A stretch of 43,024 nt of DNA from an uncultured Candidatus Epulonipiscium sp. (GTDB lineage Bacteria > Bacillota > Clostridia > Lachnospirales > Cellulosilyticaceae). Where the stretch lies: positions 1 to 43,024 of the forward strand of contig CAZLPH010000002.1 in assembly GCA_964561345.1 (NCBI GenBank), given 5' to 3'. Made by a program: the position numbers and the translations under genes. Of this stretch, positions 1-43,024 are shown piece by piece (position 1 is the stretch's first letter; each line of letters begins with the position of its first letter). The notes under the pieces were generated by a model. That model worked only from the letters and a program-made list of their open reading frames with translations, was not told the DNA's origin and did no database searches.

Positions 1-127
1 TTTAACCTATTCGCCAAAGGAATTAATCATTATTAACTAAACAAATAATAGTTTGTATTTAAATATTGAAAAAACCAGTAATATAGTTTAAACTATAAAG
101 GACAATCTTATAATAGGAGGTATAGAC

Positions 128-685
128 ATGATTTCAGCAGGAGACTTTAAAAACGGGGTTACAATCGAATATGATGGACATATTTTTCAAATTCTAGAAT
201 TCCAACATGTTAAACCGGGTAAAGGTGCGGCATTTGTTCGCTGTAAACTAAAAAACGTTATTTCAGGTGGTGCAATTGAGAAAACATTCCGACCAAGTGA
301 AAAAATGCCAAGGGCTCACATAGATCGTAAAGATATGGAGTACTTATATGGTGATGGAGATATGTATCACTTTATGGATGCAGAAACATATGAGCAAGTT
401 GCAGTTGATGCAGATAGTGTGGAGGACGAACTAAAGTTTATCAAAGAAAATCAAATTGTAAAAGTATTATCCCACAAAGGAAAGGTATTTGGTATTGAGC
501 CACCACTTAGTGTGGAGCTTGAAGTTACTGAAACAGAGCCTGGTTTTAAAGGTGATACATCATCAGGTGGTACAAAACCTGCAATTGTTGAAACAGGTGC
601 TAAAGTTATGGTTCCTTTATTCATTGACCAAGGGGAAATCATTAAAGTTGAAACAAGTACGGGAGATTATTTAGGAAGAGCTTAA
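128..685 (+). CDS. efp: Translation elongation factor P
   Basis: 185 aa. The N-terminus '[35 protein letters not shown]' is the classic EF-P signature, including the VKPGKG loop. An AGGAGG SD lies ~7 nt upstream of the ATG. Confidence 0.95.
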
Positions 686-710
686 GTGCTTTAAACCAGA
701 GTAATTCATA

Positions 711-750
711 AAAAGCTAGGACTAATTTATATTAGTCCTAGCTTTTTTTT
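711..750 (+). terminator. Rho-independent terminator after efp
   Basis: AAAAGCTAGGACTAAT / ATTAGTCCTAGC stem with a 4-nt loop, followed by T8. Confidence 0.8.
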
Positions 751-772
751 GTTCTAAAATAGGACAAGCCCT

Positions 773-780
773 CATACATA
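773..780 (+). promoter_or_regulatory. Possible sigma-E-type -10 element upstream of spoIIIAA
   Basis: CATACATA lies ~33 nt upstream of the spoIIIAA ATG and resembles the sigma-E -10 consensus cATAcanT. The spoIIIA operon is sigma-E dependent in Bacillus subtilis. The -35 region is not convincing. Confidence 0.3.
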
Positions 781-812
781 TAAGAGTAAGAAACTTTTGG
801 AGGAGGAATGCT

Positions 813-1775
813 ATGGGTATAAAAGAAACAATTATCAGTGCTTTGGGAATCCGTCTTAAGACCATCTTTAATAAACTTAGCAAAGAGGAATTTAATAGGA
901 TTTATGAAATAAGGATTCGCATAGATCAGCCATTAATTATTATGAAAGATAATGAAGAGGTTTTTATTAAAATAGACGGAACATATACAGAAGATATTAA
1001 AGAAGGTGTTAGGGCAAGATCAGAAGATATTAAAAACACTCTCGAAATTATGAGTCAATATTCATTATATGCCTTTGAAGAAGAATTAAGACAAGGTTAT
1101 ATTACATTAGAGGGTGGCCACCGAGTAGGGATTGTAGGAAAAATGATAATTGAAAATAATAAAATCAAATCAATTCGCTATGTAGGGGCTATGAATATTA
1201 GAGTTGCTCATGAAATTATTGGGGCTGCAGATAAAATTCTTCCCTATGTATATCAGTCGCCCAATACAATTTATCATACCCTGCTTGTTTCCCCGCCAAG
1301 GTGCGGAAAAACAACTATTCTTAGAGACCTTATTCGCCAGATTAGTAAAGGGTCGGGTCTTCAAAAAGGCATAACCGTGGGGGTGGTTGATGAACGTTCT
1401 GAAATAGCTGGGTGTTACAGAGGTGTGCCACAAAATGAGATAGGGCCAAGGACTGATGTATTAGATGGCTGTACCAAGGTAGACGGTATGCTTATGCTTC
1501 TTCGTTCTATGTCGCCAGCTGTTATAGTTGTTGATGAAATTGGAAAAAAAGAAGATTTATTTGCTATTGAAGAAGTATTAAATGCAGGCGTAAAAATAAT
1601 TTGTACGGTTCATGGTACTAACCTAACGGATCTTATGCAAAAGCCAATCTTAAAAGAAATGATTGAAAAAAACTTTTTCCAACGGATTATATGTATTTCA
1701 TCTCGAAAAGGTCCGGGGACTATAGAGACTATATTAGATGGTAAGACACGGGGGGATTGCAAAGTTGTTTCTTAG
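813..1775 (+). CDS. spoIIIAA: Stage III sporulation protein AA (AAA+ ATPase)
   Basis: 320 aa with Walker A 'SPPRCGKTT' and Walker B 'VIVVDEIG'. It is the first gene of an eight-gene block with canonical spoIIIA order and sizes. Confidence 0.9.
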   Translation: MGIKETIISALGIRLKTIFNKLSKEEFNRIYEIRIRIDQPLIIMKDNEEVFIKIDGTYTEDIKEGVRARSEDIKNTLEIMSQYSLYAFEEELRQGYITLEGGHRVGIVGKMIIENNKIKSIRYVGAMNIRVAHEIIGAADKILPYVYQSPNTIYHTLLVSPPRCGKTTILRDLIRQISKGSGLQKGITVGVVDERSEIAGCYRGVPQNEIGPRTDVLDGCTKVDGMLMLLRSMSPAVIVVDEIGKKEDLFAIEEVLNAGVKIICTVHGTNLTDLMQKPILKEMIEKNFFQRIICISSRKGPGTIETILDGKTRGDCKVVS

Positions 1776-1784
1776 GAGGTAAAA

Positions 1785-2306
1785 ATGTTTATTAAGACCA
1801 TAGGAATGGCCTGTATTTTGATTAGTGCTACCATCTTAGGTTGGTATATAGACAGGCTTAAAATACTCCGTATACAGGATCTAGGGGGCCTAGAGAGAGC
1901 GTTTTATATGCTTAAGGCAGAAGTTAACTATTCGGTTACACCTTTGCCAGTAGCTATTAGGGAAATAATAGCAAAAAACCACACAAGAATTAATTGTATC
2001 TTTGAAAAGCTTCTAAGCCTGATAGAAAATAAAACCGGAGAAAGTATCTCCCTTCTTTGGGAAGAGGCAGTTAAAAATCAGGGTTCTTATGTTTATTTAG
2101 AGGATGAGGACGTAGAGAATCTCCTAGCTTTCGGCCAAGCCCTAGGCTACTTAGACAAAGAAATGCAAAAGAAAAATATAGAGATAATCTTGGATTATCT
2201 AGGGCAGCAAATTAAAAAATTGGAAAAGCAGCAAGAAAAAAATGGACGGCTCTATAGAAGCCTGGGGGCCTTAGGAGGCTGCTTGTTATGTATCTTACTA
2301 TTTTGA
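1785..2306 (+). CDS. spoIIIAB: Stage III sporulation protein AB
   Basis: 173 aa with TM segments at the N- and C-termini. It holds position 2 of the spoIIIA operon and has a GGAGG SD. Confidence 0.85.
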   Translation: MFIKTIGMACILISATILGWYIDRLKILRIQDLGGLERAFYMLKAEVNYSVTPLPVAIREIIAKNHTRINCIFEKLLSLIENKTGESISLLWEEAVKNQGSYVYLEDEDVENLLAFGQALGYLDKEMQKKNIEIILDYLGQQIKKLEKQQEKNGRLYRSLGALGGCLLCILLF

Positions 2307-2331
2307 GAAAAGCTTCTAAGGGAGGAAAAAG

Positions 2332-2526
2332 ATGGATACAATGATTATATTTAAAATCGCTGGAATGGGATTTATGGTTTCGATACTAAATATTATTTTA
2401 AAAAAATGTGGCCGAGATGAAGAAGCGTTTTTTGTAAGCTTAGCTGGGACAATCCTAGTTTTTTTGTGGCTAGTCCAGTATATCAGCCGTTTTTTTGAAG
2501 CAATCCAAACATTATTTGTGTTTTAG
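2332..2526 (+). CDS. spoIIIAC: Stage III sporulation protein AC
   Basis: 64-aa two-TM protein at position 3 of the operon, with a GGGAGGAAA SD. Confidence 0.85.
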   Translation: MDTMIIFKIAGMGFMVSILNIILKKCGRDEEAFFVSLAGTILVFLWLVQYISRFFEAIQTLFVF

Positions 2527-2536
2527 GGGTGATAAA

Positions 2537-2923
2537 ATGGGGATTATTCAGATCATTAGTATTGGTATTATGGCTACAATATTATCACTAACAGTGGGGC
2601 AACAAGATGCTACATGGCGTTTTTATATAAGGTTTGCCACATCTTTAATTATAATGTTTTTTATTATTTCACAGCTAGCAGGTATCTTTGATACAGCAAG
2701 TCACTTGGGGGAAAGAGCAAAGGTTGACGCGCCTTATATGAATATTGTTTTTAAGATTATAGGGATTTCTTATATTTCAGAGTTTGGTGCGGGTTTGTGT
2801 AAAGATGCGGGAGAGGGGGCCATAGCCTCTAAAATAGAATTTGCAGGTAAAGTTATGATTCTAGCAACATCAGCGCCAATTATACTAGCCTTAATGGATT
2901 TAATTACAACGATGCTTGCATAA
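2537..2923 (+). CDS. spoIIIAD: Stage III sporulation protein AD
   Basis: The track ORF starts at 2495 and overlaps spoIIIAC. The in-frame ATG at 2537 (MGIIQIISIG...) follows an AGGGGTGA SD and is the likely start. The product is a multi-TM ~128-aa protein. Confidence 0.85.
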   Translation: MGIIQIISIGIMATILSLTVGQQDATWRFYIRFATSLIIMFFIISQLAGIFDTASHLGERAKVDAPYMNIVFKIIGISYISEFGAGLCKDAGEGAIASKIEFAGKVMILATSAPIILALMDLITTMLA

Positions 2924-2938
2924 GAAGTGAGGTGACAA

Positions 2939-4105
2939 ATGAGAAAAGTAATCTTTATGGCCATAATTAGTTTATTAATAGTATGGACCCCAATATTTGC
3001 TGATGAATCCATAGATTCTATTTTAAATAAGCAAATAAATATTTTAGACTTATCAGAACCTGAAAAAGCAATAGACAAGGTTAAGTCTGAGGAAGATAAT
3101 CCCTACTTACAAGAATTTAACATTAAGACTTCTATGGTAGATGCTGTTACAGGCAAACAAAATATAAGGCCCATGAAAATTTTAAGAGGAGTCATGAACT
3201 TAACCTTTGGGGAAATTGATGTCTATCTAAGCCTAATGGGAAGATTGATAATTCTAGGGATTTTCTCTACGGTACTTTCTACTTTAGGGTCATCCTTTCA
3301 AAGTAAGTCAACATCAGAGGTAGCTTTTTATGTTTGTTACATTGTTCTAATTTTAGCCCTAACAGAATCCTTTATGATCGCTATGAATATTGCTCATAAA
3401 ACCATTGAACAGATGGCCATGACCATGCAAGCATCAGTTCCAGTTATGGTTACCTTATTAATATCGACAGGTAATATGGCAAGCGGCAGTATCTTTCAAC
3501 CTGTTGTAATTTCTTCTATCCAAATTGGGACAGCTATTATTAAGAATACAGTCTTGCCCTTGGTTTTTTTTGTATCTGTCCTACAAATTATTAGTAACCT
3601 AAGTGAAGACTTTAAAATAGATGCCCTTGTAGAATTAGCTTATTCTGTGATTAAGTGGATATTACGAGGAATTGTTACACTTTTTGTTGGAATAATGGGT
3701 ATTCACGGCTTAACCGCTCCCTTTATAGACGGCACCCTTAATAAAGCGGCTAAGAGTATGACTTCAGCCTTTATACCTGTTGTAGGGGAAGCTTTGAGCG
3801 GGACGGTGGATTTGGTTATGAATTGTGGGGTTATTGTAAAAAACTCTTATACTGTTGGTATTATTATCGTCCTTTTACTAATCTGTGTTGTGCCATTAAT
3901 TAAAGTATTCTTGTGTATGGTTGTTTACCAGATAACAGCGGCTATCATAGAGCCAATCTCAAACAAACGCATTGCAAAGTCTATGTCAGGAATGGGACGG
4001 GCAACGGGATACCTTCTTGGCACCTTAACCACAGTTATGGTGTTATTTATATTAAATATGCTCATTCTAGTGGGGGCTAGTAATATCACCGCAATGATGA
4101 GATAG
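2939..4105 (+). CDS. spoIIIAE: Stage III sporulation protein AE
   Basis: 388 aa with a signal peptide and multiple TM segments. It holds position 5 of the operon. Confidence 0.85.
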   Translation: MRKVIFMAIISLLIVWTPIFADESIDSILNKQINILDLSEPEKAIDKVKSEEDNPYLQEFNIKTSMVDAVTGKQNIRPMKILRGVMNLTFGEIDVYLSLMGRLIILGIFSTVLSTLGSSFQSKSTSEVAFYVCYIVLILALTESFMIAMNIAHKTIEQMAMTMQASVPVMVTLLISTGNMASGSIFQPVVISSIQIGTAIIKNTVLPLVFFVSVLQIISNLSEDFKIDALVELAYSVIKWILRGIVTLFVGIMGIHGLTAPFIDGTLNKAAKSMTSAFIPVVGEALSGTVDLVMNCGVIVKNSYTVGIIIVLLLICVVPLIKVFLCMVVYQITAAIIEPISNKRIAKSMSGMGRATGYLLGTLTTVMVLFILNMLILVGASNITAMMR

Positions 4106-4113
4106 GAGGAGTT

Positions 4114-4734
4114 ATGGTAGGTCTTATATCACAATATACCCAAAGTATTGCAATGATTATTATATTTACAAGCGTTATTAATTTGATTATGCCTAGCGGG
4201 AAGTTTCAAAAATATATTAAAATGGTTCTTGGGCTTATTGTTATTATAACTATTTTGGGCCCTATCAATACACTTGTTTTTAAAAACAAACCAGACTACA
4301 CGGATATTTTGAAACGGTATGAACTTGATATTGAAAGTAGTTCAATGCAAGTGCAAAGTGGCCAATATTTAGATGCTCAAAAAGATATAATCTTAGAGTA
4401 TTATAAAGAAAAACTAAACCCACAAATGATAGATATTATTGAAAAGGGAAATGAAATTGAGGTGGTGGAACTGGATATTACCTTAGATGAGACCGTAGAT
4501 TCTAATGAATTTGGTAAGATAAAAGGTATTAATATGGTCGTTGCTCAATTAGAAGAAGAAGTAAATAATAAGAAGATTAAGGTTCCCAAAATTAGAGTAG
4601 GGACTAAAGAAATCCAGAGTTATAGTGGAGACCAAATAGAGGGGCGGATTCAAGAAAAAATAAAAAAATGCTTAATTGACTTCTATAATTTGTCCCACGT
4701 TAATATAAATATTATAGTACAAAAGAATTACTAG
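4114..4734 (+). CDS. spoIIIAF: Stage III sporulation protein AF
   Basis: 206 aa with two N-terminal TM segments and a soluble C-terminal domain. It holds position 6. Confidence 0.8.
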   Translation: MVGLISQYTQSIAMIIIFTSVINLIMPSGKFQKYIKMVLGLIVIITILGPINTLVFKNKPDYTDILKRYELDIESSSMQVQSGQYLDAQKDIILEYYKEKLNPQMIDIIEKGNEIEVVELDITLDETVDSNEFGKIKGINMVVAQLEEEVNNKKIKVPKIRVGTKEIQSYSGDQIEGRIQEKIKKCLIDFYNLSHVNINIIVQKNY

Positions 4735-4746
4735 AGAGGTGATGAT

Positions 4747-5364
4747 TTGGAAATACTAGGTAAGCTATTGCCAGAAGACAAAAGGGATAAAAAAACAATC
4801 TATAAAATAATAGGGTTACTAGTAGTTGGGGTCATGCTTTTAATTGTAAGTAGTCAGTTTAGAAGTCCAGATCAAGGGGGCGAAAGTAAAGGGTTAGAAG
4901 CTAAAGCCGTGAGCATATTAACCAGTGACGCAGCACAAAGCAAGGAGATAGAGTCTTATGAAGTGGAAATGGAAAGAAGACTTCAAACTATTTTAAAAAA
5001 AATGCAAGGAGTTGGTGACGTTGAAGTAATGATTACGACTACATATGGAAAGGAAGTTGTTTTGGCACAAGATATGACAAGTCATAGCTCGTCTACCTTA
5101 GAAGAAGACACAGAGGGCGGCATTAGGGAAGTTAATAATTATGATGATCAAACAAAGGTAGTGATGAAAAGCAGTAACCTTACTGCTGGCAACGAGCCTG
5201 TTGTCATTAAGGAAAAACAACCTGAAATACAAGGGGTTCTCATCATTGCTCAAGGCGCAGGAAATAGTGTGGTAAAACAGGCAATCATCCAGTCAGCTCA
5301 GACATTACTTGGGGTCCCGGTACACAGAGTAACGGTTCATCAATTGCAAACGCTAAAAAAATAA
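4747..5364 (+). CDS. spoIIIAG: Stage III sporulation protein AG
   Basis: 205 aa with a TTG start after a GAGAGGTGA SD and an N-terminal TM segment. The C-terminal 'EIQGVLIIAQGAGNSVVKQAI' is typical of the SpoIIIAG ring-building motif region. Confidence 0.8.
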   Translation: MEILGKLLPEDKRDKKTIYKIIGLLVVGVMLLIVSSQFRSPDQGGESKGLEAKAVSILTSDAAQSKEIESYEVEMERRLQTILKKMQGVGDVEVMITTTYGKEVVLAQDMTSHSSSTLEEDTEGGIREVNNYDDQTKVVMKSSNLTAGNEPVVIKEKQPEIQGVLIIAQGAGNSVVKQAIIQSAQTLLGVPVHRVTVHQLQTLKK

Positions 5365-5380
5365 TAAGGGGGAATTAAAT

Positions 5381-6199
5381 ATGTTTGTATTTAAAAGAAA
5401 TCAAATTATTATAACAGCACTTGTTTTTATGGTATCTATTGCAGCGTATTTGAATTTTACGGACAATAAAAATGCAGTTCAACCAACGTTTGATGATGGG
5501 GGGCAAAAAATAACTGAAACCGCAGCAGGAAGGGAAGGGTTAGATGTAAGCTCTGATGATTTTTTTACAAGTTATGAATTGGCAGATATTGATACACTAG
5601 CGCCGGACTTTGAAGTAGGTATGGAAGATGGATTAACAGCACAAGTTGATTCAGAAAATATAGCAGAAGCGGATACTTTAGAAGAATCTACTGGTGTAAC
5701 ACCTGATAATCATGTGCCTGAGTGGGCCCCGATGTCTTTAAAAGATAAGATGATGGCAGAAAATAAGAAAATTACAGACAAAATCGCAGAAAATATTGGT
5801 GATAATGTTGTTAGTGAAGAAGTGGTTCTTGTCAACAAATCTTATGATGTTAACTATTTCGTAGAGGCAAAAATGGACAGGGAGCAAAAACGCTCCGAGC
5901 AAATTGAAATGTTAGCGGAGTGTATTAGTAGTGACACCTTAGACAAGGATTCAAAATCAGGGGCAGCAACGAATCTTATAACCCTCCAAGAGCGTATTGA
6001 AAAAGAAAGTGCAATTGAGTCACTTCTAAAAGCAAAAGGGTTTAAAGAGGTATTTGTTCGTATTAGTGATGATGATGTGGATGTGGTCATTAATAGGGAA
6101 AAAATTGAAGAAGCTGATATTGCCCAGATTGAAGATATTGTAAGACGAAAAACTGGCTACGCCACAAGTCAGATTAAGATTAGTCCGCTAAAGAGTTAG
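5381..6199 (+). CDS. spoIIIAH: Stage III sporulation protein AH
   Basis: 272 aa with an N-terminal TM segment, a long acidic linker and a C-terminal YscJ/FliF-like region (FVEAKMDREQKRSE...VFVRISDDDVDVVIN). It is the last gene of the operon. Confidence 0.8.
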   Translation: MFVFKRNQIIITALVFMVSIAAYLNFTDNKNAVQPTFDDGGQKITETAAGREGLDVSSDDFFTSYELADIDTLAPDFEVGMEDGLTAQVDSENIAEADTLEESTGVTPDNHVPEWAPMSLKDKMMAENKKITDKIAENIGDNVVSEEVVLVNKSYDVNYFVEAKMDREQKRSEQIEMLAECISSDTLDKDSKSGAATNLITLQERIEKESAIESLLKAKGFKEVFVRISDDDVDVVINREKIEEADIAQIEDIVRRKTGYATSQIKISPLKS

Positions 6200-6204
6200 A
6201 GAGT

Positions 6205-6312
6205 GGGTTAAGACGCGTAGGAGGGGGATATACATAGGTTCAACAAATAACTAACGTTAAACTTGTTGAACTTATGTATATCCCCCACTGTGCGGTCGGC
6301 CACAACTAACCC
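6205..6312 (+). repeat. Extended-hairpin repeat, copy 1 (~108 nt)
   Basis: Basal helix GGGTTA(6205-6210)/TAACCC(6307-6312). A 24-bp upper helix pairs 6223-6246 with 6263-6286 and has one G:T that pairs only in the + sense. The 16-nt loop is ATAACTAACGTTAAAC. It shares the core ..ATAGGTTCAACAA/TTGTTGAAC.. with copies 2 and 3. Confidence 0.85.
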
Positions 6313-6373
6313 CGAAGAATTCCCTATTGCCCACAGCTCCCTTTAAGGTATAATAGAAATAAAGGGGGCACTC

Positions 6374-6964
6374 ATGAAGAAAAAGGTTCTCACAGGCATA
6401 ATCGTTTTGTGCTCTATAGTCTTAGCCACGGTGATCATAATAGAAGGTCTAATCATTATCATAGGCAACAAAACTGAAACGGAACAAGAGGTAGATTATC
6501 TTATTATTTTAGGAGCAGGATTATACTGGGACAAGATTTCTCCCGCTTTGGAAGAAAGACTGAAAGTATCCTTGGAATATTTAGAGGAAAACAAAAAGAT
6601 GAAAGTCATTGTTTCTGGCGGACAAGGTCCCAATGAAAAGTTTTCGGAAGCCTATGCTATGAGTGAATATTTGCTTCAGTGTGGGATTGAAAAAGACAGG
6701 ATCATTTTATAAGATAGATCTAGCAATACCTTCCAAAACTTAAGTTTTAGTCTAGAAAAAATAAAGAAAGTAAACTCTCAGAAGGGTCCGAAGGTTCTGA
6801 TTGCGAGTAATGATTTCCATGTGTTTAGAGCAAAGATAATTGCTAAAAGATTAGGAATGGTAGCTTATGGCTTACCAGCTCAAACCCCGGCTAAAATTAT
6901 TTTCAAATCATATGTTAGGGAATATTTTACGGTGATTAAGTCTTTATTATTTGATCGGTTATAA
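6374..6964 (+). pseudogene. DUF218/YdcF(SanA)-family gene interrupted by an in-frame TAA
   Basis: ORF 6374-6712 carries the N-terminal TM segment plus 'YLIILGAG...VIVSGGQG...SEAYAMSEYL'. The same frame continues after the TAA at 6710-6712 as 'DRSSNTFQNLSFS...LIASNDFHVFRAKIIAKRLG...' down to the TAA at 6962-6964. The stop sits where the family has a conserved Glu (..E..S.NT.EN), so GAA->TAA is a one-base change. Confidence 0.7.
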
Positions 6965-6986
6965 ACACAAATGAGGTGGTGGTGAA

Positions 6987-7103
6987 GTGGATTCGTCAAT
7001 ATGGATAGTGGTTATAATAGTGGTCATAATATCAACGGGGCAATTTGGTGTTAACATAAAAGGGAAAATACATAGATATAAAAGAAAATTGGATGAAAGT
7101 TGA
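6987..7103 (+). CDS. Hypothetical 38-aa membrane peptide (GTG start)
   Basis: VDSSIWIVVIIVVIISTGQFGVNIKGKIHRYKRKLDES has one hydrophobic helix and a basic tail, and a GAGGTGGTGG SD lies upstream. It is too short for the ORF track and no family was recognised. Confidence 0.25.
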   Translation: MDSSIWIVVIIVVIISTGQFGVNIKGKIHRYKRKLDES

Positions 7104-7170
7104 AACCAGGAATGGTAAGTCAGTAGAACTGATTAATGCGGATTTTGTCCAAAGTATTAAAGTGATTTAG
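7093..7170 (+). CDS. Hypothetical 25-aa ORF overlapping the preceding mini-ORF
   Basis: MKVETRNGKSVELINADFVQSIKVI. It overlaps 6987-7103 by 11 nt in another frame, just after an A-rich run (AAAAGAAAA). The pair may be one frameshifted ~62-aa gene. Confidence 0.2.
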   Translation: MKVETRNGKSVELINADFVQSIKVI

Positions 7171-7174
7171 GTTG

Positions 7175-7276
7175 AGGATGGCAAGGGTACGGGTAATATA
7201 AATAGGGTTCAACAAATAACGAGTGTTAAAATTGTTGAACCCTATTTATATTACCCGCTTTGTGGTAGGCCATCCT
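7175..7276 (+). repeat. Extended-hairpin repeat, copy 2 (~102 nt)
   Basis: Basal helix AGGATGGC(7175-7182)/GCCATCCT(7269-7276). A perfect 25-bp upper helix pairs 7191-7215 with 7232-7256. The 16-nt loop is ATAACGAGTGTTAAAA. Confidence 0.85.
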
Positions 7277-7300
7277 TTGTGGGAGCCCTATTGTTTGTCT

Positions 7301-8011
7301 CTAGCTGTGGTCTGAAAAATCATATTTGTCAGGCTTGGTTATATTGGCTATATTGGTATCCTCTAGGAGGGGAATATTGACGGTGATTTTTTGAATAATA
7401 GCTGTTAAGATAATAACCGTGGCTGGAATTAGGAGCAAGAAGGTGCGGCTTATTATATTATTGTTGTAGGCATCTATTACATTTAGTGAGATGAGGGTTC
7501 CAAGGACAAATCCTACCCATCTTAGGGACCAGAAGATTACACCGTTCCAGTTGCCTTTGGCTAAATTAATCCCGATATCCGTAGAGGCTCCGGTTAAATG
7601 AGTGGTCCGGTCAATGGCTGTTAAACTGGATGCAGCATTTAAACTACCCATAGCCATAGGAATCGTTATAAAAGAAAAATGCATATTTGCAATTAGACTC
7701 GAAAAAATAGTTATAATAAGCATCATGCTTGTAAAAAATAACCCACCAATCAATCCCGTTTTTCGTGTAATCAAGGTGGAAATGCAAGCACCCAGAATAA
7801 ACGATACAATGATCAACAATACGAATCCTACCGCCACACTCTCCCCATTAAAAATCAGCAGACCCAACTTAGCAGCCCTCCCAGTCATAGAAGAAGTCCG
7901 TTTATCCAAAAAAATCAACAAACTAATCGTATCAATCCATCCCGCCATAACCACAAGCACAAACCCAATCACATTAATTGGCGTAAAAACTTTAATACCT
8001 ACCCTATCCAT
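7301..8011 (-). CDS. YoaK/DUF1275-family membrane protein
   Basis: 236 aa, polytopic, with the duplicated family motif 'SSMTGRAAKLG' / 'THLTGASTDIG'. Confidence 0.8.
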   Translation of the reverse strand: MDRVGIKVFTPINVIGFVLVVMAGWIDTISLLIFLDKRTSSMTGRAAKLGLLIFNGESVAVGFVLLIIVSFILGACISTLITRKTGLIGGLFFTSMMLIITIFSSLIANMHFSFITIPMAMGSLNAASSLTAIDRTTHLTGASTDIGINLAKGNWNGVIFWSLRWVGFVLGTLISLNVIDAYNNNIISRTFLLLIPATVIILTAIIQKITVNIPLLEDTNIANITKPDKYDFSDHS

Positions 8012-8058
8012 AACTCTCAGACCCTTTCGATTTTAAGAATATTAAGGGTTAATTATAA

Positions 8059-8167
8059 CATAGTGGCCCATGGCATGGAAGATGAAAAAATAGGGTTCAA
8101 CAAATAACTAGGGCCAAAGTTGTTGAACCCTATTTCATTTCTCGTTGCGAACCCACCCCCACTCATG
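8059..8167 (+). repeat. Extended-hairpin repeat, copy 3 (~109 nt, more degenerate)
   Basis: Core helix AATAGGGTTCAACAA(8089-8103)/TTGTTGAACCCTATT(8120-8134). The 16-nt loop is ATAACTAGGGCCAAAG. A possible basal helix is CATAGTGG(8059-8066)/CCACT-C-ATG(8159-8167). Confidence 0.7.
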
Positions 8168-8173
8168 TTATAA
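8144..8173 (+). promoter_or_regulatory. Putative sigma-A promoter of the asp23-nusB unit
   Basis: TTGCGA(8144-8149)-N18-TATAAT(8168-8173), ~50 nt upstream of the asp23 ATG. The -35 lies inside the 3' arm of repeat copy 3. Confidence 0.4.
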
Positions 8174-8221
8174 TGAGACAATATGTTGAGATGATAAAAG
8201 ATTAATATAGGAGGAATATAG

Positions 8222-8641
8222 ATGGACGATAAAAATGTAATTACAATGGAATCAACTGATGATGTGGGGCAAGTACAAATAGCCGATGATGTTATAGCAA
8301 TCATAGCTGAGATTGCAGCAACAGAAGTTAAGGGTGTGGCAGGAATGGGTGGTACCCTAACAAACGATATTGTGCAATCATTTTCACGTAGGAAAACACC
8401 AAAAGGTGTTCGTGTTGAGCTTAATGGCAGCCAGGTTATGCTTGATATGACACTGATCATTAGCTATGGTGAAAAGATTCCAGAGGTAACCCTAGAGGTT
8501 CAAAAGAAAGTTAAAAATTCAATAGAAATGATGACAGGGTTAGAAACTGTTGCAATCAACATTCATGTGACAGGAATACATTTTGATAAAGTGGTAGATA
8601 ATACTAAAAATAAAAACAAGAAGACTGATTCAGTAAACTAA
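8222..8641 (+). CDS. Asp23/Gls24-family alkaline shock protein
   Basis: 139 aa. 'VQIADDVIAIIAEIAATEVKGVAGM' is the typical Asp23 N-terminus. An AGGAGG SD is present. Confidence 0.9.
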   Translation: MDDKNVITMESTDDVGQVQIADDVIAIIAEIAATEVKGVAGMGGTLTNDIVQSFSRRKTPKGVRVELNGSQVMLDMTLIISYGEKIPEVTLEVQKKVKNSIEMMTGLETVAINIHVTGIHFDKVVDNTKNKNKKTDSVN

Positions 8642-8668
8642 CCCTTAAATTTAAGGGTTAGTTTGTTT
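8639..8668 (+). terminator. Palindromic hairpin / weak terminator after asp23
   Basis: TAACCCTTAAA/TTTAAGGGTTA followed by GTTTGTTT. It may act only as an attenuator, because nusB follows 20 nt later. Confidence 0.45.
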
Positions 8669-8688
8669 CAATTTAAAGGAGGGCGCCT

Positions 8689-9096
8689 GTGACAAGACGG
8701 GAAGCTAGAGAGCATGTAATGAAACTATTATTTCAGAAGGATTTTTTTGGTCAAGAAGAATATGATTCACAAGCAATGGAGTATTTAGAGCGATTTGAGA
8801 TAGGGGAAAAACACCATGGATTTATCCTAAAAGAATATAATGGGGCGATTAAGCACCAAGAAGACATAGATGAAATTATTACCATGAGTTCAAAAAAGTG
8901 GAAAACCAATCGTATGGCTAAATTAGACCTTACAATTTTACGCCTTGCTGTTTACGAAATGTACTACGAAGAAGATATTCCTAATAACGTGGTCATTAAT
9001 GAGGCCGTTGAACTTGCTAAAAAATATAGTGGTGATGATTCGCCAGCCTTTGTAAATGGATTATTGGCCAATGTAATAAAAGAAATACAGGTGTAA
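8689..9096 (+). CDS. nusB: Transcription antitermination factor NusB
   Basis: 135 aa with a GTG start after an AAAGGAGGG SD. Signatures are 'RREAREHVMKLLFQ' and '..INEAVELAKKY...FVNGLL'. Confidence 0.9.
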   Translation: MTRREAREHVMKLLFQKDFFGQEEYDSQAMEYLERFEIGEKHHGFILKEYNGAIKHQEDIDEIITMSSKKWKTNRMAKLDLTILRLAVYEMYYEEDIPNNVVINEAVELAKKYSGDDSPAFVNGLLANVIKEIQV

Positions 9097-9097
9097 T

Positions 9098-10288
9098 ATG
9101 AAGAAAAAAGTGTTTTCTGTCTCGGATATTAATGGTTATGTTAAAAACATGCTAGAAGACGATTATGTCCTTAGAAATGTTTATATAAAAGGTGAGATTT
9201 CAAACTTTAAACACCCTAGCTCTGGACACATGTATTTTACACTAAAAGACCCAAATGGTGCTGTATCAGCCGTTATGTTTAAAGGTAGCAACAGCGCTTT
9301 AACTTATGAGCCTAAAGAAGGTATGATGGTTGTGGTTCGGGCATCAGTTTCCATGTACGTAAAAACAGGTCAATACCAAATTTATGTATCTGAAATGGAT
9401 GTATCTGGAAGAGGGACACTTCATGAAGCGTTTGAGCAACTAAAAAGAAAGCTGGAAAAAGAAGGTTTATTTGATGCCAAATATAAAAAGCAAATACCCT
9501 ATTTCCCAAAAACCATAGGCGTTATTACATCAGGTACTGGTGCAGCAGTTAGGGACATTTTGACCATAACCAGACGACGAAATCCAGGGGTAAAACTATT
9601 TGTTTACCCAGTTCAGGTTCAGGGAGAAGGCTCAGCCCTTCAGATTACAGAGGCCATTGAGGGCATGAATGAACATGGCCAGTGTGATGTCCTAATTGTA
9701 GGGCGTGGGGGTGGATCTATAGAGGACTTATGGTCCTTTAATGAAGAAATTGTTGCAAGAGCTATTTTTGAGTCAAAAATACCAGTTATTTCTGCTGTGG
9801 GGCATGAAACGGATTTTACCATTGCAGATTTTGTTGCTAGTTTGAGAGCACCTACGCCTTCAGCGGCAGCAGAACTAGCCACACCTCATGTGCAAGAATT
9901 ACAAAGGCGTATAGGCCAGTACACAGCCCGTATAGAAAAGGATATTTACAATAATATAGAACAGAAAGCTCGTATTCTTAAAATGTACACAACAAGGCCA
10001 GTTTTAGCACAAGCTGGGGAATATTTTGCTAGAAAAGGACAAGAAGTAGACTTGCTAACGAGTAGATTAGAAGATATTTTAGTCACTAGTCTAAATGCCA
10101 AACAATCGGCCTTAGGACAAAAAATAGCCAAGCTTAATGCCTTATCACCCTTAAATACATTAGAGCGAGGATATGCCTTAGTCACAGATGAAAATGATTG
10201 TGTGATTACATCTGTAAAAAATGTAAAAAAGGATCAAACCTTATGGATTAGATTAAAAGATGGCAAAATAGAAAGCAGTGCAAAATAG
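9098..10288 (+). CDS. xseA: Exodeoxyribonuclease VII large subunit
   Basis: 396 aa with 'GEISNFK.HSSGHMYFTLKD', 'IGVITSGTGAAVRDI' and 'LIVGRGGGSIEDLW'. Confidence 0.93.
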   Translation: MKKKVFSVSDINGYVKNMLEDDYVLRNVYIKGEISNFKHPSSGHMYFTLKDPNGAVSAVMFKGSNSALTYEPKEGMMVVVRASVSMYVKTGQYQIYVSEMDVSGRGTLHEAFEQLKRKLEKEGLFDAKYKKQIPYFPKTIGVITSGTGAAVRDILTITRRRNPGVKLFVYPVQVQGEGSALQITEAIEGMNEHGQCDVLIVGRGGGSIEDLWSFNEEIVARAIFESKIPVISAVGHETDFTIADFVASLRAPTPSAAAELATPHVQELQRRIGQYTARIEKDIYNNIEQKARILKMYTTRPVLAQAGEYFARKGQEVDLLTSRLEDILVTSLNAKQSALGQKIAKLNALSPLNTLERGYALVTDENDCVITSVKNVKKDQTLWIRLKDGKIESSAK

Positions 10289-10332
10289 CCAGTATAAATA
10301 AGAGTGTTTACTTAAGAAAGGGCAGGAGACAA

Positions 10333-10575
10333 ATGGCAGCTAACAAAAAGCAGACTTTTGAAAAAAGTTTAGAAAAACTTGAAGAAATAATAGAGCAACT
10401 TGAAGGCGGAGATTTAGCCTTAGATAAAGCTTTTGAATACTATAAAGAAGGAATGGCCCTATCACTTTTTTGCTCAGATGAACTTAAACGGGTAGAAAAG
10501 GAAGTCACACAGATTCAAAAAGGCCGAAATGGGGAGTTTGTCGAAACTTCCTATGAGACGGAAGAGGTGCTATGA
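10333..10575 (+). CDS. xseB: Exodeoxyribonuclease VII small subunit
   Basis: 80 aa with 'FEKSLEKLEEIIEQLEGGDLALD', directly downstream of xseA. Confidence 0.9.
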   Translation: MAANKKQTFEKSLEKLEEIIEQLEGGDLALDKAFEYYKEGMALSLFCSDELKRVEKEVTQIQKGRNGEFVETSYETEEVL

Positions 10576-10576
10576 A

Positions 10577-11455
10577 ATGAAGCAAATACTTGAGAGAATG
10601 AGAAAAGAAATGGATGAAAAATTAGATAAATGTCTTTTAAAAACAGAAGGACGTTTATTTCATATTTATGATGCAATGCGCTATAGCACACTTTCAGGGG
10701 GCAAACGAATACGGCCGATTTTAATGCAGCTTGCTTATGATGCTGTTGGCGGTAAGGATGAAAACATTGACCCTTTTTTATGTGCAATAGAAATGATCCA
10801 TACGTATTCTCTTATTCATGATGACTTACCAGCGATGGACGATGATGATTTTAGGCGTGGAATAGAAACAAACCACATAAAATTTGCCGAGTGGACAGCT
10901 ATTTTGGCAGGTGACGCCTTGCTTAATCGTGCCTTTGAGGTAATGCTAGCGGCTACACTGCAAAATCCAAAGAACTCTTATATAGAAGCCATGCATGTTC
11001 TAAGTGTTGCGTCTGGAACAAGGGGGATGATTGGTGGACAAGTGATTGATATTATGTCTGAAAATGAAGATGTCCATGAAGACACAGTGGATTTTATCCA
11101 CCGAAACAAAACAGCAGCTTTAATGGTGGCACCAGTGGATATGGGGGCTATTTTAGCTGGCGCAACACGGGCAGAAAAAGAGGCGCTTCATAAATTTGCT
11201 TTTAACATTGGAATGGCATTTCAAATTGCAGATGATCTTTTGGACGTACTCTCTACAGCGGAAGACCTTGGTAAGCCAATTAATAGTGATATTGAAAAAA
11301 ACAAGGCAACTTATGTATCAATTCATGGGATTGAAAAAGCTAAAAAGCAGGTAGAAAACCTAACCAGTGAGGGAATAAAAAAACTAGAAATTCTTGGGGA
11401 ACGGGGAGAAAAGCTAAAGCAAATAGCCTTATTTTTGACATCAAGAACGTACTAG
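10577..11455 (+). CDS. ispA: Farnesyl/geranyl diphosphate synthase (polyprenyl synthetase)
   Basis: The start is moved to the ATG at 10577 (MKQILERM..), 1 nt after the xseB stop. The first aspartate-rich motif is 'LIHDDLPAMDDDDFRRG' and the second is 'FQIADDLLD'. Confidence 0.9.
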   Translation: MKQILERMRKEMDEKLDKCLLKTEGRLFHIYDAMRYSTLSGGKRIRPILMQLAYDAVGGKDENIDPFLCAIEMIHTYSLIHDDLPAMDDDDFRRGIETNHIKFAEWTAILAGDALLNRAFEVMLAATLQNPKNSYIEAMHVLSVASGTRGMIGGQVIDIMSENEDVHEDTVDFIHRNKTAALMVAPVDMGAILAGATRAEKEALHKFAFNIGMAFQIADDLLDVLSTAEDLGKPINSDIEKNKATYVSIHGIEKAKKQVENLTSEGIKKLEILGERGEKLKQIALFLTSRTY

Positions 11456-11477
11456 CTAGGAGAGGATGTAACGAATA

Positions 11478-11915
11478 GTGATAAAAGCAATTTTGACCAA
11501 TAAAGTATTAATGGTATCCACTTTAAGTTGGGCTACTGCCCAGTTCTTAAAACTAATTATTACCTTTATTGAAGATAAGAAATGGGACTTTACGAAACTA
11601 GTCAGTGCAGGGGGAATGCCAAGCTCTCACTCTTCTTTTGTAACGGCTCTTACGGTTAGCATTGGCCAGGTAGAGGGCTTTGGTTCGTCTTTATTTGCTG
11701 CCTGTGCAGTTCTAAGTTTTATTGTAATGTATGATGCAACAGGTGTTAGGTGGGAATCAGGCCAACAAGCAGCTGTTATTAACCGCATAGTAGAAATGCT
11801 ACAAGATCCAGATATAAAACTTGAGACACAACTAAAGGAAATTTTAGGCCATACACCCCTTCAGGTGTTTGCAGGCGTAGTACTAGGCATAGTATTTGGT
11901 GTCATATGCTTTTAA
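11478..11915 (+). CDS. Divergent PAP2 / DUF212 (YuiD-like) membrane protein
   Basis: 145 aa with 'GGMPSSHSSFV' and 'MYDATGVR' motifs. The GTG start is uncertain. Confidence 0.8.
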   Translation: MIKAILTNKVLMVSTLSWATAQFLKLIITFIEDKKWDFTKLVSAGGMPSSHSSFVTALTVSIGQVEGFGSSLFAACAVLSFIVMYDATGVRWESGQQAAVINRIVEMLQDPDIKLETQLKEILGHTPLQVFAGVVLGIVFGVICF

Positions 11916-11939
11916 GGGGGATAGTCCCCCTTTTCTTTT
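11916..11939 (+). terminator. Rho-independent terminator
   Basis: GGGGGA-tag-TCCCCC followed by TTTTCTTTT. Confidence 0.8.
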
Positions 11940-11995
11940 GCAAGCATTAGTATAACTATGCGATATTGTTATTAATATACGAAGAGGAGGTTGCC

Positions 11996-13879
11996 ATGGG
12001 AAATTTATTAGCAACTATATTATCGCCAAGAGATGTTAAAAGGTTAACAAATGGAGAGTTAACGATTTTAGGATCAGAAATACGACGTTTTTTAATTGAG
12101 GCCCTATCTCAAACAGGGGGGCATTTAGCTTCTAACTTAGGAGTTGTTGAACTAACCCTTGCCCTACATTATTGTTTTGATACACCGAAAGATAAAATCA
12201 TATGGGACGTAGGCCATCAAAGCTATGTCCATAAAATATTAACAGGCAGGCAAGATGGGTTTAAAACCTTACGACAAAGTGACGGAATGAGTGGATTTCC
12301 AAAGTTAGATGAAAGTAAACATGATGGTTTTGGAACAGGTCATAGTTCAACCTCGATTTCAGCAGCTATGGGAATGGCTACTGCAAGGGATTTAAAGGGA
12401 GAGGATAATGCTGTTATTGCCGTTATAGGTGATGGCTCTATGACTGGGGGGATGGCATTTGAGGCTCTGAATCACGCAGGACGTGGAAATACCAATCTCA
12501 TTGTCATCTTAAATGACAATGAGATGTCTATTTCTGAAAATGTCGGAGGTCTTTCTAAATATTTAATGAAGATTCGGACAGATAAGAATTATCTAGAGGC
12601 CAAACAAGACATTGAAAAAATCTTAAGTAAGGTTCCTGTTGTTGGTCAAACAATGGTGAAAGCTGTAAGGCGGACCAAAGATGGCATTAAAACTCTTCTT
12701 TTACCAGGAGAGCTTTTTGAAGAACTAGGATTTACTTATATTGGTCCTATAGATGGTCATAATATGGAAGACCTGATACAAGTGCTTGGAAAGGCTAAAA
12801 AAATGAAGGGCCCTATTTTGATACACCTTAAAACGACCAAAGGTAAAGGTTATTGCTTTGCGGAACAACACCCCGAAAAATATCATGGGGTATCACCTTT
12901 TATACCGGCAACGGGAACATCTGTTTCGGAGAAGGCCCCTAGTAATTATTCTAGTGCCTTTGGTCAAAGTCTAATGAAAATTGCTAAAAAAGATAAGAAG
13001 ATTGTTGCTATTACAGCCGCTATGCCAGAAGGAACAGGTTTATGCGATTTTGCCCAAGTATTTCCCAAGCGTTTTGTGGATGTAGGGATTGCTGAGCAGC
13101 ACGCTGTAACTTTTGCAGCAGGACTAGCTATAGAGGGCTATAAGCCTGTGGTTGCGGTGTATTCGACTTTTTTACAAAGGGCATATGATCAGATTATACA
13201 TGACGTGTGTATTCAAAATTTACCGGTTATATTTGCCATTGATAGGGGTGGTATAGTTGGCGAAGATGGGGCAACACACCAAGGGATTTTTGATTTGTCA
13301 TTTTTATCTCATATCCCGAATATAAGTATTATGGCACCTAAGAACTATGCTGAATTAAAGTATATGCTAGAGTTTGCCACAAAACATCCTGGGCCTGTGG
13401 CTATACGCTATCCAAGGGGTAGTGAAGGGAAAGAAGTAGCTCTTGTTGATAGTGAACCCATAGTTTATGGGAAATCAGAACTATTAAAAACGGGGAAAGA
13501 AGTGGCTATCATTGCTGTTGGGAAAATGGTTGAAGTAGCCTTACAGGCAGCCAATCGCCTAAAAGAAAAGGGAATGACGCCATATGTCATTAATACAAGG
13601 TTTATTAAACCCATAGACTTAGAAGGATTAGTTAGTATTGCGTATAATATTACAGATATTGTTACCCTAGAAGATAATATGATTTGCGGCGGATTTGGTG
13701 AAAACCTAGCCACACTTCTAAGGAAAAATAAAGCACTAAATCACATTGCCATACACAATTTAGGTTATCCAGATGAATTTATTGAACATGGGTCAGTAGA
13801 TAATATTTACAAAAAATATGGCTTAGATGAACAATCAGTTGCAGCAATGATTTTGGCTGAAGTATATAAAAGGAATTAA
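11996..13879 (+). CDS. dxs: 1-deoxy-D-xylulose-5-phosphate synthase
   Basis: The start is moved to the ATG at 11996, after a GAGGAGG SD. Signatures are 'GGHLASNLGVVELTLALH', 'DVGHQSY.HKILTGR' and the TPP motif 'GDGSMTGGMAFEALNHAG'. Confidence 0.95.
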   Translation: MGNLLATILSPRDVKRLTNGELTILGSEIRRFLIEALSQTGGHLASNLGVVELTLALHYCFDTPKDKIIWDVGHQSYVHKILTGRQDGFKTLRQSDGMSGFPKLDESKHDGFGTGHSSTSISAAMGMATARDLKGEDNAVIAVIGDGSMTGGMAFEALNHAGRGNTNLIVILNDNEMSISENVGGLSKYLMKIRTDKNYLEAKQDIEKILSKVPVVGQTMVKAVRRTKDGIKTLLLPGELFEELGFTYIGPIDGHNMEDLIQVLGKAKKMKGPILIHLKTTKGKGYCFAEQHPEKYHGVSPFIPATGTSVSEKAPSNYSSAFGQSLMKIAKKDKKIVAITAAMPEGTGLCDFAQVFPKRFVDVGIAEQHAVTFAAGLAIEGYKPVVAVYSTFLQRAYDQIIHDVCIQNLPVIFAIDRGGIVGEDGATHQGIFDLSFLSHIPNISIMAPKNYAELKYMLEFATKHPGPVAIRYPRGSEGKEVALVDSEPIVYGKSELLKTGKEVAIIAVGKMVEVALQAANRLKEKGMTPYVINTRFIKPIDLEGLVSIAYNITDIVTLEDNMICGGFGENLATLLRKNKALNHIAIHNLGYPDEFIEHGSVDNIYKKYGLDEQSVAAMILAEVYKRN

Positions 13880-13892
13880 AGAGAGGCGAAAT

Positions 13893-14705
13893 ATGGCGAA
13901 AAAAGAACGATTAGATGTCTTAATTACTCAAAGAGAACTAACCCCCTCTAGGGAAAAAGCAAAAGCCTACATTATGTCAGGAGTCGTCTATGTTAATGGG
14001 CAAAAAGAAGATAAACCGGGTTTCCAAACAAAACCAGATGCAGTTATTGAGATTAGGGAAAAAATGAAATTTGTAAGCCGAGGTGGCTACAAGTTAGAAA
14101 AGGCAATGGCGGTATTTAGGATTAGCCTCGAGGAGAAAGTAACCATGGATGTGGGAGCTTCAACAGGCGGATTTACAGATTGTATGCTACAAAATGATGC
14201 TAGTAAGGTCTATGCTGTAGATGTAGGCTATGGCCAATTTGCATGGAAATTAAGACAAGATCCCCGAGTGGTATGTATGGAAAAAACAAATATGCGCTAT
14301 TTAACAAGAGACCAAATAGATGATCAGATAGCATTTGCATCTATTGACGTTTCTTTTATATCCTTATCGAAAATAATAGGACCATTACAAGAACTTCTAA
14401 CAGAAAATGGGGAAATTGTCGCTTTAATAAAACCACAATTTGAAGCGGGCAAAGAGAAGGTTGGAAAAAAAGGCGTTGTAAGAGACCCAGAAGTCCACCA
14501 AGAAGTGATTAAGAGTATCTTGACTTATACAAGATCTATTGGAATAGGCGTCCATGGTATTGATTTTTCTCCTATTAAAGGGCCAGAAGGAAATATAGAG
14601 TATTTGGTGTATTTAAAAAACAATATACCAGGGCTAGATCAAGTAGAGCAAGACGAGATGATAAAAAATGTGGTTAAAGCATCTCATGAAATGGATAGAG
14701 AGTAA
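13893..14705 (+). CDS. tlyA: TlyA-family rRNA 2'-O-methyltransferase (S4 + FtsJ domains)
   Basis: 270 aa with 'RLDVLITQRELTPSREKAKAYIMSG.V.VNG', 'VSRGGYKLEKA' and 'DVGASTGGFTDCMLQ'. Confidence 0.9.
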   Translation: MAKKERLDVLITQRELTPSREKAKAYIMSGVVYVNGQKEDKPGFQTKPDAVIEIREKMKFVSRGGYKLEKAMAVFRISLEEKVTMDVGASTGGFTDCMLQNDASKVYAVDVGYGQFAWKLRQDPRVVCMEKTNMRYLTRDQIDDQIAFASIDVSFISLSKIIGPLQELLTENGEIVALIKPQFEAGKEKVGKKGVVRDPEVHQEVIKSILTYTRSIGIGVHGIDFSPIKGPEGNIEYLVYLKNNIPGLDQVEQDEMIKNVVKASHEMDRE

Positions 14706-14728
14706 AAAAATAAAGAGTGGGTGAGATA

Positions 14729-15604
14729 ATGAGAAGGATAGGAATCATACCTAACATGATTAAAGACCAAGGGTTATTTATGACTAAGAAGGTCGTTGGC
14801 TGGTTTGAAGATAATAATTTTGAGATTATCGTAACACCTGAGATTGCTCAGGAATTAAAACGAGCAGATCTTGCAATTTTAGAAAAAGAACTCTTTAAAA
14901 CCAGTGATTGTATTGTTGTTTTGGGGGGAGATGGTACCCTTCTTGGTGTTGCTCAAAAGGCAGCAGTAGAGGAGGTGCCTATAATCGGGGTTAATCTAGG
15001 GAGACTAGGCTTTTTGACGGATATTGAAAAGGAAACAGCTTTGGCATCTTTTGAAAAATTAGTGAGCAAAGATTATTATATAGAAAACCGTATGATGTTG
15101 AAAATAAAAATTATCTCAGAAGGGAACCAAGATCAAACATTTATTGCTTTAAATGATATCAGTGTTACAAGAGATAGTTATTCTAGGATGTTAGACTATA
15201 GTATTCATATCAATGGTCAGTATGCAGATGTATACCCAGCAGATGGGGTGATCGTAGCCACGCCAACAGGTTCTACAGCTTATAGTTTATCAGCAGGAGG
15301 TCCTATTGTAGACCCCCAGGCTAACATTATGTTAATTACCCCCATATGCCCACACACCATCTATTCCCGATCTATTATTGTATCAGAGCGGGATATTATC
15401 GATATTGTTATACCAGAGCTTCAGGGGGGCAGTGTAGGCGTCTCCGTTGACGGGAAGAAAGTATACAACATTAAAGAAAAAGATGTGATTCGTGTTTCAA
15501 AATCGACTTTTACGTCAAAACTATTAAAGATATCCGACCATAGCTTTTATGATATTTTGAGAAATAAGATTGTCGAGCGAAGACCAGGGATTAGAGAATA
15601 TTAA
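14729..15604 (+). CDS. nadK: NAD+ kinase
   Basis: The likely start is the ATG at 14729 (MRRIGIIPN). Signatures are 'VVLGGDGTLL', 'GVNLGRLGFL' and 'ATPTGSTAYSLSAGGPIV'. Confidence 0.9.
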   Translation: MRRIGIIPNMIKDQGLFMTKKVVGWFEDNNFEIIVTPEIAQELKRADLAILEKELFKTSDCIVVLGGDGTLLGVAQKAAVEEVPIIGVNLGRLGFLTDIEKETALASFEKLVSKDYYIENRMMLKIKIISEGNQDQTFIALNDISVTRDSYSRMLDYSIHINGQYADVYPADGVIVATPTGSTAYSLSAGGPIVDPQANIMLITPICPHTIYSRSIIVSERDIIDIVIPELQGGSVGVSVDGKKVYNIKEKDVIRVSKSTFTSKLLKISDHSFYDILRNKIVERRPGIREY

Positions 15605-15619
15605 AAAAGGAGCAACAAG

Positions 15620-16072
15620 ATGAAAGGACAAAGGCAATCAGCGATTTTAAGTCTTATCCAGAAATACGAAGTTGAAACCCAAGAAGAGCTAGGGGAAAGG
15701 CTAAGTTTAGCTGGATTTAAGGTAACCCAGGCCACCATATCAAGAGATATAAGAGAGCTAAAGCTTACCAAGGTTAATAGCAAAACAGGTGGGCAAAAAT
15801 ACACGTCTCTTACCCAACACCAACAACAGGTCTCAGGTAAAGTAATCCGCGTCTTTAAAGATGCCTTAATCTCCATGGACCGTGCCCAAAATATACTGGT
15901 GATCAGGACCCTAACGGGAATGGGAAATGCAGTAGCAGCAGCTATTGATGCTTTTCACTATGAAGAGATTGTGGGGACACTAGCAGGAGACGATACGATA
16001 TTTTGTGCCACACGTTGTGAAGAAGACTTAGAAACCCTAATGGAAAGATTCAAAGAAGTATTACAATCCTAA
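15620..16072 (+). CDS. argR: Arginine repressor
   Basis: 150 aa with a winged-helix N-terminus 'RQSAILSLIQKYEVETQEELGERL...VTQATISRDIRELKL' and C-terminal 'GTLAGDDTIF'. Confidence 0.9.
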   Translation: MKGQRQSAILSLIQKYEVETQEELGERLSLAGFKVTQATISRDIRELKLTKVNSKTGGQKYTSLTQHQQQVSGKVIRVFKDALISMDRAQNILVIRTLTGMGNAVAAAIDAFHYEEIVGTLAGDDTIFCATRCEEDLETLMERFKEVLQS

Positions 16073-16087
16073 TGGAGGAGGTAAAAA

Positions 16088-17782
16088 GTGCTAATCCATA
16101 TTAACGTTAATGATATTGCTTTAATTGATGAAGTTAGCCTGGAATTACACGAAAATCTAAATATTTTAACAGGAGAAACTGGTGCAGGTAAGTCCATGAT
16201 TATAGATTCTATTAACTTTGCCTTAGGCGGAAGAACGTCTAAGTCTATTATTAGAAGAGGAGAAAAATCTGCTCTTGTGGAACTGCTTTTTGATCACAAT
16301 AGCAAAGAGGTTAAAAATAAGCTAGAAGAATTTGGGATAGACCAAGAGGACGAACACATTTTAATTTCTAGAAAATTATATGACTCAGGCAGGACCATTT
16401 ATAAAATAAACGGACAAACAGTCACCAGAAAAATGTTAACTGAAATATCTGGTATGCTCCTAGACGTTCACGGCCAACATGAACACCAATCTTTGCTCAA
16501 TGCATCCAAACATATTAATTTGCTTGATAAGTTTGGTGGTAAAGCTTTGGGGAAATATTTATCAGAACTTGAGATGATATATGACAAGTATGTTCTTTTA
16601 GAAAAAGAGCTTGAACACTTAATGGGAGATGACAAGACAAGAATTCAAATGATTGATATTTTAAAGTTTCAAATTAAAGAAATAAAAGAAGCAGCTCTTA
16701 AGGTTGGGGAAGACAAAAATCTTATGGAAGAAATGAAAATCTTGGGAAATGCTGAAAAAATCAAAGAAAACCTCCAAGAAGCTTATGATTATCTAAACGG
16801 AGAAGAGACAAGTGAAATGGGAGCCCTTAGTGCCTTGGGCGAAGCAATTAAATCCATTTCTAATATTAGTGATATTAGTGATGATCTTGGCCAAATTTAT
16901 TCTGACCTTCAAAATATCGAAGTTCAGTTATGGGAAATTATTCCTGAGATACGAACCTTAAATGAGGCAGTTGACTATGAGCCAGAAGCACTTTTTGAAA
17001 TTCAGCAAAGGCTTGACTTAATTTACAACTTAAAACGCAAATATGGGGACACCATAGAGGAAATCTTGGCCCACTATAAACAACTTTGTATAGATCTTGA
17101 TAACCTCCAAAATAGTGATGAAAAAAGAAAAGAAGTTAATAGTGAAATGAAGAAATTAGAATCTAAAATGAATGACATATGCAAGAAAATAAGCATGATT
17201 CGGCAAGAACAAGCTAAGAAAGTCTCATCTAGAATAGAGAAAGAACTTCATGAACTTCAAATAGACAATGCCAAATTTGAGATAAAAGTAAGCCAAAGGT
17301 CTAAGATAAAGCACAATGGCATGGATGATGTTGAATTTATGATATCGACTAATATTGGTGAACCCATGCAATCACTGGGGAAAATTGTATCTGGTGGTGA
17401 GATGTCTAGAATCATGCTTGCCTTAAAAACAATTCTAGCTGATGTTGATGAAATTAGCACTTTAATTTTTGATGAAATCGACACGGGAATTAGTGGTAGA
17501 ACGGCTCAAAAGGTAGCGGAAAAACTAGCTATTATCGCAAAAAGGCACCAAGTTATTTGTATTACCCATCTGCCGCAAATAGCAGCTATGTCTGACTATC
17601 ATTATCTAATCGAAAAAAGTATTGATAACAGTAGGCCCAATACTCACGTCACATTACTAAATCAAAGCAAAATAGTAGAAGAAATAAGCCGTTTAATGGG
17701 TGGGGCTGAAATTACAACAACGACCATTGAAAGCGCAAAAGAAATTAAGAATATGGCAACTAACTTCAAAGAAGCATTATAA
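16088..17782 (+). CDS. recN: DNA repair protein RecN
   Basis: 564 aa with a GTG start after GGAGGAGG. It has Walker A 'GETGAGKSMIID', a long coiled coil, the signature 'SGGEMSRIMLALK' and Walker B 'LIFDEIDTGISG'. Confidence 0.93.
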   Translation: MLIHINVNDIALIDEVSLELHENLNILTGETGAGKSMIIDSINFALGGRTSKSIIRRGEKSALVELLFDHNSKEVKNKLEEFGIDQEDEHILISRKLYDSGRTIYKINGQTVTRKMLTEISGMLLDVHGQHEHQSLLNASKHINLLDKFGGKALGKYLSELEMIYDKYVLLEKELEHLMGDDKTRIQMIDILKFQIKEIKEAALKVGEDKNLMEEMKILGNAEKIKENLQEAYDYLNGEETSEMGALSALGEAIKSISNISDISDDLGQIYSDLQNIEVQLWEIIPEIRTLNEAVDYEPEALFEIQQRLDLIYNLKRKYGDTIEEILAHYKQLCIDLDNLQNSDEKRKEVNSEMKKLESKMNDICKKISMIRQEQAKKVSSRIEKELHELQIDNAKFEIKVSQRSKIKHNGMDDVEFMISTNIGEPMQSLGKIVSGGEMSRIMLALKTILADVDEISTLIFDEIDTGISGRTAQKVAEKLAIIAKRHQVICITHLPQIAAMSDYHYLIEKSIDNSRPNTHVTLLNQSKIVEEISRLMGGAEITTTTIESAKEIKNMATNFKEAL

Positions 17783-17817
17783 AATATCATTTCTAAAAGA
17801 ACTTAATGTCACTGTAT

Positions 17818-17845
17818 AAAGTACCCTCAAAAAGGGTACTTTAAT
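17818..17845 (+). terminator. Hairpin after recN
   Basis: AAAGTACCC-tcaaaaa-GGGTACTTT. The trailing T-tract is weak. Confidence 0.5.
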
Positions 17846-17891
17846 TATATACTAAAAAAATATACTCAAAAAACAGTGTGGAAGTGACATT

Positions 17892-19190
17892 ATGATAAAA
17901 AAGAAAAATAAAAAACTTTTCAATCTAGGGATTGGCTTATTATGTTTGTCTTTACTAATAAGTCCATTTGTTGTACTCCATTATTGGTTTCCACAAAGAA
18001 TACGCTTAATAGAAGGACAAGAACATCTATTTGAATTTTCTTTACCCCTTGAGGCTACAGTTACACCAGAAAAAATAGGTGTTCTTAAGATTAACAATGA
18101 ACCTATAGCAGACTCTAACATTAAGATTAACTTGAAGAAACCTTTTACCATGCAAATGGATGATCTAGGACAAGTAGACGTTCAGCTTTCATTACTTGGC
18201 TTTATACCTGTGATTAATATGAAAGTTGACGTTATGCCTTCTACCCAGGTTATCCCTTGTGGCAATACTGTTGGGGTAAAGATTTCAACTGATGGTGTTA
18301 TGGTCTTGGGCTTAGGATCGGTGAAAGGGGAGGATGATCAAAGTTATGAACCTGGAAGAGGGGTGTTAGAAATAGGAGATCTTATTTTAGAAGTTGATCA
18401 CAAAAAGCTTGATTCAAAGGAAGATCTTATAGCTGCCATTACCCAAAATAACGGGTTACCCTTAAAGATGAAGATTCGCCGGGGAAAATCTATTATTCGA
18501 AAATCAATCACGCCTATCTATGCAAAAGAAGAAGGGGTATACAAGATTGGCGTTTGGGTAAGAGACAGTACTCAAGGGATTGGGACTATTACCTACTATA
18601 ATCCGGGGACCAAGACTTACGGGGCTTTAGGACACGGGATTACAGATATTGACACAAAGCAGATTATGTCTGTAAGAGGCGGAGAATTAGTGAAAACAGA
18701 CATTCTTTCCGTTAAAAAAGGAAAAAAAGGGGCACCAGGAGAGCTAACAGGGGTTATTCATACGAACAAAGAGTCGGTTATCGGTAATATTCAGAAAAAT
18801 ACAGACCAAGGAATTTATGGTAGCTTTTATGATACAGGACTAGATCTTTTGCAAAACGAACCTGTGTTTTTAGCTTTTCAAAATGAAGTTGTTGAAGGTC
18901 CAGCTTATATACTTGCCAATATAAGGGGAGACCAAGTAGAACGGTATGAGGTTAGCATCCAAAAGGTATCAAGATATAACAATGATATTTCAAAAGGGAT
19001 GGTGGTGAAAATTGTTGATGAACAATTGATTGATGCTACAAATGGAATTGTACAAGGAATGAGCGGAAGCCCTATTATACAAAATAATAAATTAATCGGC
19101 GCCATTACCCATGTTTTTGTTCAGGACCCTACTAAGGGCTATGGTATATTTATAGAAAACATGCTTGAAAAAGAAAAACAAGTAAAGTAA
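17892..19190 (+). CDS. spoIVB: SpoIVB signalling serine peptidase (S55)
   Basis: 432 aa with an N-terminal TM segment, a PDZ-like region and a protease domain carrying 'GIGTITYY.P....YGALGHGI' and 'IVQGMSGSPII.N.KLIGAITHVF'. Confidence 0.9.
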   Translation: MIKKKNKKLFNLGIGLLCLSLLISPFVVLHYWFPQRIRLIEGQEHLFEFSLPLEATVTPEKIGVLKINNEPIADSNIKINLKKPFTMQMDDLGQVDVQLSLLGFIPVINMKVDVMPSTQVIPCGNTVGVKISTDGVMVLGLGSVKGEDDQSYEPGRGVLEIGDLILEVDHKKLDSKEDLIAAITQNNGLPLKMKIRRGKSIIRKSITPIYAKEEGVYKIGVWVRDSTQGIGTITYYNPGTKTYGALGHGITDIDTKQIMSVRGGELVKTDILSVKKGKKGAPGELTGVIHTNKESVIGNIQKNTDQGIYGSFYDTGLDLLQNEPVFLAFQNEVVEGPAYILANIRGDQVERYEVSIQKVSRYNNDISKGMVVKIVDEQLIDATNGIVQGMSGSPIIQNNKLIGAITHVFVQDPTKGYGIFIENMLEKEKQVK

Positions 19191-19223
19191 ATAGCTAAAA
19201 GCCATAATAATCCATATATGGTA

Positions 19224-19252
19224 TTGCCTTTATTCTCAACATTCGTTATAAT
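19224..19252 (+). promoter_or_regulatory. Putative sigma-A-type promoter upstream of spo0A
   Basis: TTGCCT-N17-TATAAT, ~55 nt upstream of the spo0A start. Confidence 0.4.
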
Positions 19253-19307
19253 GTGAGAGTAAATGGTATTTAGTGTTAATATTATAAATAAATAGGGGGA
19301 AATAATT

Positions 19308-20126
19308 TTGAAAAACAAAAAAATTAGGGTGGCAATAACAGATGATAACAGGGATTTTTGTGAGATATTATCAGGCTATTTAGGGAAACAGGCTGATATG
19401 GAGATAGTTGGGATGGCTCATAACGGTTTAGAAGCTTGCGCACTAATACAAACCAAGCAACCTGATGTCGTGATTTTAGATGTAATTATGCCTCATCTAG
19501 ATGGAATTGGTGTTCTGGAACGGGTAAACACCATGGATTTAGATAAACGACCAGTATTTATTATGCTCTCGGCAGTAGGTCAAGATAAAATTACGGAGAA
19601 GGCGTTAAATCTTGGAGCAGAATATTATATTATAAAACCTTTTGATATGGAAACTTTAATGAATCGAATTCGCCAATTAAAGTCAAGTCAGCAAATTATT
19701 AAAAATGCACCTCCAATAGCCAGTACAAGTTATATGACAAGCCAAGAACAACCAGTTTATGAGCTATCAGCCTTAGGCTTAGAGAAAGAAGTAACCAACG
19801 TCATACATGAAATCGGGATTCCTGCACATATTAAAGGCTACCAGTACTTAAGAGAAGCAATTACTATGTCTATTAATGATATGGATATCTTGAACTCAAT
19901 TACAAAGCAGTTATATCCTAATATTGCAAAGAAGTATAATACCACCCCAAGTAGAGTAGAAAGAGCTATTAGACATGCTATAGAAGTAGCTTGGAGCAGG
20001 GGAAAGATGGATACGATCGATAAACTCTTTGGCTACACGATTAATAATGGAAAGGGAAAACCAACCAATAGCGAATTTATTGCTTTGATAGCAGACAGAT
20101 TACGCTTAGAACTACAAGTTGGCTAA
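19308..20126 (+). CDS. spo0A: Sporulation master regulator Spo0A
   Basis: 272 aa with a TTG start 7 nt after an AGGGGGA SD. The receiver domain is '[16 protein letters not shown]...[14 protein letters not shown]'. The C-terminal Spo0A-specific DNA-binding domain carries '[20 protein letters not shown]' and '[17 protein letters not shown]'. Confidence 0.95.
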
Positions 20127-20137
20127 ATATATCAAGA

Positions 20138-20175
20138 GGGGCAATTCCTACACAAGTAGGAACTGTCCCATTTTA
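20138..20175 (+). terminator. Terminator after spo0A
   Basis: GGGGCAATTCCTAC-acaa-GTAGGAACTGTCCC followed by ATTTT. Confidence 0.6.
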
Positions 20176-20228
20176 CTCTTATATGATAAAATAAATATAA
20201 AAGGAAATAAAGACAGGGGGCGATCTCT

Positions 20229-21734
20229 ATTAAACTATCAGATTTAATGGGATACTCAGATATAGTGATTCAGTGCCACGATAACCCAGATCCAGATACA
20301 ATTGGTGCAGGTTATGGGCTCTACAAGTTTTTTCAAAGTAAAGGAAAAAAGGTTAGATTAATTTATGGCGGGAATCTAAAGATGACAAAACCTAATGTTG
20401 TCTTACTTGTGAATGAATTTAAGATACCCTTAGAATACATAAAAGAAATAGAGATAAAAGAGCTTTTAATTACCGTAGATGCACAGTACGGTGCAGGAAA
20501 TATAACCAAGTTTCAAGCGGATAAGATTGCAGTTATAGATCACCATCTATCTAATATTGAAGGAGATGAAATGACAGAGATAAGAAGTTATCTCTCTAGT
20601 GCTTGTACCTTAGTTTGGGATCTTTTGCGCGAGGAAAATTTTCCGGTGAATGACCATATTGATGTTGCAACTTGCCTTTATTATGGACTTTTTACCGATA
20701 CAGGGGGATTTGCAGAAATTGGACATCCCCTTGATAAGGATATGATGGAGAGTCTAATAATAGATAGTAATGTCATTAGGAAATTGAAAAATTCAGTGAT
20801 TACCTTATCAGAACTAGAAATAGCTGGAATGGCTCTTATTAGACATTCCTATAACGAACTAAATAAATTTGTTGTGGTTAAGGCTAAGGAATGTGACCCT
20901 AATATTCTGGGATTTATCAGTGACTTAGCCCTACAAGTCGATAGTGTTTATGTTTGTGTCGTCTATAATGAAAGTGGCAGGGGTATTAAGTTTTCTGTAA
21001 GAAGCTGTGAGAAGGAAATTATGGCTAATGAATTAGCAGTATTCCTAGCAGATGGTATGGGCTCAGGGGGTGGCCATATGGAAAAGGCTGGTGGATTTAT
21101 TAACCGAAAACAATATAATGACCACCATGCACACCTTAACGCAGATGAATATTTTTTAAGTAGGCTGACGAAATATTATAAATCCTTTGATGTCATTTAT
21201 AGTACATATGATCATGTTGACATGGGTGGAATGGAGCTTTATAAGAAAAAACCTCTACCCTTGGGATTTGTTCCCTTAACAGATGTAGTAGTTGACCAAA
21301 CACCCATTATGATTAGGACACTAGAAGGAGACTTGGATTTATTAGCCAGTGACGATATTTATGTGATGATTGGTATAAAAGGAGAAGTGTATCCTATAAC
21401 CAAAGAAAATTTTGAGAAAGATTTTACTGTTTTACAGGAGAAGTATGATAGGGAGTTTGAATACTTCCCTAGTATTAGAAACAAACAAGATAGCAATAGT
21501 ATTAAACTTCAACCCTTTGCCAAAAAATGTATGGCTAAGATAGAAAGCTATATTTATGCAAAACCCCTAACAAAAGCAACAAAGGTATTTACAATGTGGG
21601 ATACTGAAAAATACATGTACGGGGTAATAGGTGATTACCTAGCAGTTAAAGAAGATGACCCTCATGATATTTTTATCGTAAAGAAGGATATATTTCCTAA
21701 AACTTATGACATAGAAACACCCCTAGAATCTTAA
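20229..21734 (+). CDS. DHH/DHHA1-family phosphoesterase with a C-terminal extension
   Basis: Motifs are 'QCHDNPDPDTIG', 'VIDHHL' and 'GSGGGHMEKAGG', plus ~170 extra C-terminal residues. The first ATG (20247) has no SD. An in-frame ATT at 20229 lies 8 nt after AGGGGG and adds 'KLSDL'. The 5' end is therefore uncertain (20229 or 20247). Confidence 0.85.
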   Translation: MKLSDLMGYSDIVIQCHDNPDPDTIGAGYGLYKFFQSKGKKVRLIYGGNLKMTKPNVVLLVNEFKIPLEYIKEIEIKELLITVDAQYGAGNITKFQADKIAVIDHHLSNIEGDEMTEIRSYLSSACTLVWDLLREENFPVNDHIDVATCLYYGLFTDTGGFAEIGHPLDKDMMESLIIDSNVIRKLKNSVITLSELEIAGMALIRHSYNELNKFVVVKAKECDPNILGFISDLALQVDSVYVCVVYNESGRGIKFSVRSCEKEIMANELAVFLADGMGSGGGHMEKAGGFINRKQYNDHHAHLNADEYFLSRLTKYYKSFDVIYSTYDHVDMGGMELYKKKPLPLGFVPLTDVVVDQTPIMIRTLEGDLDLLASDDIYVMIGIKGEVYPITKENFEKDFTVLQEKYDREFEYFPSIRNKQDSNSIKLQPFAKKCMAKIESYIYAKPLTKATKVFTMWDTEKYMYGVIGDYLAVKEDDPHDIFIVKKDIFPKTYDIETPLES

Positions 21735-21750
21735 ATTCTAGGGTGTTTTT
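21721..21750 (+). terminator. Terminator overlapping the DHH stop codon
   Basis: CCCTAGAAT-cttaa-ATTCTAGGG followed by TGTTTTT. Confidence 0.75.
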
Positions 21751-21763
21751 GTATCTATAAACT

Positions 21764-22069
21764 TTATTTAAAAATTATAATCTCAGGCAGACACTTTTCC
21801 ATTGCAATATTGACTAATTCCATATCAGCATCAATAATCTCTTGGCTAATAATCTTAGCTTTTTTACCATCCATCTGGAAATGTATTGGCACAAATACCA
21901 CAAATTTAGAGGTTATGAACCCCATAAAGAAAATAGAAATAGCTGTTATAAGGGCTGTAAGTAGTAGTATAACTGGCATAATCATTAGCATTTCTTTGAT
22001 ATAGTATAAACTGTTAGAAACGGACTCTATAGCCTTGCTTGGTATAAGGATAGCAAGTAGTATATACAA
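21764..22069 (-). pseudogene. Probable 5'-truncated remnant of a membrane-protein gene
   Basis: The 101-aa ORF has only a TTG start and no SD. A stop lies 6 codons upstream in frame, and its 5' end overlaps the Crp/Fnr remnant head-to-head. It has a hydrophobic segment and a soluble tail. No family was recognised. Confidence 0.3.
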
Positions 22070-22259
22070 AACAACTGATTTTATAAGCTATGAATCTTAT
22101 ATTCAAAAAAGTACTGCCGTAAAGGTGGGTATATCAAAAAAAGATTTGGCTCAGAGAATGGAAGTCCAGAGATCTTCTTTGAGTAGAGAATTAAATAAAA
22201 TGCGTAAAGATGGCCTAATTGAATTTGATTCAAAGACTATTACCCTTAAAAATGAATAA
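22035..22259 (+). pseudogene. 5'-truncated Crp/Fnr-family regulator (HTH domain only)
   Basis: '..IRIASSIY...GISKKDLAQRMEVQRSSLSRELNKMRKDGLIEFDSKTITLKN' matches only the last ~70 residues of Crp/Fnr proteins (the HTH). The ~150-aa cNMP-binding barrel is absent. The frame is closed by a TAG at 22002, and there is no ATG or SD. Confidence 0.6.
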
Positions 22260-22266
22260 AAGAAAC

Positions 22267-22302
22267 AACCCCTAAGGCCAGTGGCGCTTAGGGGTTATTT
22301 GT
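22267..22302. terminator. Bidirectional terminator between the Crp remnant and degV
   Basis: AACCCCTAAG-N10-CTTAGGGGTT with an A-rich 5' flank and a T-rich 3' flank. Confidence 0.7.
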
Positions 22303-22306
22303 TAAA

Positions 22307-23161
22307 TTATAGTTTCTGAATTGCAATACCTAGGGTTCCGGGTCCTGTATGAACACCAAGAACGGGGCTGATTTGTCCCTCGGTAAAAATATTGCAATTA
22401 GGAAGCAAAGGCATTAGATTTTCTTTAATTTGATTAGCCTCATCCGCCGCACCCCCATGAACGATACCAACGTTATACTTATTGGAACCTTTAGCGAAAT
22501 CAAGCGCTAATTCTGTAATCTTCTTAATGGAGCGCTTTCGCCCGATAACCTTAGCCATGGTGTAGTAAATGCCATCATCATTACAAGATATAATAGGTTT
22601 TAAATTTAAGGAGGTGCCAAGAAGTGAGGAAACAAGGCCTATTCTACCACCCTTTTGTAGGTATTCTAAAGTTGAGACGCAAAAGAAAATCTTGGAATTA
22701 CTAAGATTTTCAGTGGAGTTCTTAACTAAGGTATCCCAATCCATTCCTGCCTTTAAATTCTCAGCAGCTGCAACAGCATTAAGGCCTGCAGCTATGGCGA
22801 TATTTTTTGTGTCGATTACTAGGATTTCTAAGCCATCAAACTCATTAGCTTGCATTCTTATAGCGTTATAAGTACCGCTAAGTCCGCTAGAGAGACAAAA
22901 AGTTAGAACCTTTTCGTATCCATCTGCTTTGATGCGGGAAAAAACATCATTAATATCATTGCCAGAAGGTAAGGATGTACTTGGGATTTCAGTTTCAAGC
23001 CTAGCATATACTTCTTCTGCCGTGATGTTAACGCCATCAGTATACTCTTTATCCTTGTATATTATTCTAAGTGGAAGAACATACATATTATATTGCGCGA
23101 CCAAACTGGGGGGCACATCAACGCAAGAGTCAACTAAAATTGCTATTTTATCTTTATTCAT
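22307..23161 (-). CDS. DegV-family fatty-acid-binding protein
   Basis: The start is moved to the ATG at 23161 (MNKDKIAILVDS), 5 nt after GGAGG. 'VDSCVDVP', 'SSGLSGTYN' and 'GTLGIA' are typical of DegV. Confidence 0.9.
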   Translation of the reverse strand: MNKDKIAILVDSCVDVPPSLVAQYNMYVLPLRIIYKDKEYTDGVNITAEEVYARLETEIPSTSLPSGNDINDVFSRIKADGYEKVLTFCLSSGLSGTYNAIRMQANEFDGLEILVIDTKNIAIAAGLNAVAAAENLKAGMDWDTLVKNSTENLSNSKIFFCVSTLEYLQKGGRIGLVSSLLGTSLNLKPIISCNDDGIYYTMAKVIGRKRSIKKITELALDFAKGSNKYNVGIVHGGAADEANQIKENLMPLLPNCNIFTEGQISPVLGVHTGPGTLGIAIQKL

Positions 23162-23288
23162 TTTAACCTCCAAATATATGTGTGCTATTGGATTTAAAGA
23201 GATTTCTTTAATGTGTTTACATGGTAACTTAATTAATGTAATAAATCAAGGAATATTGGCATAATTGACACAAAAAAAGGTAATAAGA

Positions 23289-23317
23289 TTGACAAAAGCA
23301 ATCAGTAAACCTATGAT
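23289..23317 (+). promoter_or_regulatory. Near-consensus sigma-A promoter (P1) far upstream of the flavodiiron gene
   Basis: TTGACA(23289-23294)-N17-TATGAT(23312-23317). It would give a leader of about 165 nt. Confidence 0.45.
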
Positions 23318-23402
23318 TAATATAATACGGTGTTTAAAATGGATAAAATAATAGGACTTGGACAAATTAGTTATAGCTGCTATATAATTTTATTGAAAGT
23401 AT

Positions 23403-23444
23403 TTGATTTGAGTCAAAGTAATATAAATTATTTAGGGGTATAAT
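23403..23444 (+). promoter_or_regulatory. FNR/CRP-type box plus -10 (P2) upstream of the flavodiiron gene
   Basis: TTGAT-TTGA-GTCAA (23403-23416) matches the FNR consensus TTGAT-N4-ATCAA at 9 of 10 positions. TATAAT lies at 23439-23444. The box centre falls ~41.5 nt upstream of a TSS placed 7 nt after the -10. Confidence 0.4.
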
Positions 23445-23487
23445 ATGACTAATCAATATAAATATACAACAATAGGAGGTCAAAAGT

Positions 23488-24675
23488 ATGAGTTTTAAAA
23501 TGACAGATAAAGTAACATGGGTAGGGAAGATTGATTGGGAACTACGAAAATTTCACGGTGATGAGTATTCAACTCACAGAGGATCTTCATACAATTCCTA
23601 TCTTATAAAAGGTGAAAAAAATGTTTTAATAGATACTGTGTGGGAGCCTTTTGCGGAAGAGTATATAACCAACCTCAAAAAGGAAATAGATTTAAAAGAT
23701 ATTGACTATGTTATTGTCAATCACGGGGAAGCAGATCATAGTGGTGCCCTGCCTTTGCTTCTTGCAGAGATACCAGATGTGCCAGTTTACTGTACAGCTA
23801 ATGGTGCTAAGATTTTAAAGGCCCACTACCACCAAGATTGGAACTTTGTTGAAGTTAAAACAGGGGACACATTGGATATTGGCGATAACCAGTTAGTGTT
23901 TGTAGAAGCTAGAATGCTTCACTGGCCAGATAGTATGATGACCTATATGACGGGAGAAAACATCTTATTTAGTAACGATGCTTTTGGCCAACACTATGCC
24001 TCAGATCTTATGTACAATGACTGTGTAGACCAAGGGGAACTGTTCCAAGAGGCGATTAAATACTTTGCTAATATCCTAACACCATTTAGTGCCCTTATAA
24101 CAAAAAAGATAGAAGAAATCTTAGCACTGAATTTACCGCTTAGTATGATTGCACCAAGCCATGGTATTATTTGGCGGGACAACCCAGTACAGATTGTGGA
24201 AAAATATATGGAATGGGCCACACCTTACGCCGAAAATCAGGTTACAATCGCATATGATACCATGTGGAATGCCACAAGAAAAATGGCAGAAGCCATAGGG
24301 GAAGGTATTAAATCAGTCGATAAAGATGTTACCATAAAACTATTTAATGCAGCTCTAACTGATAAAAATGATTTAATTACGGAAATTTACAAATCTAAGG
24401 CTTTATTAGTGGGGTGTTCAACAGTTAATAAAAGTATAATGTCTGGCACAGGCGGGATCCTTGACTTAATCAGAGGGCTCGGTTTCAAAAATAAAAAGGC
24501 AGCAGCCTTCGGTTCCTATGGTTGGAGTGGGGAATCAGTAGCCCTTCTAACGCAAAGGCTAAAAGACGCTAAGTTCGACGTTCCAACAGAAGGAATCAAA
24601 GAACTCTGGAACCCAGATCAAGAAGGCCTAGAAAGATGCCGAGCCTTCGGCGCCGAATTTGCCAAAAATCTATAA
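23488..24675 (+). CDS. Flavodiiron protein (FprA-type O2/NO reductase)
   Basis: 395 aa. The metallo-beta-lactamase-like domain carries the diiron motif 'NHGEADHSG', followed by a C-terminal flavodoxin domain ('VTIAYDTMWNATRKMAEAI...GCSTVN...FGSYGWSGE'). An AGGAGG SD is present. Confidence 0.92.
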   Translation: MSFKMTDKVTWVGKIDWELRKFHGDEYSTHRGSSYNSYLIKGEKNVLIDTVWEPFAEEYITNLKKEIDLKDIDYVIVNHGEADHSGALPLLLAEIPDVPVYCTANGAKILKAHYHQDWNFVEVKTGDTLDIGDNQLVFVEARMLHWPDSMMTYMTGENILFSNDAFGQHYASDLMYNDCVDQGELFQEAIKYFANILTPFSALITKKIEEILALNLPLSMIAPSHGIIWRDNPVQIVEKYMEWATPYAENQVTIAYDTMWNATRKMAEAIGEGIKSVDKDVTIKLFNAALTDKNDLITEIYKSKALLVGCSTVNKSIMSGTGGILDLIRGLGFKNKKAAAFGSYGWSGESVALLTQRLKDAKFDVPTEGIKELWNPDQEGLERCRAFGAEFAKNL

Positions 24676-24794
24676 GTGATGACCACATACATGGATCTAG
24701 GCTAGATAATTTATTGCCTAGACCCCTTTAGGGGGGGCGTAGACCTATATCTATCCCTTCGTGCTTGCGCATCCACCCTCTAGGAAAACATCTC

Positions 24795-24823
24795 TTGCCA
24801 CACGCCCAAAACTGTGGTATACT
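24795..24823 (+). promoter_or_regulatory. Promoter of tRNA-Val
   Basis: TTGCCA-N17-TATACT with an extended -10 TG (TGGTATACT). It ends 15 nt before the tRNA 5' end. Confidence 0.55.
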
Positions 24824-24838
24824 TCTAAAGGATTCAGC

Positions 24839-24911
24839 GGTCAGTTAACTCAGCTGGTAGAGTGTCACCTTGACATGGTGGAAGTCGTAGGTTCGAGTCC
24901 TATACTGACCA
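24839..24911 (+). tRNA. tRNA-Val (anticodon GAC)
   Basis: The 73-nt cloverleaf was folded by hand. Acceptor stem: GGTCAGT/ACTGACC. D arm: ACTC-AGCTGGTA-GAGT. Anticodon arm: TCACC-TTGACAT-GGTGG. Variable loop: 5 nt. T arm: GTAGG-TTCGAGT-CCTAT. The discriminator is A and CCA is not encoded. Confidence 0.9.
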
Positions 24912-24912
24912 T

Positions 24913-24964
24913 AAACAAAATAGTCTCTCATTCAATGTAATTGAGAGGCTATTTTGTTTTTTTT
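24913..24964 (+). terminator. Terminator after tRNA-Val
   Basis: AAACAAAATAGTCTCTCA-N10-TTGAGAGGCTATTTTGTTT followed by a T-run. Confidence 0.85.
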
Positions 24965-25075
24965 ATGGAAATTTAAAGAAATTGAATTAAAACACTAAAA
25001 AAGTTGTGTAATCTATGAGATATATAGTAATATAGTATATAGGAAAAATTTAAGTTTATATTTTGGGGTGAAAAA

Positions 25076-26698
25076 ATGAATAGATACAAAATAATTCTTG
25101 TCGATGATGAGGCAGAGATTAGGCAAGGGATGATTAAAAAGATAAACTGGGAAGAATTAGGGTTTTTGGTGGTTGGCGAGGCTGAAAATGGAATAGAGGC
25201 CTTAGATATTATTGATAAGACTTCTCCAGATATTGTTATTACTGATATTAGGATGCCTTTTATGGACGGTATAAAGCTTTCTGAAAATATAAAGTATAGA
25301 TTTCCCACAACTAAAGTGGTTATAATATCAGGATTTGATGAATTTGAATATGCTCAAACTGCAATTGGTCTAGGGGTGCTAAGGTATATTTTGAAACCTA
25401 TAAATGCTATAGAAATGTCAGAATTGCTAAGAGAAATCAAACAAATATTAGACGATGAAAGGCGCTCTAAGAATGATATCCAGTTATTAAAACAAAATTA
25501 TAAGAAGAGCTTACCTATGTTAAAGGAGCGTTTTTTAAATCATTGGATAGAAGATTATGTAGAAGCAAGTATAATTGAAGAAAACAGGGAGACTTTTGCA
25601 TTAGGTGTTTTACAAAATCGAATAGCTGTGGCAGTTTTAAGACCAGATGACCAATTGAGAAAAGACACAGATATAGCCCTAGTAAAAAACAAAGCGCTTC
25701 TAAATGTAGCGATTTTTAACATATGTGAAGAAATCGTTGAAGAGAATAATCTAGGTGTTATATTTATGAGAACCAATGAAATCGTTCTTCTAATTTCTTT
25801 AGGGGAAGCTGAGGCGCCAAAAACAAGTAATAGAATTTTTCTAGGATTGGAACAAATAAAAACAGCTGTAGAAAAATATTTAAATATTACCATTACCATA
25901 GGAGTAGGGAATGCTTGTCAGGACCCAACAGTTCTATATAAATCATATCTATCAGCTCTAGCAGCCTTGGATTATACGGTTATGCTTGGAAACAACAAGA
26001 TTATTTATTTAGAAGATATAGAGCCTAGTACAACACAAGATTTAAAATTAGATGAAGTTGATGAAAGAGCTTTGGTGATGGCTATTAAACTTGGGAGTCC
26101 TGAGGATATTAAAAAAGCCATTGATAGGTTAATTGGAAGAATCGATGGAATGCAATTATATTTAAAAGATTATCAGTTGTATATAATTGATATTTTATCT
26201 ATTATATTAAACTTTGTAACAAGTATGGAGCTTGATTGGGATTTGCTTTGGGATAAAAAAGATAATTTTTTATTAGAAATTAACAAGCTAAAAACAAAAG
26301 AAAAGATAAATGCATGGTTATTTGAGATTTGTATAAAAATATCAAATGAGTTGGCTCAAACGAGAAATCATAATAAGAATGATCTAATAGAAAAAGCAAA
26401 GGCTCACATACAAGATAATTATAACGATGAGGATTTAAATGCGGAAAAATTGTGTGAGATACTTCATATATCAACAAACTATTTTTCAGCTTTGTTTAAA
26501 AAGGAAGTGGGTTTGACATTTACAAGCTATCTAACTCAAATGAGAATAGACCAAGCTAAGAGGCTTTTAAGAAATACAGATTTGAAAACATTTGATATTG
26601 GCAATCAAGTGGGATATTCTCAGGGACATTATTTTAGTTATGTCTTTAAGAAACATACAGGAATATCCCCTACGGAGTATAGAAATGGTAAAAAATAA
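25076..26698 (+). CDS. YesN-type response regulator (receiver + AraC HTH)
   Basis: 540 aa. The receiver is 'KIILVDDEAEIRQGM...DIVITDIRMPFMDG'. The C-terminal AraC/XylS HTH is 'LCEILHISTNYFSALFKKEVG.TF..YLTQMRIDQAKRLL'. Confidence 0.9.
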   Translation: MNRYKIILVDDEAEIRQGMIKKINWEELGFLVVGEAENGIEALDIIDKTSPDIVITDIRMPFMDGIKLSENIKYRFPTTKVVIISGFDEFEYAQTAIGLGVLRYILKPINAIEMSELLREIKQILDDERRSKNDIQLLKQNYKKSLPMLKERFLNHWIEDYVEASIIEENRETFALGVLQNRIAVAVLRPDDQLRKDTDIALVKNKALLNVAIFNICEEIVEENNLGVIFMRTNEIVLLISLGEAEAPKTSNRIFLGLEQIKTAVEKYLNITITIGVGNACQDPTVLYKSYLSALAALDYTVMLGNNKIIYLEDIEPSTTQDLKLDEVDERALVMAIKLGSPEDIKKAIDRLIGRIDGMQLYLKDYQLYIIDILSIILNFVTSMELDWDLLWDKKDNFLLEINKLKTKEKINAWLFEICIKISNELAQTRNHNKNDLIEKAKAHIQDNYNDEDLNAEKLCEILHISTNYFSALFKKEVGLTFTSYLTQMRIDQAKRLLRNTDLKTFDIGNQVGYSQGHYFSYVFKKHTGISPTEYRNGKK

Positions 26699-28430
26699 TT
26701 GGCAAAATATTAAACCGAGGCTCAAGAGCATAAGGTTTTTGATGATTATATGTTTTTCCATGATTACAACTATAACTATGATTATTACGGGTCTTTCCTT
26801 ATATAAAAAATCCAATGATTTAGCAAAGACTTATGCCAGTGAATCTGTAAACCAACTAACGACCCAAGTTCAGTATAATTTAAACACATATACAAAAAAT
26901 ATGATCACCATTTCTAATACTCTATATTATAAGATTATTAAAACCCAGAATATATCTAATAATACCTTTGCAGCGCAAATGGGGACAATACAAACGACCA
27001 ATAGTGATATTGCAGGATTAGCAATCTTCAATCTAGAAGGTGACCTAATAGCGGCAGGTAAACACAATAGGTTAAAAGAGGACATAAAGGTATCTGAGCA
27101 GGAATGGTTTCAAAATGCTTTATCGAAACCAGAAAATGTGCATTTCTCAAGTCCTCATATACAAGATTTGTTTCAAGATTATGCCCCCTGGGTTATATCT
27201 TTAAGTACAGCTGTTTCTCTTAATAAGGATGGTAGGATTATCCAGGGTGTTCTTTTGGTGGATATGAATCTAAAGTCAATTGAGGATATTTGTAGGCCTA
27301 TTGTTGAAGGGAATATAGGAGAAGTCTTTATTATGACCCCGGGTGGTGACCTGATTTATGGAAATGAAGGATCAGAAGAAATGTTAGGGGAAATAGTCGA
27401 AGCTGATTTTATTGCTAATCGTGATGCCTTGCAATTAAAGACTGTTGGCAAGGAGAAAAGGATATTGACATTAAAGACAGCAGGATATACAGGGTGGAAA
27501 ATAATTGGCAGTTGGAATTTAGATCAAATACTATTTAATTTTACAGAACTACAAACGTTTTTAGTGATAGTTATCTTAATGGGAACGGTCTTGTGTATTA
27601 TTGCAACCCTCTATATATCCTCACTTTTATCCTCCCCACTATATAGACTTCAAAAATCGATGAAGTTGGTTGAAGAAGGTTTTTTTGATATTCAAATCGA
27701 TGAAGGTGGGGAGTATGTTGTATCTGAGCTTTCCAAGACCTTTAATAAAATGGTAAAAACCATTAAACAATTAATGGATGATATTGTTGTTGAACAAGAT
27801 GGTAAGAGAAAAAAAGAATTAGAAGCTTTGCAATCTCAAATAAATCCGCATTTTTTGTATAATACACTAGATTCGATTATATGGCTAGCAGAAAATGAGA
27901 GGGTAGAGGATTCAGTTTTAATGACAACCGCCTTATCTCGGTTTTTTAGAATAGGTATCAGCTCAGGGAGAAATATTATTACTGTGAGTGAAGAAATAGA
28001 GCATATCAAAAACTATCTCTCCATTCAAAACATCCGTTATAAAAATAGGTTTGATTATGTCATTACAGTGGCAGATGAGCTTCTTAGTGCAAAAACCCTT
28101 AAATTAATACTTCAGCCAGTAGTAGAAAATGCATTGTACCACGGCCTTGAATATATGTATGATAGAGGAGAAATTGTTATAGAAGCAACTGCAGAAGGGG
28201 AAGGTCTCTTGTTTGCAATAAGAGATAATGGAATAGGTATGGATGAAGAAACTTGCCAAGGGTTATTTCATAGTAAACCTGTTGTTGAGCCTAAAGGCTC
28301 AGGGGTAGGTATGAAGAATGTTAATGAAAGAATAAAGTTATACTACGGGGCACAGTACGGTATGACAGTAGAGAGTGAGCTTGAAGAAGGAACGACGGTA
28401 TATATAAAAATACCTTTGCAATATGATTAA
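26685..28430 (+). CDS. YesM/LytS-type sensor histidine kinase
   Basis: The start is moved to the ATG at 26685 (MVKNNWQ..), overlapping the regulator stop by 14 nt. It has two TM segments flanking a ~270-aa extracytoplasmic domain, then a HAMP domain. The His_kinase motif 'LQSQINPHFLYNTLDSI' and an HATPase domain with 'RDNGIGMD' follow. Confidence 0.9.
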   Translation: MVKNNWQNIKPRLKSIRFLMIICFSMITTITMIITGLSLYKKSNDLAKTYASESVNQLTTQVQYNLNTYTKNMITISNTLYYKIIKTQNISNNTFAAQMGTIQTTNSDIAGLAIFNLEGDLIAAGKHNRLKEDIKVSEQEWFQNALSKPENVHFSSPHIQDLFQDYAPWVISLSTAVSLNKDGRIIQGVLLVDMNLKSIEDICRPIVEGNIGEVFIMTPGGDLIYGNEGSEEMLGEIVEADFIANRDALQLKTVGKEKRILTLKTAGYTGWKIIGSWNLDQILFNFTELQTFLVIVILMGTVLCIIATLYISSLLSSPLYRLQKSMKLVEEGFFDIQIDEGGEYVVSELSKTFNKMVKTIKQLMDDIVVEQDGKRKKELEALQSQINPHFLYNTLDSIIWLAENERVEDSVLMTTALSRFFRIGISSGRNIITVSEEIEHIKNYLSIQNIRYKNRFDYVITVADELLSAKTLKLILQPVVENALYHGLEYMYDRGEIVIEATAEGEGLLFAIRDNGIGMDEETCQGLFHSKPVVEPKGSGVGMKNVNERIKLYYGAQYGMTVESELEEGTTVYIKIPLQYD

Positions 28431-28482
28431 GAAATGCTAAAGAGCTTATAATGCAAGGAATAAAATAGCGGGGGGTTCAAGT

Positions 28483-29550
28483 ATGACAAAAGGATTTAAA
28501 GTATTTTTTAAGTTAATTATAATAAATACCATAATCATATTTAATATATCCAGCTGTACCAATAATAAAAAGATGCCAGAAAACTTTGAGCAAACAAAAA
28601 GACACATTAAAATTGGGGTCGCAATTTATGATGCAAATGATAGTTTCATTGAAAGTGTCTATGAGATGCTTGGAAAGCATGCGCGTCTAGAAGAAAAAGC
28701 AGGGGAAGTAGAAATAACACTGGAGTTAGTTAGTGGAGACAATAATCAGCAGATCCAAAATAGTCAAATAGGAGCCTTTATTAATGAAGGATATGATGCT
28801 ATAGCAGTTAATATAGTTGATAGGGCTCAAGCGTCTACAATCATAGATAAGGCTCAAAGGGCCAATGTCCCACTTGTTTTCTTTAATAGGGAGCCTGTGC
28901 CCCAAGATATGGCTATATGGGAGAATGTGTATTATGTCGGTGCTAAAGCAGAGCAGTCTGGCAAGCTTCAGGCAGAAATTTTAATGAATGCAATAAATCA
29001 GGGTGTAGAGGTGGATCGGAATGGGGACGGGGTTATTCAATATATTATGTTAGAAGGAGAACCAGGCCACCAAGATGCTATCCTTAGGACATATTATAGT
29101 ATTAAAATACTAGAAGAAAATAATTATAAAACTGAAAGTATAGCAAGTGATACGGGCATGTGGCGAAAAGAAGAGGCGAAAGAAAAGATGCTCCAATGGT
29201 TGGGTGAGTTTGGTGATGAGGTAGAAGTTGTTATCGCTAATAATGATGCAATGGCTCTAGGGGCAATAGAGGCTTTAGAGGAGAAGGGGTATTTTGTTGA
29301 ACAAGATAAGACAAATAAGATCCAAGTAATCGGTGTGGATGGTATGGAAGAGGCTATTGTGGCCATAGGGGAGGGAAAGATGTTAGGGACTGTGCTTAAC
29401 GATGCCGAAAAACAAGGAGAGGCCATATTGGCGAAATTATATACAATGATTATGGGTAGTTCGCCTAAAAATATAGTTGATGCTACATATGCGGATAAGT
29501 GTTACCATATGAATTATAGAATTATTGATAGAAACTATCTAAATAAGTAA
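28483..29550 (+). CDS. MglB-paralog sugar-binding lipoprotein, probable sensor partner of the kinase
   Basis: 355 aa with lipobox 'ISSC'. It is clearly paralogous to the downstream MglB: 'GDGVIQYIMLEGEPGHQDA' against 'GDGTMQYVMLMGEPGHPDA', and both carry 'IANNDAMALGAIEAL'. It has its own terminator downstream. Confidence 0.8.
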   Translation: MTKGFKVFFKLIIINTIIIFNISSCTNNKKMPENFEQTKRHIKIGVAIYDANDSFIESVYEMLGKHARLEEKAGEVEITLELVSGDNNQQIQNSQIGAFINEGYDAIAVNIVDRAQASTIIDKAQRANVPLVFFNREPVPQDMAIWENVYYVGAKAEQSGKLQAEILMNAINQGVEVDRNGDGVIQYIMLEGEPGHQDAILRTYYSIKILEENNYKTESIASDTGMWRKEEAKEKMLQWLGEFGDEVEVVIANNDAMALGAIEALEEKGYFVEQDKTNKIQVIGVDGMEEAIVAIGEGKMLGTVLNDAEKQGEAILAKLYTMIMGSSPKNIVDATYADKCYHMNYRIIDRNYLNK

Positions 29551-29580
29551 AAAACATAAGCTGATTCACTAAATAACACA

Positions 29581-29616
29581 AAACACACGACTGAAATATA
29601 AGGCGTGTGTTTTTTT
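29581..29616 (+). terminator. Terminator after the sensor-module genes
   Basis: AAACACACG-N14-CGTGTGTTT followed by more T residues. Confidence 0.8.
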
Positions 29617-29732
29617 GTGGTAAAAAACCCTAACAAGTCAGGGGAATAAACTATTTTAATACTGCAAAAGTACTAGTATAATAGTGATTATAAGATGAAA
29701 ACACAAAATACTATCAAAGTAGGAGGAATAAA

Positions 29733-30770
29733 ATGAGAAAATTGTTTAGTGTTTTATTAGTAGCGGCAATGGCAGTAGGCTTTACAGCTTGTGGAGCCAA
29801 AAGTGAACCAAAGGGTGATAAGTTACCAGTTATCGGGGTTACGATTTACAAGTATGATGATAACTTTATGTCATTTACAAGGTCAGCCATAACAACAGCA
29901 GCAGAAGGTAAGGCAGAGCTTGTTATGAATGACTCCCAAAATGACCAAGCAAAGCAAAATGATCAAGTCGATGCTATGATTGCTAAAAAAGTTGATGCAC
30001 TCGCTATTAACTTAGTAGATCCAGGTGCAGCGGCTTCCATTGCAGAAAAAGCAAAAAATGCTGGCATTCCAGTTGTATTCTTTAATAAAGAATACCCAGA
30101 AGGAACAGATAAAATTCCATATGATGAGACGATTTATGTTGGAACAACTTCAGCAGAATCAGGTACTATCCAGGGTGAACTTATTTTAGATGCATGGAAA
30201 GCAAATGCAGATTGGGATAAAAACGGAGACGGAACAATGCAATATGTAATGCTTATGGGAGAACCAGGGCATCCAGATGCAGAAGCTAGAACAAAAGAAT
30301 CTATTGCAACAATAGAAGCAGCAGGAATTGCGACAGAAGAAGTTGCATTACAAGCAGCTATGTGGGACGCTTCAAAAGCAAAAGAATTCATGGAGACATG
30401 GTTAGCGGCTCATGGTGATAAGATTGAAATGGTTATTTGTAACAATGATGGTATGGCTTTAGGTGCAGTTGAAGCATTAAAAGCAGCAGGATACTTTACA
30501 GGTGATAAGTATATGCCAGTTGTTGGTGTAGATGCTATTCCGGAGGCTCTTGAATTAATTAAAGAGAAACAATTACTTGGTACAGTTCTTAATGACCCAT
30601 TAAACCAAGGTAAGGCAACAATTGAACTTGCAATTAATGCAGCACTTGGAAAAGACTTCTTAGAAGGAACAAGCTGGGAAGTTGATGCTACAAAGGCAGT
30701 TCGTGTCCCTTATGTTGCGATTACAGAAGACAACTTAGGTGTTGCTGAAGAAGCTTACGGCCTTAAGTAA
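29733..30770 (+). CDS. mglB: Galactose/glucose ABC transporter substrate-binding lipoprotein
   Basis: 345 aa with lipobox 'GFTAC'. It shows strong collinear similarity to E. coli MglB as recalled: 'IGVTIYKYDDNFMS', 'MNDSQNDQAKQNDQVD', 'GEPGHPDAEART' and 'GTVLND'. Confidence 0.9.
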   Translation: MRKLFSVLLVAAMAVGFTACGAKSEPKGDKLPVIGVTIYKYDDNFMSFTRSAITTAAEGKAELVMNDSQNDQAKQNDQVDAMIAKKVDALAINLVDPGAAASIAEKAKNAGIPVVFFNKEYPEGTDKIPYDETIYVGTTSAESGTIQGELILDAWKANADWDKNGDGTMQYVMLMGEPGHPDAEARTKESIATIEAAGIATEEVALQAAMWDASKAKEFMETWLAAHGDKIEMVICNNDGMALGAVEALKAAGYFTGDKYMPVVGVDAIPEALELIKEKQLLGTVLNDPLNQGKATIELAINAALGKDFLEGTSWEVDATKAVRVPYVAITEDNLGVAEEAYGLK

Positions 30771-30801
30771 GAAACATAGAATTCACTAGGTAACTTTAAA
30801 T

Positions 30802-30837
30802 TGCAGACAGAGTCTAGGGCTTTGTCTGCATAATTTT
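30802..30837 (+). promoter_or_regulatory. Intercistronic hairpin between mglB and mglA
   Basis: TGCAGACAGAG-tctaggg-CTTTGTCTGCA followed by TAATTTT. It is a likely partial terminator or mRNA-stabilising stem. Confidence 0.5.
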
Positions 30838-30863
30838 GATAGAAAAGCGGGGTGAGAACCACT

Positions 30864-32366
30864 ATGGAAAGTTCAAATTACATGTTAGAGATGAAAAATA
30901 TTAACAAAGAATTTCCTGGTGTAAAGGCACTAGATAATGCACAGTTAAGCTTAAGAGCTGGAACAGCCCATGCCTTGATGGGGGAGAATGGTGCTGGGAA
31001 ATCAACACTTATGAAATGTTTATTTGGAATTTACTTAGAGGATTCAGGAGAAATATATTTTAATGGCGAAAAAGTAACCTTTGCTAATCCAAAGCAAGCC
31101 CTTGAAGCAGGTATTTCAATGGTGCACCAAGAACTTAACCAGGTTAAACAAATTAGGGTTCAAGATAATATATGGCTTGGACGTTATCCGAAAAATGGGC
31201 TTATTGTGGATGAAAAAAAGATGTATGAAGATACAAAAAAGATTCTTGTGGACTTAGGCATAGATATTGATCCAAAGGATAAAATTGATGATTTATCCCT
31301 ATCAGAATGTCAGATGGTTGAAATAGCAAAAGCAGTATCATATAATTCTAAAATTATTGTTATGGATGAACCGACATCATCGCTGACAGAGCAAGAAGTA
31401 GAACATTTATTTAGGATTATTAATCAGTTAAAAGCAGAAGGTTGTGGGATTGTCTATATATCTCATAAGATGGAGGAGATTTTGACAATATGTGAAGATG
31501 TAACGGTTATGAGAGATGGTCAGTGGATTTCAACAAATCCAGCATCAGAACTAACAACTGAAAAGATTATCAACTTAATGGTAGGACGTGACTTGACAAA
31601 TCGTTTTCCGCCAAAAGACAATAAACCGGGTGAGACAATTTTAGAGGTAAAGAACCTGACAGCAACTTATCAACCCTCAATTAATGATGTTTCTTTTGAA
31701 CTTCGAAAAGGTGAAATTTTAGGTGTTGCCGGTTTAATGGGGTCAAGAAGAACAGAGATTGTAGAGACGATTTTTGGTGTTAGGAAGAAAGAATCTGGCG
31801 AGATTTTATTACACAATAAAAAAATTGAAAATAAGAATTCAAAGCAGGCCATTAGCCATGGTTTTGCATTGTTAACTGAAGATAGAAGAAAAACGGGTAT
31901 ATTTGGTGTGCTAGATATTAAATTTAACGCCAAGCTAGCCAATCTAAATAACTATGCCAATAGCCTGGGTGTATTAAATGCCCATAAAATCCAAGAAGAT
32001 ACCCAGTGGGTTATTGACAGTATGAATGTTAAAACGCCATCACAAAAAACGTTGATACGCTCTCTATCTGGTGGTAACCAGCAAAAAGTAATACTAGGCA
32101 GGTGGTTGCTAACAAATCCAGAAATTTTAATGTTAGATGAACCAACAAGAGGAATAGATGTCGGAGCAAAATATGAAATTTATCAATTAATTATAGATCT
32201 TGCTAAGAAGGATAAAGGAATAATAATGATTTCCTCGGAGATGCCTGAATTGTTAGGTATAACAGATAGAATCTTAGTAATGAGTAATGGAAGAGTTGCG
32301 GGTATTGTGAATACTCCTGAGACAAACCAAGAGGAAATTCTAACACTAGCAGCCAAATATCTCTAA
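30864..32366 (+). CDS. mglA: Galactose/methyl-galactoside ABC transporter ATP-binding protein (duplicated ABC)
   Basis: The likely start is the ATG at 30864, 7 nt after GGGGTGAG. It is near-collinear with E. coli MglA as recalled: '[18 protein letters not shown]', '[22 protein letters not shown]', '[35 protein letters not shown]' and '[21 protein letters not shown]'. Confidence 0.93.
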
Positions 32367-32377
32367 AAGGAGGAAAT

Positions 32378-33469
32378 ATGATGAGAAAATTAGCAGGAAA
32401 TACAGGTGAAAAGTGGGATAGAAAAAGGGTTGGAGAATTCTTTTTAGAAAATGCTATCTATGTTGTGCTCTTTATCCTAGTTGGCGTTATAATATATATG
32501 GATAGTACTTTTTTATCCCTTAATAACTTTAGGTTTATTATTACACAAGCATCAACAAGAATGATCTTGGCTCTAGGAGTAGCGGGGTTACTAGTTCTTG
32601 CTGGAACAGACTTATCCGTGGGACGAATGGTAGGACTAGCAGCAGTTGTTTCGGCTTCATTGCTCCAAAATCCGGATTATGCAATAAGGATTTTCAAGGA
32701 TATGCCAGCTCTGCCCATTATACTGCCAATATTGTTGGTAATTGTATTAACTAGTATTGCATCAACCATTAGTGGCATTATTATTGCTAAGTTTCAGGTA
32801 ACAGCATTTATTGTAACTTTAGGTATGCAACTTGCTTTATATGGTGTGGCATCATTATACTACGAGGCAGTAGGTGCTTCCCCAATCGCTGGGCTTGACC
32901 CAAGGTTTACAAAGTTTGCTCAGGGAAGTTTAGGAGTAGGCGGATTTAATGTAGGGGGTCGTTTTGGAATACCACATGTTTTTAAGATGCCCTTACTGTT
33001 TACCATACCTAACCTGGTTATATATGCAGCTATCGTCACACTGATTGTATGGTTTATCTGGAATAAAACAACCTTAGGTAAAAACATGTTTGCTGTTGGC
33101 GGTAACTCAGAAGCGGCTGAGGTTTCAGGGGTAAACATTAGTAAGACAATTATTTCAGTATCACTTATGGCAGGTATCCTTTATGGATTTGCTGGAGCCC
33201 TAGAAGTTGCCCGTACAGGTAGTGCCACAAACAATATCGGTAATGCATACGAACTTGACGCTATTGCGGCATGTGTTGTAGGTGGTGTCTCATTTAGTGG
33301 TGGTGTTGGATCAATCGCTGGCGTAATAACAGGGGTGTTTATATTCCAAGTTATAAACTACGGACTAGCTTACGTTAATGTAAGTCCCTATATTCAATAT
33401 ATTATAAAAGGTGCCATCATTGTAACAGCAGTAGCAATCGATACCCGAAAGTATATTCAGAAAAAGTGA
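32378..33469 (+). CDS. mglC: Galactose/methyl-galactoside ABC transporter permease
   Basis: 363 aa, polytopic, with 'GTDLSVGR' and 'VGGNSEAAEVSGVN' motifs typical of the sugar-permease (RbsC/MglC) family. An AGGAGGA SD is present. Confidence 0.9.
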   Translation: MMRKLAGNTGEKWDRKRVGEFFLENAIYVVLFILVGVIIYMDSTFLSLNNFRFIITQASTRMILALGVAGLLVLAGTDLSVGRMVGLAAVVSASLLQNPDYAIRIFKDMPALPIILPILLVIVLTSIASTISGIIIAKFQVTAFIVTLGMQLALYGVASLYYEAVGASPIAGLDPRFTKFAQGSLGVGGFNVGGRFGIPHVFKMPLLFTIPNLVIYAAIVTLIVWFIWNKTTLGKNMFAVGGNSEAAEVSGVNISKTIISVSLMAGILYGFAGALEVARTGSATNNIGNAYELDAIAACVVGGVSFSGGVGSIAGVITGVFIFQVINYGLAYVNVSPYIQYIIKGAIIVTAVAIDTRKYIQKK

Positions 33470-33479
33470 GTTGGATTCA

Positions 33480-33560
33480 AAAATAAAACACCTGTGGTGT
33501 GTGCAACATAACTTCCTTGCGTCGTTAAAAGTTGCACACACCACAGGTGTTTTATTTTTT
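33480..33560 (+). terminator. Very long terminator hairpin A (after mglC)
   Basis: A perfect 28-bp stem pairs AAAATAAAACACCTGTGGTGTGTGCAAC (33480-33507) with 33531-33558. The 23-nt loop is ATAACTTCCTTGCGTCGTTAAAA, and the stem ends in a T-run. Confidence 0.8.
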
Positions 33561-33665
33561 GGGAATGTAACCTCACTCTTGGTATAAGGGCGAGAGCGAT
33601 ACAGTTTTGGGCTGCGGGGTTGCTCCTGAACTTGTTTTTTGCCCTCCACTAGCAGGGGTTATACC

Positions 33666-33744
33666 GCAAAAAAAGAAAAAGTGGTTGGGGCAACTTTTAA
33701 CGTCGTAAGGAAGTTATGCTGCCCCAACCACTTTTCTTTTTTGC
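33666..33744 (-). terminator. Very long terminator hairpin B (after the P-II gene, minus strand)
   Basis: A ~25-bp stem with two single-nt bulges. Read on the minus strand the loop is ATAACTTCCTTACGACGTTAAAA. The inner GCAGC/GTTGC helix has a G:T that pairs only in the minus sense. It starts 3 nt after the P-II stop. Confidence 0.75.
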
Positions 33745-33746
33745 TC

Positions 33747-34082
33747 TTATAACCCCTTAATTAAATGATGCATACCCGCCACGCGTTTTACATCTAGTAC
33801 GAATAAGACGCCTTTTCCTGGTTTATTGAGATTGATCTTTTGAGTGATAGATTCAACAATTAAATCAGTTTTTGTATTTTCTACAATGGTTAGAATAACT
33901 TCTTTTTCAGGTTCGATTCGGATACCAAATAGCTTTGCTGTATCATGAACGCCTGAACCACGGCCGTGTAAGATTGTTCCGCCTTGTGCACCGGCTTCTT
34001 TTGATGCATCTATTACATCTGATGCACGGCCTTTATTAACAATGGTTATAATTAAATCATGTCCTATTTCCTTTGTGCTCAT
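33747..34082 (-). CDS. P-II (GlnB-like) family signalling protein
   Basis: 111 aa with a beta-alpha-beta pattern 'LIITIVNKGRASDVIDASKEAGAQGGTILHGRGSG', a T-loop-like stretch and 'KPGKGVLFVLDV' (compare GDGKIFV). Its ATG overlaps the upstream stop (TAATG). Confidence 0.85.
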   Translation of the reverse strand: MSTKEIGHDLIITIVNKGRASDVIDASKEAGAQGGTILHGRGSGVHDTAKLFGIRIEPEKEVILTIVENTKTDLIVESITQKINLNKPGKGVLFVLDVKRVAGMHHLIKGL

Positions 34083-34858
34083 TATGACTTACCTCCAATT
34101 GATTCATTTTTATCTTGTGTTTCATATGATTTTTCGATTTCTTTTTGCTTATTCTCGTATAAATAACCTAAAATAAGGACTGACAAAACTGGGGTTAGGG
34201 CCACAAGTGAAACCATACCAAAGCCGTCTAAGACGGGATTACCATCTGGGATTGTAGAAGCAAACCCAATTGATAAAGATGAAATAAAGGTTACAATCAT
34301 GGGGCCTGTGGTGACACCAGCAGAATCAAAAGCAATAGCAATAAAGGTTTTACTAACGTTTCTTGTCAGTAAAAAAGCTAGTATATATCCAGGAACAATA
34401 AAGTACCATAATGATATACCTGTTAAAATCTTAAGCATTGAAAGGGCAATGGCGATTGCGACACCGATGGATAAAAACCCTAACATGATCTTCTTGTTAA
34501 TAGCACCACCAGAGAATTTCTCAACTTCAATATTGAGTACCTTAACCCCTGGCTCAGCTAAAGTGATAACAAGGCCTAAAACAAATCCAATTGGAATTAA
34601 AATCCAACTGTATGTGGTCTCACCTATAACTTTCCCCATATATTCTCCTATTGGCAAAAAGCCTATTTGCACACCTTGCAAGAAAAATACCAATCCTGTA
34701 AATGCAAATAAAAAGCCTTTAAGAATATTATGGAAGAGTTTCTTAGGAAGTTTAAGCCACATTTTTTGGAAAATAATAAATATTATTAGCAAAGGCAAAA
34801 GGGCGGTAAAGACATCCATTATAACCTGAGTAATTCCGCTTAAAATACTTTCTATCAT
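34082..34858 (-). CDS. DUF1538-family membrane protein (paralog B)
   Basis: The start is moved to the ATG at 34858 (MIESILSG..), which overlaps the upstream stop as ATGA. Motifs 'LAEPGVKVL', 'FDSAGVTTGPMIVTF' and 'DGFGMVSLVAL' are shared with paralog A. Confidence 0.85.
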   Translation of the reverse strand: MIESILSGITQVIMDVFTALLPLLIIFIIFQKMWLKLPKKLFHNILKGFLFAFTGLVFFLQGVQIGFLPIGEYMGKVIGETTYSWILIPIGFVLGLVITLAEPGVKVLNIEVEKFSGGAINKKIMLGFLSIGVAIAIALSMLKILTGISLWYFIVPGYILAFLLTRNVSKTFIAIAFDSAGVTTGPMIVTFISSLSIGFASTIPDGNPVLDGFGMVSLVALTPVLSVLILGYLYENKQKEIEKSYETQDKNESIGGKS

Positions 34859-35544
34859 ATTACAAACACTCCTAACAATAAAACGCCGATAATACAACTA
34901 ATAAAAACCAATGCTAATATCCCAAAGCCGTCCCCAGCAGAATCACTACCACCTGTTACATTGGTTACGCCAATTCCAAGGGAAAGCATGAAGGGCACAG
35001 TAAGAGGCCCTGTAACCACGCCACCAGCGTCAAAAGATACTGGTCCAAACTGTGCAGGTGTGAATATTAGTAAGATAAAAGCAATGCTGTAGCAAACCAT
35101 TAATATTTTTACCAAGGAAATATTAAATATAATTCTTAAAAATGATATTACTAAGGAAATACCTACACCTAAAGCAACAACGATAATTAGGAAGTTTTTA
35201 GCAATTAATCCGTCAGAAGTACTTGCCACTTGGTTAGATAGAACTTGGACATTTGGCTCTGCAAGTGCAATGGCAAATCCTAGAACAAAAGCCCACAATA
35301 AGATGTGGCGCAGTTTCTTAAATTGAATAATTGAGCCACCTACTTCCTCCCCTACTTCTAGTAATGCCACATCGATTCCAATAGAAAAAAGGCTTAGGCC
35401 AATAATTACTAAGACTGTACCGGCGATAAAATTCATAAGAATATCAGCGGGGAAACCTACAATTGTAAAGTGAAGTATAAATATAATAACAGTCATAGGT
35501 AAGGTTGTGTACACAGAATCTAAAACGGTTTCTTTAACACTCAA
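34855..35544 (-). CDS. DUF1538-family membrane protein (paralog A)
   Basis: 229 aa with a TTG start 8 nt after GGAGGTG. Motifs are 'LAEPNVQVL', 'FDAGGVVTGPLTVPF' and 'DGFGILALV'. Confidence 0.85.
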   Translation of the reverse strand: MSVKETVLDSVYTTLPMTVIIFILHFTIVGFPADILMNFIAGTVLVIIGLSLFSIGIDVALLEVGEEVGGSIIQFKKLRHILLWAFVLGFAIALAEPNVQVLSNQVASTSDGLIAKNFLIIVVALGVGISLVISFLRIIFNISLVKILMVCYSIAFILLIFTPAQFGPVSFDAGGVVTGPLTVPFMLSLGIGVTNVTGGSDSAGDGFGILALVFISCIIGVLLLGVFVI

Positions 35545-35667
35545 TCATTTTTCACCTCCATATGTAAGTTGAAATTACTATATTAATAAGTTATAATATC
35601 ATCCTATCTTATCAACGATGGATAAAATAATCAAGTTATACATGTAAATCCCTACTTTATTCTAGTG

Positions 35668-35696
35668 TTTACATAGCGTGAGTATTGGAATATAAT
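35668..35696 (+). promoter_or_regulatory. Putative sigma-A promoter of lgt
   Basis: TTTACA-N17-TATAAT, ~40 nt upstream of the lgt ATG. Confidence 0.5.
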
Positions 35697-35734
35697 ATAA
35701 TAAGAACACTCATAAAGATGAAAAGAGGTAAGAA

Positions 35735-36586
35735 ATGCCAGAAGTTTATTTCCCGAATTTAAACATTGAAATTAGTAAATTAGACAGAGTTGCCTTTAGC
35801 TTATTTAACCTAGATGTCTATTGGTATGGTATTATTATTACTTTAGGAATATTAGGGGGATTGGGGTTAGCCCTTTACATTGCTAAGAAGACAGGGCAAG
35901 ACGGAGAATTGTACATGGATTTTTTAATGTATGCTGTCTTTTTTGCTTTTTTAGGCGCACGAACATACTATGTTATCTTTAGACTAGATTACTATATACA
36001 ACATCCCGCAGAAATTTTTAATCTAAGAGAGGGAGGGATAGCCATATATGGTGCCATAATTGCCTCTGTTCTCGTTGCTCATATTTTTACAAAAAAGAAA
36101 AAGATAAATTTTTGGCAGTTTGCAGATACAGCTATTTATGGTCTTATTATAGGACAAATAATAGGAAGATGGGGGAATTTTGTTAATAGGGAGGCCTTTG
36201 GTGACTTTACAAATTCTTTATTTGCTATGAGGATTATGAAAGACCAAGCAAATGGCCCTATGACTGAAAAAATCCTTGACAACATACAAACAGTGAGTGG
36301 TATAGCTTATATCCAGGTACATCCAACGTTTTTATATGAATCTTTATGGAATTTAGGTCTTCTTATTATACTGCTTATTTATTTAAAGCATAAACGCTTC
36401 GAAGGTGAGATTTTATTTTTATATTTCATAGGCTACGGAATTGGAAGGTTATGGATTGAAGGGTTACGTACAGACCCATTGCTGCTTGCTGTGCTTCAAA
36501 TTCCGGTGTCTCAAGTCGTTTCGGGAATTATTATTGTTGCAGGTATTGTCGGTGTTTATGCCGGGCGTAAACGTAGTAGCTTATAA
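35735..36586 (+). CDS. lgt: Prolipoprotein diacylglyceryl transferase
   Basis: 283 aa with 'YWYGIIITLGIL', 'GGIAIYGAII', 'GQIIGRWGNFVNREAFG' and 'HPTFLYESLWN'. Confidence 0.93.
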   Translation: MPEVYFPNLNIEISKLDRVAFSLFNLDVYWYGIIITLGILGGLGLALYIAKKTGQDGELYMDFLMYAVFFAFLGARTYYVIFRLDYYIQHPAEIFNLREGGIAIYGAIIASVLVAHIFTKKKKINFWQFADTAIYGLIIGQIIGRWGNFVNREAFGDFTNSLFAMRIMKDQANGPMTEKILDNIQTVSGIAYIQVHPTFLYESLWNLGLLIILLIYLKHKRFEGEILFLYFIGYGIGRLWIEGLRTDPLLLAVLQIPVSQVVSGIIIVAGIVGVYAGRKRSSL

Positions 36587-36613
36587 TGAAATTCTATTTA
36601 TTGGCAATTAATG

Positions 36614-36642
36614 TTGATTTATCCCAGTTGTGGTGGTATAAT
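36614..36642 (+). promoter_or_regulatory. Strong sigma-A-type promoter of the Spo0E-like ORF
   Basis: TTGATT-N17-TATAAT with an extended -10 (TGGTATAAT). Confidence 0.55.
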
Positions 36643-36693
36643 GATAAAACACAAAGAAATGAAATCTATTCACATGATAAAAGGGGATTGTAA

Positions 36694-36864
36694 ATGGAGG
36701 GATTAGAGATGACTCATATTATGGAAAATATTGAGATGTTACGGGAACGAATGAACCAAATGATCGACAATAGCACTGATAATATTGAGTTATACAAAAT
36801 TAGTACAGAATTGGATACTTGGATTACACAATACTATCAAGAGACGCAAAAAAAAATTAATTAG
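36694..36864 (+). CDS. Spo0E-family aspartyl-phosphate phosphatase-like small protein
   Basis: 56 aa, or 51 aa from the ATG at 36709: MEGLEMTHIMENIEMLRERMNQMIDNSTDNIELYKISTELDTWITQYYQETQKKIN. It is a helical hairpin with the Spo0E-like 'S.ELD..I' motif. An AAGGGG SD lies 7 nt upstream, and it has its own promoter and terminator. It falls below the ORF-track length cut-off. Confidence 0.65.
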   Translation: MEGLEMTHIMENIEMLRERMNQMIDNSTDNIELYKISTELDTWITQYYQETQKKIN

Positions 36865-36876
36865 ATAAATGCTTAA

Positions 36877-36910
36877 AGCGGGTGAGACCATAAATCTCAC
36901 TCGTTTTTTT
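36877..36910 (+). terminator. Terminator after the Spo0E-like ORF
   Basis: AGCGGGTGAGA-ccataaa-TCTCACTCGT followed by T7. Confidence 0.8.
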
Positions 36911-36931
36911 GTCTTTTATTTGTAATATACC

Positions 36932-36960
36932 TTGAAGTTTTACTGAAAACAGACTACAAT
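36932..36960 (+). promoter_or_regulatory. Putative dcw-cluster promoter (Pmra)
   Basis: TTGAAG-N17-TACAAT, ~60 nt upstream of the mraZ ATG. Confidence 0.5.
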
Positions 36961-36966
36961 TAGAAT

Positions 36967-37013
36967 AAGTGGTAGAGAGTGGTGGGAAGTGGGTTAATAA
37001 GGAACCGAGTGGG
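36967..37013 (+). promoter_or_regulatory. MraZ operator: phased AGTGG(G) direct repeats
   Basis: AGTGG occurs at 36968, 36978 and 36988, an exact 10-bp period, and again at 37008. The repeats lie between the putative -10 and the mraZ start. This matches the GTGGG/TGGGN direct-repeat operators described for MraZ. Confidence 0.55.
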
Positions 37014-37021
37014 AGGTAATT

Positions 37022-37450
37022 ATGTTTATTGGAGAATACAAACATACCGTAGACAATAAAAACAGAGTTATCATTCCTTCCAAATATAGAGAAGGCTTAG
37101 GTGAGGTCTTTATGCTCACCAAAGGTCTGGACAACTGTTTGTTCATATATCCCTATTCAGAATGGACTATTTTCGAACGTAAATTAAATAGTTTACCACT
37201 AACCAACCAAAATGCTAGAAGATTTACAAGATTCTTCCTGTCCGGTGCAGTTGAGTGCAGGATTGATAAACAGGGAAGGGTTTTACTCACACCATCTTTG
37301 AAGACTTATGCAGATGTTGAAAAAGAAGTCTATTTTATAGGCATGGGCGATCGAGTTGAAATATGGAGTGATGCCCAGTGGGACAAGTATAACGAAGATG
37401 ATTTCGATGCTAATGAACTTGCTGAGCAAATGGCTGAATTAGGGATATAG
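37022..37450 (+). CDS. mraZ: Transcriptional regulator MraZ
   Basis: 142 aa. '[23 protein letters not shown]' and the second SpoVT/AbrB-like repeat '[13 protein letters not shown]' are diagnostic. Confidence 0.95.
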
Positions 37451-37466
37451 AATGGGGTGGATAGTA

Positions 37467-38402
37467 ATGGAATTTCATCATGTGTCAGTTTTGCTCCATG
37501 AGTGTATCCAAGGTTTAAATATCAAAGAAGACGGTATTTATGTCGATGGAACATTAGGCGGAGCTGGACATTCAAAAGAAATATGTACTCACTTAAGTGA
37601 GACAGGACAATTAATTGGTATAGATCAAGATATAAACGCAATTAATGCCTCGGGTAAAAAGTTAGCAGATGAAAAGTGCCAGGTCACTTTTGTTGAAAGT
37701 AATTTTTCTCATGTTAAAAAACAATTAGAAATTTTAGACATACCACAAATAGATGGAATGTTGCTGGATTTAGGGGTTTCGTCCCACCAGTTAGATGAGC
37801 CAAGCAGGGGGTTCTCATATATGCATGACGCCCCCCTTGATATGCGGATGGACCAGACGACTGATTTAACAGCTTATGATGTTGTTAACAAATACTCGGA
37901 AGAAGACCTAGATGAGCTTATAAAAAAGTATGGGGAAGAAAAGTGGTCAAAAAGAATTGTACGCTTTATTTGTGAGCATAGGCAGGACAAGCCAATAGAA
38001 ACGACCTATGAGCTAGTAGATATCATAAAAAAGGCAGTTCCTAAAGGGGCTAGGAGAGATGGACCGCATCCTGCAAAACGCACATTCCAAGCAATTCGCA
38101 TAGAGGTTAATAATGAACTGGGTATTATTAAAGATACCATTATGGATATTGTGGCCTTATTAAAGCCTGGTGGTAGATTATGTGTTATTACCTTCCACTC
38201 TTTAGAGGATAGAATTGTTAAGCAAACCTACAAGGAACTAGAAAATCCTTGTAACTGCCCTAGGGAATTTCCAGTGTGTGTTTGTAAGAAAGAAACCCAA
38301 ATAAAAATTATAACAAAAAAACCTATATTGCCAACAAACCAGGAGATAGAACAAAATCCTAGGTCTAGAAGTGCCAAGCTTAGAATTATAGAAAAAAGAT
38401 AA
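37467..38402 (+). CDS. rsmH: 16S rRNA (cytosine1402-N4)-methyltransferase
   Basis: The likely start is the ATG at 37467 ([11 protein letters not shown]). Signatures are '[12 protein letters not shown]', '[11 protein letters not shown]...RGFS', '[12 protein letters not shown]' and '[10 protein letters not shown]'. Confidence 0.93.
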
Positions 38403-38418
38403 TTTAAGGGGGATGGGG

Positions 38419-38862
38419 ATGGCTAATAATTACTATAACACTAATAGGAATTATAACTATGGTAGCACAGCGCCAGATATATACACAGAGAGGCCTTTGC
38501 CAAAAATGCCTGACAAGGGAAAGCCGGGGAAATCAAGCCAAGAGCGCAAAGAAGAAAGAAAACAAAACTTTAAGCATAGCTTAAGCCGGGTGTTAAGTGT
38601 TTTAGCAATATTTGTAGCAAGTATTACATTTGTGTGGGGATGTGCTGTTGTATCTTATAAACAAGATAAGTTAAAACAAACAAAGAATGAAATTAGAGAT
38701 TTGAAAAGCCAAGTTAATACGACAAAAGCATTAATTGCATCTGCTACAAATTTAGATCATATTAAAGCTAGGGCAATAGAAGAACTTAATATGAGTGAAC
38801 CTCTAACTCATCAAATCATCCTTTTAGATATTGCAAAAACAAGCTATACTGTGACCGAGTAA
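38419..38862 (+). CDS. ftsL: Cell division protein FtsL
   Basis: A bitopic protein with a basic cytoplasmic tail, one TM segment (VLSVLAIFVASITFVWGCAVV) and a coiled-coil ectodomain. It holds the canonical position between rsmH and the PBP. The start is 38413 or 38419. Confidence 0.75.
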   Translation: MANNYYNTNRNYNYGSTAPDIYTERPLPKMPDKGKPGKSSQERKEERKQNFKHSLSRVLSVLAIFVASITFVWGCAVVSYKQDKLKQTKNEIRDLKSQVNTTKALIASATNLDHIKARAIEELNMSEPLTHQIILLDIAKTSYTVTE

Positions 38863-38896
38863 ATAGATAAAGAAAAGACATAGGTTGGTGAGTGAT

Positions 38897-41131
38897 ATGA
38901 AAAATAGAAAAGAGACCAGTGCAAGTCGTGCAAGAGCAAAAAGAAGAGAAAAGGATCAAACGATCAAAAAAGCTATGCGTAGAATTTTAGGCTTAGCTTT
39001 TTTGTTTGCATTAATAAGTGTTGGGCTTTTTGGAAGAGTGGCATATTTAAAAGTCGTTAAAGGAGACGAATATGAAAAGAAAGTGACCTTACGTGCGGCA
39101 GGGGGGGAATATGAAATTCAGCCACTTAGAGGGAATGTTGTAGATCGTAATGGCAAAAACCTAGTTGTTAGTAGTATTGCCTATGATGTTATACTAGATC
39201 CTTATGTTCTACTCCAGAGCAAGGAGAGTGAACAAGTAGAAACCTTAAAAAACCTCTCTGAGGAATTAGGTATTGCCATAAAAGAACTTGAAAATATTAT
39301 TGCTAAGTCACCAGAATCAAAATATGAAGTGATTCAAAAAGAAGTTTCTAGTGAAATTGGTAAAAAACTACAAGAAAGAAAACTTAAAGGCTTATGGCTA
39401 CAAGAAACCTTTGTAAGGGAGTATCCCAAAGAAACTCTAGCATCACAAACCATAGGGTTCTATAATAAAAATAAGCAAGGGCAATATGGCATAGAGCAGC
39501 AATATAATGATACCATGACGGGGACGACTGGAAGGGTATTCCCGAAATTGCAAGAAGGGAATATTGTAACAACAGAGAGTGTTGCGGCCATAGGGGGCCA
39601 TACTTTATCTGTCACAATTGATGAAATTATTCAACAGTATTTAGAAGAAGCTCTTGCCAAATCAGCGATAGAACTTAAATCTAAAAATGCAGCAGCCATT
39701 GCAATGAATCCGAATACGGGTGAGATTTTGGCTATGGGAAGCTACCCGACTTATAATCCTAATCGATACAATGATATCTCAGATCAAATAGGAATGGAAA
39801 TTTGGGAGGCATTAGATGATGAGGAAAAAGGTGAAAAATTAAACGGTGTTTGGAGGAATTATAATATACATACGACCTACGAACCAGGTTCTACCTTTAA
39901 ACCTATGCTTGTTGCTGCGGCCCTAGAAGAAGGTATTATTAGCCCAGATGAACGTTTTTATTGTCCGGGATATAAGGTGGTTGGCGATAAAAGGCCACGC
40001 TGTGCTAAGAGAAGTGGCCATGGGGACATTAATTTGGAAGAAGCAATCGCTGGTTCTTGTAACGTCGCAATGATGGACATTGCGGAAAAACTTGGGCGAG
40101 CTAAATTTATTCAGTACCAAAAAGATTTTGGACTTGGAGAGATAACAGGGGTGGATTTACCGGGAGAAGAAGCGGGAATACTCCATAGAGAAGAACAAAT
40201 GGGACCTGTAGAACTTGCAACAGCATCCTTTGGGCAATCATTTAATATGACACCTTTGCAGTTAATTAGTGCTTTTTCGGCTACAATAAATGGCGGAAAG
40301 CTCATGCGTCCTTATATTTTATCTCAAGTTATTGATGAGAATGGAAACATCATAGAAGAAAACAAACCTTTTTTAAGACGAAAGGTTATTTCGAAAGAAG
40401 TGTCAGACACCATTAGGATACAGTCAGAAAGTGTTGTAACAAGTGGAACGGGAAAAGCTGCGGCAATTCCGGGGTATAGAATAGGTGGCAAAACAGGGAC
40501 AGCTCAGAAACTGCCAAGAGAGGCCGGGGAATATATATACTCCTTTATAGGTTATGCCCCAGTAGATGACCCGCAAATTGTCCTTTTGGTGATTTATGAT
40601 GAGGCGCAAAGTTATGGGGAAGGTGTGGGGATCGGGGCAAGGGTGTTTAAAGAGATGATGGTTAAGACGCTCCCTTACCTAGGTATTCAACCTATTGACG
40701 CCATAGAGGGGGCATTTGATGAGACGGTTGCTATACCAGACTTTACGGGGCAAGATATTTATGACGTTTCCAAGACCTTGGAATCTTTAAAGCTAGATTA
40801 TGATGCCATAGGAATCGGTAAGGAGATTAAAGACCAGTATCCAAAAGCAGGTGCAATTATTCCCGTAGAATCCACGATTAAGTTATATTTTACCTCCAGT
40901 GAAGCAGAAAATTGTATTGTTATACCGGATTTTTATGGAAAAACACTCAAAGAGTCTCAAGGGGAAGCAGCTGAGCATGGGTTTATTATTGAAAGCCAAG
41001 GTGAGGGAGAGTTAGTTTTAGATCAGATTCCTAAAGCTAATATGAAAATAGAAAAGGGTAGTGTGATAAAAATAATTCTAACAGATGAAATTATAGAAGA
41101 GATAGACGATAGTGGAGAAATTATAGAATAA
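38897..41131 (+). CDS. Class B penicillin-binding protein (FtsI/PBP2B-like) with two C-terminal PASTA domains
   Basis: The likely start is the ATG at 38897 (MKNRKE..). It has an N-terminal TM segment and the transpeptidase motifs 'STFKP', 'SCN' and 'KTGTA'. Two PASTA-like repeats follow ('IPDFTGQDIYDVSK...', 'IPDFYGKTLKESQ...'). Confidence 0.9.
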   Translation: MKNRKETSASRARAKRREKDQTIKKAMRRILGLAFLFALISVGLFGRVAYLKVVKGDEYEKKVTLRAAGGEYEIQPLRGNVVDRNGKNLVVSSIAYDVILDPYVLLQSKESEQVETLKNLSEELGIAIKELENIIAKSPESKYEVIQKEVSSEIGKKLQERKLKGLWLQETFVREYPKETLASQTIGFYNKNKQGQYGIEQQYNDTMTGTTGRVFPKLQEGNIVTTESVAAIGGHTLSVTIDEIIQQYLEEALAKSAIELKSKNAAAIAMNPNTGEILAMGSYPTYNPNRYNDISDQIGMEIWEALDDEEKGEKLNGVWRNYNIHTTYEPGSTFKPMLVAAALEEGIISPDERFYCPGYKVVGDKRPRCAKRSGHGDINLEEAIAGSCNVAMMDIAEKLGRAKFIQYQKDFGLGEITGVDLPGEEAGILHREEQMGPVELATASFGQSFNMTPLQLISAFSATINGGKLMRPYILSQVIDENGNIIEENKPFLRRKVISKEVSDTIRIQSESVVTSGTGKAAAIPGYRIGGKTGTAQKLPREAGEYIYSFIGYAPVDDPQIVLLVIYDEAQSYGEGVGIGARVFKEMMVKTLPYLGIQPIDAIEGAFDETVAIPDFTGQDIYDVSKTLESLKLDYDAIGIGKEIKDQYPKAGAIIPVESTIKLYFTSSEAENCIVIPDFYGKTLKESQGEAAEHGFIIESQGEGELVLDQIPKANMKIEKGSVIKIILTDEIIEEIDDSGEIIE

Positions 41132-41137
41132 AATTGT

Positions 41138-41185
41138 CCCCTTTAAAATACAATGTGTTATAGGTGAGTTTTAAAGGGGGTTTTT
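41138..41185 (+). terminator. Terminator-like hairpin whose 3' arm contains the SD of the next PBP gene
   Basis: CCCCTTTAAAA(41138-41148)-N20-TTTTAAAGGGG(41169-41179), then G and T5. The GTG start follows at 41188. Confidence 0.55.
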
Positions 41186-41187
41186 GT

Positions 41188-43024
41188 GTGAAGAGCACGA
41201 GACGAATGATTCAAAAGAGGATGTTAATTTTGATCACAGTGTTTTTATTATTTTCAGTAACATTAATCATACGATTAGGCTATATTAAAATTGTAGATGG
41301 CACCTGGCTTCAAGAAGGGGCAGAAACACTCCATACAAGGGATCGCCTTATTTCTCCCATAAGGGGAACAATCTATGATAGAAACCAAGTAGCCCTTGCC
41401 CAAAGTGCTTCTGTTGCCACAATAGGCGTTGTTAATACCCAGGTTAAGGAGCCGGAGAAAGTTGCAAAGATCCTATCAGAAAAGCTAGCGTTAGACTATG
41501 AATGGGTTTATAAAAAAGTGAGTAACAAAGTTGCTTTGGAAAGAATTAAGTCTAAAGTGAGCAAAGAACTTGCCGATGAGTTAAGAGCAATGAATTTAGC
41601 AGGTGTAAAAGTAGACGAAGATACAAAAAGATACTATCCCTATAAGAATATGCTTTCCCATGTCATTGGATTTGTGGGGAAAGACAACCAAGGAATTATT
41701 GGCTTAGAGGTAAAGTATGAAGCGTATCTAAAGGGTAGCCAAGGAAAACTGTTAATGGAGACAGATGGCCATGGAAGAAGAAGGGAATCTCTTGCAGAGA
41801 GACGCATTAAGCCTGTTCCAGGTGATCATTTGGTCACAACATTAGATGTTAATATACAAGAATATGTAGAGCAAGCATTAGAAAAAATTGTTGAGGTAAA
41901 AGGTGCAAAAAGAGGTGCTATTATCCTAATGAATCCTCAAAATGGTGCTATCTATGCCATGGCGAATAAGCCGGATTTTAATCTTAATGAGCCATTTACA
42001 ATAAACGATGAGGCCATCTTAGAATCTTGGGACCAATATTCTACCAAGGAGCAAAATGAGCTATTAAATCAAATGTGGCGTAACTTCAGTATTAATGATA
42101 CATATGAACCAGGTTCTACTTTTAAGATTATTACATCAGCCATAGGAATAGAAGAGGGGGTTGTAACTGAGAATTCACCCTTTGTTTGTACGGGTTCAAG
42201 GGCTGTGGGTGGTAGAAATATTAAATGCTGGAGAAGTCCAAGAAGCCACGGTGCCCAAACCTTTGTAGAAGGCGTTCAAAATTCATGTAACCCAGTCTTT
42301 ATGGAAATTGCAGAACGAGTAGGGGCAGAAACATTTAGTGACTATATGGCCCAGTTTGGATTTAGTGAGAAAACAAACATAGACTTGCCAGGTGAGGCAG
42401 TAGGAATTATGCATAAAGTAAAGAACATAGGATCTGTAGAACTTGCAACTATTTCTTTTGGCCAGTCATTTCAAATAACCCCTATGCAGTTACTAAGAGG
42501 TGCATCAGCAGCTTTAAATGGGGGTTATTTGGTAACCCCTCATATAGGGGACTATATTATAGATGATGCAGGGAATACTGTGGAGGAATTTGATTATCCC
42601 CTAGGAAGGCAAGTTATAACAACAGATACATCTAACCGTTTGAAAGATATTTTACAAAGTGTTGTAGAAGTGGGAACAGGAGATAAAGCATACATTCCGG
42701 GATATCGTATTGGTGGGAAAACAGCAACGTCAGAGAAACTACCCCGTAGGACGGGTAAATATATTGCATCATTTTTAGCCTTTGCCCCAGCAGAGCATCC
42801 AACGGTGGTAGGAATTGTAATTGTGGATGAACCACAAGGGTCTTACTATGGCGGGGCAGTAACAGGACCTGTTATGAAAGAAGTTTTTGAAAATGTTCTT
42901 CCTTATTTAAACATAAAACCCATTTATAATGAAAAAGAATTAGAAATGAAAGAAATAGAACAAGTTAAGGTTCCTGATTTTCAAAAAATGACCACAGAGG
43001 AAGCAAAAAAGTATGCCAAAGAAT
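41188..43024 (+). CDS. spoVD: SpoVD-like class B penicillin-binding protein (partial; runs off the window)
   Basis: It is absent from the ORF track because it has a GTG start and no stop inside the window. The hand translation begins VKSTRRMIQKRMLILITVFLL.. and carries 'STFKII', 'SCNP' and 'KTATSE'. A PASTA-like start 'VPDFQKMTTEEAKKYAK' lies at the window edge. The spoVD name rests on its position after the first PBP, as in Bacillus. Confidence 0.85.
   Translation, partial: MKSTRRMIQKRMLILITVFLLFSVTLIIRLGYIKIVDGTWLQEGAETLHTRDRLISPIRGTIYDRNQVALAQSASVATIGVVNTQVKEPEKVAKILSEKLALDYEWVYKKVSNKVALERIKSKVSKELADELRAMNLAGVKVDEDTKRYYPYKNMLSHVIGFVGKDNQGIIGLEVKYEAYLKGSQGKLLMETDGHGRRRESLAERRIKPVPGDHLVTTLDVNIQEYVEQALEKIVEVKGAKRGAIILMNPQNGAIYAMANKPDFNLNEPFTINDEAILESWDQYSTKEQNELLNQMWRNFSINDTYEPGSTFKIITSAIGIEEGVVTENSPFVCTGSRAVGGRNIKCWRSPRSHGAQTFVEGVQNSCNPVFMEIAERVGAETFSDYMAQFGFSEKTNIDLPGEAVGIMHKVKNIGSVELATISFGQSFQITPMQLLRGASAALNGGYLVTPHIGDYIIDDAGNTVEEFDYPLGRQVITTDTSNRLKDILQSVVEVGTGDKAYIPGYRIGGKTATSEKLPRRTGKYIASFLAFAPAEHPTVVGIVIVDEPQGSYYGGAVTGPVMKEVFENVLPYLNIKPIYNEKELEMKEIEQVKVPDFQKMTTEEAKKYAKE

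Follow-up and report, generated by a model that had tools for sequence, protein, structure and literature searches.

A previously undescribed family of intergenic DNA palindromes in Epulonipiscium-like gut Clostridia

The window, here the whole stretch of 43,024 nucleotides that was analysed, comes from an uncultured Candidatus Epulonipiscium sp. (assembly GCA_964561345.1, contig CAZLPH010000002.1, positions 1 to 43,024, forward strand). It carries the gene series spoIIIAH-DUF218-DUF1275-asp23 and, further along, an mglC permease gene and a convergent P-II gene. Five long hairpins lie between its genes and were classed as A-type (short-loop) or B-type (longer, 23-nt loop), as listed below:

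W1 (A-type), 6205-6312, + strand: upper stem 6221-6246 / 6263-6288 with a 16-nt apex at 6247-6262 (A-UAAC-UAAC-GUUA-AAC); lower module GACGCG...UGCGGUC; basal helix GGGTTA/TAACCC; starts 6 nt past the spoIIIAH stop codon.

W2 (A-type), 7175-7276, + strand: perfect 26-bp upper stem 7190-7215 / 7232-7257 with its apex at 7216-7231; 3' motif UUGUGGUAGGCC; basal helix AGGATGGC/GCCATCCT; has a frameshifted small ORF (+) on one side and the convergent DUF1275 gene (-) on the other.

W3 (A-type), 8067-8150, + strand: 16-bp perfect inner stem 8088-8103 / 8120-8135 with its apex at 8104-8119, and a bulged outer stem; 5' module CCATGGCATGG; 3' module TTGCGA, which is also the -35 hexamer of the asp23 promoter; lies in the divergent DUF1275/asp23 spacer, with bounds that leave out the basal helix formerly assigned to it (8059-8066 / 8159-8167).

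W4 (B-type), 33479-33559, + strand: perfect 29-bp stem with a 23-nt apex, AUAACUUCCUUGCGUCGUUAAAA; directly 3' of the mglC permease gene; the stem is flanked by an A-tract and a T-tract, with the look of a bidirectional terminator; orthologue at L121:5657-5714.

W5 (B-type), 33654-33757, - strand: 18-bp inner stem 33677-33735 plus an outer stem; minus-strand apex AUAACUUCCUUACGACGUUAAAA; directly after the convergent P-II gene (33747-34082, -), with a U-rich run past the inner stem; orthologue at L121:5913-5984.

The original prediction had placed three hairpins at 6205-6312, 7175-7276 and 8059-8167 and ascribed one architecture to them. All three were found at these positions, and they form a true family, as judged by a shared 48-nt apical module (90% identity between copies 2 and 3) and by the core GTTCAACAA-N16-TTGTTGAAC, which has 3 exact matches in the window for 0.03 expected. 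The inverted-repeat arms measure 26 nt with 100% complementarity in copy 2 and 24 nt with 96% complementarity in copy 1, in both cases around a 16-nt spacer, and copy 3 has 16 perfect pairs that are lengthened by the bulged outer stem. The apical loops have the described length of 16 nt (ATAACTAACGTTAAAC, ATAACGAGTGTTAAAA and ATAACTAGGGCCAAAG). RNA folding gave z scores of -7.6, -9.7 and -4.6 for copies 1, 2 and 3 respectively, and no shuffled sequence folded equally well.

A basal helix had also been attributed to all three copies. Those of W1 and W2 are retained, but that of copy 3 lies outside the element: its arms (CATAGTGG and CCACTCATG) are two occurrences of one promoter motif, CCACT(C)ATGTTATAAT, one on either strand of a divergent promoter pair. 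The asp23 promoter is TTGCGA-18-TATAAT at 8145-8174, and the ACTCATGGTATAAT motif is kept in relatives without the element at this site. An inversion of the outer flanks of copy 3 (loop flipping) was ruled out, as the 5' CCATGGCATGG and the 3' TTGCG align in the same sense with the other copies.

The three elements first counted are genuine, but the family is larger. It includes W4 and W5 in the window, and about 15 further copies in six related metagenomic or MAG genomes (L106, L107, L108, L111/L121, L112/L122 and L114), several of which occupy orthologous sites; W1, for instance, has orthologous copies downstream of spoIIIAH in L106, L107, L111, L114 and L112. Related assemblies are GCA_966194095.1, ERZ4258480 and the Logan assemblies of ERR10093481, SRR19631129, ERR13731091 and SRR7716744; the genomes with the family have a SpoIIIAH identity of about 70% or more, and the sister genomes GCA_012841565.1 and GCA_012518255.1 are without it. 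All copies are intergenic, with 2-4 copies per 10-20 kb in the relatives and a density of about 1 copy per 5-9 kb. The apex common to all copies reads, from stem to stem, 1-3 nt, YAAC, N4 or N10-11, GUYR and AAA(N), and it is carried by the arms of an almost perfectly complementary inverted repeat of 16-33 bp. A-type copies also have a conserved lower module, GGCGCR...YGCGGU, of which YGCGGU is kept across paralogues and orthologues, in agreement with the earlier remark that the 3' side of the internal loop is partly conserved. Motifs of the apex and the lower module recur at non-orthologous sites and across genomes, and three B-type copies of one assembly have identical 22-nt loops on diverged stems. 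Conservation peaks at the apex and falls off outward.

As had been predicted, the hairpins belong to no Rfam family. Comparison with Rfam 15 gave no match to them: a scan of the whole window at the gathering threshold returned one tRNA only, and a permissive scan of 6100-8300 returned only sub-threshold long-hairpin noise (miRNA precursors; SpF43 at 27.5 bits for a threshold of 70). Searches for the core motif over 185,579 species genomes gave 68 loci, none with the family loop or flanks, and searches of JGI metagenomes for TTCAACAAATAAC-N6-16-TTGTTGAA gave 37 loci, all of them chance or coding matches. In viral contigs, the A-type loop had 15 coding matches without stems and the B-type loop had none, and blastn of copy 1 against plasmids gave no relevant match. 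No account of such palindromic or hairpin intergenic repeats was found in the literature on Epulopiscium. The hairpins are considered as a previously undescribed family of intergenic DNA palindromes, restricted to a narrow group of Epulonipiscium-like gut Clostridia.

Fifteen of the 20 copies lie in sense orientation just past the stop codon of a gene, in 7 independent slots. A hairpin with a U-rich tract 3' of a gene is present in the B-type copies W4 and W5 and in L121a, L112a and L107b; the tract is absent from the A-type copies W1-W3, for which efficient intrinsic termination is therefore only putative. From the missing U-tracts and the place of copy 3 in a divergent promoter region, the original prediction had concluded that the elements are not ordinary terminators. 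No U-tract terminator was called at W1-W3, but the conclusion is too strong: the family sits in terminator slots, A- and T-tracts accompany W4 and W5, and other genomes have plain terminators at equivalent sites. A plain terminator follows spoIIIAH in L108; the DHH gene is followed by a plain terminator in the window and by a long family-like hairpin in L107; and in more distant relatives equivalent slots hold another hairpin family (GGGACAGTCCC). Not every copy can act as a terminator, since W3, L108a and L108c are placed in a spacer between divergent promoters, and L111b and L112c run antisense to the genes beside them. Copy 3 is upstream of each of the two promoters and probably untranscribed.

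Family members are thus found in the same place as intrinsic terminators (just past stop codons, often between convergent genes) and are interchangeable with plain ones at orthologous sites, and the B-type has a terminator-like hairpin, containing G+C, between A- and T-tracts. They differ from intrinsic terminators by stems 2-3 times longer, by conserved apices of 16-23 nt, by the lack of U-tracts in the A-type and by the non-terminator positions of some copies. The view that they are ordinary terminators without relation to one another, or inverted repeats that arose by chance and only resemble each other, can be given almost no credence. It draws on the occupied terminator slots and on the covariance model, which also scores generic terminator hairpins (e.g. 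window 709-748, 29 bits), but it does not accommodate the shared 48-nt module, the exact core matches (3 vs 0.03 expected), the apex and lower-module motifs common to non-orthologous sites and genomes, or stems of 24-33 bp, far longer than those of the ordinary terminators of the window.

The claim that stems differ between copies with full compensation was borne out, and holds also for orthologous copies of other genomes. In the alignment A6, 16 of 16 upper-stem pairs vary on both sides with 93% of cells paired, and the covariation score is 0.765, compared with 0.208 in shuffles (0 of 500 reach 0.765); slid controls gave 30-44% pairing. Among full-length A-type copies, 22 of 40 pairs are compensated. 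Indels are symmetric, being present in both arms. The 334 upper-stem pairs comprise 325 Watson-Crick pairs (97%), 5 G·T, 3 A·C and 1 other, and sense and antisense folds have equal mean stability, with no consistent advantage of the sense strand. W1 is a mosaic, with an outer stem like that of its orthologue L106a and an inner stem and loop centre like those of the paralogues W2, W3 and L108a, so that in at least one case a block of 6-7 "compensated" changes in each arm goes back to a single conversion event. Template switching is a published path to multi-base compensatory change (PMC8794818). Given the near-pure Watson-Crick pairing and the mosaic copies, the covariation is best explained by arm-to-arm templating and inter-copy conversion, not by RNA-level selection. 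Accordingly, the compensated changes that had suggested selection on structure do not show selection on an RNA, in view of the 97% Watson-Crick pairing, the equal strand stability and the mosaic W1, and the single G:T of copy 1 that had been cited for an RNA-level role was judged anecdotal. The A-type lower helix is G·U-rich (e.g. one G·U in 6 of 6 sequences) and can form only on one of the strands, a hint that this part is under some strand-specific constraint, possibly at the RNA level.

We consider it unlikely that the family is a structured cis-acting RNA or small RNA motif under RNA-level selection, whose helix would present an apical internal loop or mini-helix (A-YAAC...GUYR-AAA) to an RNA-binding protein or an RNase such as RNase III and would in this way control how stable the upstream mRNA is or how its 3' end is formed. 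The 15 of 20 copies in sense after stop codons, including the minus-strand copies W5 and L121b behind minus-strand genes, suit such a motif, but W3, L108a and L108c are located ahead of both promoters of a divergent pair, and the orientation of L111b and L112c is antisense. The apex is kept across genomes while stems change, its AAC-GUU spacing varies (4 vs 10-11 nt), which is easier to reconcile with a folded single strand than with a duplex site for a protein, and the outer pair of the mini-helix covaries from U-A to C-G in some genomes; the mini-helix is, however, broken in about half of the copies (73% of cells paired). Concerning the stems, the G·U-rich A-type lower helix, through which the sense strand gains 4-6 kcal/mol of stability in the spoIIIAH orthologues, argues for an RNA, whereas upper stems nearly devoid of wobble (5 G·T vs 3 A·C in 334 pairs) are atypical of RNA-selected helices at such divergence, and mosaic copies point to conversion, not to pair-by-pair compensation. 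The absence of an Rfam match also counts against an RNA motif.

Among known repeat systems, REPINs are high-copy, extragenic and vertically persistent with frequent compensatory changes, and the REP 16-mers at their two ends, every one of them containing a short imperfect palindrome, do not vary, unlike the central spacer (PMC3116915). With REP, BIME and REPIN sequences the present family shares its high extragenic copy number (5 copies in 43 kb in the window, all intergenic), a location mostly at gene ends, the potential for long hairpins in ssDNA or mRNA, vertical persistence, compensatory changes and a lineage-specific sequence. The REPIN layout was nevertheless rejected: the arms fold no better than shuffles and conservation is highest at the apex, which is the reverse layout. 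The hosts also differ (a Clostridia lineage for this family, Proteobacteria for REPINs), and REPIN systems include a single-copy RAYT (Y1 transposase) gene that the repeats flank, but no RAYT was seen in the window or in related loci; to our knowledge, none is known for the hairpin family.

ERIC/IRU and Correia (CREE/NEMIS) elements are intergenic imperfect palindromes of about 100-150 bp that, when transcribed, form long hairpins affecting mRNA fate, and some ERIC and Correia copies contribute promoter hexamers. The present elements are of the same general size, location and imperfect palindromic form, and the use of TTGCGA of W3 as the -35 of asp23 parallels promoter-hexamer donation, but the sequences are unrelated. 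In Correia elements the terminal inverted repeats are conserved and TA target duplications occur, whereas the present family has neither conserved termini nor duplications, and its central part is just 16-23 nt long. A MITE (e.g. Correia, RUP) was rejected, as the outer stems vary from copy to copy and the flanks have no direct repeats in common; target-site duplications and conserved termini were looked for at the copies and none was found. No pair of filled and empty sites among the compared genomes was close enough to fix insertion boundaries.

With integron attC sites the family has in common a structure conserved above sequence, AAC...GTT triplets that pair mutually and a position between genes; its AAC/GTT are at the apex, not at the base, where attC hairpins have their R''/R' core sites. 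Gene cassettes, with hairpins bounding inserted genes, were rejected because the order spoIIIAH-DUF218-DUF1275-asp23 is the same in genomes with and without elements. DUF218 and asp23 each have their own promoter, against promoterless cassette ORFs, and no integrase gene is present in the window. Two further readings were discarded: the antisense of the B-type loop as Shine-Dalgarno and start codon of a mini-ORF, which leaves a spacing of just 2 nt and predicts 10-19-aa peptides that have nothing in common, their coding sequence being the variable stems; and a set of known motifs (Spo0A box, IHF site, RAT antiterminator, K-turn, loop E, Chi), none of which fits all copies.

A single-stranded DNA element, folding on the lagging-strand template as the target of a Y1/HUH transposase (REPIN/RAYT-like or IS200/IS605-like) or as an sso-like priming signal for RNA polymerase, is regarded as quite improbable. 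By its positive GC skew, the + strand has leading-strand sequence throughout, and the A-rich apex is on this strand in 14 of 20 copies, but 6 copies are on the other one. Strict Watson-Crick palindromes would suit DNA hairpins, and high-copy, extragenic, vertically persistent repeats with compensatory change are what REPINs are (PMC3116915); here, however, the arms are without a REP-like palindrome of their own, the apex and not the ends is conserved, and no target-site duplications were found. The setting is a housekeeping chromosomal one, and no Rep, Y1 or HUH gene was found: the window has no transposase, reverse transcriptase or HUH gene, and Y1_Tnp/HUH domains are absent from the 43-kb window and from the called genes of related loci.

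The sso-like variant finds some echo in the loops. TAGCGT, the CS-6 hexamer of ssoA terminal loops, is present in three A-type loops (L106a, L107a and L111a), and TAACGT in W1 and L108a; W2, W3, the L112-type and all B-type copies lack the hexamer, so that it concerns only 3 of about 12 A-type loops and no B-type loop. Like the present elements, ssoA forms an imperfect hairpin about 110-130 nt long whose terminal loop has 16-17 nt; in pE194 this hairpin measures about 130 nt and has TAGCGA within a loop of 17 nt. The family differs in being chromosomal, multi-copy and present in both orientations, and in its perfect upper stem, that of ssoA being heavily bulged. Membership in ssoA was rejected: the RSB motif (TTATGCCGAGAAAA...), which ssoA carries in the part of its hairpin away from the loop, was not found, with 6 matches at 3 or fewer mismatches vs 6.4 expected and none within A-type elements. 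In pE194, taken as positive control, an exact RSB stands 55 nt upstream of CS-6.

The favoured reading, to which we give a probability of roughly 0.55, is that the elements are multi-copy, lineage-restricted intergenic DNA palindromes, similar in general kind to REP, ERIC and Correia repeats but of an unrelated family, which act as gene-end hairpins and are kept up at the DNA level. At orthologous gene ends, copies are retained with nearly all of the stem sequence replaced, and they exchange segments with paralogues. Complementarity would be kept at the DNA level, with one arm templating the other by template switching or hairpin repair, and such templating combined with conversion between copies would produce multi-base "compensated" changes in single events. 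Transcribed elements would serve as gene-end hairpins, the B-type with U-tracts as a predicted intrinsic terminator, often bidirectional; A-type copies may terminate weakly or with the help of a factor, or may protect the 3' end. The invariant apex may be the recognition site of a putative trans-acting factor required for spread or function; no trans factor for the conserved apex was found.

More speculatively, and with little confidence, the apex (A-YAAC...GUYR-AAA) can be seen as the docking site of a putative dedicated protein that copies or converts the apical "hairpin-top" module into gene-end hairpins genome-wide. If true, one would be dealing with a mobile terminator-top element or, just as well, with a regulatory system of a new type based on terminator-loop binding, and this reading would account for the identical loops of paralogues on unrelated stems and for the replacement of ordinary terminators by family members at orthologous sites.

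The palindromes offer a clean natural case in which abundant, fully compensated stem changes alone do not signal a functional RNA. Strict Watson-Crick symmetry, symmetric indels and mosaics point instead to palindrome maintenance at the DNA level, and covariation-based ncRNA discovery should allow for such repeats. For the uncultured Epulonipiscium-like Clostridia lineage, the family would add a REP-like repeat system whose conserved part is the apex and not the ends, which departs from the logic of REP, REPIN and MITE sequences and would imply a putative recognition factor. At about 1 copy per 5-9 kb, the elements would affect the prediction of terminators and operons, and short-read assemblies of these genomes are probably fragmented by them; family members would also be usable as markers of the lineage.

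Three long hairpins were recovered in the region 5900-8500, exactly where the original prediction had placed them (W1, 6205-6312; W2, 7175-7276; W3, 8067-8150 once its proposed basal helix is removed). The repeat finder returned inverted repeats with a 16-nt spacer for both W2 (26 nt, perfect; I7) and W1 (24 nt, 96% complementary; I10); a 48-nt direct-repeat family (D1) links the three apices, and W2 and W3 are 90% identical across it. The core GTTCAACAA-N16-TTGTTGAAC has 3 exact occurrences against 0.03 expected, and the RNA folds of W1, W2 and W3 reach -56.2, -55.7 and -39.4 kcal/mol (z = -7.6, -9.7 and -4.6), the reverse strands folding about as well. On these repeats, the core count and the fold z-scores, the hairpins are genuine and far above chance, and their overall description was confirmed. 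As had been supposed, they match no named Rfam family: nothing matched at the gathering threshold, and below it only generic long-hairpin noise was found. The "basal helix" proposed for W3 (CATAGTGG / CCACTCATG) has to be dropped, its arms being one promoter motif, CCACT(C)ATGTTATAAT, read once on each strand of two divergent promoters. For asp23 the promoter is TTGCGA-18-TATAAT, at 8145-8174, and ACTCATGGTATAAT upstream of asp23 is kept in the relatives L108 and L109, irrespective of the local hairpin.

Genes flanking the three elements in the window
5381-6199, spoIIIAH
6374-6964, DUF218 gene, interrupted by an in-frame TAA (6710-6712)
6987-7170, small ORF, apparently frameshifted
7301-8011, minus strand, DUF1275 gene
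beyond DUF1275, asp23, nusB and xseA

The remaining window carries core sporulation and housekeeping genes (efp, the spoIIIA operon, dxs, recN, spoIVB, spo0A, the mgl sugar ABC system, mraZ, mraW and PBP genes), and no transposase, reverse transcriptase, HUH or recombinase gene lies within it. GC skew is positive throughout, which makes + the leading strand. Among named homologues, the closest are MAG proteins that carry the label Epulopiscium or Candidatus Epulonipiscium sp. (SpoIIIAH 72% and 67%, MglC 89% identity); Ca. Epulonipiscium fishelsonii proper is less closely related (MglC 64%). Both halves of the interrupted DUF218 gene match PF02698 (profile positions 1-62 and 64-132) and an intact protein of 194-200 aa is found in L107, L108, L109, L114 and L116; the window copy is either a pseudogene or the product of a sequencing error. 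Two overlapping small ORFs at 6987-7170 (38 and 25 aa) jointly resemble the single 61-aa ORF L109:11673-11858 (...GQFGV..KGKI...ENWIELETKNGK..E.INA.FVQSIKV), which looks like a frameshifted small gene adjoining the interrupted DUF218. The order spoIIIAH - DUF218 - (small ORF) - DUF1275(-) - asp23 - nusB - xseA is kept in L108, L109/L110 and L114, and an integron/cassette (attC) reading of the genes between the hairpins was rejected because this order persists even in genomes lacking the elements. Synteny is broken after DUF218 in L107, where the stretch L107:8430-10316 encodes a DHH gene product, then a PG_binding_1 protein, and then a serine recombinase of large size (Resolvase + Recombinase + Zn_ribbon_recom); the long hairpin L107:8351-8412 at that junction may mark a prophage or integrative-element border.

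Further members were found through the syntenic loci of close relatives, using SpoIIIAH and MglC homologues, followed by a hairpin scan. Together with the window these gave about 20 copies of two loop types, A-type with an apical tetraloop (16-nt apex in W1-W3) and B-type with a 10-11-nt apical loop (23-nt apex in W4).

Copies of the family in the window and in loci of relatives (L numbers)
W1, W2, W3, A-type, window
L106:885-954, A-type
L107:6015-6084, A-type
L108:12443-12516, A-type
L111:2342-2415, A-type
L114:10755-10818, A-type
L112:2398-2441, L112:7942-7995, L112:8601-8667(-) and L122:2010-2087, A-type variants of the L112 genome
window 33479-33559, W4, B-type
window 33654-33757, minus strand, W5, B-type
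L108:12698-12771, minus strand, B-type
L111:2548-2635, minus strand, B-type
L121:5657-5714, B-type
L121:5913-5984, minus strand, B-type
L107:8351-8412 and L108:11582-11640, degenerate candidates

All copies have a common apex (stem, 1-3 nt, YAAC, N4 or N10-11, GUYR, AAA(N), stem), and a lower module GGCGCR...YGCGGU is common to A-type copies at non-orthologous sites and across genomes. Some A-type copies are preceded on their 5' side by short direct repeats of lower-module sequence (GGCGCAAGG twice, 22 nt apart, at L111:2313-2345; GATGGC twice at L108:12425-12445). Between the convergent W4 and W5 (33560-33653), a promoter-like CTCACTCTTGGTATAAG resembling the asp23 promoter motif is followed by a short terminator-like hairpin and T-run (33615-33638), and this stretch may yield a very small transcript (about 50 nt).

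A covariance-model search with filters off gave no additional window copies; the density is thus 5 copies in 43 kb, and similar in relatives. Scans of species-genome, JGI-metagenome and viral collections with the core and loop patterns returned chance matches only, and blastn against plasmids none. The family is absent from the more distant relatives L109/110, L116-120 and L123-126, where other hairpin families occupy the same intergenic slots. One of these has the self-palindromic GGGACAGTCCC / GGGACAGTT as its core (L109:10854-10910, L109:12647-12698, L109:11860-11880, L116:10761-10827 and L116:15184-15221). It uses those gene-end slots too and comes closer to REP, since each arm has its own palindrome.

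When 14 copies were aligned in register (alignment A6), all 16 upper-stem pairs varied on both sides with 93% of cells paired; the covariation score was 0.765 against 0.208 in shuffles (reached by 0/500), and pairing fell to 30-44% when the partner was slid by 1-3 columns. Among the six full-length A-type copies, 22/40 pairs are compensated. The apical mini-helix is partly supported, its inner AC/GU pairs being solid and its outer two broken in about half of the copies. The element downstream of spoIIIAH is present in the window, L106, L107, L111 and L114, with a variant in L112, and across those genomes SpoIIIAH is between 91% and about 70% identical to the window protein, so this site has been occupied since before their divergence while the stem was largely rewritten.

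This covariation had been taken as a sign of RNA-level selection, a reading that is not supported. RNA helices that compensate stepwise normally hold many G·U pairs; the ungapped upper stems contain 325 Watson-Crick, 5 G·T, 3 A·C and 1 other pair, with virtually no wobble and no strand asymmetry, and sense-minus-antisense folding energies spread around zero (10 negative, 9 positive, 1 zero). W1 is a mosaic that has its outer stem (TACAT...) in common with its orthologue L106a, whereas TTCAAC in the inner stem and CTAACGT at the loop centre match the paralogues W2 and W3 and L108a; the inner stem of L106a resembles that of L111a, an orthologue further removed. A single conversion tract (inner stem-loop-inner stem) is hence the best reading of the 6-7 "compensated" differences that separate each arm of W1 from L106a. 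A symmetric one-base deletion in both arms separates W1 from W2 and W3. Template switching in replication is documented to copy arm to arm, giving multi-base compensatory change in one event (PMC8794818). Near-absent wobble, balanced energies, mosaics and the symmetric deletion together argue, from sequence comparison, that complementarity is kept at the DNA level. Strand specificity is hinted at only by the A-type lower helix, which is G·U-rich (one G·U in 6/6 sequences) and formable only on the + strand; its positions are invariant and its pairing thus putative.

Fifteen of 20 copies lie directly 3' of a stop codon in sense orientation to the gene, at seven independent slots (spoIIIAH, small ORF, mglC, P-II, efp, DHH and DUF218) and including minus-strand copies after minus-strand genes (W5, L121b); three (W3, L108a, L108c) occupy the divergent DUF1275/asp23 spacer and two (L111b, L112c) are antisense. 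B-type copies have flanking A- and T-tracts, as is typical for bidirectional terminators, and T-runs follow some A-type relatives (L112a, L107a, L107b), but none follows W1-W3. Plain terminators alternate with family members at orthologous sites: L108 has an ordinary hairpin and T-run after spoIIIAH, and after the DHH gene the window has CCCTAGAAT-CTTAA-ATTCTAGGG-TTTTT where L107 has a 27-bp family-like hairpin. The earlier statement that these are not ordinary terminators was accordingly too strong. From positions, flanking tracts and this alternation, transcribed copies would act as gene-end hairpins, either as terminators or, where the U-tract is absent, as 3'-end protective structures; those in spacers that are not transcribed would be insertions that the host tolerates. 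W3 (for asp23) and L107a (for DUF218) each place TTGCGN of the 3' module at -35 distance from a downstream -10. A separate hairpin, AGTAAACTAACCCTTA-loop-TAAGGGTTAGTTTGTT, is almost base-for-base the same between asp23 and nusB in the window (8632-8667), L108:13277-13316, L109:13192-13227 and L114:12830-12864, and is replaced in L112 by an antisense family member (L112:8601-8667).

REP/REPIN sequences lie outside genes in high copy number, can form hairpins, undergo compensatory changes and persist vertically over long periods (PMC3116915), and the present family is of the same kind in those traits. In REPINs the ends stay constant and the spacer between them varies; the present family has the opposite layout, with an invariant apex and variable ends, and its arms lack a palindrome of their own; unlike MITEs, the family has neither conserved termini nor target duplications. 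Membership in the ssoA single-strand origins was also considered, since TAGCGT (the CS-6 hexamer) occurs in three loops and the pE194 control carries RSB and, in the 17-nt loop that caps its hairpin of about 130 nt, TAGCGA; it was rejected because RSB is absent, most loops lack CS-6 and the setting is chromosomal and multi-copy.

The core GTTCAACAA-N16-TTGTTGAAC is also found in an unrelated, abundant nested palindrome family of high-GC Actinophytocola (GCGTGTCCAAC...TGA-GTTCAACAA-ATCG..CGAT-TTGTTGAAC-TCA...GTTGGACACGCGGG), at no fewer than 13 loci in one MAG, NZ_DASUVO01 (L005, L007, L008, L011, L013, L029, L032, L037, L041, L049, L054-L056), and in a second (L048, L065). In Oscillospiraceae (Faecalibacterium and related; L010, L012, L026, L034, L040, L064, L067) a conserved hairpin, AGGCAT-GTTCAACAA-AAGGGGAAGCGGCGAA-TTGTTGAAC-ATGCCT, recurs in several genomes together with its flanks and could serve as a conserved regulatory element or a terminator.

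It is rather improbable that a dedicated, putative factor recognises the apex and spreads or uses the hairpin tops. The elements form a family of intergenic palindromic stem-loop repeats that is new and restricted to one lineage, of a general kind already known, with an unusual conservation pattern in which the apex is invariant, the stems evolve fast while remaining strictly complementary, and two loop classes share one apex frame.
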